Positions 1 to 64,000 are shown, numbered from the stretch's first letter. The stretch is DNA of 64,000 nucleotides from Eremomyces bilateralis CBS 781.70 (GCA_010015585.1 ML975154.1); one strand, 5' to 3'. The notes: a model not told the origin generated them from the sequence alone. Made by a program: numbers and translations.

Positions 1-792
1 ATATCGGCGTCCTAAATATGGTCAATTCACAGTCAACGGCCGAAAACTCGTGTACCTACTAGGAAGTGGAGGCAAATCATTGCATACAGTAACCACTCGT
101 CGAAAGAAAGCATGCAATGAATGACGAGCCGCTTGAAGTGTCATTCGACCCCCCTTAGGATCCTGGAAGCCGAGGGTAACATCACCGTGTCTCGCATTCT
201 TGCGGTACGTGAAGGTGAAGGTGTAAGATTCAAGAACATGCTCGGGATGTTCAGGGTCCTCAAAAATGTTGAGTTGCAGTGCTCGGAGGGCTTTCCGAAC
301 GATAGCATCGGCAGCACCTTTCTCCTACACGCGAGTCATAATCAGAGGCGATATGCCATATTCGATGTCAACTTACAAGCCAGTCTAGTAGCGTGTCCGA
401 GTTAGCGCTACGGCCGCGCTGGATGATATTCATGGCAGCTCCAGCACTCCCGGTCCTATGAAGAGATCGTCCAGTGACAAGACGAGACTGATCACCGAAA
501 GGCAGCAAGGAGTCAACGTGGGTGTTCTCGAAGACATGGTCGTCAAATAGATCCCTTGATCGTATGTCAGTGTTAGTCAAACATACTTCTACCATAAACG
601 CACCTGAGAAAGGCCACCGAACTCAGCTAGCCGACGTCAGCGCTACGCTCTCATCTAGTGGCACGCATCACTTACAGATCCAAGGAGCAGCTTCTGTACT
701 ATCTGGGCGCTGATGGTTTCAGTCACGGTGTCCGTGGTTGTTGCAGAAGCTGCGACTGCGGTAAGCTGCCTAGGGCGCTGTGTTGTCGCCAT
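1..792 (-). CDS. HOP1: HORMA-domain meiotic axis protein, Hop1-like (5' part; runs off the left edge)
   Basis: Manual splice: exons 792-676, 626-604, 554-377, 324-60, 11-<1, all GT..AG and phase-consistent. Translation MATTQRP...SAQIVQKLLLGS/LSSVAFLR/DLFDDHVFE...IIQRGRSANSDTLLDWL/EKGAADAIVRKALRALQLNIFEDPEHPEHVLESYTFTFTY...FFRRVVTVCNDLPPLP/RRRY matches the HORMA core pattern of fungal Hop1 proteins. Confidence 0.85.
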
Positions 793-2842
793 ACTTTGGG
801 ATGAGATACAATTCAACCATACAACGCTATTTGGAAGCGGACATTAAGCAACTTGAAGAATGAAACAATGTCACCAACGGCAATATTTCACCGGGAAGTG
901 AACGAGCACATCAGAAATGACATGGAGGGCGATGAAGTCTGGGGACGGGCGACATGAAGTTGAGATAGTCGGCATGCCAAAGGAGGAAGGAGCCCCTAAC
1001 GCAGTGGTGGATGGGAAGGAACGCCCGAATTTCCACACAAACGCCAAGCTGCAATATCAAATCGTACAGACAATGAGAAGAGTATTATTAGTTCAACAAT
1101 TAGAAGCCAGAATTAATGGTGTTGATAGGGTGGACTTTGAATGATCCTCCTAGGACTAATATGACGAGGCGATGCCGAGCCACTTGTACTAATTCAGTGA
1201 GACTTGTCGACGACATGTTGATATACCATCCACACAAACCAAAAAAGTCTCGCAGTAGGTTCAGTAGACAAACGGATCATAATGCCCATCTTCTTTTCAT
1301 CTCGCCGGCAGCGACCGAAGCCTTCCGAGCCTATACCACGAACGTGGAATATTCGTCCTCAGGCCACGCGAAACGGGAGACCAACCTAAGTTAGCATACT
1401 GCATACAACTCAATCAACAATACGCAGATCAAGAATCTTTCTGTTGGACATGCGAAGCAAATGGTGGACTGAGACAGAACGACCGAAATTCCGGAAACGA
1501 CATTTATATCCGTATTGCACGAATCCACCGATCATCTCGTCCCGATTCACAGACGGGACTGAAAAAGAATCACTCTATCTCCTTAGGACGAAATTGGTTA
1601 ATATGACATAATGGAGCGCTTGAAATGCATGACGACAATTCGAACGACGACATCACAATCTCGCTGAGGAGTGGCTGCCTGGAAAGCTGCCACGACTGGT
1701 TGCGGTAATGGCTTCAAAACGCATCCGTACGGAGTACATTACTTTAGATCGAGGTCAAGCACTGACTGCACTGTCCATCAAGATGATTCTAGGATGGTCA
1801 TGATTAGTCGATACTCTATGGAAGGCATTACTCTATCCGACGGCGATCTTGCCACCACGGATCAAATATTTGCACATGCCCATATCCGTCGTATATGCAG
1901 GAGGTTGAAGACTTGAAATGAAGAAGACAAGGGTGGCGCAAGTGGCTGGAAGTCGCAAAAACGTTGAACCGGAGCGGGTTTAACCCTAAAGCGGGCGGTC
2001 GGGAGGCTGTCGAGGGCGCTCGGCGATGTCACGGCAGGGGCAAGAGCTGGCAACGAGCTGGGATGAGCTGGGAAGAGTTGGCAAATCACAAGGCAGCCGC
2101 GGGGCCATTGCCAGGTTCGCCTGCCCGAAATGGCGAACCAGCAGCCGTGAAACGCACGTTGAAAGCTCTCCAGTTTCCACCCGTGACTTGGTTTAATCAT
2201 AAATGTCACGTGCAGGCATTTTGCCCGCCCACGGATCTTGAATCATCAACCAACCAACCCGCTGCTGGTATGGAACGAACACCACCAACTCTCTGGACTG
2301 CTCTCGACTGAACCACTGCACCCATCGGTTTTCCTCCTCCCTCCATCCCTCCATCGTCGCCTTCACATTCATCCAACCCCTCCACCTCCCACTCGAATAC
2401 CGTCCAGGAACTCCCAAACTCTCGTAAAAGCTTCTGACGAGACTTTCCATCTGTCTCCTCCTTTCGACACCTGGAACCTGGAACGCTGGACGCTCGCCGT
2501 CAACTCTTGAGCAACTTCATTCCAGAATGAGATTCCCCGCAACACGGCATATCCTCTGGGGAAGTTGTTAAGTGCGTGTTCGGGTACTCGAAGGTGTCTT
2601 TGTCCATATCGAGGCATGCGAACTGCAACATCGTCCTTGTTCCCAGTTCAACAAGCCGAAGGTGCTCCTTTCCACGGTGTTCCTTTCCACGGTGTTGTTG
2701 GCGTAAACGATTGACTCCTTCGGGCTTGCACGACACACTTTCTCCCTGACCCATACGCAACTCTTCCAAGAACATACGCAACACCTTAACCGTTCATGTG
2801 TTGGTCTTCACATGCCCGTGAATATCCTTCAGAATTAAATCT

Positions 2843-5800
2843 ATGGATATCGCTTCATCCATGAATGCTTCTGTTCCCTCGCCCCTCTCCTCCTTCGAAG
2901 ATCCTGCACCTCCTCCTGACACAACCCAGATGGCATCGAACAGAAAATCCCGGGGCCCTTCCCTCGAGAACTCTTCTCCTGTAACAAACCCCGGAGATTC
3001 ATTCGGCACCTTTGGACATTTATCGTCAGCGACACAGACAACTGTTGTCACCACCACAACGACTACCACCACCTCTTTTCCGCCCCTGGTCTTCAATTCA
3101 CCTCGAAGTCTCAGCGAGCGTGACCCGAAACAATACCCTCTCGCCGCTTCTCCCACACCAGCTTCGATTCGACAGCTTAGCTTCAACCTTGGGGGTCGAC
3201 CTGCTTTTTTGAAGGAGTCCGAGAACTTCAAGCATGCACTGGAAGAGGTACGTTCGAGGACTGCACACCTTGCATCGCTAGTTCCCTATGATCTGTTCTA
3301 TTGTTCATTGCATGAATTCTGACGTCGACCAGTATAAACAATCCCAAGAATCCCTTCAAGCGTCCAACGGAGCCATTCACTCGTACCCTGCATCGGAAAC
3401 CATGGTTGAGAACCCGTTCAACCCGTCGAAACCTGTTCCATCCAACACCGATCGGAAACGGCCAGCCCGGTCTCCACTTCCCGAAATGTCGAACAATCGT
3501 TCTACTTCACCACTTGTCGAAGTATCCAACAAGCGTTCGAATTCACGACCCGCAAATATCCTCACACAAGCTGCGGAGAAACTCGCTATGCAGCGACCGA
3601 CGAAAAAGGCTCGAATGATGTCTGACGAAGTTTCTCAACGTCGCTCCCCGCGCCTACAGGAGAACATCGGTGAACACGTTGTCGAGACACCAGTCCGGTC
3701 GTCTTCTAGCCGAAGATTGTCGGGTTTGCACCATGGACACAAGGTCCAAGTCGATGGTGCGTCAGCGAGCGATCAAGACCGGGCCTGGAGGCTGAAGGGC
3801 AAAATGGCTCGAGCAAGAGGGACTGCATCTAAAGTCCCAGCTCCCCTGGGCACTCCCGAGTCCGGTATCTTGCGACTACGGCCTCGGCCGAGTGGATTCG
3901 CTACTCCCCTGGAAAGTGGCAGTTGCTCCGCTGATTCTACGGAACTCGACCACTCGCACCTTCTGGATGCTCCCGCACCTGCCCCTGGCATTGCTGCCAC
4001 TCCTCCTATAGCAGAAAGCGATCTTGAGCCATATGTCGAGGGCGAACAACGCACTAACCGCCTTCCTCCTCCTCCTCGACCTACACCTTTAAACACGTTG
4101 GCCGCACAAGACGCCAGTCTGCCTAGCCCAAGTCTATCACCCATCACGGCTGCTGCCCAGTTGCATCCGCCAGCTGAAAATTCGAACGATATGGACTCCA
4201 CCCTCGATGGACGGTTTGATCTGGACACACGAAGTCGGCAGGAGTCTCAGGAGTCCGAGGCACTGCGATCGATCCAGATGCTGAGAAGTTCTCTCAAACC
4301 GACAGGCATTGGCATTCCATCCACAGCCGCGGATTTCAGTCCTAATCCCCAACTTCCGACTCCCACCCTCATGGACGTTCCAAATATGGTTGACACTTTC
4401 GATGCCATGCCCACGGATTTGCAAACATATGTGATGTTCCAACTGCTCCGCCGGTGCTCGAAGAAAACCCTGCACTTTGTTGCCGAGACGGTGAATCCTG
4501 CGCTGAAAATCGATTTCCTTGGTCTGCTCCCTCTCGAACTCAGTCTGAACATCTGTCGCTTCCTCGACACTAAGAGTATGTGCCGTGCGGCACAAGTGTC
4601 CAAGAAATGGCGGCAGATCGTGGATACGGATGAAAGGGCATGGAAGGATTTGCTCGACAAGGATGGCTACCTTATGCCGGAAGGCGAAATCGATCGAGCG
4701 ATCAAAGAAGGCTGGGCTTGGCAGCATCCCACTCCCACCGATGATTACGAGCGGGACCTCAGCTGGTATGTCAAACCGAAGCTGGAGATTGCCGATTCGC
4801 CTGGATCATTGGCTTCATATGGAATAGCCGATGCGGGAGAGGGGAAAGTGACGTCATCAGGAAAGAAGAGGAGAGCGGTAACATCAGGCGTAAGGAGCAG
4901 CAAGAGGTTGAAGAAGAAAGAAAAGGCATCTTCAATTACTCACGAAACCGTTTCTATGCAGGCTCTGGAGCGATTTCAAGGACCAAATACCTACGCAAAC
5001 GCGGCTGCCGTCGCCATTCCAGACCCGAAGATTGGACTTCCTAATCTGCGGAACCTTCATCTCTTCAAGTCGATCTACCGCCGCCATCATCTGATTCGAC
5101 GCAGCTGGATGGACGGGGAATCGAAACCATATCATCTTGCGTTCCAGGCTCACCACCGTCATGTAGTGACTTGCCTCCAATTCGACACGGACAAAATCTT
5201 GACCGGCAGCGACGACACGAATATCCACGTCTACGACACGAAGACGGGGGCGAGGATCGGGACACTTGCCGGTCATGAAGGCGGCGTATGGGCTCTTCAG
5301 TATGAAGGAAATACTCTTGTGTCCGGTTCCACCGACCGATCAGTCCGAGTCTGGGACATCAATCGCGGCAAGTGTCTGCAGATTTTCCAAGGCCATACAT
5401 CCACCGTCCGGTGTCTGGTCATTCTGAAGCCGACGCAAGTCGGAGAAAATGCGGATGGCAGCCCGATCATGCTGCCGAAGGAGCCATTGATCATCACCGG
5501 ATCCCGCGACTCGACGCTTCGGGTTTGGAAACTCCCTCAACCCGGCGAACGATCCATCTTCCAGTCCGGCCCCACCGTCAACGAGTACGACAACCCGTAT
5601 TTCGTTCGTGTTCTCGCTGGCCACAACCACTCCGTCCGCGCCATCGCTGCGCACGCCGACACCCTCGTATCCGGCAGCTACGACACCACGGTCCGGGTTT
5701 GGCGGATCTCCACCGGTGAGACCATCCACCATCTGCGGGGGCACACATCGAAAGTATACAGCGTCGTCCTTGACCACGAACGCAACCGCTGCATCAGTGG

Positions 5801-6379
5801 GTCGATGGACAACATGGTCAAGGTCTGGTCGATCGAGACGGGGCAATGCCTCTTCAACCTCGAAGGGCATTCCTCGCTCGTCGGGCTCCTCGACCTCTCG
5901 CACGGTCGCCTCGTCAGCGCGGCGGCCGACTCGACATTGCGGATCTGGGATCCAGAGAACGGGCAATGCAAGAGCACGCTCTCCGCGCATACCGGGGCGA
6001 TCACCTGCTTCCAACATGACGGGCAGAAAGTGGTGAGCGGCAGCGACCGCACGCTCAAGATGTGGGACATCAAGACGGGGGAGTGTGTCAAGGACCTGCT
6101 GACGGATTTGAGCGGGGTGTGGCAGGTGAAGTTCAACGAGCGGAGATGTGTGGCGGCGGTGCAGAGGAATCGGTTTACGTATATCGAGGTGAGTGTTCTC
6201 TCGTGAACCCTATTACAGGAACGACTAGAACTAATGTTTGGTCTGGATAGGTTCTGGACTTCGGTGCCGCTCGTGATGGGATATCGGAGGACCAGCTCGG
6301 CGTGCGGACTCTGGTCGATGCGAATGGGGATCCCATGTCCGAGTCGCCGGAGTCCGATGACGAAGACGGACTGAACTAA
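2843..6379 (+). CDS. CDC4: SCF F-box/WD40 substrate adaptor, Cdc4/Fbw7-like (~1129 aa)
   Basis: Exons 2843-3247, 3333-6188, 6251-6379; introns GTACGT..CTGAC..CAG and GTGAGT..CTAAT..TAG, both phase 0. F-box DFLGLLPLELSLNICRFLD...VSKKWRQI after a dimerisation-like segment; WD40 repeats VVTCLQFD, GHEGGVWAL, SGSTDRSVRVWD, GHTSTVRCL; C-terminal IEVLDFGA. Confidence 0.93.
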
Positions 6380-9300
6380 ACGACACTACACTACACTGCA
6401 TTGCGAAGGAAGGAAAAGAAAAGGGATGGGACCGGAGAGGAGTTCCTTGTTCGGGTCTACACGACGCTCACGACACGGCGACACGGCTGTTTTGTTTCTA
6501 GCATCGTATGTTACGGCTAGCGAGCATTTCCACGGGTGTTCAGGGCATTTCACAGCGCTACTGCACACCATGTTTTTCTCGTGTTTACCCCTCCCCATCT
6601 CATGAGACCGCTGGATGGGTCGATCCGCTTGGCGATCGATGTCCGGAGGTGTGGACGTTGGATGTACGGAGAGTACGCACGACAGTACCAACTACCAGCA
6701 TTTCTACCGGTGGCACGATCATGATCTGTCGGGCGGCATGACCTTGAATGCATTGTCATCATTCCGCATTCTCGGCGCGAGGGTTATTGCGGTCCGTTGG
6801 CCACCAGATGTTCTTCTGAGGCTGTTTAGATACCAGGAGTAGGGATTCCATGTGCAATTTTATGAGTGTTCACGAACCGCCGTTGCTGCTTGGTGTCTTG
6901 AGTTTGGTGAGAATTGAGCAATGGTAATACACGTACATCATCCATCAATGATTCAGGAACGAGACGATCTGTCCATGTCGATCGGCGGACTTATTGTCTT
7001 TATTGTCGGGACTATTGCCGGCACTGCTCCCGGTGGGACGGTATCCGTGCGTACTGCTTATTGCTTAATTCATAATTGTCGTTGCAGTTGTGGTTACATC
7101 GCTTTGGTGGGTGGATACGGTAGCTTCGCCTTCACCCGAGCCCACTGTTCCCGCTCTCCCGAACTGCATTACTACAGTGGACTGGTAAACCGTAAACCGT
7201 AAACCGTAAACTGTAAATCCTTTCCCGCCGTATCCGCGTGATCTTGAAGCCCGATATCGAACGATAGCTACCGGCATCTCGAAATCCGCAGCGAACCTCA
7301 CCCATTCCTCCAACTGACTGATCATAATTCCCCCCGAACCGACCGAATTCGGTTTCATTGCCCCTTTCTGCAGCGTTCCACCAGATCGACATTGTATCAC
7401 CGTCACCCGATCTCGTGGCCCTTGGACAACATGGCGCTATTGCCTCCCGGGCTCTTCATTGGCGACGTCAGAACTCAGCACTCAGAAGTGGAGGTTCCAG
7501 ATGTCTTGGTCTATTCTTAGCAAGCGAGATCGGGGAGCACGGCGGCGGGCCAGCCTGGGAGCTTTGCCAGCGGGACAAATAGCGCTCATTCGACATTGGT
7601 GCCTGGGATGCTGGAGCGGGGAGAAAACCAAAATGTCTTGAACTCTTGCGGCTAATATCGGGGATCATAGTTATACGAGTCGGGGTAATTCAGAGATCAG
7701 CTAAGTTTCATCGTTGCAATACGAAAGATGGAGAATGGGGAATATGGTCAAAAATTGGGTTTTCCAATACCGGTACAGTAGGGCTTACATACATGATCGT
7801 TTGCAATATCACGCCAATATGTATGGCGAAAGGTTTAAATAATTGCTCCATTTGTGCTTCATCGTCATGGAGTCCCCTGCGACGTGGGAGGATTGGCAGT
7901 GCATTGGAGATGGCGTTTGGCAGGGCTGAGGAGGTGGACATTGGACACGACAGGTTTGGCGTTGGGCTTTTGGGGCATTCCCTTGACTTGGGAATCCCAA
8001 GTTCCAAGATGTCGAATTGCCATAGCGGGATGGATCCGAATTCATTACTCCTAAGTCCTAAGTCCTAAGTACCTACTGTAGAGAGCCGAGATGGTGTCAT
8101 GATGTGCCTTGATTTGCACAGCGAACTTGGAGAATCCCCCGCTTCAATCTATCTCACCATCATGGGAGTAGTTCATAACACCTTGCGAAGTGGAATCGGT
8201 GAAGTCAGAAGTGGAATCGGTGCGGAATCTACAATGGAGAAAATGAGAGAATCCTCGTCATCGTAAGACCTGCTACGCTCTTTTTAGTTACAATAGAAGC
8301 CCACTCTCGCCATCGCCTTCTCCACCCTTGCGCTTAGCCTCAATTCGATACTTCTTCCTCCGCGGCTTTCCTGACTTCCTCCAAAGTCAAAACCATCGCA
8401 TCACTGAATTCCATATTCTTTTCCCTCATATTCACCCCTTCGGAACACCAAAGGGATACGGACCACTTGTTGGGCATTTTTCTTTCATCCACTGTGTTCA
8501 CCGAATCCGTCTTGGGTCACGCCAAAGTCAACCCAAACGACCGAACCAACACTTCGCTGCAACTCCACCTGCAGCCATACCGTTCGTTTAGATCCATTAA
8601 TATCAATTCTTCCACTGCATTGATTTGCATTGTCCTCAGCTGAATGCCGGTGCTCCTCTCGCGCCACCTCTGAGACATCGAACCTCTCCGGCTTTCCTGC
8701 TGGCCGCCACCAATTTTGCCTTCGTCCACTTCAAATCAATTGACGCTTCACCCCGCCGTCCGCCGTCCGCCGCCCGCGACCCCCAAGTCCGGCCCTCCCT
8801 TGGGAGACCATCATCGGAATCAGTTCTCCATCGTGCCACGCTGTACTTCCGTACCTCCAGCCGCATCCTCCATCGACCAGGCCAGGTACCGTAGCTGTCC
8901 AGCGCCCCTCCATCGTTTCCACCAGTCGGCAAACGGGTATTGCACCAGCTGCAAACGCCGAGAACGCCGCTTTTCATCCAGCCCAATATCCTCTGGAGCG
9001 ACACCGCTGCACAGCTGTAGGGCGAGGCATCAATATCCTAGACTTGCCTTCCTTGCGGTGCGTCGCCATCGGACCCGCCGTCGGATGTAATACGAGCAGA
9101 ACAGCACATCTCACGGTGCAGCTATCTGCAGTTCTGCACGGCACGTTTGCTTGCTTGGCAGGTAGACGATAGATCCAGTGCCACCGCGATTCGATCGAGA
9201 GGTTGGCTACACTGCAGACTGCGGCTGCAAAAGGCTATTACTTAAAACGACGCGGCATTGCTCCTTTGCTCATAAATCTCTCTTGGCTGGCAACCTCGTC

Positions 9301-9422
9301 GTCGACCCGAGCCTTCGAGTCGTAGCACCCATTGAACCTCGTCTTTCAATTCAAAAGACCCCTTTTAGACCTTCAATTGAGTCCTGTCGGAAGATCGGTA
9401 CACACATCAGCGATTCTCGTCG

Positions 9423-10667
9423 ATGTCCGCCACCATGGTGGACTCATTTTCTCGTTCTCAAGTGCCTCACCGCAAACCCCTCCCTTCAAACAGCAACATT
9501 GCCGTCCCTCCCCATACCGGCGATCAACAACAACAGCAGCAACAGCAGCAACAGCAGCAAGCATCCTTCCGAAACCACCGACACAGTCGCACCGTCTCCT
9601 CGTCGATTTTCCCCCAAGGTGCTCCTGACCAACCCCCCTCCCGAACCCCTTCACAAACCGCCCAATACCCCGAACCCACCCCCATAAACCGCGCCTCCCG
9701 CACCTTCTCTAACGCCACCATCTCCACCACATCCACCTCCTCCGGCCCCCCCACCAAATCCGACCTCCGCCGCGGTGGCTCCACCTCCTCCCGCGGCACC
9801 ACCTCCTCCGTCGCCCCCACCTCCTACGTCGCCCTCATGCGCAAGCAAAAGGCCACCGTCTGGTGCGACCGCAGCCAAGCCGAAGACCCCGCCCTCCTCG
9901 CCCAGCAGCGCGCTGCCCGCGCCCGCGCCACCCGTGAGATGGTCGGCCCATCGCACCTGGCGCGCCGCACGGGGACGCCGACGTCCGGCGCCGCCCCCGG
10001 CAGCATCACAATTGCGAGCGCGAGCAGCAACACGGGGTTGCGCAGTAAGATCCGCCACCATGCGCCGCGGCCGGTGCCGTTTACGGGGGGGAACTTGGCG
10101 GGGCAAACGGGAGTGCCGATGCGGCTGAGCGCGAGCGAGGTGGATGAGGAAGGGGGCGGCACGGGGGAGGATGGAGAGGGGGATCAGTATCATCGGCGCA
10201 CGGGGAGCGGACGGAGTAGTGTGGGGAGCGGGCGGAGGGTGCAGAGTGGGTATTTGGCGCCGGGGCAGGCGGGGCGGTATAGCGTGGGCGAGCGGATCGG
10301 GGGCGCGACGCCGCCGTCCGGGGCAGGGAGCAGCGAGTTGTTGGCGGAGGAAACGTCGGCGCCGGGACGCGCGGCGGGGCGGGCATCGTATGTCGCGGGA
10401 GCCACCGGGTCGGGACCGCCGTCGCGGCTGGGGACGGGGCTGTCCAGACGGAGCTGGAGCAGCGGAGAGAACGCGGAGCAGCTAGAAAGCCAGTTCGGAG
10501 GGCTGGGCGAGATGCGAGAGGCGGAGCGGCCGAAGCTGGTGGTGGCGGAGAAGACGCCGAAGCAGCGGGAGGAGGAGCTGCGGAGGAGGGGCAGTGTGGA
10601 TGATCGGTCGACGAGCATGGGGGCGAATGTGCGGCTGTTTGTGGCGAATCCGGATCTCAGTGATTGA
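9423..10667 (+). CDS. Conserved ascomycete hypothetical protein, largely disordered (414 aa)
   Basis: Single long ORF with strong codon bias; conserved-looking blocks YVALMRKQKATVWCDRSQ, GVPMRLSASEVDEE, ELRRRGSVDDRS and terminal RLFVANPDLSD; poly-Q12 at 9525-9560. Confidence 0.8.
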   Translation: MSATMVDSFSRSQVPHRKPLPSNSNIAVPPHTGDQQQQQQQQQQQQASFRNHRHSRTVSSSIFPQGAPDQPPSRTPSQTAQYPEPTPINRASRTFSNATISTTSTSSGPPTKSDLRRGGSTSSRGTTSSVAPTSYVALMRKQKATVWCDRSQAEDPALLAQQRAARARATREMVGPSHLARRTGTPTSGAAPGSITIASASSNTGLRSKIRHHAPRPVPFTGGNLAGQTGVPMRLSASEVDEEGGGTGEDGEGDQYHRRTGSGRSSVGSGRRVQSGYLAPGQAGRYSVGERIGGATPPSGAGSSELLAEETSAPGRAAGRASYVAGATGSGPPSRLGTGLSRRSWSSGENAEQLESQFGGLGEMREAERPKLVVAEKTPKQREEELRRRGSVDDRSTSMGANVRLFVANPDLSD

Positions 10668-10967
10668 GATGGATGGCAGCGAGAGGAACATGCTTCCGGT
10701 TGATTAATACCCATTAGCCGCTACTAGCGTTTTACTGCTTGGGTTTGGGGATGCGATAGGATACATTATGGCGGAGTATCAATGCTGGGGTCGGAGAGAC
10801 ATTACTTCGAAACAGCCATAATGATCACACTCTTTGTCTAATGCCTGCATTGGTGACAATATACAGTGATCGTGATATATACTACCTCAACTGTTTTCCA
10901 ATTTCATGAGTCCGAATGCTTTTGCGAAATCAACGGAAAGGCAATTCCAGCTCGTGAATCTCAAGGT

Positions 10968-11005
10968 CACGTGGTTTCGCGCACCACTAGCGCCAATCCA
11001 CGCGT
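10968..11005. promoter_or_regulatory. Candidate G1/S promoter elements upstream of the Rad9/Crb2-like gene
   Basis: CACGTG 10968-10973, TTTCGCG (reverse complement of SCB CGCGAAA) 10975-10981 and MCB ACGCGT 11000-11005, about 100-140 bp before ATG 11109. Confidence 0.45.
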
Positions 11006-11108
11006 TTCTCACCGGAACCGCGACTCTCGCGACTTGAAAGCCCCCATTCCATATGAATTCACCACCTAACACACCACCATATTCCTACCATGCATCCAGA
11101 CCACTGAC

Positions 11109-14100
11109 ATGATCTCCCCGATCAATCAGCGCGACTCACTGCCCAGCCAGCACCTTCTGCGGCTGCGTGCAGGATTTCTAGAAGATGTGAGTTGCTTTTT
11201 CCTGTTCCCTTGTTCGATGACTCGGGCAGATGCCGATGCGCAAGGGTCTTGGTTGGAGTGCCGCCGCCCACTTCGTGTCGCGGGATCGGTTCCCCGGCGC
11301 CAACTGGCACGGGTGGGCACTGCTAGCGATCAGCGAGTGATGGAGGATGTGTTTGGTGTCTGTACGCGTTTGGGAGATGTCGTTCTTTCGGGTTATTGTT
11401 GATCTGGATTTCTTGCGACGCTGCTGCGGATTGTTGGAGAGAGGTTTGCTGATCACCGGTTTGGGGTATAGGATACACAGGCCTCAATCGACGGGTGGCA
11501 GGTCGGTGCGGGTGTGAAGGAGAGTCGGGTCAATATAGAGGGAAGCAAGGTGAGGACAGATGCTGGCGGACGCGCATATGAAGAGACTGCGGGAACGGAG
11601 GTTTCAAGCATCGGCGCACATGTGAAGGGAAGAAATGAGCGGAGCGGCGACGATAACAACGCCGACAACGAGAATCAAACAACAACACGGAAGTCAAAGT
11701 CTTCCACCACAATCGCCGTCGAGCGCACGCCTGCGCAATCACAGATCGAGGTCTCTCAACCGAGCCATCAGATACCACAACCTCGTCGATCCGCGCCACG
11801 GAATTCCATCCCACCACATCTGAGGGCAACACTGTCTACACCAGCCATGGACAGACTCGCTGGTAAAGACGATGGGTCCTCAACATCGGATATGGGCAAG
11901 ATGGATGGGGATCCTCGGGTGCTCAAGTCGTTCCCAGCTACCTTGGACCAAGGAGGTCCCACGCAGGTGATGGATAGCCAGGTTTATAAGGACTACGCGG
12001 AGAACACGCGGTATGGCGGCGGCCACTCGGGGTTTAACATTAGTGGAGAGGATGTCGCAGCAGGTCTCGATGCCGGAGATGACGATGTCTTCGCAGGCTT
12101 GAGCCCTCATTCTGCCGACGATGACTTCGATCAGGATGCGCCTACATCTCTGAGAGGTGACTCCCCTTTCCATCCCACCTCCGATACGAACCTACAGACC
12201 TCCCCGCAACAGGATTCCCCAGAAAATCTACCCCGAGTGTCGCGGTCGTCCATCCTCGACGGGACCAAATCAGACGACCACTTCCTCCTCCCCAAAACTC
12301 CTCTCGTCCAACAAGGCAAGAAACGAAACCATGCCGGCGCCATCCTCCCCTCGTCGACCCCCAATAAGACCCCTCACTCCGAAAGCCTCGCGAAATTCTT
12401 CCCTGCCCCCGCGAACGGGTCCAATGTGGACTTCACCTTGTCCCAAGCGTTCGCCGGCACGCAAGCCATGTCGTCCCCATTTGCCGCCAAGGCCATCCGC
12501 AGCGATCCCATCGACCAACGTCCGAGCCCCCTGTTTCTCCAGGCCGAGCCCCCGAGTTCGACGCCGGTTCGTCCGCGTGGAGAGCCGTTGGATCACTATA
12601 CAAGCATGGAGGAGAGTCAGAAGACCCGGGAGCGGATACGACGAGAAATGGAGGAGCGGGGACGACCGACGTACCAGGACGAGGATGAGGAGTACCTCCG
12701 GAGCGATTCGCCCTCGGAGTTTGATAAAAGGAGGAAGCTCTCGGTCACCAAACCCTTCACTCGAGGTGCGGGGGGCTCACGGCAATTGAGGTTGAAGTCG
12801 CTCAATTTATCGAGCGAGCTCGTCACGCCTGTCAGACCTCCTATCCGGAAAGCACTGCCTGTGGGAAGCAGCAGTGTCCAGCAATTATCGGCCGCGCCAA
12901 GCGTATTCAAGCGAGGTCGCAGCCTTGGGGCACTGCAAGACATTGGCGAAGAAGACGACGAGGCAGAGGCGGTGGATGACACTCCGCGAATCGCGGACGA
13001 CGTGCAGGTTCCGATGACCAGCTCTCGCAATGATGCCCGGATCGGGGTTCAGAGCTCTCCAACCAATCGTCGCAGAGGAGGGCGGAGTCTGATTCTCGAA
13101 CCTCGTTCATCCGATCCTAAAGGAGATACCCAGAGGTCAGGACTTTTGGTGCAAGAACCTCAAGTTGTTCCCAACTCCCAGCCGGAACTCCCGCAGGAGG
13201 AGGATGCGATCATGGAAGAGGAAGAGGGAAGTCAGATTGCGGACGAGCCGGAAACGACTCCACGAAGCCAGGAGGAGGAAGCACCAATTGACGGGACACG
13301 CCAGGTGGTTACAAGCTCGCTCAAGCCGCCGCCTATGCAGGTCACATCGTCAATGGCACCGCCACCAGAGACCTCACAGGTCGGTAATCCACAACCGGAC
13401 GAGCCAATTCCTCTGTCACAGGTTCCAAGCAGTCCTCCGACCAAGTCTCTTCCCGCGATTCAGTTATCACAACCAAGAGAGTCCCAGATCGACAATGCTA
13501 TCCTCATTTCTAGCGGATCGAGCGACCTGCCGTCTTCCGACGATGAGGACGAGCAGCCGAAGAAAGGCGCGCAAAACGATGCAAGTCGAATGGCTACTAA
13601 GGCACGACCACGCGCCCTCACCTCTAAGAACTCGAACGCCGTCTCCGTGTCCAATACGAATAGCCTCTCAAACCAGCAATACCACACCGCTCCCACCCAA
13701 CTCACCTCCAGCTCCACTCGCTCCCACCCCTCCAAATCCAGCCTCAGCACCGCCCCACCAACCTCCAACAGCCAGCGCGTAACAACGCCCGTCCACTCCA
13801 CGACCGACCCGGACGATCCTAGCGGCTCGCAGAAAGAAAATCAACTGGGTGTCCCTGTGCCATCCGCGGTCCGCCGTCTGTCGGCCATCGCCGCCGACCC
13901 CAGCCCGAAGAGGTCGATCGCCAGCCAGGATCTGGAGATCGACCTGTTCAATGACGATGATCGCGAGCTGATGCGGCTGATGGGCGACGAGTCGGTGCCT
14001 GCGGTTGCGCCGAGGCAGGACAGCGCGAAAGGCATCGCGAAGGGGGGCGGGAAGAAGAAGAAGATTGTTCAACAGGAGGATGTGGATGGTGCAGGCCAAG

Positions 14101-16799
14101 ATGTCGCGACCACGGGGAATTTGCGAAAACGGCGGAAAGTGGGATTTGGCTCGCCGGAAAAGCCCACTCCGTCTTCAGATGAGGCGATGCGAGTGTCTCC
14201 TATTGCGGATGCTCAGAGGGAAGGAAATGCGGATGACGGGGTTCCGGTCGGAGCCACATGCAACGAGGCTAGGGCATCGACACCTATACGAGAGATAGCG
14301 ACACTTACAAAGACGACGCCCAAGGCAGCCGCAGCGGAGGAACCAGAGTGGACGTCTTCGAAGAAGCCACGCCTCGTCTCCTATGCCGGGAGGAGGCGAT
14401 TGACCCCGATATCCAAGCCCAAGAAGCCGGCTATTCTCCCGGCAGATGCCAGCGCAAGCGAAGAGGACCCCGAGGATCGAATTGAAATCCGACCGAGTGA
14501 AGAGATGGATATCTACTCGATCCAGAGTAGTCCTGAGTCGTCACTTCGGACAAGCAGGGTATCTGCACTCAAGGTTAAAAAGGTGGTGTCGAAACCTGGG
14601 AAGAAGAAGGCTGGGAAAGCGGTCGACAAGTTGAAGAAGAACAAAGTGGTGAGAAGTATGAAGCAAATGTCAGCTGGAAAGAAAGTTCCAGCCCAGGAAC
14701 TGGATGGGGACGTTGCGATGCAAGAGCCTGTCGATGAGGTAAACGATACCGAGGAGCGAACCGGAGTTGAGAGCGGCATTGCAAAGGATACTGGAAAGAA
14801 GACGAAGGCTAGGAAAGCAGTCGACAAGGTGAAGCAGAACAAAGCGGTAAAAAACACAAAGCGGAAGTCAGGAGAAAAGAAAGCTCCAGTCCATGAACCG
14901 GATGCGGATGTGGAAATGCAAGAGGCTGTCGATGAGATGGACGAGAACAAGGAACCAGTCCAAGGTCCGAACGGCATAATAGGGGGTATCGGCATGGAAG
15001 ACGCTCTGTCATTGGCTCTCACCGACCCTGACGTAGAGAGGACGAGTACAGGAGATCCTTCCGAACGTCCTTCTACGTCCCTCCACGACGAGGAGACAGG
15101 GCAACTTACGGATGATGGTATGTCCAGGAGAGACCCCTCTACTCCATCTACGTCAGCCGAAGAGCACGAACAGGAGAATTCTAGCTCGGATCGGAAGCTC
15201 TTTAAGAATCGAGTATTCGCGTTGTTCAAAGGCCCGTACATGGCGTACTACCCAGCCACTTGCATCGAAGCGCACGGAGCGGACAGCGATGAACTTACCA
15301 TTCGATTTGACGATGGTACGGTCGCCCGAGTTGAGTCACATCAAGTTCGACGCCTCGAGATCCAGAAAGGGGACATTGTCCGCGTCGATCTCCCGAAGAT
15401 GACCAAGCAATTCGTTGTAGTCGATCTTCACGACCAAATTTCGGTGGAATTGGAGCGGAATGTTCTCCCTACTAATCCCGATCAAAACCAATATATGACG
15501 GACGTCAATGGGTTCCAGAAGGTCCAGCTGGTCCCGAAATCGATAGAACCGAGGAAAGGCGATACCAAGTCGAGAGGCAGTTCTCGCTCGACAGATAAGA
15601 CCCCCCTCAGTGTTCCCATCAACAACATCTTCATCCACAAGATGTCCTGGCCGCTTCTTGACGACCGGACCTATGTCCACCTGCGCAATGTCGGATTTCC
15701 CAGTCAACCACCCCGATTACCTCTTGGAAGCTCAATCCTCAGCACCAATCGTTTCGCTTCCCCTGCACTCCCCGGAAGCACCTCCGGCTCCGTCACCCCG
15801 AACAATCGCAAGCGGGACCGTCTAGCCAGCACCACCAGCCTTCCAACACTCGTGAACGATCTTGTCCCCGCCCCGCCCCGCTATCCGAACGGCGTCTTCT
15901 CCAACATGGCATTCGCCGTCTCGCACGACGACGCCGAGAAAGCGCGACTCATCCACCTCATCGAACGCCACGGCGGCCGCATCCTCGACGAGAATTTCGA
16001 AGAACTCTTCGATGTGCCCTCCCCCGCGCACTTCCCTCCGCGCCCCAGCCAGCCCGGCGAGCCCGCCGACCCTGCCTCCAACTGCCTAACCATCCGCGCC
16101 TCGGCCGCTGGCCTTGGTTTCGTCGCCCTCATCGCCCACCAGTACTCCCGCCGTGTCAAATACATGCAGGCGCTCGCGCTGGGGCTGCCGTGTCTCTCCG
16201 GGCGGTGGATCCATGACTGCGCGGCGGGCGGGACGGTGGTGCCGTTTGCGCCGTATGTGCTCGCAGCGGGGAAGAGCGAGTGGCTCGGCGGGGTGGTGCG
16301 GAGCATGATGCTCGACCATCTCCACCAGCCCGCCCCGACCGGCTCCGTGAATCCGCGGCGATGGGACGACCCGGCGCCGATGATGCTAGCGGAGATGGTG
16401 GCGCAGCGGACGAGGCTGTTTGGGTCGCAACGCGTGCTGCTCGTCAAGGATGGGGGCGGGGGTGCGAGCGGGGGAGGGAGAGGCGCGAAGCGGAAGCCAG
16501 GGAGGGAGGGGCATTCGGACGTGACGCAGATGCCGTCGTTCCTGGCGTGGGCGATGGGCGCGGCGGGCGTGGGGGTGTGTAAGGAGGTGGAGTACGCGCG
16601 GAAGGCGATTGAAGCCGGTGGTTCGAATCCTGATGGGGAGGGGGTGGTGTGGGACTGGTTGTTTGTGGAGGACGCAAAAGGGCAGATGAAGAAGATGGTA
16701 TTTCAGGGGCTGGAGAAGGGGAGGAAGAGGCCGGCGGTTGTGAGAAAGGAGTTCGCGGTGCAGAGTTTGATACTTGGGCAGCTGGCGATCGAGGACTGA
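11109..16799 (+). CDS. RAD9: DNA-damage checkpoint mediator, Rad9/Crb2/53BP1-like (Tudor + BRCT)
   Basis: Proposed exon 1 11109-11186, phase-0 intron 11187-11471 (GTGAGT..GCTGAT..TAG), exon 2 11472-16799. Long SQ/TQ-rich disordered N-terminus; Tudor-like NRVFALFKGPYMAYYPATC...IRFDDG...LEIQKGDIVRVD; BRCT-like VFSNMAFAVS...IERHGGRIL...SRRVKYMQALALGLPCLSGRWIHDC; terminal EFAVQSLILGQL. The 5' structure is less certain. Confidence 0.88.
14595..14950 (+). repeat. Intragenic tandem duplication, period 198 bp (66 aa), in the Rad9-like CDS
   Basis: GKKKAGKAVDKLKKNKVV...ELDGDVAMQEPVDE versus GKKTKARKAVDKVKQNKAV...EPDADVEMQEAVDE; AAAGCRGTCGACAAG at 14616 and 14814. Confidence 0.85.
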
Positions 16800-17519
16800 G
16801 ACCTTGTCAAGGAGCGCCTCTGGGATCGGGCGTTATGCAGCGCTACGAGCGGCTCGGGGGATTTGGGCGAACGATGGGGATGCCTACAATGACAAGTAGC
16901 TTTTATGGCGTGTCTAGGGTCAATGGAACCAATACATATATATGTCTGATTGTGCCTCGTTCTGTGTCTCCGTCGACCTTGGTCCTCTCCGCGATGGCTA
17001 CATCCCATCCGAACATCTCACCAATTACGAATCACTGGATGAAAAGCAGTCAGATTAGCATTGGAAAAGAAAGTATTTACTAGGATTTCCTTGGTTGCAA
17101 TATTTTCATGAGAGTTTACTCCCTACTTCATTAGAAGTTAGGGGCATATGATATGATGCTCAACGTGCACACACAGGACCGGTAGGGGCAGAGGTGTAGG
17201 GCAATAAGGCTGACATGCTCCTCTTTGGCCAGGCCTTTTAGGTCCTTGATGCACGTCATCATCAGGTGCGCGTTCAGAGTTCACACTTCTCACTTCACAC
17301 TTCATAACTTATAGTCTGTCATAAACTAGCTAGTACTCGCATCAGTCATAGCAGCAGAGATAGAGAGCTTCAGCCACGTCCAGCTCACAGTAACCGAAGT
17401 CTCTTGCATCAGCGCACGAATCCACATATCTCCCCACTCACGCCACTCTTACGATCCAACCCGCAACGGCGACACACCTCACTCTCGATCAAGTTTGAAC
17501 ACTTTCCACAAACAAGTCA

Positions 17520-17982
17520 ATGGAACGACCCGGCGAAGAAACCAACATGATCAGCGCCGTCCTTCTCATCATCATCACCCTCTTCCGTAAGTCTGCAATT
17601 GATGTTCGCTAGGAGACGGAGATTGGATAGTTGGCTAACGACGGAATAGTCCCACCTGTGGGCGTCTTCATCGTCACAGGATGCGGAATGGACCTCTTCA
17701 TCAACATCGTGCTGACCTGCCTTGGGTACGTTTTCCATCCCGAAACCCAACCCCCTACACCATATTGCTCCCTGTCGAGGGAAGAAAAGGCTAACATGCT
17801 GCCTTGCGACCAACAGGTATTTCCCCGGCCACATACACGCGTACTATCTCGAATATGTCTACTACAAGCGACGCGAAGAGTCCTCGCGCGGATTCTATGA
17901 TAATAACCGGGCGCCGGCGATCTACAGCGACCGAGTGCAGACGGGAGGGCGGGGATACGGGACGATTGCGGCGCCGACTTGA
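17520..17982 (+). CDS. Pmp3/RCI2/SNA-family plasma-membrane proteolipid
   Basis: Exons 17520-17586, 17650-17725, 17817-17982 with GT/CTAAC/AG introns. Product ...ISAVLLIIITLFLPPVGVFIVTGCGMDLFINIVLTCLGYFPGHIHAYY... carries the family signature PPxGV..C..D..IN..LT.LG..PG.IHA. Confidence 0.9.
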
Positions 17983-18550
17983 GGGTCGGTCACTCGCCAT
18001 CAGTGGCATTCGGTTGAGATGCTGAAGGTTACGAAGGATGAGTATGGTTTACGAAATCAGTGGGGAATTCAGGTATTTGTAGATTAGGGATCGGTACTGA
18101 TCTGTCAGTGGACGTGGAGTTCGGTCGGTGGGATTAGGGTTGGGTTCATGGAATAATGAGATATCTGATGGGTTCTATCGCTTCAATTGGTTAATGAAAA
18201 CGCCATGAGGAGTCCCTGTTTGATCTGATGCTTCGTGTATGGATATTTCTAATTGTCGATTTCCATACATTCAGCTTTTCATGGATGACACTCAACCAGC
18301 TCACTCCCAAATCCCCATGGCCTCGGGCTGAGTCACCAACCAGTACCAAAACCGATGCTATTTGAACTAATATTTCAATGGGCCCAAGGGCCAAGCCCTC
18401 AATCAACAATGTGGCCGTCATTAAGATTCAATCCTAAGTGTCATATATCCTGCAGTAGTGAACTAGAGCCAAATCCTCCCCCTCTGGTTGTTGTTATGGT
18501 TGGGCGATGATGTAAACACTGAATGCACGTGACAACGCGCCAAGTGTTGC

Positions 18551-18894
18551 CAGGCTGGCTAATCGAGGCGTCGCGAGGGATGACTAAGCGCCTCGCCTGC
18601 CTCGACTCAATTACATACTAATCCGCCTCGCGAGGCCTGCGCGAACCATGGTTAAATATACCATCCGTAGTCCTGTATACTATATAGTGACCAATACCAC
18701 GGTGGCTAAGGTCATTGAATCCTATAGAGTCTGGGTCAGATCCAGAAAATACGGACTACGACGATGAAAGATTGGTAGCATACGACTAAACGGGACTAGC
18801 AACACGTGATACTGCGAAATGCGATGCCTTGATCGAGGAACGAGGCGAGGCGAGGCGATGCGCTCAATAAGCGTCGCCTCGATTAGCCAGCCTG
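18551..18894. mobile_element. Non-autonomous hAT-type DNA transposon (MITE), 344 bp
   Basis: TIR CAGGCTGGCTAATCGAGGCG at 18551-18570 with perfect reverse complement at 18875-18894 (24 bp with 1 mismatch); exact 8-bp TSD AGTGTTGC at 18543-18550 and 18895-18902; subterminal CGAGG/CCTCG repeats; no transposase ORF. Confidence 0.92.
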
Positions 18895-19000
18895 AGTGTT
18901 GCCTATAGTCGAATCACGTGATTTGAATTATATATGACTCCACCAATTATAACACTAAACTATATTCAGACTAGCCTCCATGGCCCATGCTCTTTCCTCC

Positions 19001-19053
19001 TATTTAAATATCTCCGCCCCCCATCTCTTCTCTCGTTCTTCTTCTTCTTCTTC
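19001..19053 (+). promoter_or_regulatory. TATA-like box and CT-rich tract upstream of U4 snRNA
   Basis: TATTTAAATA at 19001-19010 followed by a (CTT)n-rich pyrimidine tract ending at the predicted U4 5' end. Confidence 0.55.
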
Positions 19054-19182
19054 ATCCGAGTGCACGGGCATTACGCATAGCAGTGAAGATTCGTCTGAGC
19101 TTGCGTTTTTGCTAGTTGAAAACTACCTAGTTTGACCTCTCCAAGTGTGCCTTCGTGTCGCTTGGGAATTTTTGGCCTGTTT
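19054..19182 (+). ncRNA. U4: U4 spliceosomal snRNA
   Basis: 5' ATCCGAGTGCACGGG (U4/U6 stem II region); 5' stem-loop/k-turn ACGCATAGCAGTGAAGATTCGTCTGAGCTTGCGT, colinear with recalled yeast U4 and with compensatory changes (AGA-UUCG-UCU, AGC/GCU); stem I TTTGCTAGTT; 3' hairpin; Sm site AATTTTTGG at 19167-19175. Ends approximate. Confidence 0.9.
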
Positions 19183-19462
19183 GAAACCCATCAACTTCTT
19201 TTCATTGTTGCGAATCCGCCTTGTGTGGGACTGCAGGGAAGAGAGTGGGATCACACTAGCTATTTCTGTATGTGTATACTCGTGGACTTAGATATATTCA
19301 ATGAAGGACCGTTGGCTGAGACTTTTATATGCTTTGATACATCGCCTGCTTGTGTGACCTGTAGGATTGTCGTGACGTGGAGGAGGCCTTAATTGAGGTT
19401 AGAAGCTGCGGGGAGACGACCTCATCGGAGATTTCGCAAAACAACATCAACAAAAGATCAGG

Positions 19463-20699
19463 ATGTCTCGAACAGCACTGGTCACTGGAGGTTCGTCCAC
19501 TTTGATCGTCATGCCGTCACTCTGCTAAACATAGATGAAGCTTCCGGTCTCCTTGGTCGCGAGGTTTGCAAGGCGTTCGAGCGAGATGGCTGGAACGTTG
19601 TTGGGACGGCGCTCACTCGCGTCAACCCCCCATCAGTGATCAAGCTCGATATCCTGAACAGCGAAGAGATCGAGCAAGTGCTTGATGAAGTCAAGTACGT
19701 GTCTATTCCGCCTTGAATGATGGATCTCCACGTTGCTGACGCCTCCCTCCTCCAGACCTCACACCATCGTCCACTGTAAGCCACCCTACCCATCCATCAC
19801 CACCCATCCATCACCCCATCCATCACCCTCAGAATCCCCCACTCACACCCCTCCAGGCGCCGCCAACCGCTTTCCCGACCTCTGCTCTGCCGACCCCTCC
19901 GCCGCCACCGCCCTCAACGTCACCTCCAGCGGCACCCTCGCCGCCCACGCCTTCGCCCGCGCCATCCTCCTCCTCTACATCAGCACCGACTATGTCTTCC
20001 CCGGGCCCCCCGGCGCCGCCCCCTACTTCCCCGACTCCACCCCCGACCCCCCGAACACCTACGGCGCTACAAAGCTGGCTGGGGAACGCGCCGTGTTGGC
20101 CGCGACGGGCGGTGCGGCGGACGGCAACGCGCCGAGGGGCGTGGTCCTCCGCGTACCGTTGCTGTACGGGCATACGGAGTCCGACGACCGCTCGAAAGAC
20201 GGGGTGCACGCGCTGGTGGACGCGCTCTGGAAGTCGCAGGACCTCATTGATGCGCCGGCGGACGCGAAGATCAAGATGGACGACTACGCGCAGCGGCATC
20301 CAACGTGCACGGAGGACGTGGGGCGGGTGTGCGTGGAGCTCGCGCGAACCTACCTAGCAGACGACGCGGGAGCGAAGAAGTTGCCGCGGGTCGTGCAGTT
20401 TTCGGCGGAGGAGCGGATGACGAAGTGGGCGATGGTGGGGATGTTCGCGGAGATTTTGGGGTTAGAGACCGGGGGATTGGTAGCATGGGATCCGACAAAG
20501 GAGGAGGCAGAGGGGACGTCGACGAAGAGGCCGTATGATGTGAAGTTGGATACGGGGGCGCTGAGGGAGGTGGGGGTAGACGTGAGGTGTGTGGATTTTA
20601 GGGGATGGTGGTGAGTTTCGGTGTCTTTGCAACGTCGTGATAGGAGGATCGGCTAACATGGCGTCTAGGAGGAGAGAACTGCATGCTTTTAGGCATTAG
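19463..20699 (+). CDS. RmlD-family NAD(P)-binding extended SDR (dTDP-4-dehydrorhamnose reductase / MAT2B-like)
   Basis: Exons 19463-19490, 19541-19694, 19756-19775, 19857-20610, 20669-20699. Motifs LVTGASGLLGR, IVHCAANRFPD, YISTDYVFPG, catalytic YGATK, LRVPLLYG, KRPYDVKLD. Confidence 0.9.
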
Positions 20700-21074
20700 C
20701 TCCATTCGTAACGAGCCATATCTAAAATGAATATCAGGAATGGATTGGGAACATTTCTTCGCTGGCTTGACTAGAGCTGTAGATCATGAGTACCATCGCG
20801 ATAAGGCAAAGTGGACATTGCAACTCTGAACATCAATACAAATCAACCATGAGACAGCATATAAATTTAATCCTTTCAATGTTTGCTATATGAACACGGG
20901 GAGCATAATGACTACTTATCCAGCCTTGAGCGCAGCAAAGACCACACCCAAGGTTCGTCGAATCACTCCCGTAGGCGCTCTCGAAAGGTGGAAGTTCGAA
21001 CTACCTTCAACGGCACGCAGTGACCGGACATGAGGTTCTACTAAACCGCCTGAACATGATGTAAATCCCCCATT

Positions 21075-21076
<2 letters not shown>

Positions 21077-21114
<38 letters not shown>
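21077..21114. repeat. (CA)19 microsatellite
   Basis: Perfect dinucleotide run between two convergent genes. Confidence 0.97.
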
Positions 21115-21118
<4 letters not shown>

Positions 21119-21349
21119 ATGAAACCGGCTCCGGGCATGCATCGTTCGAAATGACCGTCAAAGTGACCAGCGATGGCCAGGCATGAGGTTCCGACTAGAA
21201 CTGCAGAGCTTGTAAATCTTCCATGTTATGAACCCGAATTGAATCGCAAAAAGTTTTCCACGTCCGTCGCCCAAGAACACCGTCGCTAGTGCAGGGGGTC
21301 ACCGACCATCTCGAATCCGCTGTGTTGGATGTGCCGGGCGCGGAGGTGC

Positions 21350-22925
21350 TCAGATCGCATGGCGGTGAGCGTTTCGGTGGTGGTGTAGCATCCGGGCGAT
21401 TCCCTTCTCCGCTTCCATGCGTTTCACGATGGGGTTGATGGTCTGGGTCTCGGTGACGGTGACATAGACCTCCTCGATCTCGACTTCGTAGACGGCGCCG
21501 GCGGAGGTAAAGGTGGTGGTCGCGACAATGTTGGCCCAGACCTTGGTGGAAGTGACCAGCGTGGTCGTGGTGGCCGGTGGTGGAGGAGGTGCGGGCTCGG
21601 ACTCCGCATTGACAAGAGCCACATTGGACGGTTGCGCCTCGCCGCCTGCAGGAAGTACAGCAGCATTCGGAGTCAGAGTGGATGCGGGAATCATCTCCCC
21701 GGGGAGGGCTGCCTTGGCGATCGTGATGACGTCCCCGCCGTTATCAGTGATCACAAGTTCGCCGGGAGTGTATCCTAAGCTCAAGGTCTGGGGTGGTGCC
21801 GTGGTAGATGCAGGGGGTGCTGTGCTGCCAGGAGGAGGGGCATAGCCGGGACCATCGTAGATCTGGACATTTCCCGGCATTTGATTGCCGGGTCGGAGAC
21901 AGTCTTCATCGCGAATCTCGGAGGGAAGATCGATCTTGCAGTTTTGCTCGGTCTCCTCGTCTTGGATGGTGAAGAGTGGGCAGGCTGACTGTTGACCGGA
22001 GGCATCCTTGCATTGGTCGATGGCACCTTGCAGGAAATCCGGTTCCCAACCACTGATAAGATCGCCGTGGAAACCGTTGCCTAAAAAAAAAGCGTTAAAC
22101 ACCAACAAAGCTATTTGACGAGTGCAACATACCAGTAGGATCACCGTTACCAATGACAAACCGGCCAGGGACACCATTGAAGGCGTTCGTGTTGAAGATG
22201 CTCTCGAACAGAATGGTGGGGATCCGGGTCTCGAACCCTTCCGGACATGTTCCGCCCTGGAGCAGACTGGAGAATGCAACATGAGACTGATCGGGGGATT
22301 CGGTGTCCTTGCCATTCCAGCAGGAGGGGAAGACGAGCTCCAGGCGAATGCCGTCCTTACAGTTTTCGTCCATGTAGTCCTTAGTAGGGAGGAAATGGCG
22401 GGAACCGAAGCGCTCCGCATCACGGTTGTAGTTCAAGCAATTGAAGCCTAGTGCCTTGCCTTCAAGTGATGACTGAGTCTGCTCTTCCGCAGTCCAGACT
22501 GATGTCTCGAGATCCGGGATTGGGCCGGTGAAGTTTCGTCGCCGCGTATCGCCAGAGATCATGCTAAATCCGCGAGGGAAAGCCTTGACGTTGTCGCCAA
22601 TCTGAATGTAGTAGACCAGCATACCACCGACTTGTGGTACCATCTCGATAGTTCCATTGGAATGTTCGAAGTAAATAGGCGGGAACCAGTATGCCGACAA
22701 ATCCTCCTTGACACTGCAAGACGTACACTCCGAAGCACGGAGATCATCGTAGCCACTTGAGAATCCGAAGTTGTTGCCCCCGTGGATGGCATGGGCATGA
22801 GACGCAGGCGTTCCTGGGTTAACTAGTGGGTCGATTCGGGCCACACCGCTGCGTCCATGGCATTCCAGTCGCCAGAACGCCGATACCGAGCCCGCGAGGG
22901 CGAACGAAAGCCAGGAGACCTTCAT
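21350..22925 (-). CDS. Secreted DUF1996-domain protein with Pro/Thr-rich linker and His-rich tail (~507 aa)
   Basis: Exons 22925-22133 and 22080-21350 (52-nt GTATGT..TAG intron). Signal peptide MKVSWLSFALAGSVSA; RIDPLVNPG..SHAHAIHGG, CTSC...DLSAYWFP, FPSCWNG, HVAF, CP, GDPTGNGFHGDLISGW. Confidence 0.9.
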
Positions 22926-25900
22926 GATCGACAATCAATGGTAAGGGGTTGGTTCTCGGAAGAATAGATGTAATAAGACGAGGCGATGTCTGTAATGGAT
23001 GGAATTGAAGATTGAACAGCACGGAAGAAGCGAGCGGCTGCTGATAATTTCGAAAAATGGTGAAGGTGAAGGTTATTTGTTGTGTGAAGAAGAAGAAGAG
23101 AAGAGTAAGTGAACGGGAGTGGTTCAGGCGGTGAGAGAGTGAGAGTTTCGTTGTCGGGGTGAAGGCCGTCCAAAGTGATGGTGGAAAAGTGATGGTGATG
23201 TTCCGCGACAACCGCAACAGTGTGTGAAGCTTTCTATCGTCCTTATCCCGGTATGATAGAGTCTTTCTATCTCCTTCTCTTTCTGTGCTGGCCGAGTCGA
23301 CTCAATGATGAGGGATAGAGTGAATGACCGAGTGAATGATCTCCGTTTGATGTGGACTGGATTCGTTTCGGAGTTTCCGCCTTTTCCCTCTTCAGGCACC
23401 GATTTCTCACGGTGCTCCGAACGTAACTCTCCCGCTTTCGATCGATTCAACCAAGATCCTTTCCACAACACGCAAAGTCCGACTCCTCCTGAGGGTCGGT
23501 CGGATGCAATGCGACCTCGCAAGCGAATGAGCAAACGAATGGATGGACGTCGAGTCCGATGGATTTCGATTTCCTTTTCAGACGGTCGACGATCTGACGA
23601 TATCGTGTTCCTGGGACGACGGAGCAAATGAATGACAGTGGTGGCTTGGGCAAGAAGCCAGGTAAATGAGCGACTGATCTTGCGGGGTTCAACGCAAGGG
23701 ATGGGCGGAAAACGCGATGGAGGAAGGAAGAGAAATGGTCAACAGACGGGAATGAAGGAATCAGAACATCAGAAATTCAGAACATCACCGAAAGCCAAGG
23801 AATGCAAACAGCAAAGCAAACTAGCATTGCTGGTGAGGAAAAGAGAGGGAGATGATGATAGGGAATAAGGGAAAGCCAAGGTGGATCGTCGTTGTCTCCC
23901 GTGAGTCCCGTCTAGGCAAATACCAGTCTAGGCGAATAGGGTTGGCGGAAGGTTATGAGACAAACGGGGCCACCTGCAATTTACAGCTCCTCCACGCGAT
24001 TACCAGAGCAGCAGGCAGGTCATTGCTTGGAAGTCGGGCATTGACCAACCCTCCCGAAATAGGCTCCTCCATATAATTTCACGGCATCCTTAGCCTGAGG
24101 ACTATCAGACCTCATCTCACAAAGTCTCCATCACCAGTTTGCGAATCTCCCCGACCGATGCCATGACGGCGGTCGTCGCTACCGTTGGTTGTCCTACAAC
24201 GAAACCTCCATGTCTCAGCTTCTGCACAGAGCCGAACCAGATCGTGCAAGTGCTGGAGCGAGAAGTCAGTTTCCGGTCGTGCAGCACAGGTACCGTATCG
24301 TGAGGTTATACATCGGAAGGGAAGAGAACGATGCTGGGATGCTTTCACGATGTCCCCTTCACCGGGCCAAAAAGGAATTCCAAGTACTAACTAGGTGAAA
24401 ATCCATGAAAGATTTCCGGCGAGGAGACGGTGCCAATGCAGCAGGGCATGCCAGGGCGCGATACGGACCCTGCGCCATATTGCACCTTGCCCCTGCCCAG
24501 GATCAAGCATCGAACCTTCTCCGCAGCACGATTCCGAACCACCTCATCTCTTGCTCTTACGAAATTAGGGCAGCCAGGACAACAATCGTCGTTTCCAAGC
24601 ACTGCGACGCTGCCGCTGATTGGCAGTATCGGAATTCGTATGGAGCCAAATGAGGTGGCCACGACGGCTGCCGCCCATTCCACCGCAGATTGGATATTAG
24701 CGTGGTAGTGCAGACGAGGCACGGAAACCACTGCAGGAACCGTGAAACAGAAGGATTAATTTGTACAACCATGACTCCACGAGAGAAAGCTAGGATCACC
24801 TAGCCGCTGGGGGATTCGGGAGACTTCAGAGTTCGTTGCAGAAACATTGCGTATCAGGCGCTATCAGCGTATGGAGTGACGAGAAGTTGAGACAGTCCGC
24901 CCCGAGCTGACGACACCATCGGATATTGCTTGTGAGTTGTGCACTTGTGCTGCTTCGCGAAGAAGCTCGTGCTACCTTTATTATCTGCTTTCTCCATCCA
25001 AGATTAAATGCCGATCAGCCGTTGGTTGGACAGGGAGAGCCCGAGGAGATCGTGGTTGACGATCATATTTTATCCATGGTGCTGGACAGACATCAACGTG
25101 CGCCTACTTTCTCCTCCACATTTTATCTATCTGATATATCTCCCTGTCCGTCAGTATCTGCTATAGTGCTATTATATGCATTTTCGGGGTCAATGCCAAT
25201 GGACGTCATCGGTCATCCTGAAACATATCTTTCCCTTCAACCGGTATAGAAATGAGCGGTGTCTTTTCCTTCTTAATGATAGGGAAAAGATCGGGTACAG
25301 AGTCGCACCAGCGTCAATGAAGAACGATACACCGCTTCATTGATCTTAAAGGAGAAGTCTTGGATAATTTCCTTCGTTGTCATGATTGGTATGGCACCGT
25401 TCTGGTACTTGCGCTTTCGATAGGAAACATCTTTCGAGTGACACTGGGAACAAATCGGGTCAGTGTCTCGGTCCTGATGAAATCTTTGTTATCCCAGCTT
25501 CATTCTCCAGAAAATATGTCTGTGGCTGTAATACCTATTATGCTCCTTATACCTTGTTTATTCCGCTATACCTGAACACAGCCTGTTAATATCTCCAGTC
25601 TATCATTTTCTCTTGCCTTTACAAGTTCAGTTCTTAACCTGTTGCCTGCACTCAAAGAAGTTGCCCCACAATGTCCATGTTCTCGAAGACAGTGCTATAC
25701 ATAGTATGCAAGTCGCTTAGAATCATGCATTGAGATTTGGGAAGGTCATACGTTTGGCTAATGAAGGCGATTTTTATCCTAGAAATAGATGATCCACAAA
25801 GCCATTGTCTTGATAGCCTTATGCTCCGAATGTTAGTAGCTTGGAGCAAATATGATCCTCGCATGCGCACAGCGCTTAAACAGTCATGCTATGAGACAAG

Positions 25901-26222
25901 CAGCAGCAAGTCTGAGGCTTCGAATTCAGGTCTACGGCCTTGTATTCAGGTCGGTATAATGATAGTAATCGCTAACTTTCCGAGATCTAGGGTTCTTCCA
26001 CCTACGTTAAAGTGTCTTCTCCCCAATGGCCGTCATCGCCAACTGCGCGACATCTAGGTTACAACCGGAGAATATTGCGAGGAGTGGGTTACTACGCCAA
26101 GACGCAATATCCTTAATTAACTATTCCCAGCAATATGGATTCTGAGCAGGTCATTTGTCTGGATACTTGATCAGAGAACATCACCGCTTACTTCTATATA
26201 GGGACCGAACATTCGCGTATTG

Positions 26223-28812
26223 ATGGAACGACAGCGGGGTCATGAAAGTTCCGAAGCAGTCGAAGAGAGCTTGATCTCGACAACAGATGTGTACTCATCA
26301 AATGGAGCAGTCACCAGCATTTCCAGTGAGTTGGGGCTTGATCCTTCGGTCTTTGGATCGCCGAACCCTTCCATCCGTTCATTTTCTCATTCCTCCTAAA
26401 GCGGGAGCGCATTGCCTAGCCGTCCCTCGCAAGCCCGCACGGAAGGGCTCCTAACGACAGAACCGGACACTCCAACAGGGAACTTGGGTAGGGCGCTTTC
26501 CCGCTCTCATGCCTCACCAAGTCTAGCACTGTCAAATCTTCTGCCCGTGAACGGCACGCCGGACAGCAGAGGGCTGGAGGACTCGGTGGCTTACACGGTG
26601 CTATATACGGAAGATTCTAGCAGCAGGGATAGCGTGGTACGACTCTCGGCGGATCGGTTCGACGAGATTCAAGTCAAAAACTCGGACAATATCCTCGAGA
26701 TCGAGAAGCAATGCTCGGTTGCTTCGCAGCCTTGCCAAAACTCACGCATCACACTAAGATCACCGATGACGTAATGTCGATCCATAGTCCGTATATATTG
26801 GGGATTCTCCCGGATCTCATCGGATATTATCCAAGCGAGGGCCTTTACAGCTCAAGCAATCCAATGCTGGGCCAATAGCGCGCCTTGCGGATCGAAAAAC
26901 CCTACAGGATGTTCGGAATCGACGCTATCACACGGATGAAGGATGCTCGAGAGAAATATGAACAGATTGCTGAAGGCGGCGGGCTAGATCCTGAGACGAT
27001 CGCTCAGTACGGCCTCACCGCCCAGCATTTGTTGATGCTTGAAAGAGTTCTGGACCATGCCAGAAGTACCAGGATCGCTGATGAGGAGAGAAGGTACGAA
27101 AGGAACCCTCCCGTTGCGACCTTCGACATGCTTTGGCTCCTCTTCCGGCCGGGTGACGTCGTCTATGCGAAGATTGGCGATGACTTTATCGCCTGTCGCG
27201 TTTATCTTCTCATTTGGGACCTCGAGAGAGACCCAAGCGAGCATAACGTTTCGATTAAACTCTGATATCTCGATTATGATGGTAAGGATTCGCTGTATGT
27301 CTTATTATACGTTCCTAGCCCTATTTAAAGCCAAGCGTATCAACCGTGTTTGGCATTCTGTTACGGTTTCGAAGCTTCATGACGAGAGGAAGATCCCCGA
27401 TCTCGACATCTATCCGATGAAGTTCGCTGTGGACAATGAATTTGGGAAGCGGCTGGTCGAAAGAGGACGCAAGTATTTCCAGCTACTAGCACCTCATGCC
27501 CCACAAGCTGAGTACAACGGTTATGCATACCGACACCGAGGAAGGCAAGAGAAGTGCTTCGTGAGCAACCTCAAACTAACTGCAAACGATGAACTCCTTT
27601 TAACAGTATCATGGAAACACCATCGTTGACCCTGCATTCAACATTTATGAATATGGCCCTGATCGGGACGATGAAGAATGGGTCTCGAAGGACGATGTTT
27701 TGAACGATAAGTATTCGCGCCACAGTGATGTAAAGGGCTTCGCGGACATTGACCCAAAGTCGGGGGACTTGCATTTGGCGGATGACCATTACAGGCTCAT
27801 GCCGAGGTGGATTCGAGTGTTCTTGCTCGGGACAAGGACTTGGTGTAAGCTGCAACGACAACCTTCAGGCGAAGGGATCTAACCAGTATGTACAGCCTAC
27901 GTGATGTGGATGATATCAGTGACTGTAAGTGCCACCTGTCATACATTTAACCTGCACTTCAAAAGCTCATCATCTTGCCCTAGATGTCCCCAGCCGCTCA
28001 ATCATCGATACTCTGGTCATTGATGAGACGGATCTGCGGAGTTTGAAGGCTTTTACAAGGGTGTCTTATCGGACGTCCTTTGGCTCCAGTGGCCATAGGA
28101 CATTCTCAATTGACCCAATCAAGGGGAAGGCCGAAGGCAGAGTTATTTTATTGCATGGTGCGCCGGGGACAGGGAAGACATATTCGGCCGAATGTTTAGC
28201 TGAGTGGAATGGTTTGGTCACACCAAGCGATTCCGAGTAATCAATGCTAATGAACCGGAATAGAGCGACCACTTCTGCGCCTGTCGTGTGCTGATATTGG
28301 TATTTACACATGGACCATTGTAGTTTGACTAATACTGCAGCTGACACATGCCAGGCACTGAGCCAGAAGATATTCAAGCAAGGCTGAACAAATGGTTTAG
28401 ATACACGTACCATTGGAACTCATTTCTGCTGATTGACGAAGCCGATGTCTATCTGCATCAGCGGTCCAGTAGAAGCACCTTGAATGAAGAAGCAATCATA
28501 TCCGGTATGGTGGGACAGTAACACACACTGATCAAAATATTTCTAACAATGGCGATTGTAGCGTTTCTACAGAGCCTTGGGTACTACCGTGGCATTATTT
28601 ACCTTACCACGAACCGCGTCCTCAAGTTCGATGACGCCATCCACAGCCGCGTATCACTGATTTTGCAATACCCCAACCTTGGTGAGAAAGAAAAGAAAAG
28701 GATACGGGAGCAGCATCTTACTACGCTGGAAAACACCAAGCGGTACGACATATGGAAAGGGGCACGGAGTACATTCGAAGAGGACATTGCTCAAGGTAGG
28801 ATAGACAGGTAG
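26223..28812 (+). pseudogene. Disrupted fungal AAA+ ATPase (family with a DUF7025-like N-terminal region)
   Basis: Colinear motifs IHSPYIL..LIGYYP, IEKPY, TFDMLWLLFRPGDVVY, LVERGRKY, DPIKGKAEGRVILLHGAPGTGKTYSAEC (Walker A), LLIDEADVYL (Walker B), YYRGIIYLTTNR..FDDAIHSRV; recognisable introns. In-frame stops TAA 26397, TAG 26876, TGA 27263 (*YLDYDG) and a frame change near 26740-26770. Confidence 0.85.
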
Positions 28813-28920
28813 TGGATTTTTTCCAAGCATCCAAGCTCCAAGATGGGGAGTTCTCCGCGAAACCAGATGTTAATGATAGTCATTTGTTTCCTTCGCGTCG
28901 CTAGCCGGCATGCATCCCAC

Positions 28921-30174
28921 CTATATTTCCCTGAGGGCTGGTTCGAGCGATATAATTGGTATATCAGCGGATTCTCCTTGATACAGATCCAGATTCGGTG
29001 GTTCAGGGGGCCTTGAGATAACCCTGTCATCTAAAATCCTAGATATAAGGAGAATTTTGGCCTTGTTTTCTTTGACACAACTGTCCAGTGTGTTGAAAAT
29101 GCTTTCCCATACGTCGGTGTCCTCTATCCCTTCTAGGGTCTCAATTCCGTACAGGATGAGGTACGGGAAATGTCCTTTCCTGTTCCACTCTGATACAGTT
29201 TCAGTTGTACTCTCTTCTCTGGTTGGCGTTGGAAGAGAATTCGTCCAGTTGGCCATCACGCGCTCAAGTGCCGGTAAAGTTGTATTGCAATCACCTTGAG
29301 CGCTACAAATTGCCAGCAAGGGGACTTGGAGGATAGAAAGCTCATCGGCAAGGAAGCTGCCGATTCACAGTAACTTCTCGTCTTCGACCGTGCATTCGAT
29401 CCTAATCATTGATCCAGACGATTCCCGCAGCCATTCCCCAATGCTGATTAAGATGCCACTTCGGTAATTGCATCCGATCCCGCAACACTACGATCATGGC
29501 ACAGGACTTCGCACATCATATCTGTGTGGACTGCCTGGAGTGATACGATACCGTCTTGCTTCTTGTCAACCGAAGCTAGAACTTTGCTGATGTCCGATGC
29601 TTTTTCGTTTCTAACACGATGGTGCTCGTCTTGTTTTGCCAAGTCCTTATCAACCTGCTCCAGAATATCCTTTCGATGACTTTGATCCGCTTGTCTGTTT
29701 CAGTGTTAATCGTGACATTGAGATTTGACTTGGGCCGTGAGGCTACGTATCAAGGGAGGAGACGTATGTCTGAAGGAATTGGAACTCGAAGTTCAGCACA
29801 GCACCAAGGCTCGAAAGACTTCCTTGTATCTCTCGGATCTCCGACTCTTTCATTTTCAAGTCAATCTGCTTGATAATTGGTACATTCCTCAGGGTGCTCC
29901 ATCGCTGAGGGTTGCCAGATCTGTCACACATTTCTTTAACGGACTCAGATATCCTTTGCTCCTCTCAATCCATGTATCCACGTTTTGATTACTCGGCTGA
30001 GATCTTTGATATTCCTCTATCTGGTCCAATAGAGACACCAAATTATCTACCCATGCCTTTGTATTTTGAAGCCTTATTTTGCCTTGCTTGTAAGTCACAA
30101 ATATGGCGCAAAATGCCCTCACTGTCGTCGTAAGGGCGAGGCCCGGCTGCGGTGGCCCCAAGTATCTCTGCCAT
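28921..30174 (-). pseudogene. Disrupted NLR-like gene: helical N-terminal domain plus degenerate NACHT-like domain
   Basis: ATG 30174 gives MAEILGATAAG, then a 1-nt frameshift to LALTTTVRAFCAIF... (hydrophobic N-terminal helix typical of fungal STAND/HeLo-like N-termini). Downstream EWLRESSGSMIRIEC, YLILYGIETLE (Walker-B position) and KILLISR (cf. KILVTSR); several stops and frameshifts; no GxxxxGK seen. Confidence 0.55.
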
Positions 30175-31288
30175 AGCCTTGCGATTTAGCAAAGTGCTTG
30201 AGAGGAACTTGGAGACAAGTCATGGCTCCGGCGCCTCATCGCAGGTATTCATATACGACGATGGTATGAGGCGCTTCTCGCAGCCTTGCGCAACCCTTGA
30301 CAGCATGTATGCAGTTGTTATGCAGCTTCACACTGAAAGCGGGGCTGTCCAGCCTCACCAGCTGAAATATTCATGTGACAAGGCAACCATTAAAATGATT
30401 CTTCGGTATTTGACCCGAGGCCCCTATTCGGAGATTTCAAGAGGCGTTAATAGAGGAGTTCTAACAGGATTCTCTTGAGCACATGGATGCACTTCAGAGT
30501 GTTTATGCACATGGAAAATGTTGGGAGTTGTTGCCTTGTTGCATTATCCATAGTCACTATGGCAACCATCAATGGTAGTTAAACCTTAATAAATACCTAT
30601 TCATTCCGTATTGGTACCTCAAAACCAATGGGGAGCTTTCTTTGGGCACAACCAGTTCCTTGATAACACATACAATATAAGTAATACATGAGACCAGGTC
30701 TGATCACCCAGATCCAGGCTGAAACACCCTGATCAATTTCAAGACATCACTAGGAACTGGCGAATGTGGCCCAACCCAGACAAGCTTTCTCTCACACCTT
30801 CAAATATCTGATGGTTTGGAACTATTTTACCTAGTAGTAAAAGATTTAGGGTTACCATAGATATTATTGTGTCACGTTTTCCCTTTTGCGGTGTGCCATA
30901 AATGAAATGCACTGATCCCACTGAAATTGCTATGACAGCTTCAAGGGCCAAGAACAAGCGTCAACGAATGAATTTAAGAATTTCTAATGTAACAATACCC
31001 TTTCGCTATTGAGTTAGTGCCTCTTTCAAGACAGTTTCTGTCTAAGGCGCTGCTTAGGTCTTGGTTTGGTTCTTTAGGTTTTGACAAGTTCGTTCACTCA
31101 TTGTCTGGAAGTAATTGAAAACCAAAACTAAACACTGCCGTGGTACCTCAAATTGTCTTACAGAGACTTAGCCATCCATTACTCGAAGACGTTCTTTAAA
31201 TTTGATAGTTGCTCAACATATATTGATCTTTATATATATCTGATTATACGCCGAAGACCAATCATCATTAATTTCCTACCTTCGCACA

Positions 31289-31849
31289 ATGTCAAACCAA
31301 GACCACACACCAGAGGCTATAAAGAAAAAGAGGGATGAGCGTCGAAAGCGAATACATACTTCTGCCGTGGAATGGCAGCCATTCTTTATCGGAGCTTTAG
31401 CCGTCAACTACGTTCTCTTATTAGTCGTGGCAGCCGGTTATGCCTTTTCAGAGCGAAGCACTATTCCTCGATGGTTGGCAATCATGTCTTTCGCCGTCGC
31501 TGTAACTTGTCTCACAGCATTTTCTATCGGCTGGATGATCCATCTAAACTGGCTTCAGGATTGGACTTGCTTTTCAGCTATATCCACATCTGGGTCTCTG
31601 GATAATGGTAGTCCAACCCTTCCAGTAGTTAACCATTTGCTGGGAAGCAACTGTCCTCCCCCTCCGGAAATTGATACAGAAGCTGGTATTACAGATCGTT
31701 GGCGGCCAGATACACCGGGGTACGGCGTTCAAGCACCACAGCAAGTGTATATCGGCAGCAATCACATACCAGACCAGCAATGGCAAGTGAACCGTGCAAA
31801 TAGGGTAGTGGGCATCCAGCCCAGTATCATTGAGGACAATGGGAGTTGA
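31289..31849 (+). CDS. Orphan small membrane protein (2 predicted TM helices, 186 aa)
   Basis: ATG ORF in AT-rich surroundings; TATA-like TTTATATATAT about 55 bp upstream; basic N-terminus then two hydrophobic segments (FFIGALAVNYVLLLVVAAGYAF; WLAIMSFAVAVTCLTAFSIGWMI). Confidence 0.5.
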   Translation: MSNQDHTPEAIKKKRDERRKRIHTSAVEWQPFFIGALAVNYVLLLVVAAGYAFSERSTIPRWLAIMSFAVAVTCLTAFSIGWMIHLNWLQDWTCFSAISTSGSLDNGSPTLPVVNHLLGSNCPPPPEIDTEAGITDRWRPDTPGYGVQAPQQVYIGSNHIPDQQWQVNRANRVVGIQPSIIEDNGS

Positions 31850-31949
31850 GTGCGTCCTATGGAGCGGCTAAAGGCAGAGGAGGTGAGTTTTCACTAAAAA
31901 GGGGCTCTACCGCGTCAATCATTTAACACACGATCCGAAATTAGGATGG

Positions 31950-33800
31950 AACCACTCTACCTAACAAAACGACCTCTCCACCAAACTCTGTTGGCCAGCG
32001 CAAAGGCCCAACCATAACCCCTTTTGGCTAATCGAATGAGAAGGGCCAGAATGAAATCCCTACTATCCAGGCTGCTATAGAGGCTGTTGCCACGATCTCT
32101 AACAGAATGACGCCTCAACCAGGCTCTGCTGCCCACCGCGAAACATCAAACCTACCGTTTTCAGGCTCGCCAAAAGACAAGCAGGACTACAATGAAATGC
32201 CCACCACACAAGCCGTCAATGAGGCTCCCGCTATATCCGATGTAACTCGTGGTCTAGACTGTTCAAGCTCCCTCAAAGACCAACCTAGAGAAAATATCCC
32301 TAAAAACACGGCAAATAAACCAACAAGATATGTACGTTCTTGGGGATCCAAAGTGAGGACAAGAAAAGGGACGCCAGAAATCAAGACAGTGGCGAATGTG
32401 TACGACGCAACCAGGTTGCAGGACTCATTGATATAAACAGATATGGATATGGTGGCTCTCGGCACATTCTCATGTAGTCCTGTCACTCCGAGGACAACAT
32501 TCCTTGCCACCAAACCACTGTATATAGATCCTAAATAGGCACGGAGGTGCATTCTCCTTGATTGAGCATCGGTCAAGTTCAGATCATCTCCTGGGGGCGG
32601 GTATCTTCCGATACTTTTCAGAATTGTCAATACCTAAAGTAGACCCTTTGCCTTCTAAAACCAATGATGCGGTGATACTCTGGGAGACAGCAGTCAGACA
32701 GGGGTTAGTCTGACAAACACTCTAGTCTCTACCTTAGATCGCCTAAAGCTATAACTAATCAATAATTACCAAGCACTCCTTGCATCACGTCTTCCATCCA
32801 AGGCTCCAAAGGGGCATATGCGCTCGCAAAATTGAAAAGGTTGCGTCTGAATGCTTGATCGTGCACTGCTCGTAGGCCAGTCTTCTTTATCGATTCTTGG
32901 TAAACTTCTTTCATCAATACCTCCTGAATTGGAGTAAAAAGATATTGGCGTTCAGCCGTGGACATGAGCTCTGATTCACCCTTCACCTATTTCTATAACT
33001 CGAACGCGGTGGGATTTTCAGAGGATAGCTGGTCCCTGGGGATGATGACCATCCATGTTACGAAGATGTGCGCTTGCTTTGGGTCGACTGAGTCTGACTG
33101 ATGATGGCAGCATTCGAGATGCTTGAACTGTTGTTCTGGAATTTTACTCGAGCAAAGCAATCGAAATCCGACTAGTCTCCGCGTGTCCCATATTCTAATT
33201 CCAAGGCAAATAAATGGCGCGAGACACCATGAGCAGTGGCGAGCAGGGTGAGCAGGTTGAAGATGTGAGGCGGCGGAGGAACCAGTACCCTCCAGTGGCT
33301 CGTACCACGTTTCCCTTATTGCTCTGCCAATGATCTGTTCCTTCGTACAGGGTAGGGAGTCTCCACGTCGGTTCCCGGCGAGGTCCTCGGGATCCATCAG
33401 TAAGGTAAGATATCCATCTTCAGTCAGCGTTAGTCTAACATCGTGTGTGATTAGCAAGTCGCGGAGACAGTCATGAGTCTCAAGAACTTCATCTTCATTA
33501 TGCACACCAGTCCACCGTGCGAACCGCTGGAGCGAGCCTTCGAACGGTTCCTTGCCGACGCCACTCAAATTTCCTGCGAAGTACGTTTGAATTCGCCAGA
33601 GAGCCAGTGTCACCGGTTGGAGTTCGGGCCAGGATGGTGGACCGACCTCTACAAGCTCGACAGGATACCCTCATATTATCTTCCATATTGAAACTCAGTG
33701 GTACATTGTCGACCATGTTCAGGGGCTTCGTTGATCGAACCCGCCTTAAAAAACTCGTCCAGGCACCATGAGGCAAGATCGTGAATATTCAAGCTCAATC
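31950..33800 (-). pseudogene. Heavily fragmented gene of unknown family with C-terminal multi-TM region
   Basis: Chain of same-strand ORF pieces (33613-32993, 32986-32759, 32630-32187) separated by stops; an intron-like GTAGAG..CTAAC..CAG near 32732-32682; hydrophobic helices at the 3' end. Boundaries approximate. Confidence 0.45.
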
Positions 33801-34880
33801 ATAGGATATCTTGAAGTACCACAGCTGAGACAGTATCTGGAAAATCCACCTTGGAATCCGGATACTTGGATTCATGTGTGTAACAGCGAGTGTACTCAAG
33901 TATGTCCTGGTTGATCGGAAGGTAGGCTTTCAACAATGTGAAAGTATAAATCGTCGCTCGAAGTCTCCTGCCAAATTTGACGTCGTCAACGCGCTTTCAT
34001 CAGCGAATGACCACAAGAATGAAAGACTCTGCTCATTGCAGGAGACACTTGGGCAAGGTGCGCAAGGCCATAAATATGAGGAATCCACTCAAGAATGGCC
34101 AACCGCATCTCGTACGGTAGGAGGGCAGTTTTGCAAAGTGATCCATAGTAGTTTGATCTCGAAGTTGGAGGTCGGTGGTAGTAGCAAAAGGGCCTCTAAT
34201 TGACATTTTCGAAGCAGGAACGATAAGCAGGCACTCGGTCTGCCATCGATGATTGTTCTGATGAATGTGAAGCCACGATGAGAACCGGAACATAGGATGA
34301 ATTGGATCCCGGAGAGAAATATTAATACAGGTTCAGGTGCCACTCACCAGCACACAACCTTCTCACTCCTAAGGCTAAAAGCACGTGAACGTACGGGCTA
34401 TAGACGCCTATAGTACAGCTAACAGTCATGAGCCAACGAACCACGAAGCACGGACTGAGACAAGCTGGGGAGACTGAGGAGCAGCATCGCAATTCGCAGA
34501 ACCAAGCACAAGTGCACTCTCGACTCAAATGGTAAGGTTGGAACTCGAAGACTTCTGAGTTCTGATAGGTACGTACCTGCCAAGCGTCAACAGTCTCCTA
34601 TCATCCGGACCTGACGAATCATCGCCCATTCGGGTCTCCGTTCACTCCGGAATCCCCGAGGACCCTAATGGAATTCCTAGACCCTATTCCTGGACCCTGG
34701 TATTCCCTATTGCATCAAGTCGCACGGAAGGATTCAAGTGCTGATATTTAGTGGAACGGTGGAATAGCGCGAGACTTGTAATTATTTACTGAAGCTGCGC
34801 TCCAAGCGCTCCATACCTCGTAGACCATAAATCAACCACAAGCTTGAAATTGGCATTCGGGGCTACTGGCGCCCAATTGC

Positions 34881-35070
34881 ATCAGGCGGTTGCATATATT
34901 GTTACATTGCTTGGCGGGCAACTCGCAAAAAACAGCCAAATTTGGGCAACGACTTTTGCAATTGTGCCTGATTGCAAAACTCATTACCCAAAGTTGGCAT
35001 ATTTTTGGGAAAACCATGCCAAGGAATGTAACAATATTACGTAGTAATACGTAGTATGCAACCGCCTGAT
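34881..35070. repeat. ~190-bp imperfect inverted repeat (foldback)
   Basis: ATCAGGCGGTTGCATA 34881-34896 is the exact reverse complement of 35055-35070; 34896-34915 pairs with 35018-35037 (1 mismatch); 34935-34962 pairs with 34971-34998 (24/28) around an 8-nt loop. Confidence 0.9.
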
Positions 35071-35538
35071 CTCTTTGCCAAGCCGTTACCAACGTCAGAC
35101 TAACTGCAGGCAATAAAGCCAGGCAATCGACTGGTTTTCATAAGGGCTAAGAATACCTACTGTAGGACCCCGGCTAGGGCCCCGGCTAGGGGATCTTCAC
35201 TCTTCAGCCTCTAGCGTTTAGGTGGGAATTGGGATTGTTGGTACTCCGTAATACTGCTATTTTGGATATTTCACCATTGTCCGTTTCAGACTTTCAGACT
35301 TGGTTTCAATTTTACCTGTCTACGCGCCGTTCGACGTTTATAGTTCCTTCAATTCCATCATTGTAGGCAGAATACCTTGCCTTCATTTCTTTTGCATCGC
35401 GTGCGTGTTGCTCATGCTTTTGCGTGGTTATGGTGTTCATTTCTTGAGTTGGTTTGTTGTCAGCTGCGAGCCGAGCCGCTATTGAAGAATTTCATATCTT
35501 ACTGCCGTCGTGCTGGCACTGCAGAGTGCTGACGTCCT

Positions 35539-38500
35539 ATGTCGCAAGGAATGGCTCTCAATCCAGCGCTATACGATACCTCAGATGGCAGCCAGAAAGA
35601 TGATGGACAGTATGAAGCGGTATCCTCTGCGTACAGTGCTGCACCGTTGAGAACCACCTCCTTTCGACCATGGAAACCTTTTTCGCTTCGTCCCCCGTTC
35701 TTAATTGGCACAATCGCCATTTGTTGCGCATTAATTGCTGCCCTTATAGTCCTTCACCTGCGCAGTATTCGCGATGATGGACTCCTTTTTGGAGTGGACA
35801 TCAATGACCTTCCATCGTCGAAAACATTTGGATACTTGATCCTGCCGACCATCATTTCGGTTCTGTTCAGTTTAATGTGGGCATGGATTGATTTGGATAC
35901 GAAACGGATCGAGCCGTTTTACCAACTTTCGACATCTGGGGGGGCTTCGGCGAAGAATTCTCTCCTCCTTCATTATCCAGTGGACTTCATGGCCTCGGTG
36001 CCAATAAATGCCATCAAGAACAAACATTCCATGATATTCTGTGCCTCTCTGGCAATTGTTCTGGTTTTCTGGGGTCTCACTCCGACGCAGGCAGGCATAT
36101 TCTCCGTGGAAACGATCAACAAGACTTTGTCCGTTCCTATTCTATCCTCCACGTCCTATGTTCCTATTCCTGAGCAGAAAGAGCTGCTGTTGATGGAGGA
36201 GGTGTATTCGGCGGCAAATATACTATGGTGGAATGAAACTCTCCCCGAATTCACCACACGCGACTATGCCCTCGCCCCTTTTGCGGTGGAACAGCCACTC
36301 TCAACCGTGGAAGATACCGACACATTGACCGGGGAAACTCGCCTTTTCAGCCTCGACATTTTTTGCGAGCAGGCAGTGGTCTCCGGGATCAACATCACGA
36401 ATGGCGATTCGGATGGCCGGCTTACTAGTTCCTGGGGATGCGACTTTCAAAGGTTGTATCCACTCGGTCCGGGAATGAATGTAAACGAAACAGACAAGAT
36501 ATATTCTATGTTTTATGTTGGGTTCTTTAGCCCCGAGGGGTTTTCCGATTATTATTTGTCGCCCTATTGTCCGAAAAATGAGTCCAGTACATTTTTGACC
36601 ATGTCAGCAAAGATCAAGGTACCCAAGGCGCAATACGAGAATTTCACCAATGCAGAGAAGCTCCAGAATGCCGATACGACTACACTCTACTGCCGACCTT
36701 CTTATTTTACCCAACGCGTGGAAGCCACAATATCTCTCTCTGATAGGAGAGTCATTTCCAGCAACCCTCTCGGACCAAAAGAGCCTTTTCCGGCAGAGAT
36801 GTTCAATACTACCGACTTCGAAACAAGCATGAACCAAGGGACAGAGGCAGCATCGGCTGGCAGGAGTAACTTCCCTACCAACTCGTGGCCTGGACAAAAG
36901 ACCAAACTCGCCAACACACTTTTCGATTCCTACTATACGCCGCGTTTGGTACCCTTCGCTCTCGGGGCCACCATGCTGCCAGAAGACGATTATATGGTGC
37001 CCGAGGTCTTACGTAAGTCTTTCGAGTCCGCTTACCGAGTGCTGTTTGCGCGCCGCTTGGCTAGCATACTCAAGGACGACCTCGATCCCGCAACTCGAGG
37101 AACGGGCACAAGAACTTACGGTGTTCAAGCCATTGTAACGGTGCCGGCGTTTATTGGCATCGTCGTTGGTGTCTTGGGCGTTATCTGCATCCTCTCATGC
37201 TGTTTACTCTATATGTCTTTGACACGACATCTGAAGCTCGAGAGAGATCCGTCGACGATATCTGCACTGATGGATATGGTGGCCGGCCAAGACGCCGCAC
37301 TGGCGGCCTTCAAGGATTTGGACACTGTCCCCGTCAAGAACTTGGAAACCGCGGTGGAGGATAAAAAATTCCATATTGCATACGATCCAACAAGCGCAGG
37401 GCTGAAATTGTCAACGGAAGACGAAGGCTGGAGAGGGACGGAAACGTTGCTTCCTGGCAGTCAAGCGCACGGTCGCGGGGAGTGGAAAAAAGTACTACCA
37501 AAAGAGCTCACCTTAGTTGCCGGGACGATATTCTTCATTTTCCAAATTGCCGCGTTCGGTGTCATCCTGGGCATTTATCTGTGGTCTATCTCCGCGAATG
37601 GTGAGTCCCAACATCACTGTTCACACACATCTTTGCGTTGGGGTTCCGAATGGGGAACACTATTTCCGGCTCCCTTGCACTTTGATGCTCCTCCAGTCGC
37701 CTACTTGCAGTTATCCAAAATGTCGTGGACTGTTGAATTAATCATTGAACTTTTCTGCCGTGGTTGGGGATGGGTAACTCGCAGGCGGAGATTGTTTCAA
37801 TTCTCCTTGCCGTCGATCCTCTACACTTCGATGCCCACCCCTTACGCGCTTCGGTCCCATTTTCGCTTTCATTACTCTTTATTGGAATGGGATTGACACG
37901 GCCACTAACTTGTCTAGGCCTACCTCTTCCTTCCGAAAACCAGTTTGTCCGCCAGTTTGTCACCAACTACCTTCCAACAGCTTTAGGAGCACTAATCGAA
38001 CCGGCCTGGCTGGTGCTCAACCGATTGCTCTGCATGCTGCAGTCATTCGAGGACATGCGGAAAGGATATGCAGAAGCAAAGTCATCCATCAAGGCCGACT
38101 ACAACTCTTACCCACCACAATTTTCCATTCTGAGATCGATTCGGAACAGACACTTCTTGTTATCTGCAGTCTGTGTCATGACCCTCCTGGCTAACGTACT
38201 CCCTGTCGCCCTCTCCAGTCTGTTCTACGAGCAGACGGTGCCTGTTCCCGCTGGTTCCACTTTCGTTCAGCCTTTCACATCAAATTTCAAAGCCTTGAAT
38301 GGAACGGGACAGGAATTCAATTTCATTCCACAGTATATGGGACAGGGGAGTACGACTCAAGATGCATTCTATGTGGCAATGTCGAATATCACAGCGAAGA
38401 CTCCGCTGCCACCATGGGCAGACGAAGCATACACATACATTCCGTTCGAGGGCCCCTCTGTAGAGACCAATATGTCATTCACGCATCGTGCAAAAACGAC

Positions 38501-39779
38501 ATATTTCGGAAGCAAGCTCGATTGTGCGCCAGTCGAGAAATCCGGGCCAACATCATACCAGGCTTCGCTTGATCGATCAAGATTCTCCAACCCCACTGCC
38601 GCACCCATGTTCCAGTTTGCGCTGAACGTAACATTCACACAAAATGTACAAGAGCCGGTGACATGCGTGGCAAACATTAGTACCAACGTCGCCAAATCGA
38701 ATGGACCGTCCGCCCTCGAGTTTACAGCCCCTTTGTTTGGAGGCCCGGATGCATCAGACGAGGTCTCCCGGCTCTGCGAATCCCGTTTCCTCGCAGGATG
38801 GCTCCGGGCAAACGTCGCTGAGGGCGAGAAAGCCAAACCTCGAGACCCTCCGCCCTTTTCCGTCACTGACAGGAAAGAGCTTATCATGGCATGTGTGCCT
38901 ACAATTGTCACTGGTGAGGCTGACGTCGAGGTTGATACGACGGGACGAGTGCTTCGTAGACATTCCGTCCAGCTATCCTCGGATATAGCGTCTCATTTCA
39001 CCACGACACCGCTGGATCTCATACAGCAGGCGAACCAGTTTATTGTTGGCAACGGAGACATGGTATATTCTCCGGGTGAAGAAACAAGACGGGCCGCCGC
39101 CGCTGTTTGGCACAATGACACGTTCCCTTCCGATTTCACGAATTACCTGATGACGCGCACTCTCAACAATAGTGCGTTCCTCGATCCTGCTACGCCTCCT
39201 CCCACATATGCGGACATCAGCAACCCTTTCACATCCCTCTACTCAACCTTATTCGCGATTCTTGTTGCTATTAACCAAGACCTTTTGCTCGTTCCTGCCT
39301 CTTCAACACCCGCTCAATCGCTTCCCGTTGTCGCGGGACTGACCAACCGACCCGAGCGTCGACTTTTCCTTCATCGCTCTATGGTCGCCCTCGCTCTCGT
39401 CATCCTCGCCGTGTACGCATTCACCACCGTTCTGGTGTACCTTAAGGCCAAACAGAAGTGGGGGTTCCTCCCACGTTTGCCGACAAGCATTGCGAGCATC
39501 TTAGCCTACGTGGCTGCAAGCACCGCCGTCAAAGCCAAAACGGGCATTCAAATGGCCCCGAGGCCGCGGGGTGAGAGGTATGGATTGGGAAGGTTTACCG
39601 GAAGCGATAACCGGCCGCATTGGGGAATTGAGACGGCCGACCGTATTGAACTGGACGCAGTGGATACTGAGATTTTGGGGATGAAGCGGAGAGCAACGAC
39701 ATGGAATGATTGGACTCGGCGAGGAAAATTGGCAACAGGGGAGTCGGAGATACGTTTGCACGAGATGGGGACCACGTAG
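35539..39779 (+). CDS. Large integral membrane protein with two DUF3433-like modules (~1307 aa)
   Basis: Exons 35539-37600 and 37918-39779 (317-nt phase-1 intron GTGAGT..CTAAC..TAG). Repeated module LPTIISVLFSLMWAWIDLDTKRIEPFYQLS...AKNSLLLHY and LPTALGALIEPAWLVLNRLLCMLQSFEDM...AKSSIKADY; DPSTIS / LPTSIAS motifs. Confidence 0.88.
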
Positions 39780-42700
39780 TCAGGTTGGAAGCAAATTTTG
39801 GCAAGGACTTGGAACGGGGCGATGGAGCAATATAGATAGAAATTTTGAAATCGACGGTCCTAAAATATTTCTGTCTCTAGGCTGCACATAGATCGCACAA
39901 TATATGTTGATAATTGTCAATAGTGGATAATCTTGTCGAACCGTGAATGATGGAAAGATAGTCCTTAGATACTAGAGATATCGAGCTACTTTAATTTATT
40001 CCCTACGGCGTCAAACCATTCGTGAAAGGTGCTCGCCATCGGCTCCTTTGGTTCCAGTGTGACTGTCTCTGGCTTGAACGACATCGACCATTCGGAGGAT
40101 ATGGACTGTTGCTCAAGTCCTAAGGAGGAGAGGTCAAACATATCATGCAACCAGTCCATGGAAATAGCAAGAGTCGCAAGCAGGATTCTACATGCCATTG
40201 CTGTTATTGACTGAAGGACCCCTTGGTTGAGGTCCATTGTTAATGAAGGCGATATACGTAGTCTATTCTTCAGTGCCCACGTCCTTTCGGTCATTCCGAA
40301 GGGTCATAACCGGTAGGGGTATATCAGAGTCTACCACGTCCTGGGTATTGAGGCGGAAACTATGAAGGATTTGCCACCTGAACGAGTGACGATGATTGAG
40401 CTCTATTAACTAGACTGTTCTTTGTCTAGACGATTGATAGCTTCGTGGCGATAACTAAGCTACAGGTAGTCTGCGCTAGAAAAGAAGAGATGGGATATTC
40501 GATAAAGATGTAGAGAGATCTTACCGGACTGGAGGAGCAGCAAACTGGTGAATGAAGGATTCGGGGGGGGGAAACATTCATGATAGGTTATTCGAGGAAG
40601 AATCGAGGCTGGCACTCTGAATAGTTGAGCAGTCTGAAGCCATCCCGGAAGCTGGAGGTTTGCCCCTGAGCGATCAGCATGCACACTCACGGACGCAGGC
40701 TAGGGAAACAACTAGAATCCATCATCGTGACACCCAATACATGAACAGAGGTCGAGCCTAAAATACCTACCACAAATACGCAACTGACAGCGTGCATCCT
40801 GCTTCCTCATCGAGACGCCGCCACGCGATCAACGAAAGTAGTATCTTGCAGATCGATTGGTGTAACTTAGAGATCACAGATTGCGATTTATGCCCCTTTA
40901 ATGTCCGATCCCACGCAGGAAGAGCTGGAAGACACATCACATAGGATTATGTTTGCTTTGAGACATTGGATAATGCGACGATAAAAGAAAGACACTCTGA
41001 TTTGGGCAACGATATTCTTTGATGATGGGGAATGATATTGCAAGGGTGGTTTGCCTCCCCATCTTACTATGTTCTGATGCTCAGTGCTTCTCATCACCTC
41101 AACCGAATCGTTCGACATCCGCGGTTTAGGTAACCGGATCACGGTCCCTGGCCCGCTGCACGGACAGATTACCTGGGACATTGGACAATGTCACAATGGG
41201 GCAAATGCGGAGTAAAGTCCCGGGCGGGTGGAAGGACCGCCCACACATGGCAGTTTAGCATACTTTAGGTAGTGGAGCGTGAAAGAATTTTGCGAGCTGG
41301 AAAGTGCAAAGTGGCGATGAAACAACGAGGCTTTTGGGGCTTGGGCACTGGCCTCTTCCCAGGTGATCCTTGCGGAAGCACCCGTCTGCTCGGAGATTGA
41401 GGTGTGGTCGCAATTTTGCGATCGACGTCTCACGTTCTTAGCGACTACGACTTAAGAGGTAAGAGGTGGGAAACTGCGGAGAAGCCCAAGGTCGAGGCCC
41501 ACGGGCCTCACGACTTGACAAGATTGATGAATTAGAGATCTGACTTCTGACTGAGAGAGGAAGGACGATGTGATGAAAGCGTTTTGGCGACAACTTGCTT
41601 TTCGGGATCCACTTAGGGCGGTTACGGGGTACGCCACCAAGCAGGCCACAGAGCGTGAGTTGGAGACGAATAAGATGATGACCTTGAGAATGGATTCGCG
41701 CTGTGGTAGCCACTGGAAGGACGCCTCTGTAGCAGAAATGTAAATGGCAAATGACAATAGAAAATTAGGGATTGATTGCAGCTGAACAAGAACCCTACGT
41801 TCCACATCTCATTTAACAACCTCATGCATTTCTGCCTACAAGTGGCAACCTTTATAGACTCTATTTCAGTCTCATCCAAGTCACGGCAAGGAGGGCACGC
41901 AAAGGAGGGCACGAAGACACGAGTTGATCAGGCCAGAACCAAGGCCAATGGAAGTGAGCCCAGCATCCTGCCACGATGGTTCAGCCGAACTCCGGTTCCT
42001 GAATCTAATTCTCTCGGCTTTTTCTTGTGAACGTGAGCAAGACAGGGACACCGCCGCGTCGCAGGCATTAATACATGGACAGGCGTTGAAGCGACCAGGC
42101 GGACTGGTGTGTTTCATGGAAAGACTTGCCTCGGGCTCGCAGCCAACCAGGAGGTCGCGATGGCGAAGGGCCTTTGCACAACGAGTGCGGGGTGGACATG
42201 GGACGCGCTGGGTGAGAGATCCTCAATCCAATCGTTCATCCACGTTGGCGTATTCTCTGAACTGTGATGCCGATAAACTTGCCATGTTGCATCGCGGTTT
42301 ACGCAATCCACGTTTCTTGTTTGGCGACATGCAGGCGGGTAGGAATCTGGTGACTGTTGGCAAAAGTATCGTATTTTTGCTTCTGGAGATCCTGCACCCT
42401 GCCAAAGTGCCAATGAGCATCGTATGCTACTGTACAATGTCGTATTTCTCCAATTCTCTCGCATCCAAGCGCACAGCAAAGGCGGACATGGCCTGGCCCC
42501 CGATTTTGCGCAGCTTCTGTCGCTCAACCCGGCGGGAGCTCCGTGTTCCTGCGCCCCAGTGTGGCGACGGGCGAAGAAGTGTAGGAGTAGCTTGTCGATG
42601 GAGCTACTGCATCGCGAGGAGCCCAAATCCGCGCATGATTGGATGCAGGAACTTCATGGCAGGGGCATGAGGCTGAAGAGGAGAGGGATACAAATCCTAT

Positions 42701-45138
42701 CAGCTATCGATAGCTGCCCGTACCTGCGTCCGCCCCGTGGTGCCAGATAGGCTGCAGGTTTTGACTTTTCGACCTATCAATTTGACGGCATCCCAACGTG
42801 TTTGCCTTTTTCTGCTTGCACAAGATTCTTGGACGTGATCGACTAAAAATCGCCGGGCCAGTCAGGACAAGATGCTGGGGTGGTATCCAGGAGAGGGAGA
42901 AAAGAAAAGTCACCATCTTCCCCGCGCGCTGAATCATTCAGGATACCCCCTTGGAACGATTCAACATGGCGATGAAAGGTCGCCGTTTGGAAACAGTTCC
43001 TGTCCGTTGAGTTGTTGAGTTGGCGGTCCCTTAACCAATCCGTAAGGGGTATGACATTGAACTCAGAACACTGACTGTTCACTTGCGAGTCCTTTCCATC
43101 ATGCCCTGATATTGACAAACCTGGATGCTTCCTTGGTTCCCTGGCACTCCGCCCCTCGCCCTTCCCGAAGTTCCTGACATCCACTGCACAAACCAAGACT
43201 CTGTGGCATGTATCTATCCGGATCCGGTAGAGCTGATCTGGGTGGCTTTTGCCGTCGTGATATCGTATCCAAACACCGTTATCGCCCCAGGCTGAATGAC
43301 GAGCGACACGATGCCCGAGGAATGGTGGTGTAGGATCGGCATGATTCCACTCATTCCTCTCAGGATAGCGATGTACATCGGTATCTACGGTCGCTATTTC
43401 ATGGAATGCATTTCCTAATTCCTCCCGTCACACATCTGGCGCTTGTGTTGCGCGTGAGTGGAGGAGAGTACTTCCGGCATATGACCAGTCAGAAGAAAAT
43501 CTAGATATGGAGACCTTCCCAGCGTTCTTGGGACCAGTTGCGCAGCTGCAGAGGAAACGGGGAGTAAGGACGTTGAGTGGGTTCATGGCTTCATGCAGGT
43601 GCAGAAGCCTGGCTGCTTCGAAACGGGCTATCCTATGGCATGACTGACAACTAAACCATAAGATCCAATCGGATAGGCGAGAGATACTTGCCTTTAGGTG
43701 GTGCTTTGTTCTTTCGTTTGTTCCTTGTGTCTCAGCCTCTTAAGCCATCAAGGGATAGGAAGGATGGGGACTTGGGGAGAGAGTCAGCGTCACGGAGAGC
43801 CGGGAGCCCAGTCCTTCTGTCTTGCAGATCGTACTCCAGTCTGGTTTACGGGCGGTATGGCCGGACAGGCTGTCAAATGGGCCGCAGCTGGGGGGTAGAA
43901 TGCCCGTAGAAAAGGCGCAGATTCTGCAGTCTAAGCGGCCCCCCTGGCGGGTGACCCTTGAACGACAAGAGACATGGTTATGTGGTCCCCCTGTGACACT
44001 CCTCATTTCACAAATTATAAGGTGAATGGGATCCCGTCGAACCGTCCCCCTTTCCTCCCCTCTCCTTCATCGATCATTTTTTATCAAGAGTCTGTTGGAT
44101 TTTGGAAGATTTGTGCTAGCACGGTCCCTCCCTTTTGCTCATTCACTTGTTTTTGTCGTTCGCGCAACGCTTGCGTTCGCATTCACTGTAGCTCGCTTGA
44201 CGCAGCAACAGCAATCACTCTTTCAAGTCCAAGCCCGAATATCCCCCAATCTCACCGAATTGCGCGTTTAAGGCATCATTCTTTTGCAGCCTAAGGCCAA
44301 TTCTACACTTTCCCTTTTCAGCACCAACATTATCAACATCTCACGCTCTTTCTGTCCAATCACCGACCGATCGCAACAACATCTACGCCCCAAATCCATA
44401 GGGTTATCAACTCTGTGACAACAACGTTCGAATAACTCGCGTTAAGTAAGTAGTTATTCATTTTCTTCATTTCCTGTCATTATGAATGTATTGAGGGCGC
44501 CATCGGAGTGCAGCATCTTGCTTTTCTACCAAATTCTTGAGTGTTAGACAGGTTTTGTTGTGACGGTATCCTGCTTGGGAGTTGTGGCGCACTAGTCCCC
44601 TGACCACAGCAATGAGTGTCAGTACGAAATCAATTCAGATCACTCTGTCAGCTGGAGAGTTTAACGTTAGAAGCGGCCCTCTCTATCTTGAGCTCTATCT
44701 TGAGAATTGGCAGGATTTGGGAGTCTTGGACTTGATATACGATCCGGGATCTTTGGCGTCACTATCCCCTTTCCTTTGATATGTCGATCATTTCTATCAA
44801 TCATCCGTGCAAAATGGTCACCTCATCACCACTGGTGTTGAATATTCGAGATATGTTGTGTTGGGATTCGGTGTTTTGTCTCAGGTTTTTGCGACTCCAG
44901 GACAATGGACAAAAATATCTCCAACCGAGCCTCGAACATGGACCTCTGGAATATTGACTGTGTTCATATCTCCTTCACATGCAAACAAGATCCCCTAGCT
45001 CTTCTCTTTACAAACAGCTTCAAAACAGTCTTTTGGAAAGAGTATCTAACAAGGTTTCACCTCTAGAATTCGACTTTCGCCTTCATCGCCAGCCGGACTT
45101 GCGATAACCACCGACAACGTCGACAGTCTTCATTGAAC

Positions 45139-46350
45139 ATGTCGTCCTCAATCCTCCTCGCTGCTACCGCAGCGCTCTCCCTCTTCAGCTCGGCCTCCGC
45201 GCATTTCCAAATCCAAAAACCAGTTCCCATCACTGGCTCCGCTCCGAAAGATCCCCTCAATCCCAGTGGATCCGATTTCCCGTGTCACGGTGCTGATCTC
45301 TCCAACATCGGCTCGCGAACTAGCATGGCTGTTGGTTCCTCGCAAAATCTCGAGTTCAACCTCGGTGATGGTGCCAATACTGCCGTCCATGGTGGCGGTT
45401 CGTGCCAGCTCAGTGTGACTTACGAGACGGATCAGGCGAAGCTCAAGGACCCCGCTTCCTGGAAGGTCATCTACTCCATCGTTGAGGGGTGCCCGACCAA
45501 CTACTGGTGGAATCTCGACACCGCAGAGAAGTGCACTCCCGGCTCCGACAACGTCAAGTGTGTCAACACATTCGACTTCACCGTTCCGGAGGAGGTGAAG
45601 GATGGCGACGCAATCTTCGCCTGGACCTGGTTCAACAGCCTCGGCAACCGCGAAATGTACATGAACTGCGCCGCCGTGTCCATCTCCGGCGGGAAAGACA
45701 AGCTCGACGAGCTGCCATCCCTGTTCGTCGCCAACATCGGGTCGGTTTCCGGATCGTGCGAGACCGAGCAACTCAAGAACGTCGAATTCCCCGACCCGGG
45801 CAAGTACGTCACAACAAAGAAGCCCGCCGGCCCCGTTCAGTCCCAGTTCCCCAATGCGGTCCCTGCTGGCTGCGGTGCCGCCAAGGCTCCCGCTGGCTAT
45901 GGTTCTCCCGAGCCAACTACCACTCCCGCGCCCGCCAACCCCGGTGGTGTCTTCGCTCCTGCTGCCTCCCCCAACAGCCCCTCTGCTGATCAGGCGGCGC
46001 CGACCCCAACTGCTGCTCCCGTCGTTGCCCAGCCTGCGCCCCAGCAAGCCCAGCAATCGGCTCCCGCTAGCTCTGCTCCCGCCACTCCTGCTGCCCCAGC
46101 CACTCCTGCCGCTCCTGCCGCCGATGCTTCGCAAGGTTCGTGCGTCACGGGCCAGGTCGAGTGCTCGGACACCGGATTCTACTGCATCGACGACGCAACC
46201 TTCGGGCAATGTGCCTGGGGATGCGCGACGCCGATGAAAGTGTCGGAGGGCACCAAGTGCGAGGCGAACGCGGTTACCTGGGCCACGAAGGCCAAGAAGA
46301 GCGTCAGGATCCCTCCGCAAGGCAGGAGATTGCTCTCGATCTTCGGCTAA
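45139..46350 (+). CDS. Secreted lytic polysaccharide monooxygenase, AA11-like, with C-terminal Cys-rich (X278-like) module
   Basis: Signal peptide ending ASA followed by His1; DFPC, AVHGGGSCQLS, FAWTWFN..GNREMYMNCA, LPSLFVANI, FPDPG; Pro/Ala linker; CxxGxxxC..YCID..FGQC..GC..GTKC. Confidence 0.9.
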   Translation: MSSSILLAATAALSLFSSASAHFQIQKPVPITGSAPKDPLNPSGSDFPCHGADLSNIGSRTSMAVGSSQNLEFNLGDGANTAVHGGGSCQLSVTYETDQAKLKDPASWKVIYSIVEGCPTNYWWNLDTAEKCTPGSDNVKCVNTFDFTVPEEVKDGDAIFAWTWFNSLGNREMYMNCAAVSISGGKDKLDELPSLFVANIGSVSGSCETEQLKNVEFPDPGKYVTTKKPAGPVQSQFPNAVPAGCGAAKAPAGYGSPEPTTTPAPANPGGVFAPAASPNSPSADQAAPTPTAAPVVAQPAPQQAQQSAPASSAPATPAAPATPAAPAADASQGSCVTGQVECSDTGFYCIDDATFGQCAWGCATPMKVSEGTKCEANAVTWATKAKKSVRIPPQGRRLLSIFG

Positions 46351-47204
46351 TCAACCCAACTTTCTCACGGTTTCGCTGGTCGGAGTTTTGAGTAAACGGA
46401 TGTTTGGTTAGGGCCTGGGATCGGTGTGAGAGATTATCTCTACTGGTATGTTCTTCTAAATAAAATTAGTATTCTCCCAATTTCTTGTGCTAACTTTGTT
46501 TCTCATAGTGTGTGTGCATCATGGCGTTCAAGCGAAACTGCGAGAGGTGGCGGGGTTCTTTCCCTTCACGATTTCTTGTCAAAACCTTTTCGGGGTAGCT
46601 CTGCATAGCTTTGCACTGGGTTTGGAGCGAACACTTCTCTTCTTCGTCGATTCTTTTCCATGGTGATTTCGAGGAAGTGGACAACGGACATTGGGCATGA
46701 CGGATACTCGTATCTCGAATTCCACCAGGTCAGCCAGGATATGGCACCAGGAATGTACATACAAAAGGATCAAGCAGTCAATACAGTTGATACCTGGAGC
46801 CACCGGGGTGTGGGCTCGCTGTTCTTAAAAAGCAAACCAAGCCGACAATTCAGTTAAATAAGAACATAACTTGTGCTATTTACTGAACGTGAACATGACT
46901 AGTGTGAGTTGTGACTGCATGAACGTATGACGATGACCTACGGTGATGAAGACTTCGTTGTTGATTCAGCAGTACACGTAGTATGAATGTGTGGGCCACG
47001 TGATGGTCTCAGGGTCTGGCAGGGGAACTGGGAAAGGTACGTACCTGCCTAATGCCGGAGAGGCCCGCCCGGTGATCCTCGGCATTCGTCGTTGAGAATG
47101 GAGATATCAACAATCCATCCATTTAATCCTCACATTGCAGTAATGTAGAATTTGACTTCCTCAACTGTCCTTTCGACCTAAATTTCAACTCCCCGCCGCC
47201 CACC

Positions 47205-48029
47205 ATGCTCATCCTCGGCCTGACTGGCTCCATCGCGACCGGCAAATCCACCGTCTCCAACATCCTCCGCTCCGCACCCTACAACCTCCCCATCATTGAC
47301 GCCGACGTCCTCGCCCGCCAGGTCGTCGAGCCCGGCACCTCCGGATACAATCAAATCCTCGCATACTTCGGGCCCACGACCCCCGATCTCCTGCTCCCCG
47401 GCTCCGAATCCGGTGGCCCCAATGGCCCCGATGGGAAAGGCCGCCCGCTGAACCGCCCCGCGCTGGGTCGACGGGTGTTCGGGAACGAGCCGGACAAGGT
47501 GCGCGACCGGAAGAAGCTGGGGCAGATCATCCATCCGGCGGTGCAGCGGGAGATGTGGAAAGCGTTATTATACTATTATCTGACGGGGCGTTGGTGCGTG
47601 GTAGTGGACGTGCCGCTGCTGTTTGAGGGGGGCATGGACGCGATTTGTGGGTCGGTGATGGTGGTCGCAGTGAAGGATCCGGCGGTGCAAATGCAGAGGT
47701 TGATGGATCGAGACTCGTTTTTGACGGAGGAGGATGCGAAGAATCGGGTGATGAGTCAGGGGGACGTGAGGGAGAAGGCGAAGAGGTGTGAGGCTCGGGG
47801 GAAGGGGAGAGGGGTGGTGGTGTGGAATGATGGAGGTATAGAGGATTTGAAGAGTGAGATAGCTCGAGCAATGACAGAGGTACAGAGTGGGAGCCCGAAA
47901 TGGTGGGCTTGGCTACTCCTGCTTTGTCCTCCCATGGGGGTTGGGGCGGGGTTGTACACGTATTTACGGACTTGGATCATTAGAAGGGAGTATTTAAAAG
48001 CGCAGGCGAAGGAGACGGCAAAGTTATGA
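47205..48029 (+). CDS. CAB5: Dephospho-CoA kinase (CoaE/Cab5)
   Basis: ILGLTGSIATGKSTVS P-loop, IIDADVLARQVVEPG, LNRPALGRRVF, IIHPAV, VVDVPLLFE, QMQRLMDRD; C-terminal hydrophobic segment; ends AKL. Confidence 0.95.
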   Translation: MLILGLTGSIATGKSTVSNILRSAPYNLPIIDADVLARQVVEPGTSGYNQILAYFGPTTPDLLLPGSESGGPNGPDGKGRPLNRPALGRRVFGNEPDKVRDRKKLGQIIHPAVQREMWKALLYYYLTGRWCVVVDVPLLFEGGMDAICGSVMVVAVKDPAVQMQRLMDRDSFLTEEDAKNRVMSQGDVREKAKRCEARGKGRGVVVWNDGGIEDLKSEIARAMTEVQSGSPKWWAWLLLLCPPMGVGAGLYTYLRTWIIRREYLKAQAKETAKL

Positions 48030-48266
48030 TAGATGCCCTGTGATGGCTCTATCATAAGGGCAAGGAGTTGAAGCAAAGTATCCGATTCATTTTAGTTACC
48101 GTACGGTACACAACCCAGAACCCCAGTATTCAGCATGGGAAAGCTGCCGCTTGAGACATCACCAACTGTCAAGTCATTCGCAATGATTTCCTACGTCCCC
48201 TTTGAAACATGGCCGTTGGCCGTTGGCCGTTATTGCCAACATATTGAGGCGTAGTTTGAGGCCCTT

Positions 48267-49739
48267 TCACAACATTTCTTTGTTGCCTCTGGTATTCTCG
48301 TCGAAACTACCGCCCTCCAACCCGCCGTTGCTTGAACCGGAGCTTGTGCTTGCTTTAGGCAAGGATTGAAGCTCGGTCACCATGGTCCCAGGAGCCGTAT
48401 CAATTGCGTCTTCGACGGTAACAACCACGTCGGTGGTGACCTGCATGCCTGTCGTTGGGATCGGTGCAGACGAAGTTGTGCTTGTCACCCAGCTCTGTTT
48501 GTAAGGGTTCAAGAACGGAGGGAGCACATTTGCCCACCCCTTGGAGTTACTCAGGTCGGCAGGACTGGCAACCCTAGGGCGCTTCAACAACAGGCGCGGG
48601 AAGAACCGCTGCACAAGTGGCTTCAGGGAGATCAGGCTTGCGCATATGATACCAACATTTGCCTCTACGGCAGACCAGACAACAGCAGCGACGCCAGCAT
48701 CTAGAATACTTGTAAGCAAGTGTGCATACGAAACGACTGTGGACCGGTCTTTGCTCGCACTTACTGGTTCCTTCCTTCCGGCCTGAAAAAGCTTGAACGA
48801 GCGTGAGCCTGAGTGTCGCGACAACACAGACGCTTGGTTGAGTGTTAGCAAACGTTCTATGCAACGAATGATTAGTTACACTCACGTTCCGCCAAGGCCG
48901 AAGATCACTAGGACGGTGTTCATCTGCCTCTTCGGCAACTGCAACTGCTTCACAACCGGCATGGGGAGAATCCAGATGATGAGGTCAGCGAGTAGGTTCA
49001 CGCCCGCGGAGGTGAGCCAGTACACATTGAACGACATGCACGTGCCTTCAATGTCCATGGACCAGTACTTTGCAATGGGAACACACACAGTTCCACCACC
49101 TGCAATTCCCCATAGGGCTGCGAGGGTCAGGAGACCATAGAGTGCGTAACACCAACCTTGGACAATCGGGCAGCCCCAAAAGATACGGCAGTACTGGGTC
49201 ACGATAGAGGTCTTGGTCAGGTTGACAGTAGCATGGTAGAGAATGTTGGAACTGATGAGCAGCTAGATGATCCAGTCAGTCAAAGTCTCAAGTCTCGGCG
49301 TTCAAGTCTCGGCGTTCAGGGGTAAACGATGATGATGATAGGGAGCGATGAGACGTACCTTTGCAGTGATGGGACGGATTGCATGCTCGATATCAGCGAC
49401 GCCGAACTTGACTTCTTCGTTCCTCATGTACTCTAGCAATTTTGTTAATCATTGTGTGATCATGGAATTCCCACTGAGAAGAGTGAGGTACTTACGAGCA
49501 GTGATGACTGCAGTCATCCCGATGCTCACCAGCATAGACGCGGTTAGGATGAAATCTTCAGGGCCGACATGATGAAGGATATAGACCCTAGTAGCCCATC
49601 TCGCAATGATAAACAGAAGAGCAAGAGCAGTAATGACAAGGACGGGTGCCACTGCTGCAGCACGTAGCTCATGGCCACTGTCAATTGATCGGGCCACAGC
49701 CCGGGGCATAGGAGATTCTGGGTTCATGATTCGAACCAT
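48267..49739 (-). CDS. PTH11-like (rhodopsin-domain) integral membrane protein without CFEM
   Basis: Exons 49739-49496, 49432-49359, 49262-48886, 48832-48765, 48700-48267, phase-consistent (first acceptor has an in-frame alternative). Motifs ARWATR..GPED, TKTSIVTQYCRIF, CVPIAKYW..GTC, NLLADLIIWILPMP..LQLPKRQ, WSAVEANVGIICASL. Confidence 0.88.
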
Positions 49740-52700
49740 GCGAGAAGCGGAGACAAGGAAGAAGTTGTTGTGAAAGGAAGGCGGATGGGGTAAAGTAGAG
49801 AGAAGAGGGGGAGATGAAGAGGGAGGGGAGGTGGGGAGGAAGTAGAGAAGTGGTAGAGAGGAGAGTAGAGAAGGAAAACTGAGAATATTAACCCATTTGT
49901 GTGGAGGTCAATTACTCACTAGAGTTTCGGTGTTGTTATTGGATTATTTTGATATGGCCAACTTTATGTGAGGTTTCGCAGAGAGGATGTCCTCAGGCAA
50001 GCTAGACTGCAATAGATGTGATATCGGACGGGCCTGGGCGGTTGCCGCGATTTACACTCCAAGGAGCGTAGGCCCCAAGCATGTGTTCTAATAACACAAA
50101 GATGCTTTTCATGGTTCAGAGGGCATTGTGAAAGTGACAGGATACTGGCTGTGGCGAGTCTCCATGCCGCTTGGAACCAAATACCCCCCTTGCCTTAGAG
50201 ATTGGATAGTACTCTTGGTTCAAGGCAATGGAGAGAAAGGACTGAACAGAAAGCCGAACCACACTTGGATCATTAGCTCGCTTGATCCTAGGAGCAAATC
50301 ACATGAATATCTACCTTTTGTAATAGACTTGCATAGAATTTCCTAAATGGAATGAATATCATCGTTAGGGTTAGCGTTCGAGGACCACAGCCTAGCGGCA
50401 GCATTCGATATATTATTGAATAGGGCCATTTGGCCTTCCAATCATCGAAGCCGCTCGCCATTGAGAAGATATAGTTTGGCATGAGCTTCAAGTACTCAAC
50501 AGCTTTTGGTAAATCAGCAGTCTGCTGAATATGATGCTAAAGTTCACTGAACCAACTCATGGTTTTCCTCAACTTTGGAACCAAAAGCACAGGCAACCTA
50601 TTATGTTGGAGACTGAAGTCTAGGTACTTCTGTCTGCAAACGGGTGCAGTGAGGTCCTGACACGTAACAAGAAACAGTCTCCATCATTCTTGGAAGCAAT
50701 CCGTTTAAAGATAAAGCAATGCGAACCATTGGCAAACTGGATCGGCGGTAGTAAGGCGGATATAGCTTGCAAACCGCGGCAATTTTAGTCTAATAGATCA
50801 ATATACGCCTATGATAACAAAGGCAAAATGCAGCTATGCATTCGTCATTGAAATTGAGAGCAGCATAGTGATTGGTGCTAGCAAAATAATCCAATTTCCC
50901 TTGCAGAGTATGGATTAGTCGCTCTGCCGCGATGTACTCATGTGTCGTTTGACATGGCTCCGCCAGGACGGTTCAGTGTAACACTCCATAGACCATGAGT
51001 ATCGCTTAGAGATGAGCTCTTCACAAGAGCCAGGGCACCATAATCGCCATTTTGTGATGCTCGCAGGCCAAGGAAATGGGGATAAATTATATGGAAACAT
51101 CATACTATATATAGTTCAGTCCATCCGTGTCACTACCCGAAAAGGGGGTCGGCCAAATCGAATGAACTTCGATCTACAACTGCATTGGCTCCTGATACAG
51201 TCCCTTGTAGTTGAAGCTGATGGCGGGACTTGTATCGCTCGGTGCCTATTGGAGTGCTTTAGGGGTAAAATCGATATTATAAGGGAGGAGCTGTGGTTGC
51301 TTGGAGGTAACCCCGATTGCATCAGCTGTTGATTAGATCCCTAGGAAGGGAGGTATCTAATAAGACTGGAGTTACGTTTGTCGCAGCCAAGGGACTAAAC
51401 TCCTTTTGCATCATTTTAAATTCTTTGTAGTATCTAGAACTGTTGTCACCTCCGCCCCTCCCAAGTCCGAAAGAGAACAGGAGGCAAGGGGTACAAGGCG
51501 ACAAAGACGACTAGGATCTTGCTTGCACTTCCAATTGAAGTTGCATCCGATGAAGCATCCTCTCTCATAATCTTCAGTGCTTGCAGTGTCTAGAACCGTT
51601 CTCATCTCCACCCGTGCCGTTAGAGCATGGGACGACAAGATACCATCGGCGCCTGAATGGTGCCTTCGCATCATGATCCGTTTGTTTATGATCCTTTCGT
51701 TCTTCCCCAAACTCAAGTTGGTGGTTATGTTCGCCACAGTTCCCCAAGGAAACATGCAAACAGGTAGTCAGACATCTTAGCCGAGCGACAGGAGCCAAGT
51801 CTTCTAAGACGCAATTTCAGAGCCGATTTTTCGCATTGAAAACATCCGAGCAACTTCTGATCTTGCTCCCACAGTTTTCTCCCCCGGTGTTCACCAGTGG
51901 CAGGCGTCAAAGGCGACTGAAGCTGTTTTTGGTGTCGTACTTTCGCTTCCAAGCATGGAACCATCATACAAGGAAAATCTCTAGTCAGGACTTGTTCGGG
52001 ACCATCACTGTCTGCACCGTGTTGTGCCCTTAGACTAGCGCTGGCCAGTCCTTTGAAGGCAATTGGATGCAGGGTGGACTTTTAGAGTCGCGCTTTCGCT
52101 CCCGAGCCTCTCTGAATCTTCAGTTCCTCATATCACGTTCCAGCTTGAGTGTTCAGATGTATTCCTGTTTCTCCAACAGACATATGCAGCTAAGCACCCG
52201 GGTGGGCGCATGAACGTGTGGCGTGCGGTAGGGGTGAACTGCTCAGGCGGCCAGAGATCCAGTGAGTTGGGGAGTCGTGTTGGGTGTCGTGCTTTCCCAA
52301 TTTTAGGAGATATCTGACGGCAGGAACCATATAGTATCTAGATGTTATGACTCGGACAACTCTTCGAATATCCCACACTCCTCGTCCCTGGATTCGGCTT
52401 TATAAAGGGACCTACAAGTATATTCGAATCCAATATTGCACTCACAGGAATTGAATGAAAATTCGCTAACAATAGGCAGACTTTTAGATAACAAGGCTTG
52501 GAGACCAAACGGAGCAAACATGATATACTCTGCAAGGAAGCGGACCTGGATAACAGGACTTGGACACCAAACACAGCAAGCATGAAAAACTCTACAAGGA
52601 AGCAGACATCGACTTGATATGAAAACCATAATTAGGAATGCTAAGTGACTTACTGACTGGCATGTATGCAGGTGCTTCCTAGATCATAGACCTGAAAAAT

Positions 52701-53988
52701 CGCTCACGGTGCACAGGAGCCCTCGAAGAAGGCAAATTTATGGTCTCACAAATGAAACCTCCGCTTACTGGCCCGAGATCCGACTATCGGTGCGACTTGG
52801 CTCCATCGACCGCAAACGGTGCCAAAATCCTTGGAGCTGGACTCCGCTGTCAAGCAAGTTAACTCGATCAGCTTGTGCTTATGTGGGAAGAATCAAAGGC
52901 CTGAAAAACAGCGCTCGAAATGCGATATGTCACGTACCCGGTTGTTTGGGACAAGATCGAAGTACCCGCCTTGTCCACACGATCCACTCTCCAGTTCAGT
53001 GAATGGCCCATCACGGGAAGTAGCATGCGTGGAGTCGACGGCACATGTCACCCGAAGACGTGTGTCCCGCAATAGCAACGCTTCATGCGAAAGTGGTGAG
53101 TATGATTTGTCATGTTGACCGATGGAGTGGCGGATATGGCGACTGATTTTCTACACCTGGTTAGAATTACGGTGAGGGGAATTGGAGTATTTGATATACT
53201 TACATGTCTCAGATCCGGGGAATAGAAATATTCCTCCATTCGTAAAGTGGGGACACAAACATCCGGACCGACACTTGTATATCCGCTGCTTCAGATACGT
53301 GTACCTGGCCGCGTGCCTGGGATCGCCGTGGGTTCACATCCCTTCCGCAATGGAGTTAGTGTGGCACCAAATTCTTAAGTATCGAGGACATCGAGTTCTC
53401 AGGTTTTCGAGTCTGAATGTTGGTTGTTGCATTGCGCGGATGTGCAGATCATTCAGTCACGTCAAAGAGACACGTGCTTGTGACGTGCGGTCGAGACGGT
53501 GAACGACTGACACCTCTCAGGAGAATTAGCAGCCAGTCTGCTTCCGACCAAGGGAAAAGGATGAAAGCCGCTGCCATTAGGGGATGAGGGACGGAGGAAG
53601 CAACTCAGTCGCCTTTCCATGTCCCTATATGTGCTCGCAGCTCCGCTCGCCTTCTTCTCAGGTATGTTTGCAAACATTGTATTCTGAATTTCCTCCACGT
53701 GCATTGTTGGCAAGCCTGGTACCGCCTCAGGCGGCAACTGGAAGTGCACGCAAGGCGATGCACTGATACAACTACTATTCACCCACCATCCAACTCTAGA
53801 TGATCTAACCAACAGAAATTCAGTCTTTAGACCCCCGGCTGCTCCTCTCCGAGCATTGGTGAGCGTTCACCATTGCCATCGGCAGTTGTCTTGATTTTGG
53901 CGTTGAGCTTCGGAACGAATTCAGTTATACAACTTCTTTCGAATGAAGCTCCAGACTTCACACATCAGGATGGTACAATCGCACAACC

Positions 53989-55567
53989 ATGCTGTGCGGA
54001 ACCAGTGGTATACCGTTCCCATGCTGAGTGTCAGAGGCAACTGCTGATATGCACAGTTTCAGGAGGCATAAGTGCCGAAACGAAGATCGGACAGGGCACT
54101 ACGCATATTTCAGTGCCTCGGATTGCCTTGAAGGGCGAGAGACCAGAGACAGAGGGAACGCTCCTTCCCGTGGAGTGCCTCAACAGGAGCGTAGCGTTGT
54201 GGTCAGGCGACACTCTCGACACCAACAAGATGGACTTGGAGAAAAACGGAACGGAACTACCTCCTAAGCAAGGTTTTCGACTGACACGAGCATTTCGGTT
54301 CGATTACGTGACGACGTACCGAGCCCTGTTCTCGACAGTTTCGCTGGCGAATATAATCGCCATGGCCATCGTATTGACCAACTGTGAAAGACAGGATGGC
54401 TGGAAGTTCAACGATATACTTGGCACCGCTGTCGCCGCCAATGCTACCGCGGCGATTATCTGTCGCAACGAGCTCTTCGTCAACCTTCTCTTCAGTATTG
54501 CCACCGCGGTGCCGCGTTCTGCCCCGATCCGGATCCGGAAGCGAGTGTGCCAGGTCTACCATTATGGTGGTATCCACAGCAGTGCCGCCGCAGCAGCGAC
54601 AGGGTGGTATATCGCGTTGGCCGCTTCGACGGCGTACACAACCCGCTTCAATCGAACCCTACGCGGCTGGACTATCGTGTCCTTATCCTCAAGCATCGCT
54701 TGCATTCTTGTCATGATGTGTATTTCAGCCATGCCTTTCATTCGATCCAACTTGCACAATTGTTTCGAGCGCATTCACCGATTCGGCGGCTGGATATGCA
54801 TAGTTCTCTTCTACACTCAATTCTTTCTCTCCACCATCTGGTTCCCCGATACCAGCACTGGCTCCACGATCATCAAAAGACCCGCGTTCTGGCTCTTAGC
54901 GGTCACCACAGCTTGCATAATCTGGCCGTGGATCAACACGCGAAAGAGGCCGGCAAAAGTGGAAAAGCTCTCGCCGCATGCCATCCGTGTCCACTTCCGA
55001 GGTCTCGTCCATTCGTGCATGGGAATCCGCATCGCCATTAACCCGTTGAACCAACATCATGCGTTCGCAACCATTCCCGAAATGGAAAACGATTATCCGA
55101 GTTTCAGCGTAATAATTTCCAACGCCGGTGATTGGACACATCGGATCATTACTTCGCCGCCGTCTCATTTCTGGATTCGGGGACTGCCAGTCTTCGGGGT
55201 CCTTCGCCTAGCAACCATATTCAGCCCGGTGCTAGTGGTGGCGACAGGTTCTGGCATCGGTCCATGCCTCGGATTGTTCGTCAATGCTCCTCACCTCAAA
55301 TGCCGGGTACTTTGGGTGACGAGAAGCCCTGAGAGCATGTTCGGCAGCCGAATCATTCAGAGCGTCCTCCAGGCAGATCCAAATGCTATCATTATCGATA
55401 CCGGCGTCTCTAGGAGACCGGATCTCATCAAGACAACCTATGAACTCTATGTCGAGTCAAATGCTGAGGCGGTATTCTGCATATCGAATCAGAAGTCGAC
55501 AAGGGAGGTGGTTGGGGCGATGGAGAGGCGCGGCGTTCCTGCGTACGGCCCAATATGGGATTCATAA
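53989..55567 (+). CDS. TmpA-like membrane flavoprotein / putative oxidoreductase
   Basis: Multi-TM region with YHYGGIHS and LHNCFERIHRFGGW, then HAFAT, SNAGDWT, VVATGSGIGPCL, AEAVFCISN, terminal PAYGPIWDS. Start uncertain: ATG 53989 with intron 54008-54056, or ATG 54230. Confidence 0.8.
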
Positions 55568-58295
55568 TCGGTGGTCTACTGTGATAGACGTAATATACCG
55601 ACAGAAACGCAGGTCTGCGGAAGATACATGTTCTGAAAGCAACATCTTGGCGATATTACTGCTTGCAAAATATGGGGGCTTGGTATTTGCGATAGGAAGT
55701 TATGACAAGACAAGAGGTCTCAGAAAGGGAAATGCATAGATGAAGCGGGAGTAGCTGTATATTACTGATTCAGGAGAGCGAAAGGTATCTATACAGACCT
55801 TACGTAACAAATGAACATACCTTAGTGATACAATAGGTACTGGTGCAAAGGATAGGATTGATGTTCAGCAAGCGGTAAGACAATAGAGACTTGACACAAG
55901 CATAAGAGTACTAACGCGCAACATATTCATCCACGGCATAATCCGAACGCTGACTACGGGTTGGAATCTGGAAACAAAGGCATGATGAAAGCCTTGAAAT
56001 GGAACGCAGCAAGGGGCAAGACAATGATCGAGGGACGAAAAAGGAGAACCACGTTATTGCTACTGACCGGCTGACTGCATAATGCAATTGGAAACTCCAT
56101 CTGCCCGAAAGAGTCGGATAGCTCATAGCATAATAGACGAATCCGTCAGACAGACTGAAACCGTCGCCTCCAACAACCTCTTTCATGACTGATCGCTAGG
56201 TTGCAATCGGTCCGGCCGACCCCTCTCTGTATCAGATTGGTTTCGACTTCCCGATCTTCTCCGCGGCGCACCGATCAACAACATCCACGACGCAAATGAC
56301 CGAACAATGGGACAAAGAAGGGTCCATCAACTTCCCTATCCAGCGCGCATATGTAGCGGTAGACTCAATGGCAGCGACGGAGCGGGCGTCACGAGAACAA
56401 TAGACCAGCAAGCTACATGGACGATGTCATGCGGGCACAGCTGAAGAGCAACGGGGAGGGAGGACATGAACGGGCCGATGGGATGAAGCACAATTGGGAC
56501 CGAACTGCAGACCAGAGGTGCAGGAGATGCAGGACTTAAATGATGGGCAATGTGGGAATTCGGAATTGGGATGGATTATACGCTAGTGCGGTGCGCTATA
56601 GGTGTAAGTTGCGCCAATCAGCGAGCTGGTGGGGATAGATGGAATCTTTTGCAACTTTTTTGTCTCAAGAGCCCGAAACAGGGGCATGGATTCAGTTGTG
56701 GAGGCTGTGGATGGTGATGGCGTCTCATGGGGGAATGGAGATCTAGCCTGGCGCTTCCAATGGGCCGAGAATATGGAATAGGCACTGTAAAGTTTGGTGG
56801 ACTGTCTTGACAAGTTGAACTGTGCACGCAGGAAGTCTTGAATTTGGACCGTACCTTACTGTATTAGACTATATTAACCTGTGCGTGCCTGCATGGTGCT
56901 TCAATGGAACTGATAGTTATTGATATTGGTAGTTATTAATAATAACTGAATCCTCCCCCGAGTCCCGACTCCGTCCCAGTATTTCTGCGACAAATTGTAG
57001 AGCACGTGACAGGGGCTGCAGGCCAAGCAGCTAATGAGAGGACAAGAAAGCGGGATTTGGAATTGCCTCGCAGGAAGCCAAGCGTAAGCGCGAAATCTAA
57101 GGCTCCAAGGCCAACATGCCACTTCCACTTCACCGAAATCCTTTGATACAATTGACCTCCACATCAATCTTCCTCTCCCTGATCCCTCACACCTTTCATA
57201 CCACACACCCTTCACCTCCAATTCTCATTCCCCAAATGACATCTGCACAGTATTTGTCACTCCGTAGTTTGGAATTGACCGTTTACTTTGTACCGTCCCA
57301 ACTTCCATATCCCCCCATTCGTTCTGGCCTCTGGAACTAGTCCACCACTCCACCACTCCACCCAACCTACATCTAAGTCCTAGATCCGTCTCATTGGTGT
57401 CGGGGATATTTGGAAATGCCGCTATGGATCCTTCGGTCTGACGATTTGAACATTTCGAAGAGAGTGGCTTGCCTAGAGGATCCCTCGAGGAAGGCGGATG
57501 CTCTCAAATCGTCCAATGCGATCTGGAACCGTCATCGGATTCCCAGTGGCACTACATGATGACTGACGCCGCATGCTTGTTTGATACTGGACCACATCTT
57601 CGGGAATCGGGTCGGTCTGCGACTCGATGTGTGTGCGATTGTCGTTGCTGGCAACGGAGATTTGGCCCTCTGAGATGTAACGAGGTGACGCTGCGGCGTG
57701 GTAAAGAACGGTAGGTACAGTTAGGATTCCATCATGCATCACTTTTCCAACTCTTCCCCATCCTCGCCCGCTCGGCAACTTTTTTTTTCTTTGACCGTCA
57801 TTGGCTTGGATTCCCCTTTTGTGTGTAATTCGGCGTCTATTTGATATTTTGCCTCTCCCGCTACCTTTCCTGTCTATCTGAGTTGAAAGGCACGAGTCAT
57901 CTCCACATCAAATTTGTACCAGTCAATGGAAGCGAACCGTTCCATATCGTCCTGTGTTCCTCGCTCGAGCATTTGACTTCTTGAGATCCGTCTGGGTTCC
58001 ATCATCCTTCAAATACCGTGATACTGTCATTTCGGGACACGAGTCGAAACCACAACATCGACATTCCGAGTACACTGAAAAACTCTCCGCCTGGCCGAGT
58101 GTACGACGTCGTGTTTGATTCCTACGATCCTTCGAACTTTACCCCTGCGCCATCTCTGTCGTCTTTGTGCTTGAAAAAGAGAGGATTCCGTCCTAGATGT
58201 CCACACCAACTCAATAGTCTCGTGAATTCTGCCTGGAGGCCTTCTCATCTTCTATCCTCACTTAACCACCACCATCGCCCTATCACTTCATCACC

Positions 58296-58679
58296 ATGGC
58301 CGGTCATAATCAGCAATACCCCCTCCACCAAACCCACCAAATCAGCCAACCCGGCCAAACCCAGCCAACGCGGTATCCCCAGTACCAACCTCACTCTGAG
58401 CAGATGCCCAAACCACATCCATACTTGCCGCCAGCCCTTCTCTCTTCAATCGAATCATGGGCTCGATCTCTGCCGAACCGGCCGCCATCACAGGGTTCTC
58501 CATCGGGAATATCGTCGACAGGATCCGCATCGACAGCGGGACCCGGGACATCGTCCTCGCAAAGCTCACCGACGATGCCTGTACCACCCCCAAGGCCACT
58601 TTCAACTTCATCGGATCCCGCGGTCCAGGCATATCTGGCATTCAAGATGTCGTTGTTGCAGCGTCAGGACGTTGCGTAA
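58296..58679 (+). CDS. Possible short Q/P/S-rich hypothetical protein or 5' part of a decayed gene
   Basis: ATG in good context (CACCATGG) after a pyrimidine-rich leader; low-complexity product; no recognisable domain and no clean continuation found. Confidence 0.3.
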   Translation: MAGHNQQYPLHQTHQISQPGQTQPTRYPQYQPHSEQMPKPHPYLPPALLSSIESWARSLPNRPPSQGSPSGISSTGSASTAGPGTSSSQSSPTMPVPPPRPLSTSSDPAVQAYLAFKMSLLQRQDVA

Positions 58680-59674
58680 CCTTCAGATGCGGTATCCACA
58701 GCAAGGCATACCTTATGAACTGCCAGAACGCTGCTAGCTTTGCCGATGTTGGATCCCGTTATTGGAAGGAATTTCAGACCGATCGGTCCTCTCTCCCTCG
58801 CAAAGATGCTGCGCGTGGGACGTTCGTTTCGGCGCATTGCTATCGACGATACGCTTTCTCTCCTCGAGAGGATGGTTCCAGGCCTTGCCTCACGTCCATG
58901 CAAAGATCGCCGGCCACTAATAAGGAACTGAAGGGGCAATATATTCCCAACCCGGATCCGGCGATCCAGTTTCAATTAGACAGACTTGTCGTATGTCGAA
59001 TTCGGACGTCCACGGCCGCCCTTTCCATGACATCACGACGACCCCGGACTATACATGGTTAAATTTTCCATCCTCCTCTGCCTTCCTCGGCGGTTCATTC
59101 TGGAAACCACCACGATTTGCCGAAGGACAATGGATCTGGGATATTCATATACTAATTATCATGGCGCTGGTTGCTCATTCTTCATGTCCTCAACACCTCG
59201 TTGCTCTGTCCTTGTTGTATGATCACGGGAACCACCTGAAGCACCTTGAGTCGCGAGAGGCGGAACCCTGAACTCTGGATGTCACTCGGCATGGAAGGCC
59301 TCATTTGGCAGGTCGGCGTAATTTTATGTTAGATGGATTGGAATTTGGAAACGTAAATAGCTTACTTCATACAACTGCACATAGTTAGAATGCGGTCTAC
59401 ACTCGCTCTGTGTATTGTGTGGAATCGAATCGATATTTGCTTATTGGCGATCGAACTTCCTTTTCCTCCATTTATCAGCTATGCTCTAGTTGGCATTAAA
59501 TGCACCGCGATACAATTATCGTCATATGGGATCTCTGATCGACCTTCGACCTGGCCATACCACTGATCCCTTGCCATCAAAATAATCCAAGTGCCTTGAT
59601 TTTCTTGCCTGAAAGTCACCAATCACGGAGTCCTAGAGTGTGCGTAGATATATCCTGGAGCCGTATCTTCCACC

Positions 59675-62600
59675 TCACAACTTCGGTTCCAGCTCCTCAA
59701 AGAAACTCAAATCTTGAACCGGCACTGCCGCCGCGCTCATCGGCAATCCAGCCTTGAACAGTCGAATGTCTTCGATCAACGTCGGCTCCCCGTTCGCAAG
59801 TACCAGCGCCTCCTCGTCCGCCTCGGGTGCCTGGGCTTTCTCGCCAGCTGCGCCGACGTCCACGAGCACCTTCCCAAGCACGTCCTTTCCTTGCTCAAGA
59901 ATGCCCGCCGCGGCAGTCTCGTCCATCCCTGCATCCTTGACGAGATACGCGCGCACGGCGCCCAAGATAGTAGCGTGGTCGCCGCTGGCAACGTCGATGT
60001 CTTGGAACCGTTCGGCGAGCTTGGATGCGTCAGAGGGGACGTTGGCGGCTTGGAATAACTGCGCGAGAAGCGCGAGGAGCGCGGTGGTCTTGTCGGCGGG
60101 GCTGGAGATGTTCTGGGCGCGAAGGTGGACGGTGAGTTTGGCGCGGGTGGGCGACGCCGGGCTAATATACTCGTTGTAGAAGGCGATGATGTCGGATTTG
60201 GTAAGGTTGGTGATGTAGGTGGCGCCGATTTCATCTAAACGGGTAGTGTTAGTGGACTGGATAAGAAACAGTATTGACGACCGGTGGAGGGGCAAATAAC
60301 TACTTACGTTCTAGGAAATCAAACCGTTCGCTCAGGATATGCGTCGTGAACCGGTCTGTCTCAGAAGAGAGATTCTTCAGCCGTTCCAAGCGCCGGTTGA
60401 TAATGGCCCTCTTATGTTTCTCGAATTGGATGTCCGTCATTTCCTCCAACCGCTTGCCAAGAGACTGCAAGAAGACCTCGATCCGCTTCTCTAGGTACTC
60501 TGGCGAGCGCTCGCTTTGGATCAACACCCGGAATCCGAGAAGTCCATCGATTGCAATCATAGTGCTCCATACGATGTATCCCAGTTGCTCTTTGGTTCGG
60601 AGTTGGTCGAACGATGGCTCATCGGCGATTTGCGCAAACAAGCCGACTTTGGCTCGCATCACGCGGTCATATTGGTTGCCCGCGTAGACATGGAGCTCGA
60701 TGCAATTGTTTACATTTGCCGGGTCCCTGAGCGTTTTCTCATGCCGGAAATTGCTTCCAGGGGGGAAGACAAGCGAGCGTCGCAGAGGCCACTGAGATCT
60801 CGGGAGTCGCTGTGGCCGGAGAATGGTCTCGATTAGGCTTGCCATCTTCAGAGCGTCTTCCTTGTAGAGGTTGCCGTGGGCGAGAATCTCGGTATGGAAT
60901 TGGCCTAGAAGTAGGGGGTGCATTTGTCGTACGTCGTCGATGGTTACTGCGTCCATCTCGGCGAGGAGCTGGTCATTGGACCAGAAGCGTTCGACAATCA
61001 GCGACCTGAACAGTCCTCCGATCTGTTGATACGGCTGCTGCAGTTCCAGGTTGCGGTATCCCCTGGTCAACCGCTCTTTGAGAATGTCGAATCGGTCTTG
61101 TCGTATGTCGAGGTCCCGCATCGCCGTCAGCACCTTCTCCAATAGCACAGGCATCTTGTCGTTGTAGCCGTGGACGAGGATCTTCACCCCCAGGGTGCTT
61201 ATTGCTTCGCCGCAGTCCAGGCCTGCAATCTCTGCCGCATAAACGTATTCAACCAGCTCGTCTCTCACCAGTTCGATGTACAACTGCTGGATGACAGCGT
61301 TGCGGGCCGAGATAAAGGCCAAGGGTGTTCGTAAGAGCACATGGAAGAAGGCTTTGGGCACCCAGAACCTGTCGTCCTTCTTGTGCCATAAGCGCATATT
61401 CTCCTCATTTCGAAGAAGACTGGGGAACTTTGAGGGTTCTGCGACCTCCTTCTTTTCCACATCAAGTCTAGTCGGGACGAATTCATTAGGCATAGGAAGA
61501 TGTAACTCCGGCGCTCGATGACAGGACGATGCCTTTGAGGCTTTGTGTATTCGCTCGAGGAATTCCAGCGGAATCTTCTCAGCTGTATATTCAGTGCCAT
61601 ACCACTTCTCTTTCTGGTTCCAGACACCCGGGTATTTCTGGCTAACAAGGAGCATCCGGAAGTTGTCCGGCCGCAAGTGGCGCAGCCCATTCTGAATGGC
61701 CTCCGGGTTGAAATGCCTGATAATCGACGATCCGCTGAGGATGTGGTGTGGTTTGAATGGCTTTTGCATCTTTGAACTAAGCTGGCTTGTGGTCTTCATG
61801 GCTCGACTCTTCTGCTTGAACCGGAAGTCCACTTCTGCAATTCCCTTGAGTTCATCGACTACCCACTTTTGGGGTGCAGTTTCGGTCAAGATAGAGATGT
61901 ACTGGAAGATGACGAGAATCACCTCTTGGTAGTTCTCCAGGCCTTGCTCAGTCAGACTGACCGAGATGTTGAAGAGGGCTGATCCGGGGCAAATCTCATT
62001 CATGCCGGCTCCCAATCCACTGGCCCAGCCTTTGTTTTTGAGGTATGCAAGTATGCTTCCAGGACCTTCATGTCCGATCAAGTGTGACAAGTATCGGCTA
62101 GGATGCGATTCGTACAAGTGCTCCTCGTCTGGGTACGGGAAGGACAGTTCCAGTGAACGCATATCAAAGACCGGTTTAGCAAAGACCTGGACGCATAGTT
62201 CATTCTCAGTGAGTGGGGAGATGTCCCATCGCAATCGAGGGAGCATCTTGTTCTCTACTGCCGAAAACATTTCCGTTACCCATTGCTCCAAGGTATCAAG
62301 ACTCTCTAGTCCAAGAAGCGCCAACTTCATCCGGTTGGCAGAGTAGTGAGTGTGGTAGAATTTCATGAACTCATCCCTGATCCGGACGCCCCGTGCAATC
62401 GGATCATCATGGAGAGTCTTATAATTGCCGGTAGAGAAATGATTGTAAGGATGTTTGGGGTTTGATAGAGACTTGTTGATCTGATGGAGCCTCCAGTTGT
62501 CACTCTGGAGATTCTTCTTGTTTTCCGAATCAACAGCCCGCAGCTCCCTGTCCAAGGTCTCCTCCAGGAACAGAGGTTCGATGAAGAACTGTGCAAACCG

Positions 62601-63456
62601 GTCGAGCGCACCATGCAGAGGGGACTCAACGCCACCGGTTGCAAGATTAGTCTGGCTCGTTGACGCCGAGCCAGGTGCCGAGTCCGCATGAGACGAAGAC
62701 GCTGCTACCTCGAAGAAGAAATTGGTCGAGGTGGATGCAGTATATGCATTCGAACTTCCGGAATTGGAATTCAGATATTCATGATAGTCGTTCTCACGCG
62801 GATACTATGCCGTGATGTTAGTATCCATACGAGAATGTGCCTTTGATCGAATCAAATCAATGATCGAAAACACCATCGGACGTTGGCATGCTAACCTTCT
62901 TGGTTCCCATGAACAGCACGTGCTCAACGGCGTGTGCCAATCCAGGCATATCCGCCGCGTCGCTAAAGCTGCCAATATTGACATCGAGCGATGCGCTGGC
63001 CTTGTCCGTCTCTGGATCATGTATCAGAAGCGCCTCGAGCCCATTTGGAAGCTTGATGACCCTATATGATCGATTATCCAGCTCCGGTCGTTCAATATCC
63101 TCCGCCACCCGTTCTACCAGGCGGGTTTTCGTGGGCTCGTTCATCATGTCCATGGCGGCTTTACCGTGGGACCAGTTCGATGTGCAGGTGAATCCGCGAT
63201 GCTGCCGGCATGAAAGATGTGATTGAACAGTTCTAAGACGAAGAAAACGACAGAGTGGTGTTGTCGACGATCTAGGAAGCTTGCTGGCCAGCGAGTGGTT
63301 GGTGAGCTTGGGAATGTGTGGGGACGGAGTGAGCGAGAGAAGCCGACGATGTTGTCGGTAATATCTGAATCTTGTTTGACCCAGCGAGAACTGATCCGAT
63401 GATAGACACAAAGAATTACCAGCTGGCTGCCTGTATGACAATGACAGTAGTCGCAT
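59675..63456 (-). CDS. STE23: M16A metallopeptidase, Ste23/insulin-degrading enzyme-like
   Basis: Exons (63456 or 63153)-62896, 62804-60308, 60234-59675. LDNRSYRVIKLPNGLEALLIHD, inverzincin HAVEHVLFMGTKK/YP, SNAYT, RELRAVDSENKKNLQSD, HLIGHEGPGS, FDQLRTKEQLGY; ends EPKL. Confidence 0.95.
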
Positions 63457-64000
63457 CGAACTTCGTATTTCATGCGCTAACACGGCATAGACCATAGGCA
63501 GACAAGAAAGAAAAATGAGTTGTGGAATGAGGGAATGAGGCTGACGATTGAACCCCAGTCGCGGCAAACTCGAGGTCGTGTCCGCTAACGGCTTGCTATT
63601 GTACTTTTCGTGGCAATCCGGAAGAGATGTCTTTGTATAACATCCAATAAAATTAATAAAATATATAGGTATTGTTCTTACAATCCTCCGCTCCCATCCT
63701 TCACGGATGAATCCAGTTGAGACGGGACGGGCCTCGATGCCCGTGAGACATGATATGTACCGCAACGATGAATGCAGCGTCGTATTCAACGAGCATGGAG
63801 GATCATGGAGGATCGGGAAGTGGTTGAATCGTGATGTTGCCCCCGAACTGCTCTTTATGAGCAGTGCAGACTGCAGATTTCCCCCATGCAGCCTGGAAGC
63901 CTGGGCGGGTAGAGACATGTCTCACAGGAACACGGCTTCTCAGCCCCTAGATGGTGCATATATTATGGAATTAAACTTGCGTGCACGACACACAATGCAT

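Follow-up and report, generated by a model that had tools for sequence, protein, structure and literature searches.

The occurrence of two broken genes lying tail to tail in Eremomyces bilateralis CBS 781.70 raises the question of whether they are the remains of one functional unit or merely neighbours that have each fallen into disrepair. The genes are located in a stretch of 64,000 nucleotides (referred to below as the window), at positions 26223-29016 on the plus strand and 30174-28921 on the minus strand. A preliminary description of this DNA had interpreted them as an AAA+ ATPase gene and, tentatively, a NACHT-like gene devoid of a P-loop, which might form a coupled module lost as a unit. 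Our analysis indicates that the locus is, on balance, probably the decayed representative of a two-gene module that is conserved in fungi and apparently undescribed so far.

Plus-strand AAA+ ATPase gene

The predicted features of the plus-strand gene are as follows:

26223-26875, plus strand: N-terminal part of the AAA gene, starting with the ATG at 26223, in frame 0 to about 26710 and later in frame 2
26397-26399, plus strand: in-frame TAA within the N-terminal part
about 26711-26740, plus strand: change from frame 0 to frame 2, placed by alignment of both frames with the homologues L077 and L001
26876-26878, plus strand: in-frame TAG in a window-specific 9-residue insert just before the conserved N-domain
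26879-27560, plus strand: DUF7025 domain, broken by a TGA (27263-27265) and a 37-nt GT..AG segment (27282-27318)
27561-27606, plus strand: inferred intron of 46 nt (GTGAGC...CTAAC...CAG), whose removal restores the frame and the homologous reading
27843-27895, plus strand: problematic intron; splicing from the good donor (27845) leads to the wrong frame, and only the weak one (27843) preserves it
27925-27983, plus strand: intron of 59 nt (GT..AG), from one spliced X3 contig (side 125)
27984-28211, plus strand: exon with an intact Walker A motif (GAPGTGKT), recognised by Pfam, by matches to Cdc48/AFG2/p97 and by regular expression
28212-28354, plus strand: introns 28212-28263 and 28300-28354 around a 36-nt exon, from a spliced X3 contig (depth 2.1)
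28355-28809, plus strand: exons with Walker B (DEAD type), sensor 1 (TTN) and the arginine, located by tblastn (116/118 loci) and alignment
28505-28561, plus strand: inferred intron separating these exons, whose removal leaves the AAA core open
28810-29016, plus strand: TAG stop, then a degenerate AAA_lid_13 remnant, in which a weak G..RN motif aligns with the lid of the homologues

The gene belongs to the fungal family of ATPases built of DUF7025, AAA and AAA_lid_13 (PF22942, PF00004 and PF23232, respectively), in agreement with the AAA+ assignment of the preliminary description. When read through the TGA at 27263, the sequence matches DUF7025 with 40.6 bits (cut-off 27; 32.1 bits without read-through) over profile positions 3-67, across the stop codon, while the second half of the domain is recognised separately (positions 66-99, E = 2.4e-4). 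The Walker A exon resembles Cdc48/p97-type AAA proteins (Cdc48, AFG2 and p97; E from 0.0024) and has Pfam matches to AAA, AAA_22 and AAA_16; the score for PF00004 is below its cut-off because the AAA domain is split over several exons. The AAA pieces of the window match 116 of the 118 environmental loci that were fetched for comparison (tblastn), with 35-60% identity over the AAA exons, and they align with L077, L001, L078 and L014, the first of which is an intact relative of 784 residues containing all three domains. Both frames of the N-terminal part align with L077 and L001, and the codon score of the segment 26403-26710 is reached by none of 164 null stretches.

Once the introns are removed, Walker A, Walker B, sensor 1 and the arginine are all readable, the AAA core is open, and the exon layout is that of the DUF7025-AAA family. 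Three of the introns come from spliced contigs of run X3, whose RNA nature is a guess, and two to four more are inferred. The pair 28212-28263 and 28300-28354 shows GT..AG borders with the cut placed one position rightward. The intron at 27843-27895 is retained in one X3 contig (contiguous over 27800-27924), and the use of its weak donor costs a conserved W. The 37-nt segment 27282-27318 could be a very small intron or else an insertion. If X3 is RNA as guessed, the AAA gene yields spliced RNA.

Many of the "breaks" ascribed earlier to this gene are introns. Four firm lesions stand: the TAA at 26397, the frameshift near 26.72 kb, the TAG at 26876 and the TGA at 27263. The interval from about 26793 to 26876 contains no GT able to open an intron around the TAG, and the TGA (27263-27265), inside the DUF7025 match, aligns with a W of L077. 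The X3 contigs miss positions 26709-27611 and 28515-30019, so these last two stop codons fall in a gap and are read from one sample. Another in-frame stop, the TAG at 28810, precedes the lid region. In the read-through 28564-29013, AAA_lid_13 is unmatched at E up to 10, as against scores of 40-119 bits in intact relatives; we read the unrecognisable lid as the decay of a family member and not as a pointer to a different family. The gene thus shares with the DUF7025-AAA-AAA_lid_13 ATPases the DUF7025 domain, Walker A and B, sensor 1 and exon layout, and differs from them by its nonsense codons, frameshift and lid. A full-text literature search on the Pfam names DUF7025, AAA and AAA_lid_13 found no paper.

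Minus-strand gene

The second gene converges on the first, with 108 bp between the present stop of the plus-strand gene (28810-28812) and its own last stop (28921-28923), which confirms the spacing of about 100 bp noted originally. The frame that remains open past the TAG at 28810 overlaps the final 96 bases of the minus-strand ORF. The following features were predicted:

29747-30174, minus strand: first exon, encoding an N-terminal helical domain, with the ATG at 30174 and frame shifts near 30150 and 29900-29925
29695-29746, minus strand: candidate intron of 52 nt (GTAGCC...TTAAC...CAG)
28921-29694, minus strand: second exon, encoding a helical linker, a GEWL motif and a core with NTPase-like order; frame change at about 29450-29500, TGA at 29365-29367, stop at 28921-28923

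By codon usage, this is a real former coding sequence. Four minus-strand pieces rank in the top 0 to 5.5% when compared with 164 wrong-frame open stretches; the null stretches attain the scores of 29892-30146 and 29746-29925 in 0.6% and 0% of cases, respectively. The coding signal stops at 28921, and the piece 28794-29030 scores at null level. At least three to five breaks interrupt the frame: at least two frameshifts in the first exon, one near 29450-29500, and the in-frame TGA at 29365. A lesion-free model with six GT..AG introns of 44-87 nt was rejected, as it requires poor splice sites and loses the best-scoring frame.

The core of the gene has the element order of an NTPase without a P-loop. 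A regular expression search for [AG]xxxxGK[ST] in all frames of the minus strand (26000-30400) gave a single chance match, interrupted by two stops and wrongly placed for a P-loop, and the absence of a P-loop noticed at the outset is thereby upheld. The AF2 model of a 147-residue piece, computed with no alignment, had a pLDDT of 35.7 and was left out of the fold searches; the order of its strands and helices lends weak support.

Both genes in the window carry several disabling lesions. It is very improbable that they are alive, with the breaks explained by assembly errors, strain polymorphisms or recoding, and with a functional, e.g. N-terminally shortened, AAA protein. Such a view could draw on the open AAA core after splicing and on the three introns correctly spliced in X3 contigs; moreover, both DNA runs consistent with the window may be its own source, and hence not independent. 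Nevertheless, other genes of the window keep long clean frames of up to 1775 codons, for which reason the assembly is taken as sound, and the lesions of both genes, the unrecognisable lid and the length of the AAA branch (see below) all speak for decay. The RIP signature is absent from both genes (TpA/ApT 0.59-0.63; (CpA+TpG)/(ApC+GpT) 1.26-1.38), there are no repeats between or around them, and the window contains no paralogues of either. Pfam analysis of 24 ORFs around the pair (24.1-35.1 kb) detected no family, apart from a single chance-level row for COX7C.

Similarity searches with the minus-strand gene

No sequence search assigned the gene to a family. With E up to 10 as the threshold, Pfam, NCBIfam and PADLOC identified none (NCBIfam and PADLOC returned chance-level rows only); the Pfam searches at this threshold left NACHT, NB-ARC and NPHP3_N unmatched in the gene, and HeLo, HeLo-like and SesA (PF14479, PF17111 and PF17107) unmatched in two N-terminal pieces. 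WD40, ANK and TPR repeats were not found, and the downstream ORFs are without family. A read-through of 188 residues had no match among 1.84 billion representatives (HMMER), and a sequence search of the PDB returned only a gamma carbonic anhydrase (E = 0.27). Word-index searches with the 147-residue piece and the N-terminal read-through (E up to 10) gave nothing; as the N-domain piece of the AAA gene was equally blank there, these results say little about fungal coverage. In the Atlas, features of the core point to the AAA_16, AAA_22 and AAA_35 clusters (0.82-0.91), which is no more than a lead, and the N-terminal piece, whose recognition value of 1801 is under the useful range, gave unnamed bacterial clusters only.

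Linked gene pairs in relatives

The 118 environmental loci fetched all encode a DUF7025-AAA-type gene, and the counts below refer to these AAA-centred loci only. At 16 loci, the neighbouring gene is of the STAND/NACHT type (NPHP3_N, often with DUF7708). In a scan of 239 ORFs from 37 loci, Pfam detected NPHP3_N or DUF7708 in the gene adjoining the AAA gene at nine; the profile derived from these nine added L008 (5e-19), L004 (2e-15), L040 (5e-12), L069, L028 and L062, and a second profile round added L010 (3e-8). All 16 partners are located within 5.5 kb of the AAA gene, and none was found in 128 kb of outer flank. The pairs are arranged divergently (11), convergently (3) or on the same strand (2); the usual orientation is thus head to head, which is not the arrangement seen in the window. 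The pair of L075 is convergent like that of the window, with 287 bp between the genes. At L021 and L060, the closest relatives with downstream flank (1.7 kb and 2.0 kb, respectively), a convergent partner was not found, and a search of metagenome contigs with an AAA exon yielded 473 pattern matches, none of which was confirmed.

In these relatives, an AAA gene is therefore linked to a NACHT-type gene which, in most cases, lacks a P-loop: GK[ST] is missing at the Walker A site in 13 of the 15 partner ORFs that cover it. The partners, of roughly 450-600 residues, have lost the Walker A lysine, keep the Walker B aspartate and contain no C-terminal repeats. Their N-terminus is helical, with DUF7708 in most and a PigL_N/HeLo-like domain in L075, whose first exon has a sub-threshold match to PigL_N (PF17111; E = 1.9e-4). 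Pairwise identity among the partners amounts to 13-21%, and jackhmmer searches with the partners' first exons from L040 and L075 as queries retrieved no relatives; even these two did not detect each other.

The L075 partner is predicted to adopt a P-loop-less STAND-type fold. In the AF2 model the core (pLDDT 64-89) has beta-alpha-beta order and matches ORC/Cdc6, Avs3, ZAR1, Dark and CED-4 at Z 9.4-11.6, the best matches being those to ORC/Cdc6 (Foldseek E from 5e-4; Z 11.6).

Distribution of the pairs in the AAA tree

The paired AAA genes form one clade. Twelve of the 13 adequately flanked members of a 23-row clade are paired, compared with 0/9 outside it (Fisher P = 2e-5; the rule for adequate flanks was set after the data had been seen), and a stricter rule, requiring at least 5 kb upstream, gave 8/10 vs 0/10 (P = 7e-4). 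Within this clade, the AAA genes are nearly always flanked by such a partner. The distances of AAA genes and partners are also correlated (Mantel r = 0.32, 0/5000 permutations; r = 0.27, 12/5000, with near-duplicates removed), a correlation that shared species history can inflate.

The AAA gene of the window falls inside the paired clade, in a 10-row subclade (SH-aLRT 99) in which all five flanked members are paired, and its N-domain piece matches only six loci (tblastn), all belonging to this subclade. The placement is not decisive: the branch of the window gene measures 1.95 (five times the median of 0.38), and placing it in the opposite half of the tree was not rejected by the AU test (lnL difference 18, p = 0.082).

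Assignment of the minus-strand gene

We infer from context and motifs that the minus-strand gene of the window is the partner of its AAA gene, because its position, orientation, N-terminal style and absent P-loop match the pair in L075. The candidate intron 29695-29746 separates the N-terminal domain from the NTPase-like part, and the L075 and L040 partners switch exon there too. The resemblance of the N-terminus to a helical domain of the DUF7708/PigL_N type was recognised by eye only. Where the partner family has an invariant Walker B aspartate (hhhhDG), the window gene reads LILYG, with Y in its place, a loss that could be due to decay.

The NACHT-like call for this gene remains tentative in direct comparisons. 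The HMM of the partner family with filters off, as well as blastp and phmmer against the 15 partners, gave no match. The hhalign program weakly aligned the stretch YLILYGIE...KILLIS with the segment of the family from Walker B to strand 4 (P = 0.026 and 0.15), both alignments being in the expected register and overlapping one another; the N-terminal pieces gave P = 0.023-0.86, over short or misplaced stretches.

It is conceivable, albeit somewhat unlikely, that the two genes are chance neighbours, i.e. that the AAA pseudogene is partnerless here (the partner having been lost or never present) and that the minus-strand gene is unrelated, lineage-specific and decayed alone. No significant similarity connects the latter with the partner family or with any other sequence; however, since the partners themselves share so little sequence, a broken copy would be expected to go undetected, and the expected register was chosen by hhalign twice. 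The convergent layout is that of a minority (3/16) and the nearest AAA relatives have no convergent partner within 1.7-2.0 kb, yet the gene occupies exactly the position of the L075 partner. The AU test, for its part, leaves the clade of the window gene open. The build of the gene nonetheless favours the partner assignment: it has a helical N-terminus, a GEWL-type linker and a P-loop-less core of NTPase order, and it ends about 40 residues past strand 4, with no repeats, like the partners.

Alternatively, the minus-strand gene may be the wreck of an ordinary fungal NLR whose P-loop was removed by a small deletion and whose C-terminal half was truncated against the AAA gene, a scenario which we consider improbable. 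AAA genes do face canonical NACHT-ANK genes tail to tail in L028 and L069, but these AAA genes are outside the clade of the window gene. Pseudogenised NLRs are common in fungi (PMC13449251). The window gene, on the other hand, has no NACHT, NB-ARC or NPHP3_N match, no remnant of downstream repeats and a coding signal that stops at 28921, and a family naturally without P-loop and repeats requires no additional events to explain these features.

The interpretation of the locus as a decayed two-gene module is thus backed by the linked pairs, Walker A loss and correlated distances in relatives. That its genes were lost as a unit fits the several lesions found in each, an event that cannot be dated.

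Comparison with known systems and possible function

The partners resemble fungal NLRs (composed of a HeLo-like/PigL_N (PF17111) or other N-terminus, NACHT or NB-ARC, and WD40, ANK or TPR repeats) in their helical N-terminus and STAND-type core. They differ in the lack of the Walker A lysine and of repeats, in their length of about 450-600 residues and in being tied to a separate AAA+ gene.

The plant paired NLRs RGA4/RGA5 and RRS1/RPS4 are arranged head to head, divergently transcribed and co-inherited, and one member can dispense with its own P-loop function. Both members of the plant pairs are NLRs, whereas the fungal pair has one AAA+ member of the classic clade. ORC/Cdc6-type assemblies, which mix active and inactive AAA+ subunits, provide a precedent for nucleotide-dead subunits operating together with active ones; their likeness to the partner is one of fold, with no sequence relationship, the winged-helix DNA-binding part was not seen, and the analogy concerns the mechanism only.

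Fungal gene pairs of an NLR and an effector that signal through amyloid motifs (het-S/NWD2 and the HRAM, sigma and PP families) consist, like the proposed module, of adjacent, cooperating genes, one of which is NLR-like (PMC9815663). The neighbour in the amyloid pairs is a pore-forming or other effector sharing a short amyloid motif with the N-terminus of the NLR, whereas in the present pairs it is an ATPase.

A tentative mechanism can be proposed, in which the AAA+ protein would drive a nucleotide-dead partner in trans. The partner, possibly a sensor or executor, would be unable to bind or hydrolyse nucleotide by itself, and the ATPase may drive or reset its assembly state. If one gene of such a pair were broken, the other would be free to decay.

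More speculatively, the intact pairs might constitute a "split NLR", in which a death-domain STAND protein without nucleotide binding is served by an adjacent AAA+ motor in a fast-evolving surveillance system of filamentous fungi; the window would then hold a dead copy, reflecting turnover by joint loss. We regard this extension as doubtful. If true, it would mean that a non-self or stress surveillance module which turns over through joint loss has been overlooked by P-loop-based NLR surveys. Surveys defined by GxxxxGK[ST] (PMC13449251) would skip the partner family.

Catalogues of fungal NLR-like proteins rely on the P-loop, and the partners known for these proteins are effectors linked via amyloid motifs. 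A recurrent, co-varying pair of an AAA+ protein and a P-loop-less NACHT protein would add a new design, a switch whose energy source resides on a separate protein, and would place the large, uncharacterised DUF7025-AAA family in a functional context for the first time. The main value of the copy in the window is as an example of two genes decaying together, while any fungus with an intact copy permits direct testing of the pair.

Genomic context and lesions of the plus gene

The window is fungal DNA, with clean, long frames elsewhere encoding (i) an F-box/WD40 protein, (ii) a Crb2/Rad9-type protein (1775 codons), (iii) a DUF1996 protein, (iv) two DUF3433 proteins, (v) a dephospho-CoA kinase and (vi) an M16 peptidase. 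Such frames indicate that the assembly is sound, and the broken frames at 26-30 kb are therefore a local feature. Two successive long frames (35533-39779, + strand) carry one DUF3433 domain each and constitute either a tandem pair or a single intron-split gene.

Two pieces of the broken AAA+ ATPase gene (26223-29016, + strand; the plus gene) matched DUF7025 and a third contained the AAA-type Walker A matches (Pfam). The preliminary description had credited this gene with multiple stops and frameshifts; several true lesions remain, but three of the breaks are spliced out in X3, a further sample from this organism (RNA by guess only), and two more are inferred introns. The former three are introns, since X3 contigs join across GT..AG intervals through which the contigs of the DNA runs X1 and X2 are continuous.

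27925-27983, + strand: intron, GT..AG, joined across by an X3 contig
28212-28263, + strand: intron, GT..AG, joined across by an X3 contig
28300-28354, + strand: intron, GT..AG, joined across by an X3 contig
27561-27606, + strand: inferred intron; its splice and branch signals are good, and its removal gives back the homologous reading
28505-28561, + strand: inferred intron; its signals are good too, and its removal also gives back the homologous reading

After splicing, the AAA core is open over approximately 27984-28809 and retains its Walker A and B motifs, sensor 1 and an arginine. The lesions of the gene are as follows, the first four of them firm.

26397, + strand: in-frame TAA
ca. 26711-26740, + strand: shift of the reading from frame 0 into frame 2, relatives aligning with both frames
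26876, + strand: in-frame TAG, with no upstream GT within reach to open an intron
27263, + strand: in-frame TGA inside the DUF7025 match
27282-27318, + strand: GT..AG segment of 37 nt, less certain lesion
27843/27845-27895, + strand: intron with a good donor out of frame, less certain lesion
28810, + strand: TAG, less certain lesion, followed by an open frame that should encode the lid

When the TGA at 27263 is read through, the match to DUF7025 improves from 32.1 to 40.6 bits; it is ungapped across this stop, which aligns opposite a tryptophan of the closest relative, environmental locus L077. Intron 27845-27895 has good splice and branch signals, yet is retained in the sole X3 contig covering it, and may represent a splice-junction lesion. 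The open frame after the TAG at 28810 matched nothing in the expected lid region; AAA_lid_13 scores 40-119 bits in intact relatives. No RIP signature was detected in the plus gene. This gene is a pseudogene still producing spliced RNA, taking X3 at its guessed nature.

The minus gene

The broken NLR-like gene lying tail to tail with the plus gene (the minus gene) runs on the - strand from a start ATG at 30174 through at least five pieces in shifting frames to a stop at 28921, which bears out its earlier description as broken; the P-loop said to be missing from it was found in none of its frames. Judged by the window's own codon usage, four of the pieces have scores reached by 0 to 5.5% of 164 open stretches read in a wrong frame, which identifies the gene as real former coding sequence; the antisense ORF scored at the null median. 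Library and database searches with the minus gene revealed no relative. Atlas features of a 147-residue piece pointed toward the AAA_16, AAA_22 and AAA_35 clusters (0.82-0.91), a lead only.

A 114-codon open frame (30134-30478, + strand), for which no Pfam family was found, is located head to head with the start of the minus gene; thin X3 contigs reach it in bins 30020-30621.

Environmental relatives and their partner genes

Protein searches with the AAA gene yielded no homologues. Scanning of metagenome contigs with a degenerate pattern (sensor-1 to arginine motif) identified 118 loci, 80 of them with flanks of up to 10 kb. Relatives of the window's AAA exons were present in 116 of the 118, and relatives of the minus pieces in none (E up to 0.001). 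A scan of 239 ORFs with 215 residues or more, of which 233 came from the 37 loci of at least 6 kb and the other 6 were AAA homologues on shorter loci, showed the family build to be DUF7025, AAA and AAA_lid_13, united in L077 within a single 784-residue frame.

In nine loci, a gene beside the AAA gene matched DUF7708 or NPHP3_N (the P-loop region in proteins of the NACHT type). A profile built from these nine partners added six neighbours and a second round one more, giving 16 loci. AAA gene and partner are arranged head to head in 11 loci and tail to tail in L075, L028 and L069, the last two sharing a contig; in L040 and L010 the partner follows the AAA gene in the same orientation. All 16 partners are situated within 5.5 kb of the AAA gene, with none in 128 kb of outer flank (P = 0.0065 under uniform placement, a modest test given the small outer zone).

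The Walker A site is covered by 13 copies, all without GK[ST], and by L028 and L069. These 13 retain the invariant Walker B aspartate plus other shared motifs, and their frames stop shortly past the fourth strand, with no repeats. The L028 and L069 partners are ordinary NLRs, with a normal GAGKT P-loop and then ankyrin repeats. DUF7708 is encoded by upstream exons in L010, L026, L055 and L062, and the first exon of the L075 partner gave a sub-threshold match to PigL_N (PF17111; E = 1.9e-4). Identity between partners is only 13-21%.

The L075 partner was modelled with AF2 from the partner-family alignment A1 (mean pLDDT 62.5, core 64-89). Strands and helices in the model follow the order seen in P-loop NTPases, and the structure resembles ORC/Cdc6, TnsC, Avs3, ZAR1, Dark, NRC2, CED-4 and MalT (Foldseek E from 5e-4; Z 8.8-11.6); it shows the partner as a predicted STAND-type fold without the Walker A lysine.

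L028:9371-16513 and L069:6523-10886 contain near-identical AAA copies about 20 kb apart, each tail to tail with its NACHT (GAGKT) and ankyrin NLR. Neither AAA gene belongs to the clade whose partners lack the P-loop.

Linkage and co-variation of the two families

Of the 58 AAA cores in the tree, those with a P-loop-less partner all fell in one 23-row clade (SH-aLRT 86). Adjacency beyond chance, a question raised by the preliminary description, was evident here for the AAA and partner families: 12 of 13 adequately flanked clade members are paired, the exception being L007, versus 0 of 9 outside (Fisher P = 2e-5; the flank rule was chosen after the data were seen). A stricter rule, at least 5 kb upstream, gave 8/10 versus 0/10 (P = 7e-4). 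With regard to the congruence of trees also sought, AAA-core distances correlate with partner-core distances (r = 0.32, a value that 0 of 5000 permutations attained; with near-duplicates removed, r = 0.27, attained by 12 of 5000); species history in common could contribute. Evolution is much faster in the partner than in the AAA gene (median end branch 1.75 vs 0.38). The two gene families are linked, specifically in one AAA clade, and their distances co-vary.

The unpaired L007 gene (L007:3081-5422), for which neither 3.6 kb of upstream nor 3.1 kb of downstream sequence contained a partner, is sister to the AAA gene of L010 (L010:8022-10381), whose DUF7708-bearing partner has the same orientation and lies 3.8 kb downstream.

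Position of the window copy

The window's AAA core was placed in a 10-row subclade (SH-aLRT 99) with L040, L075, L020, L047, L050, L077, L021, L060 and L013, in which 5/5 flanked members are paired; its N-domain piece matched six loci only, all from this subclade. The window branch is long (1.95), and under an AU test a position in the opposite half of the tree is not rejected (p = 0.082). Sequence comparison therefore leaves placement in the paired clade favoured rather than proven.

L075 shares the window's convergent layout; its two genes are 287 bp apart, and its partner has a PigL_N-like first exon and no P-loop. The minus gene has the order of parts and relative end point of the L075 partner. 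Its junction 29746/29695 may be an intron, and the L075 and L040 partners also change exon between N-terminal domain and core; the remaining junctions are too closely spaced to be introns. With hhalign, the YLILYGIE...KILLIS stretch aligned twice with the family segment running from Walker B to strand 4 (P = 0.026 and P = 0.15), and the N-terminal pieces gave nothing. The partner-family HMM with filters off, and blastp and phmmer against the partners, were likewise negative for the minus gene. A broken copy could well evade such tests, as the partners themselves are so divergent. From its context, the minus gene is a probable member of the partner family. The coupled module of pseudo-NTPase and AAA+ protein proposed earlier is supported for the families (linkage, co-variation, no Walker A lysine); for the window's second gene it is probable. 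The window copy of the module is dead. Once the introns are allowed for, the preliminary description is largely correct.

Possible function of the module

The partner would be unable to cycle nucleotide, and the AAA+ protein may act on it by assembling, disassembling or holding it. Its N-domain would probably make the contact, by analogy with other AAA proteins of the classic clade. Linkage persists across orientation changes, which argues for co-inheritance of matched alleles and not merely a common promoter.

A full-text search for DUF7025, DUF7708 and AAA_lid_13 found no paper, and no pair of an AAA+ and a P-loop-less NACHT-type protein is described in the titles, abstract openings and passages covered from papers retrieved on NACHT proteins and AAA+ gene pairs of filamentous fungi. 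The two-gene module, supported at the family level, appears undescribed. In the passages concerned, known fungal NLR partners are effectors with shared amyloid motifs (PMC9815663), NLR surveys demand GxxxxGK[ST], and NLR pseudogenes are common, with stops, frameshifts and differences between strains (PMC13449251).

Loci with bacterial or phage-like neighbours

About seven of the 118 loci are bacterial or phage-like, judged by their neighbours, and the sensor-1 to arginine motif also finds single-frame AAA proteins in such contexts. L006, L032, L033 and L064 have bacterial neighbours, and L014:8339-10312 lies near ERF and YqaJ recombinase genes. The L014 AAA protein matches DUF7025 (E = 1.5e-7); this N-domain may not be confined to fungi.
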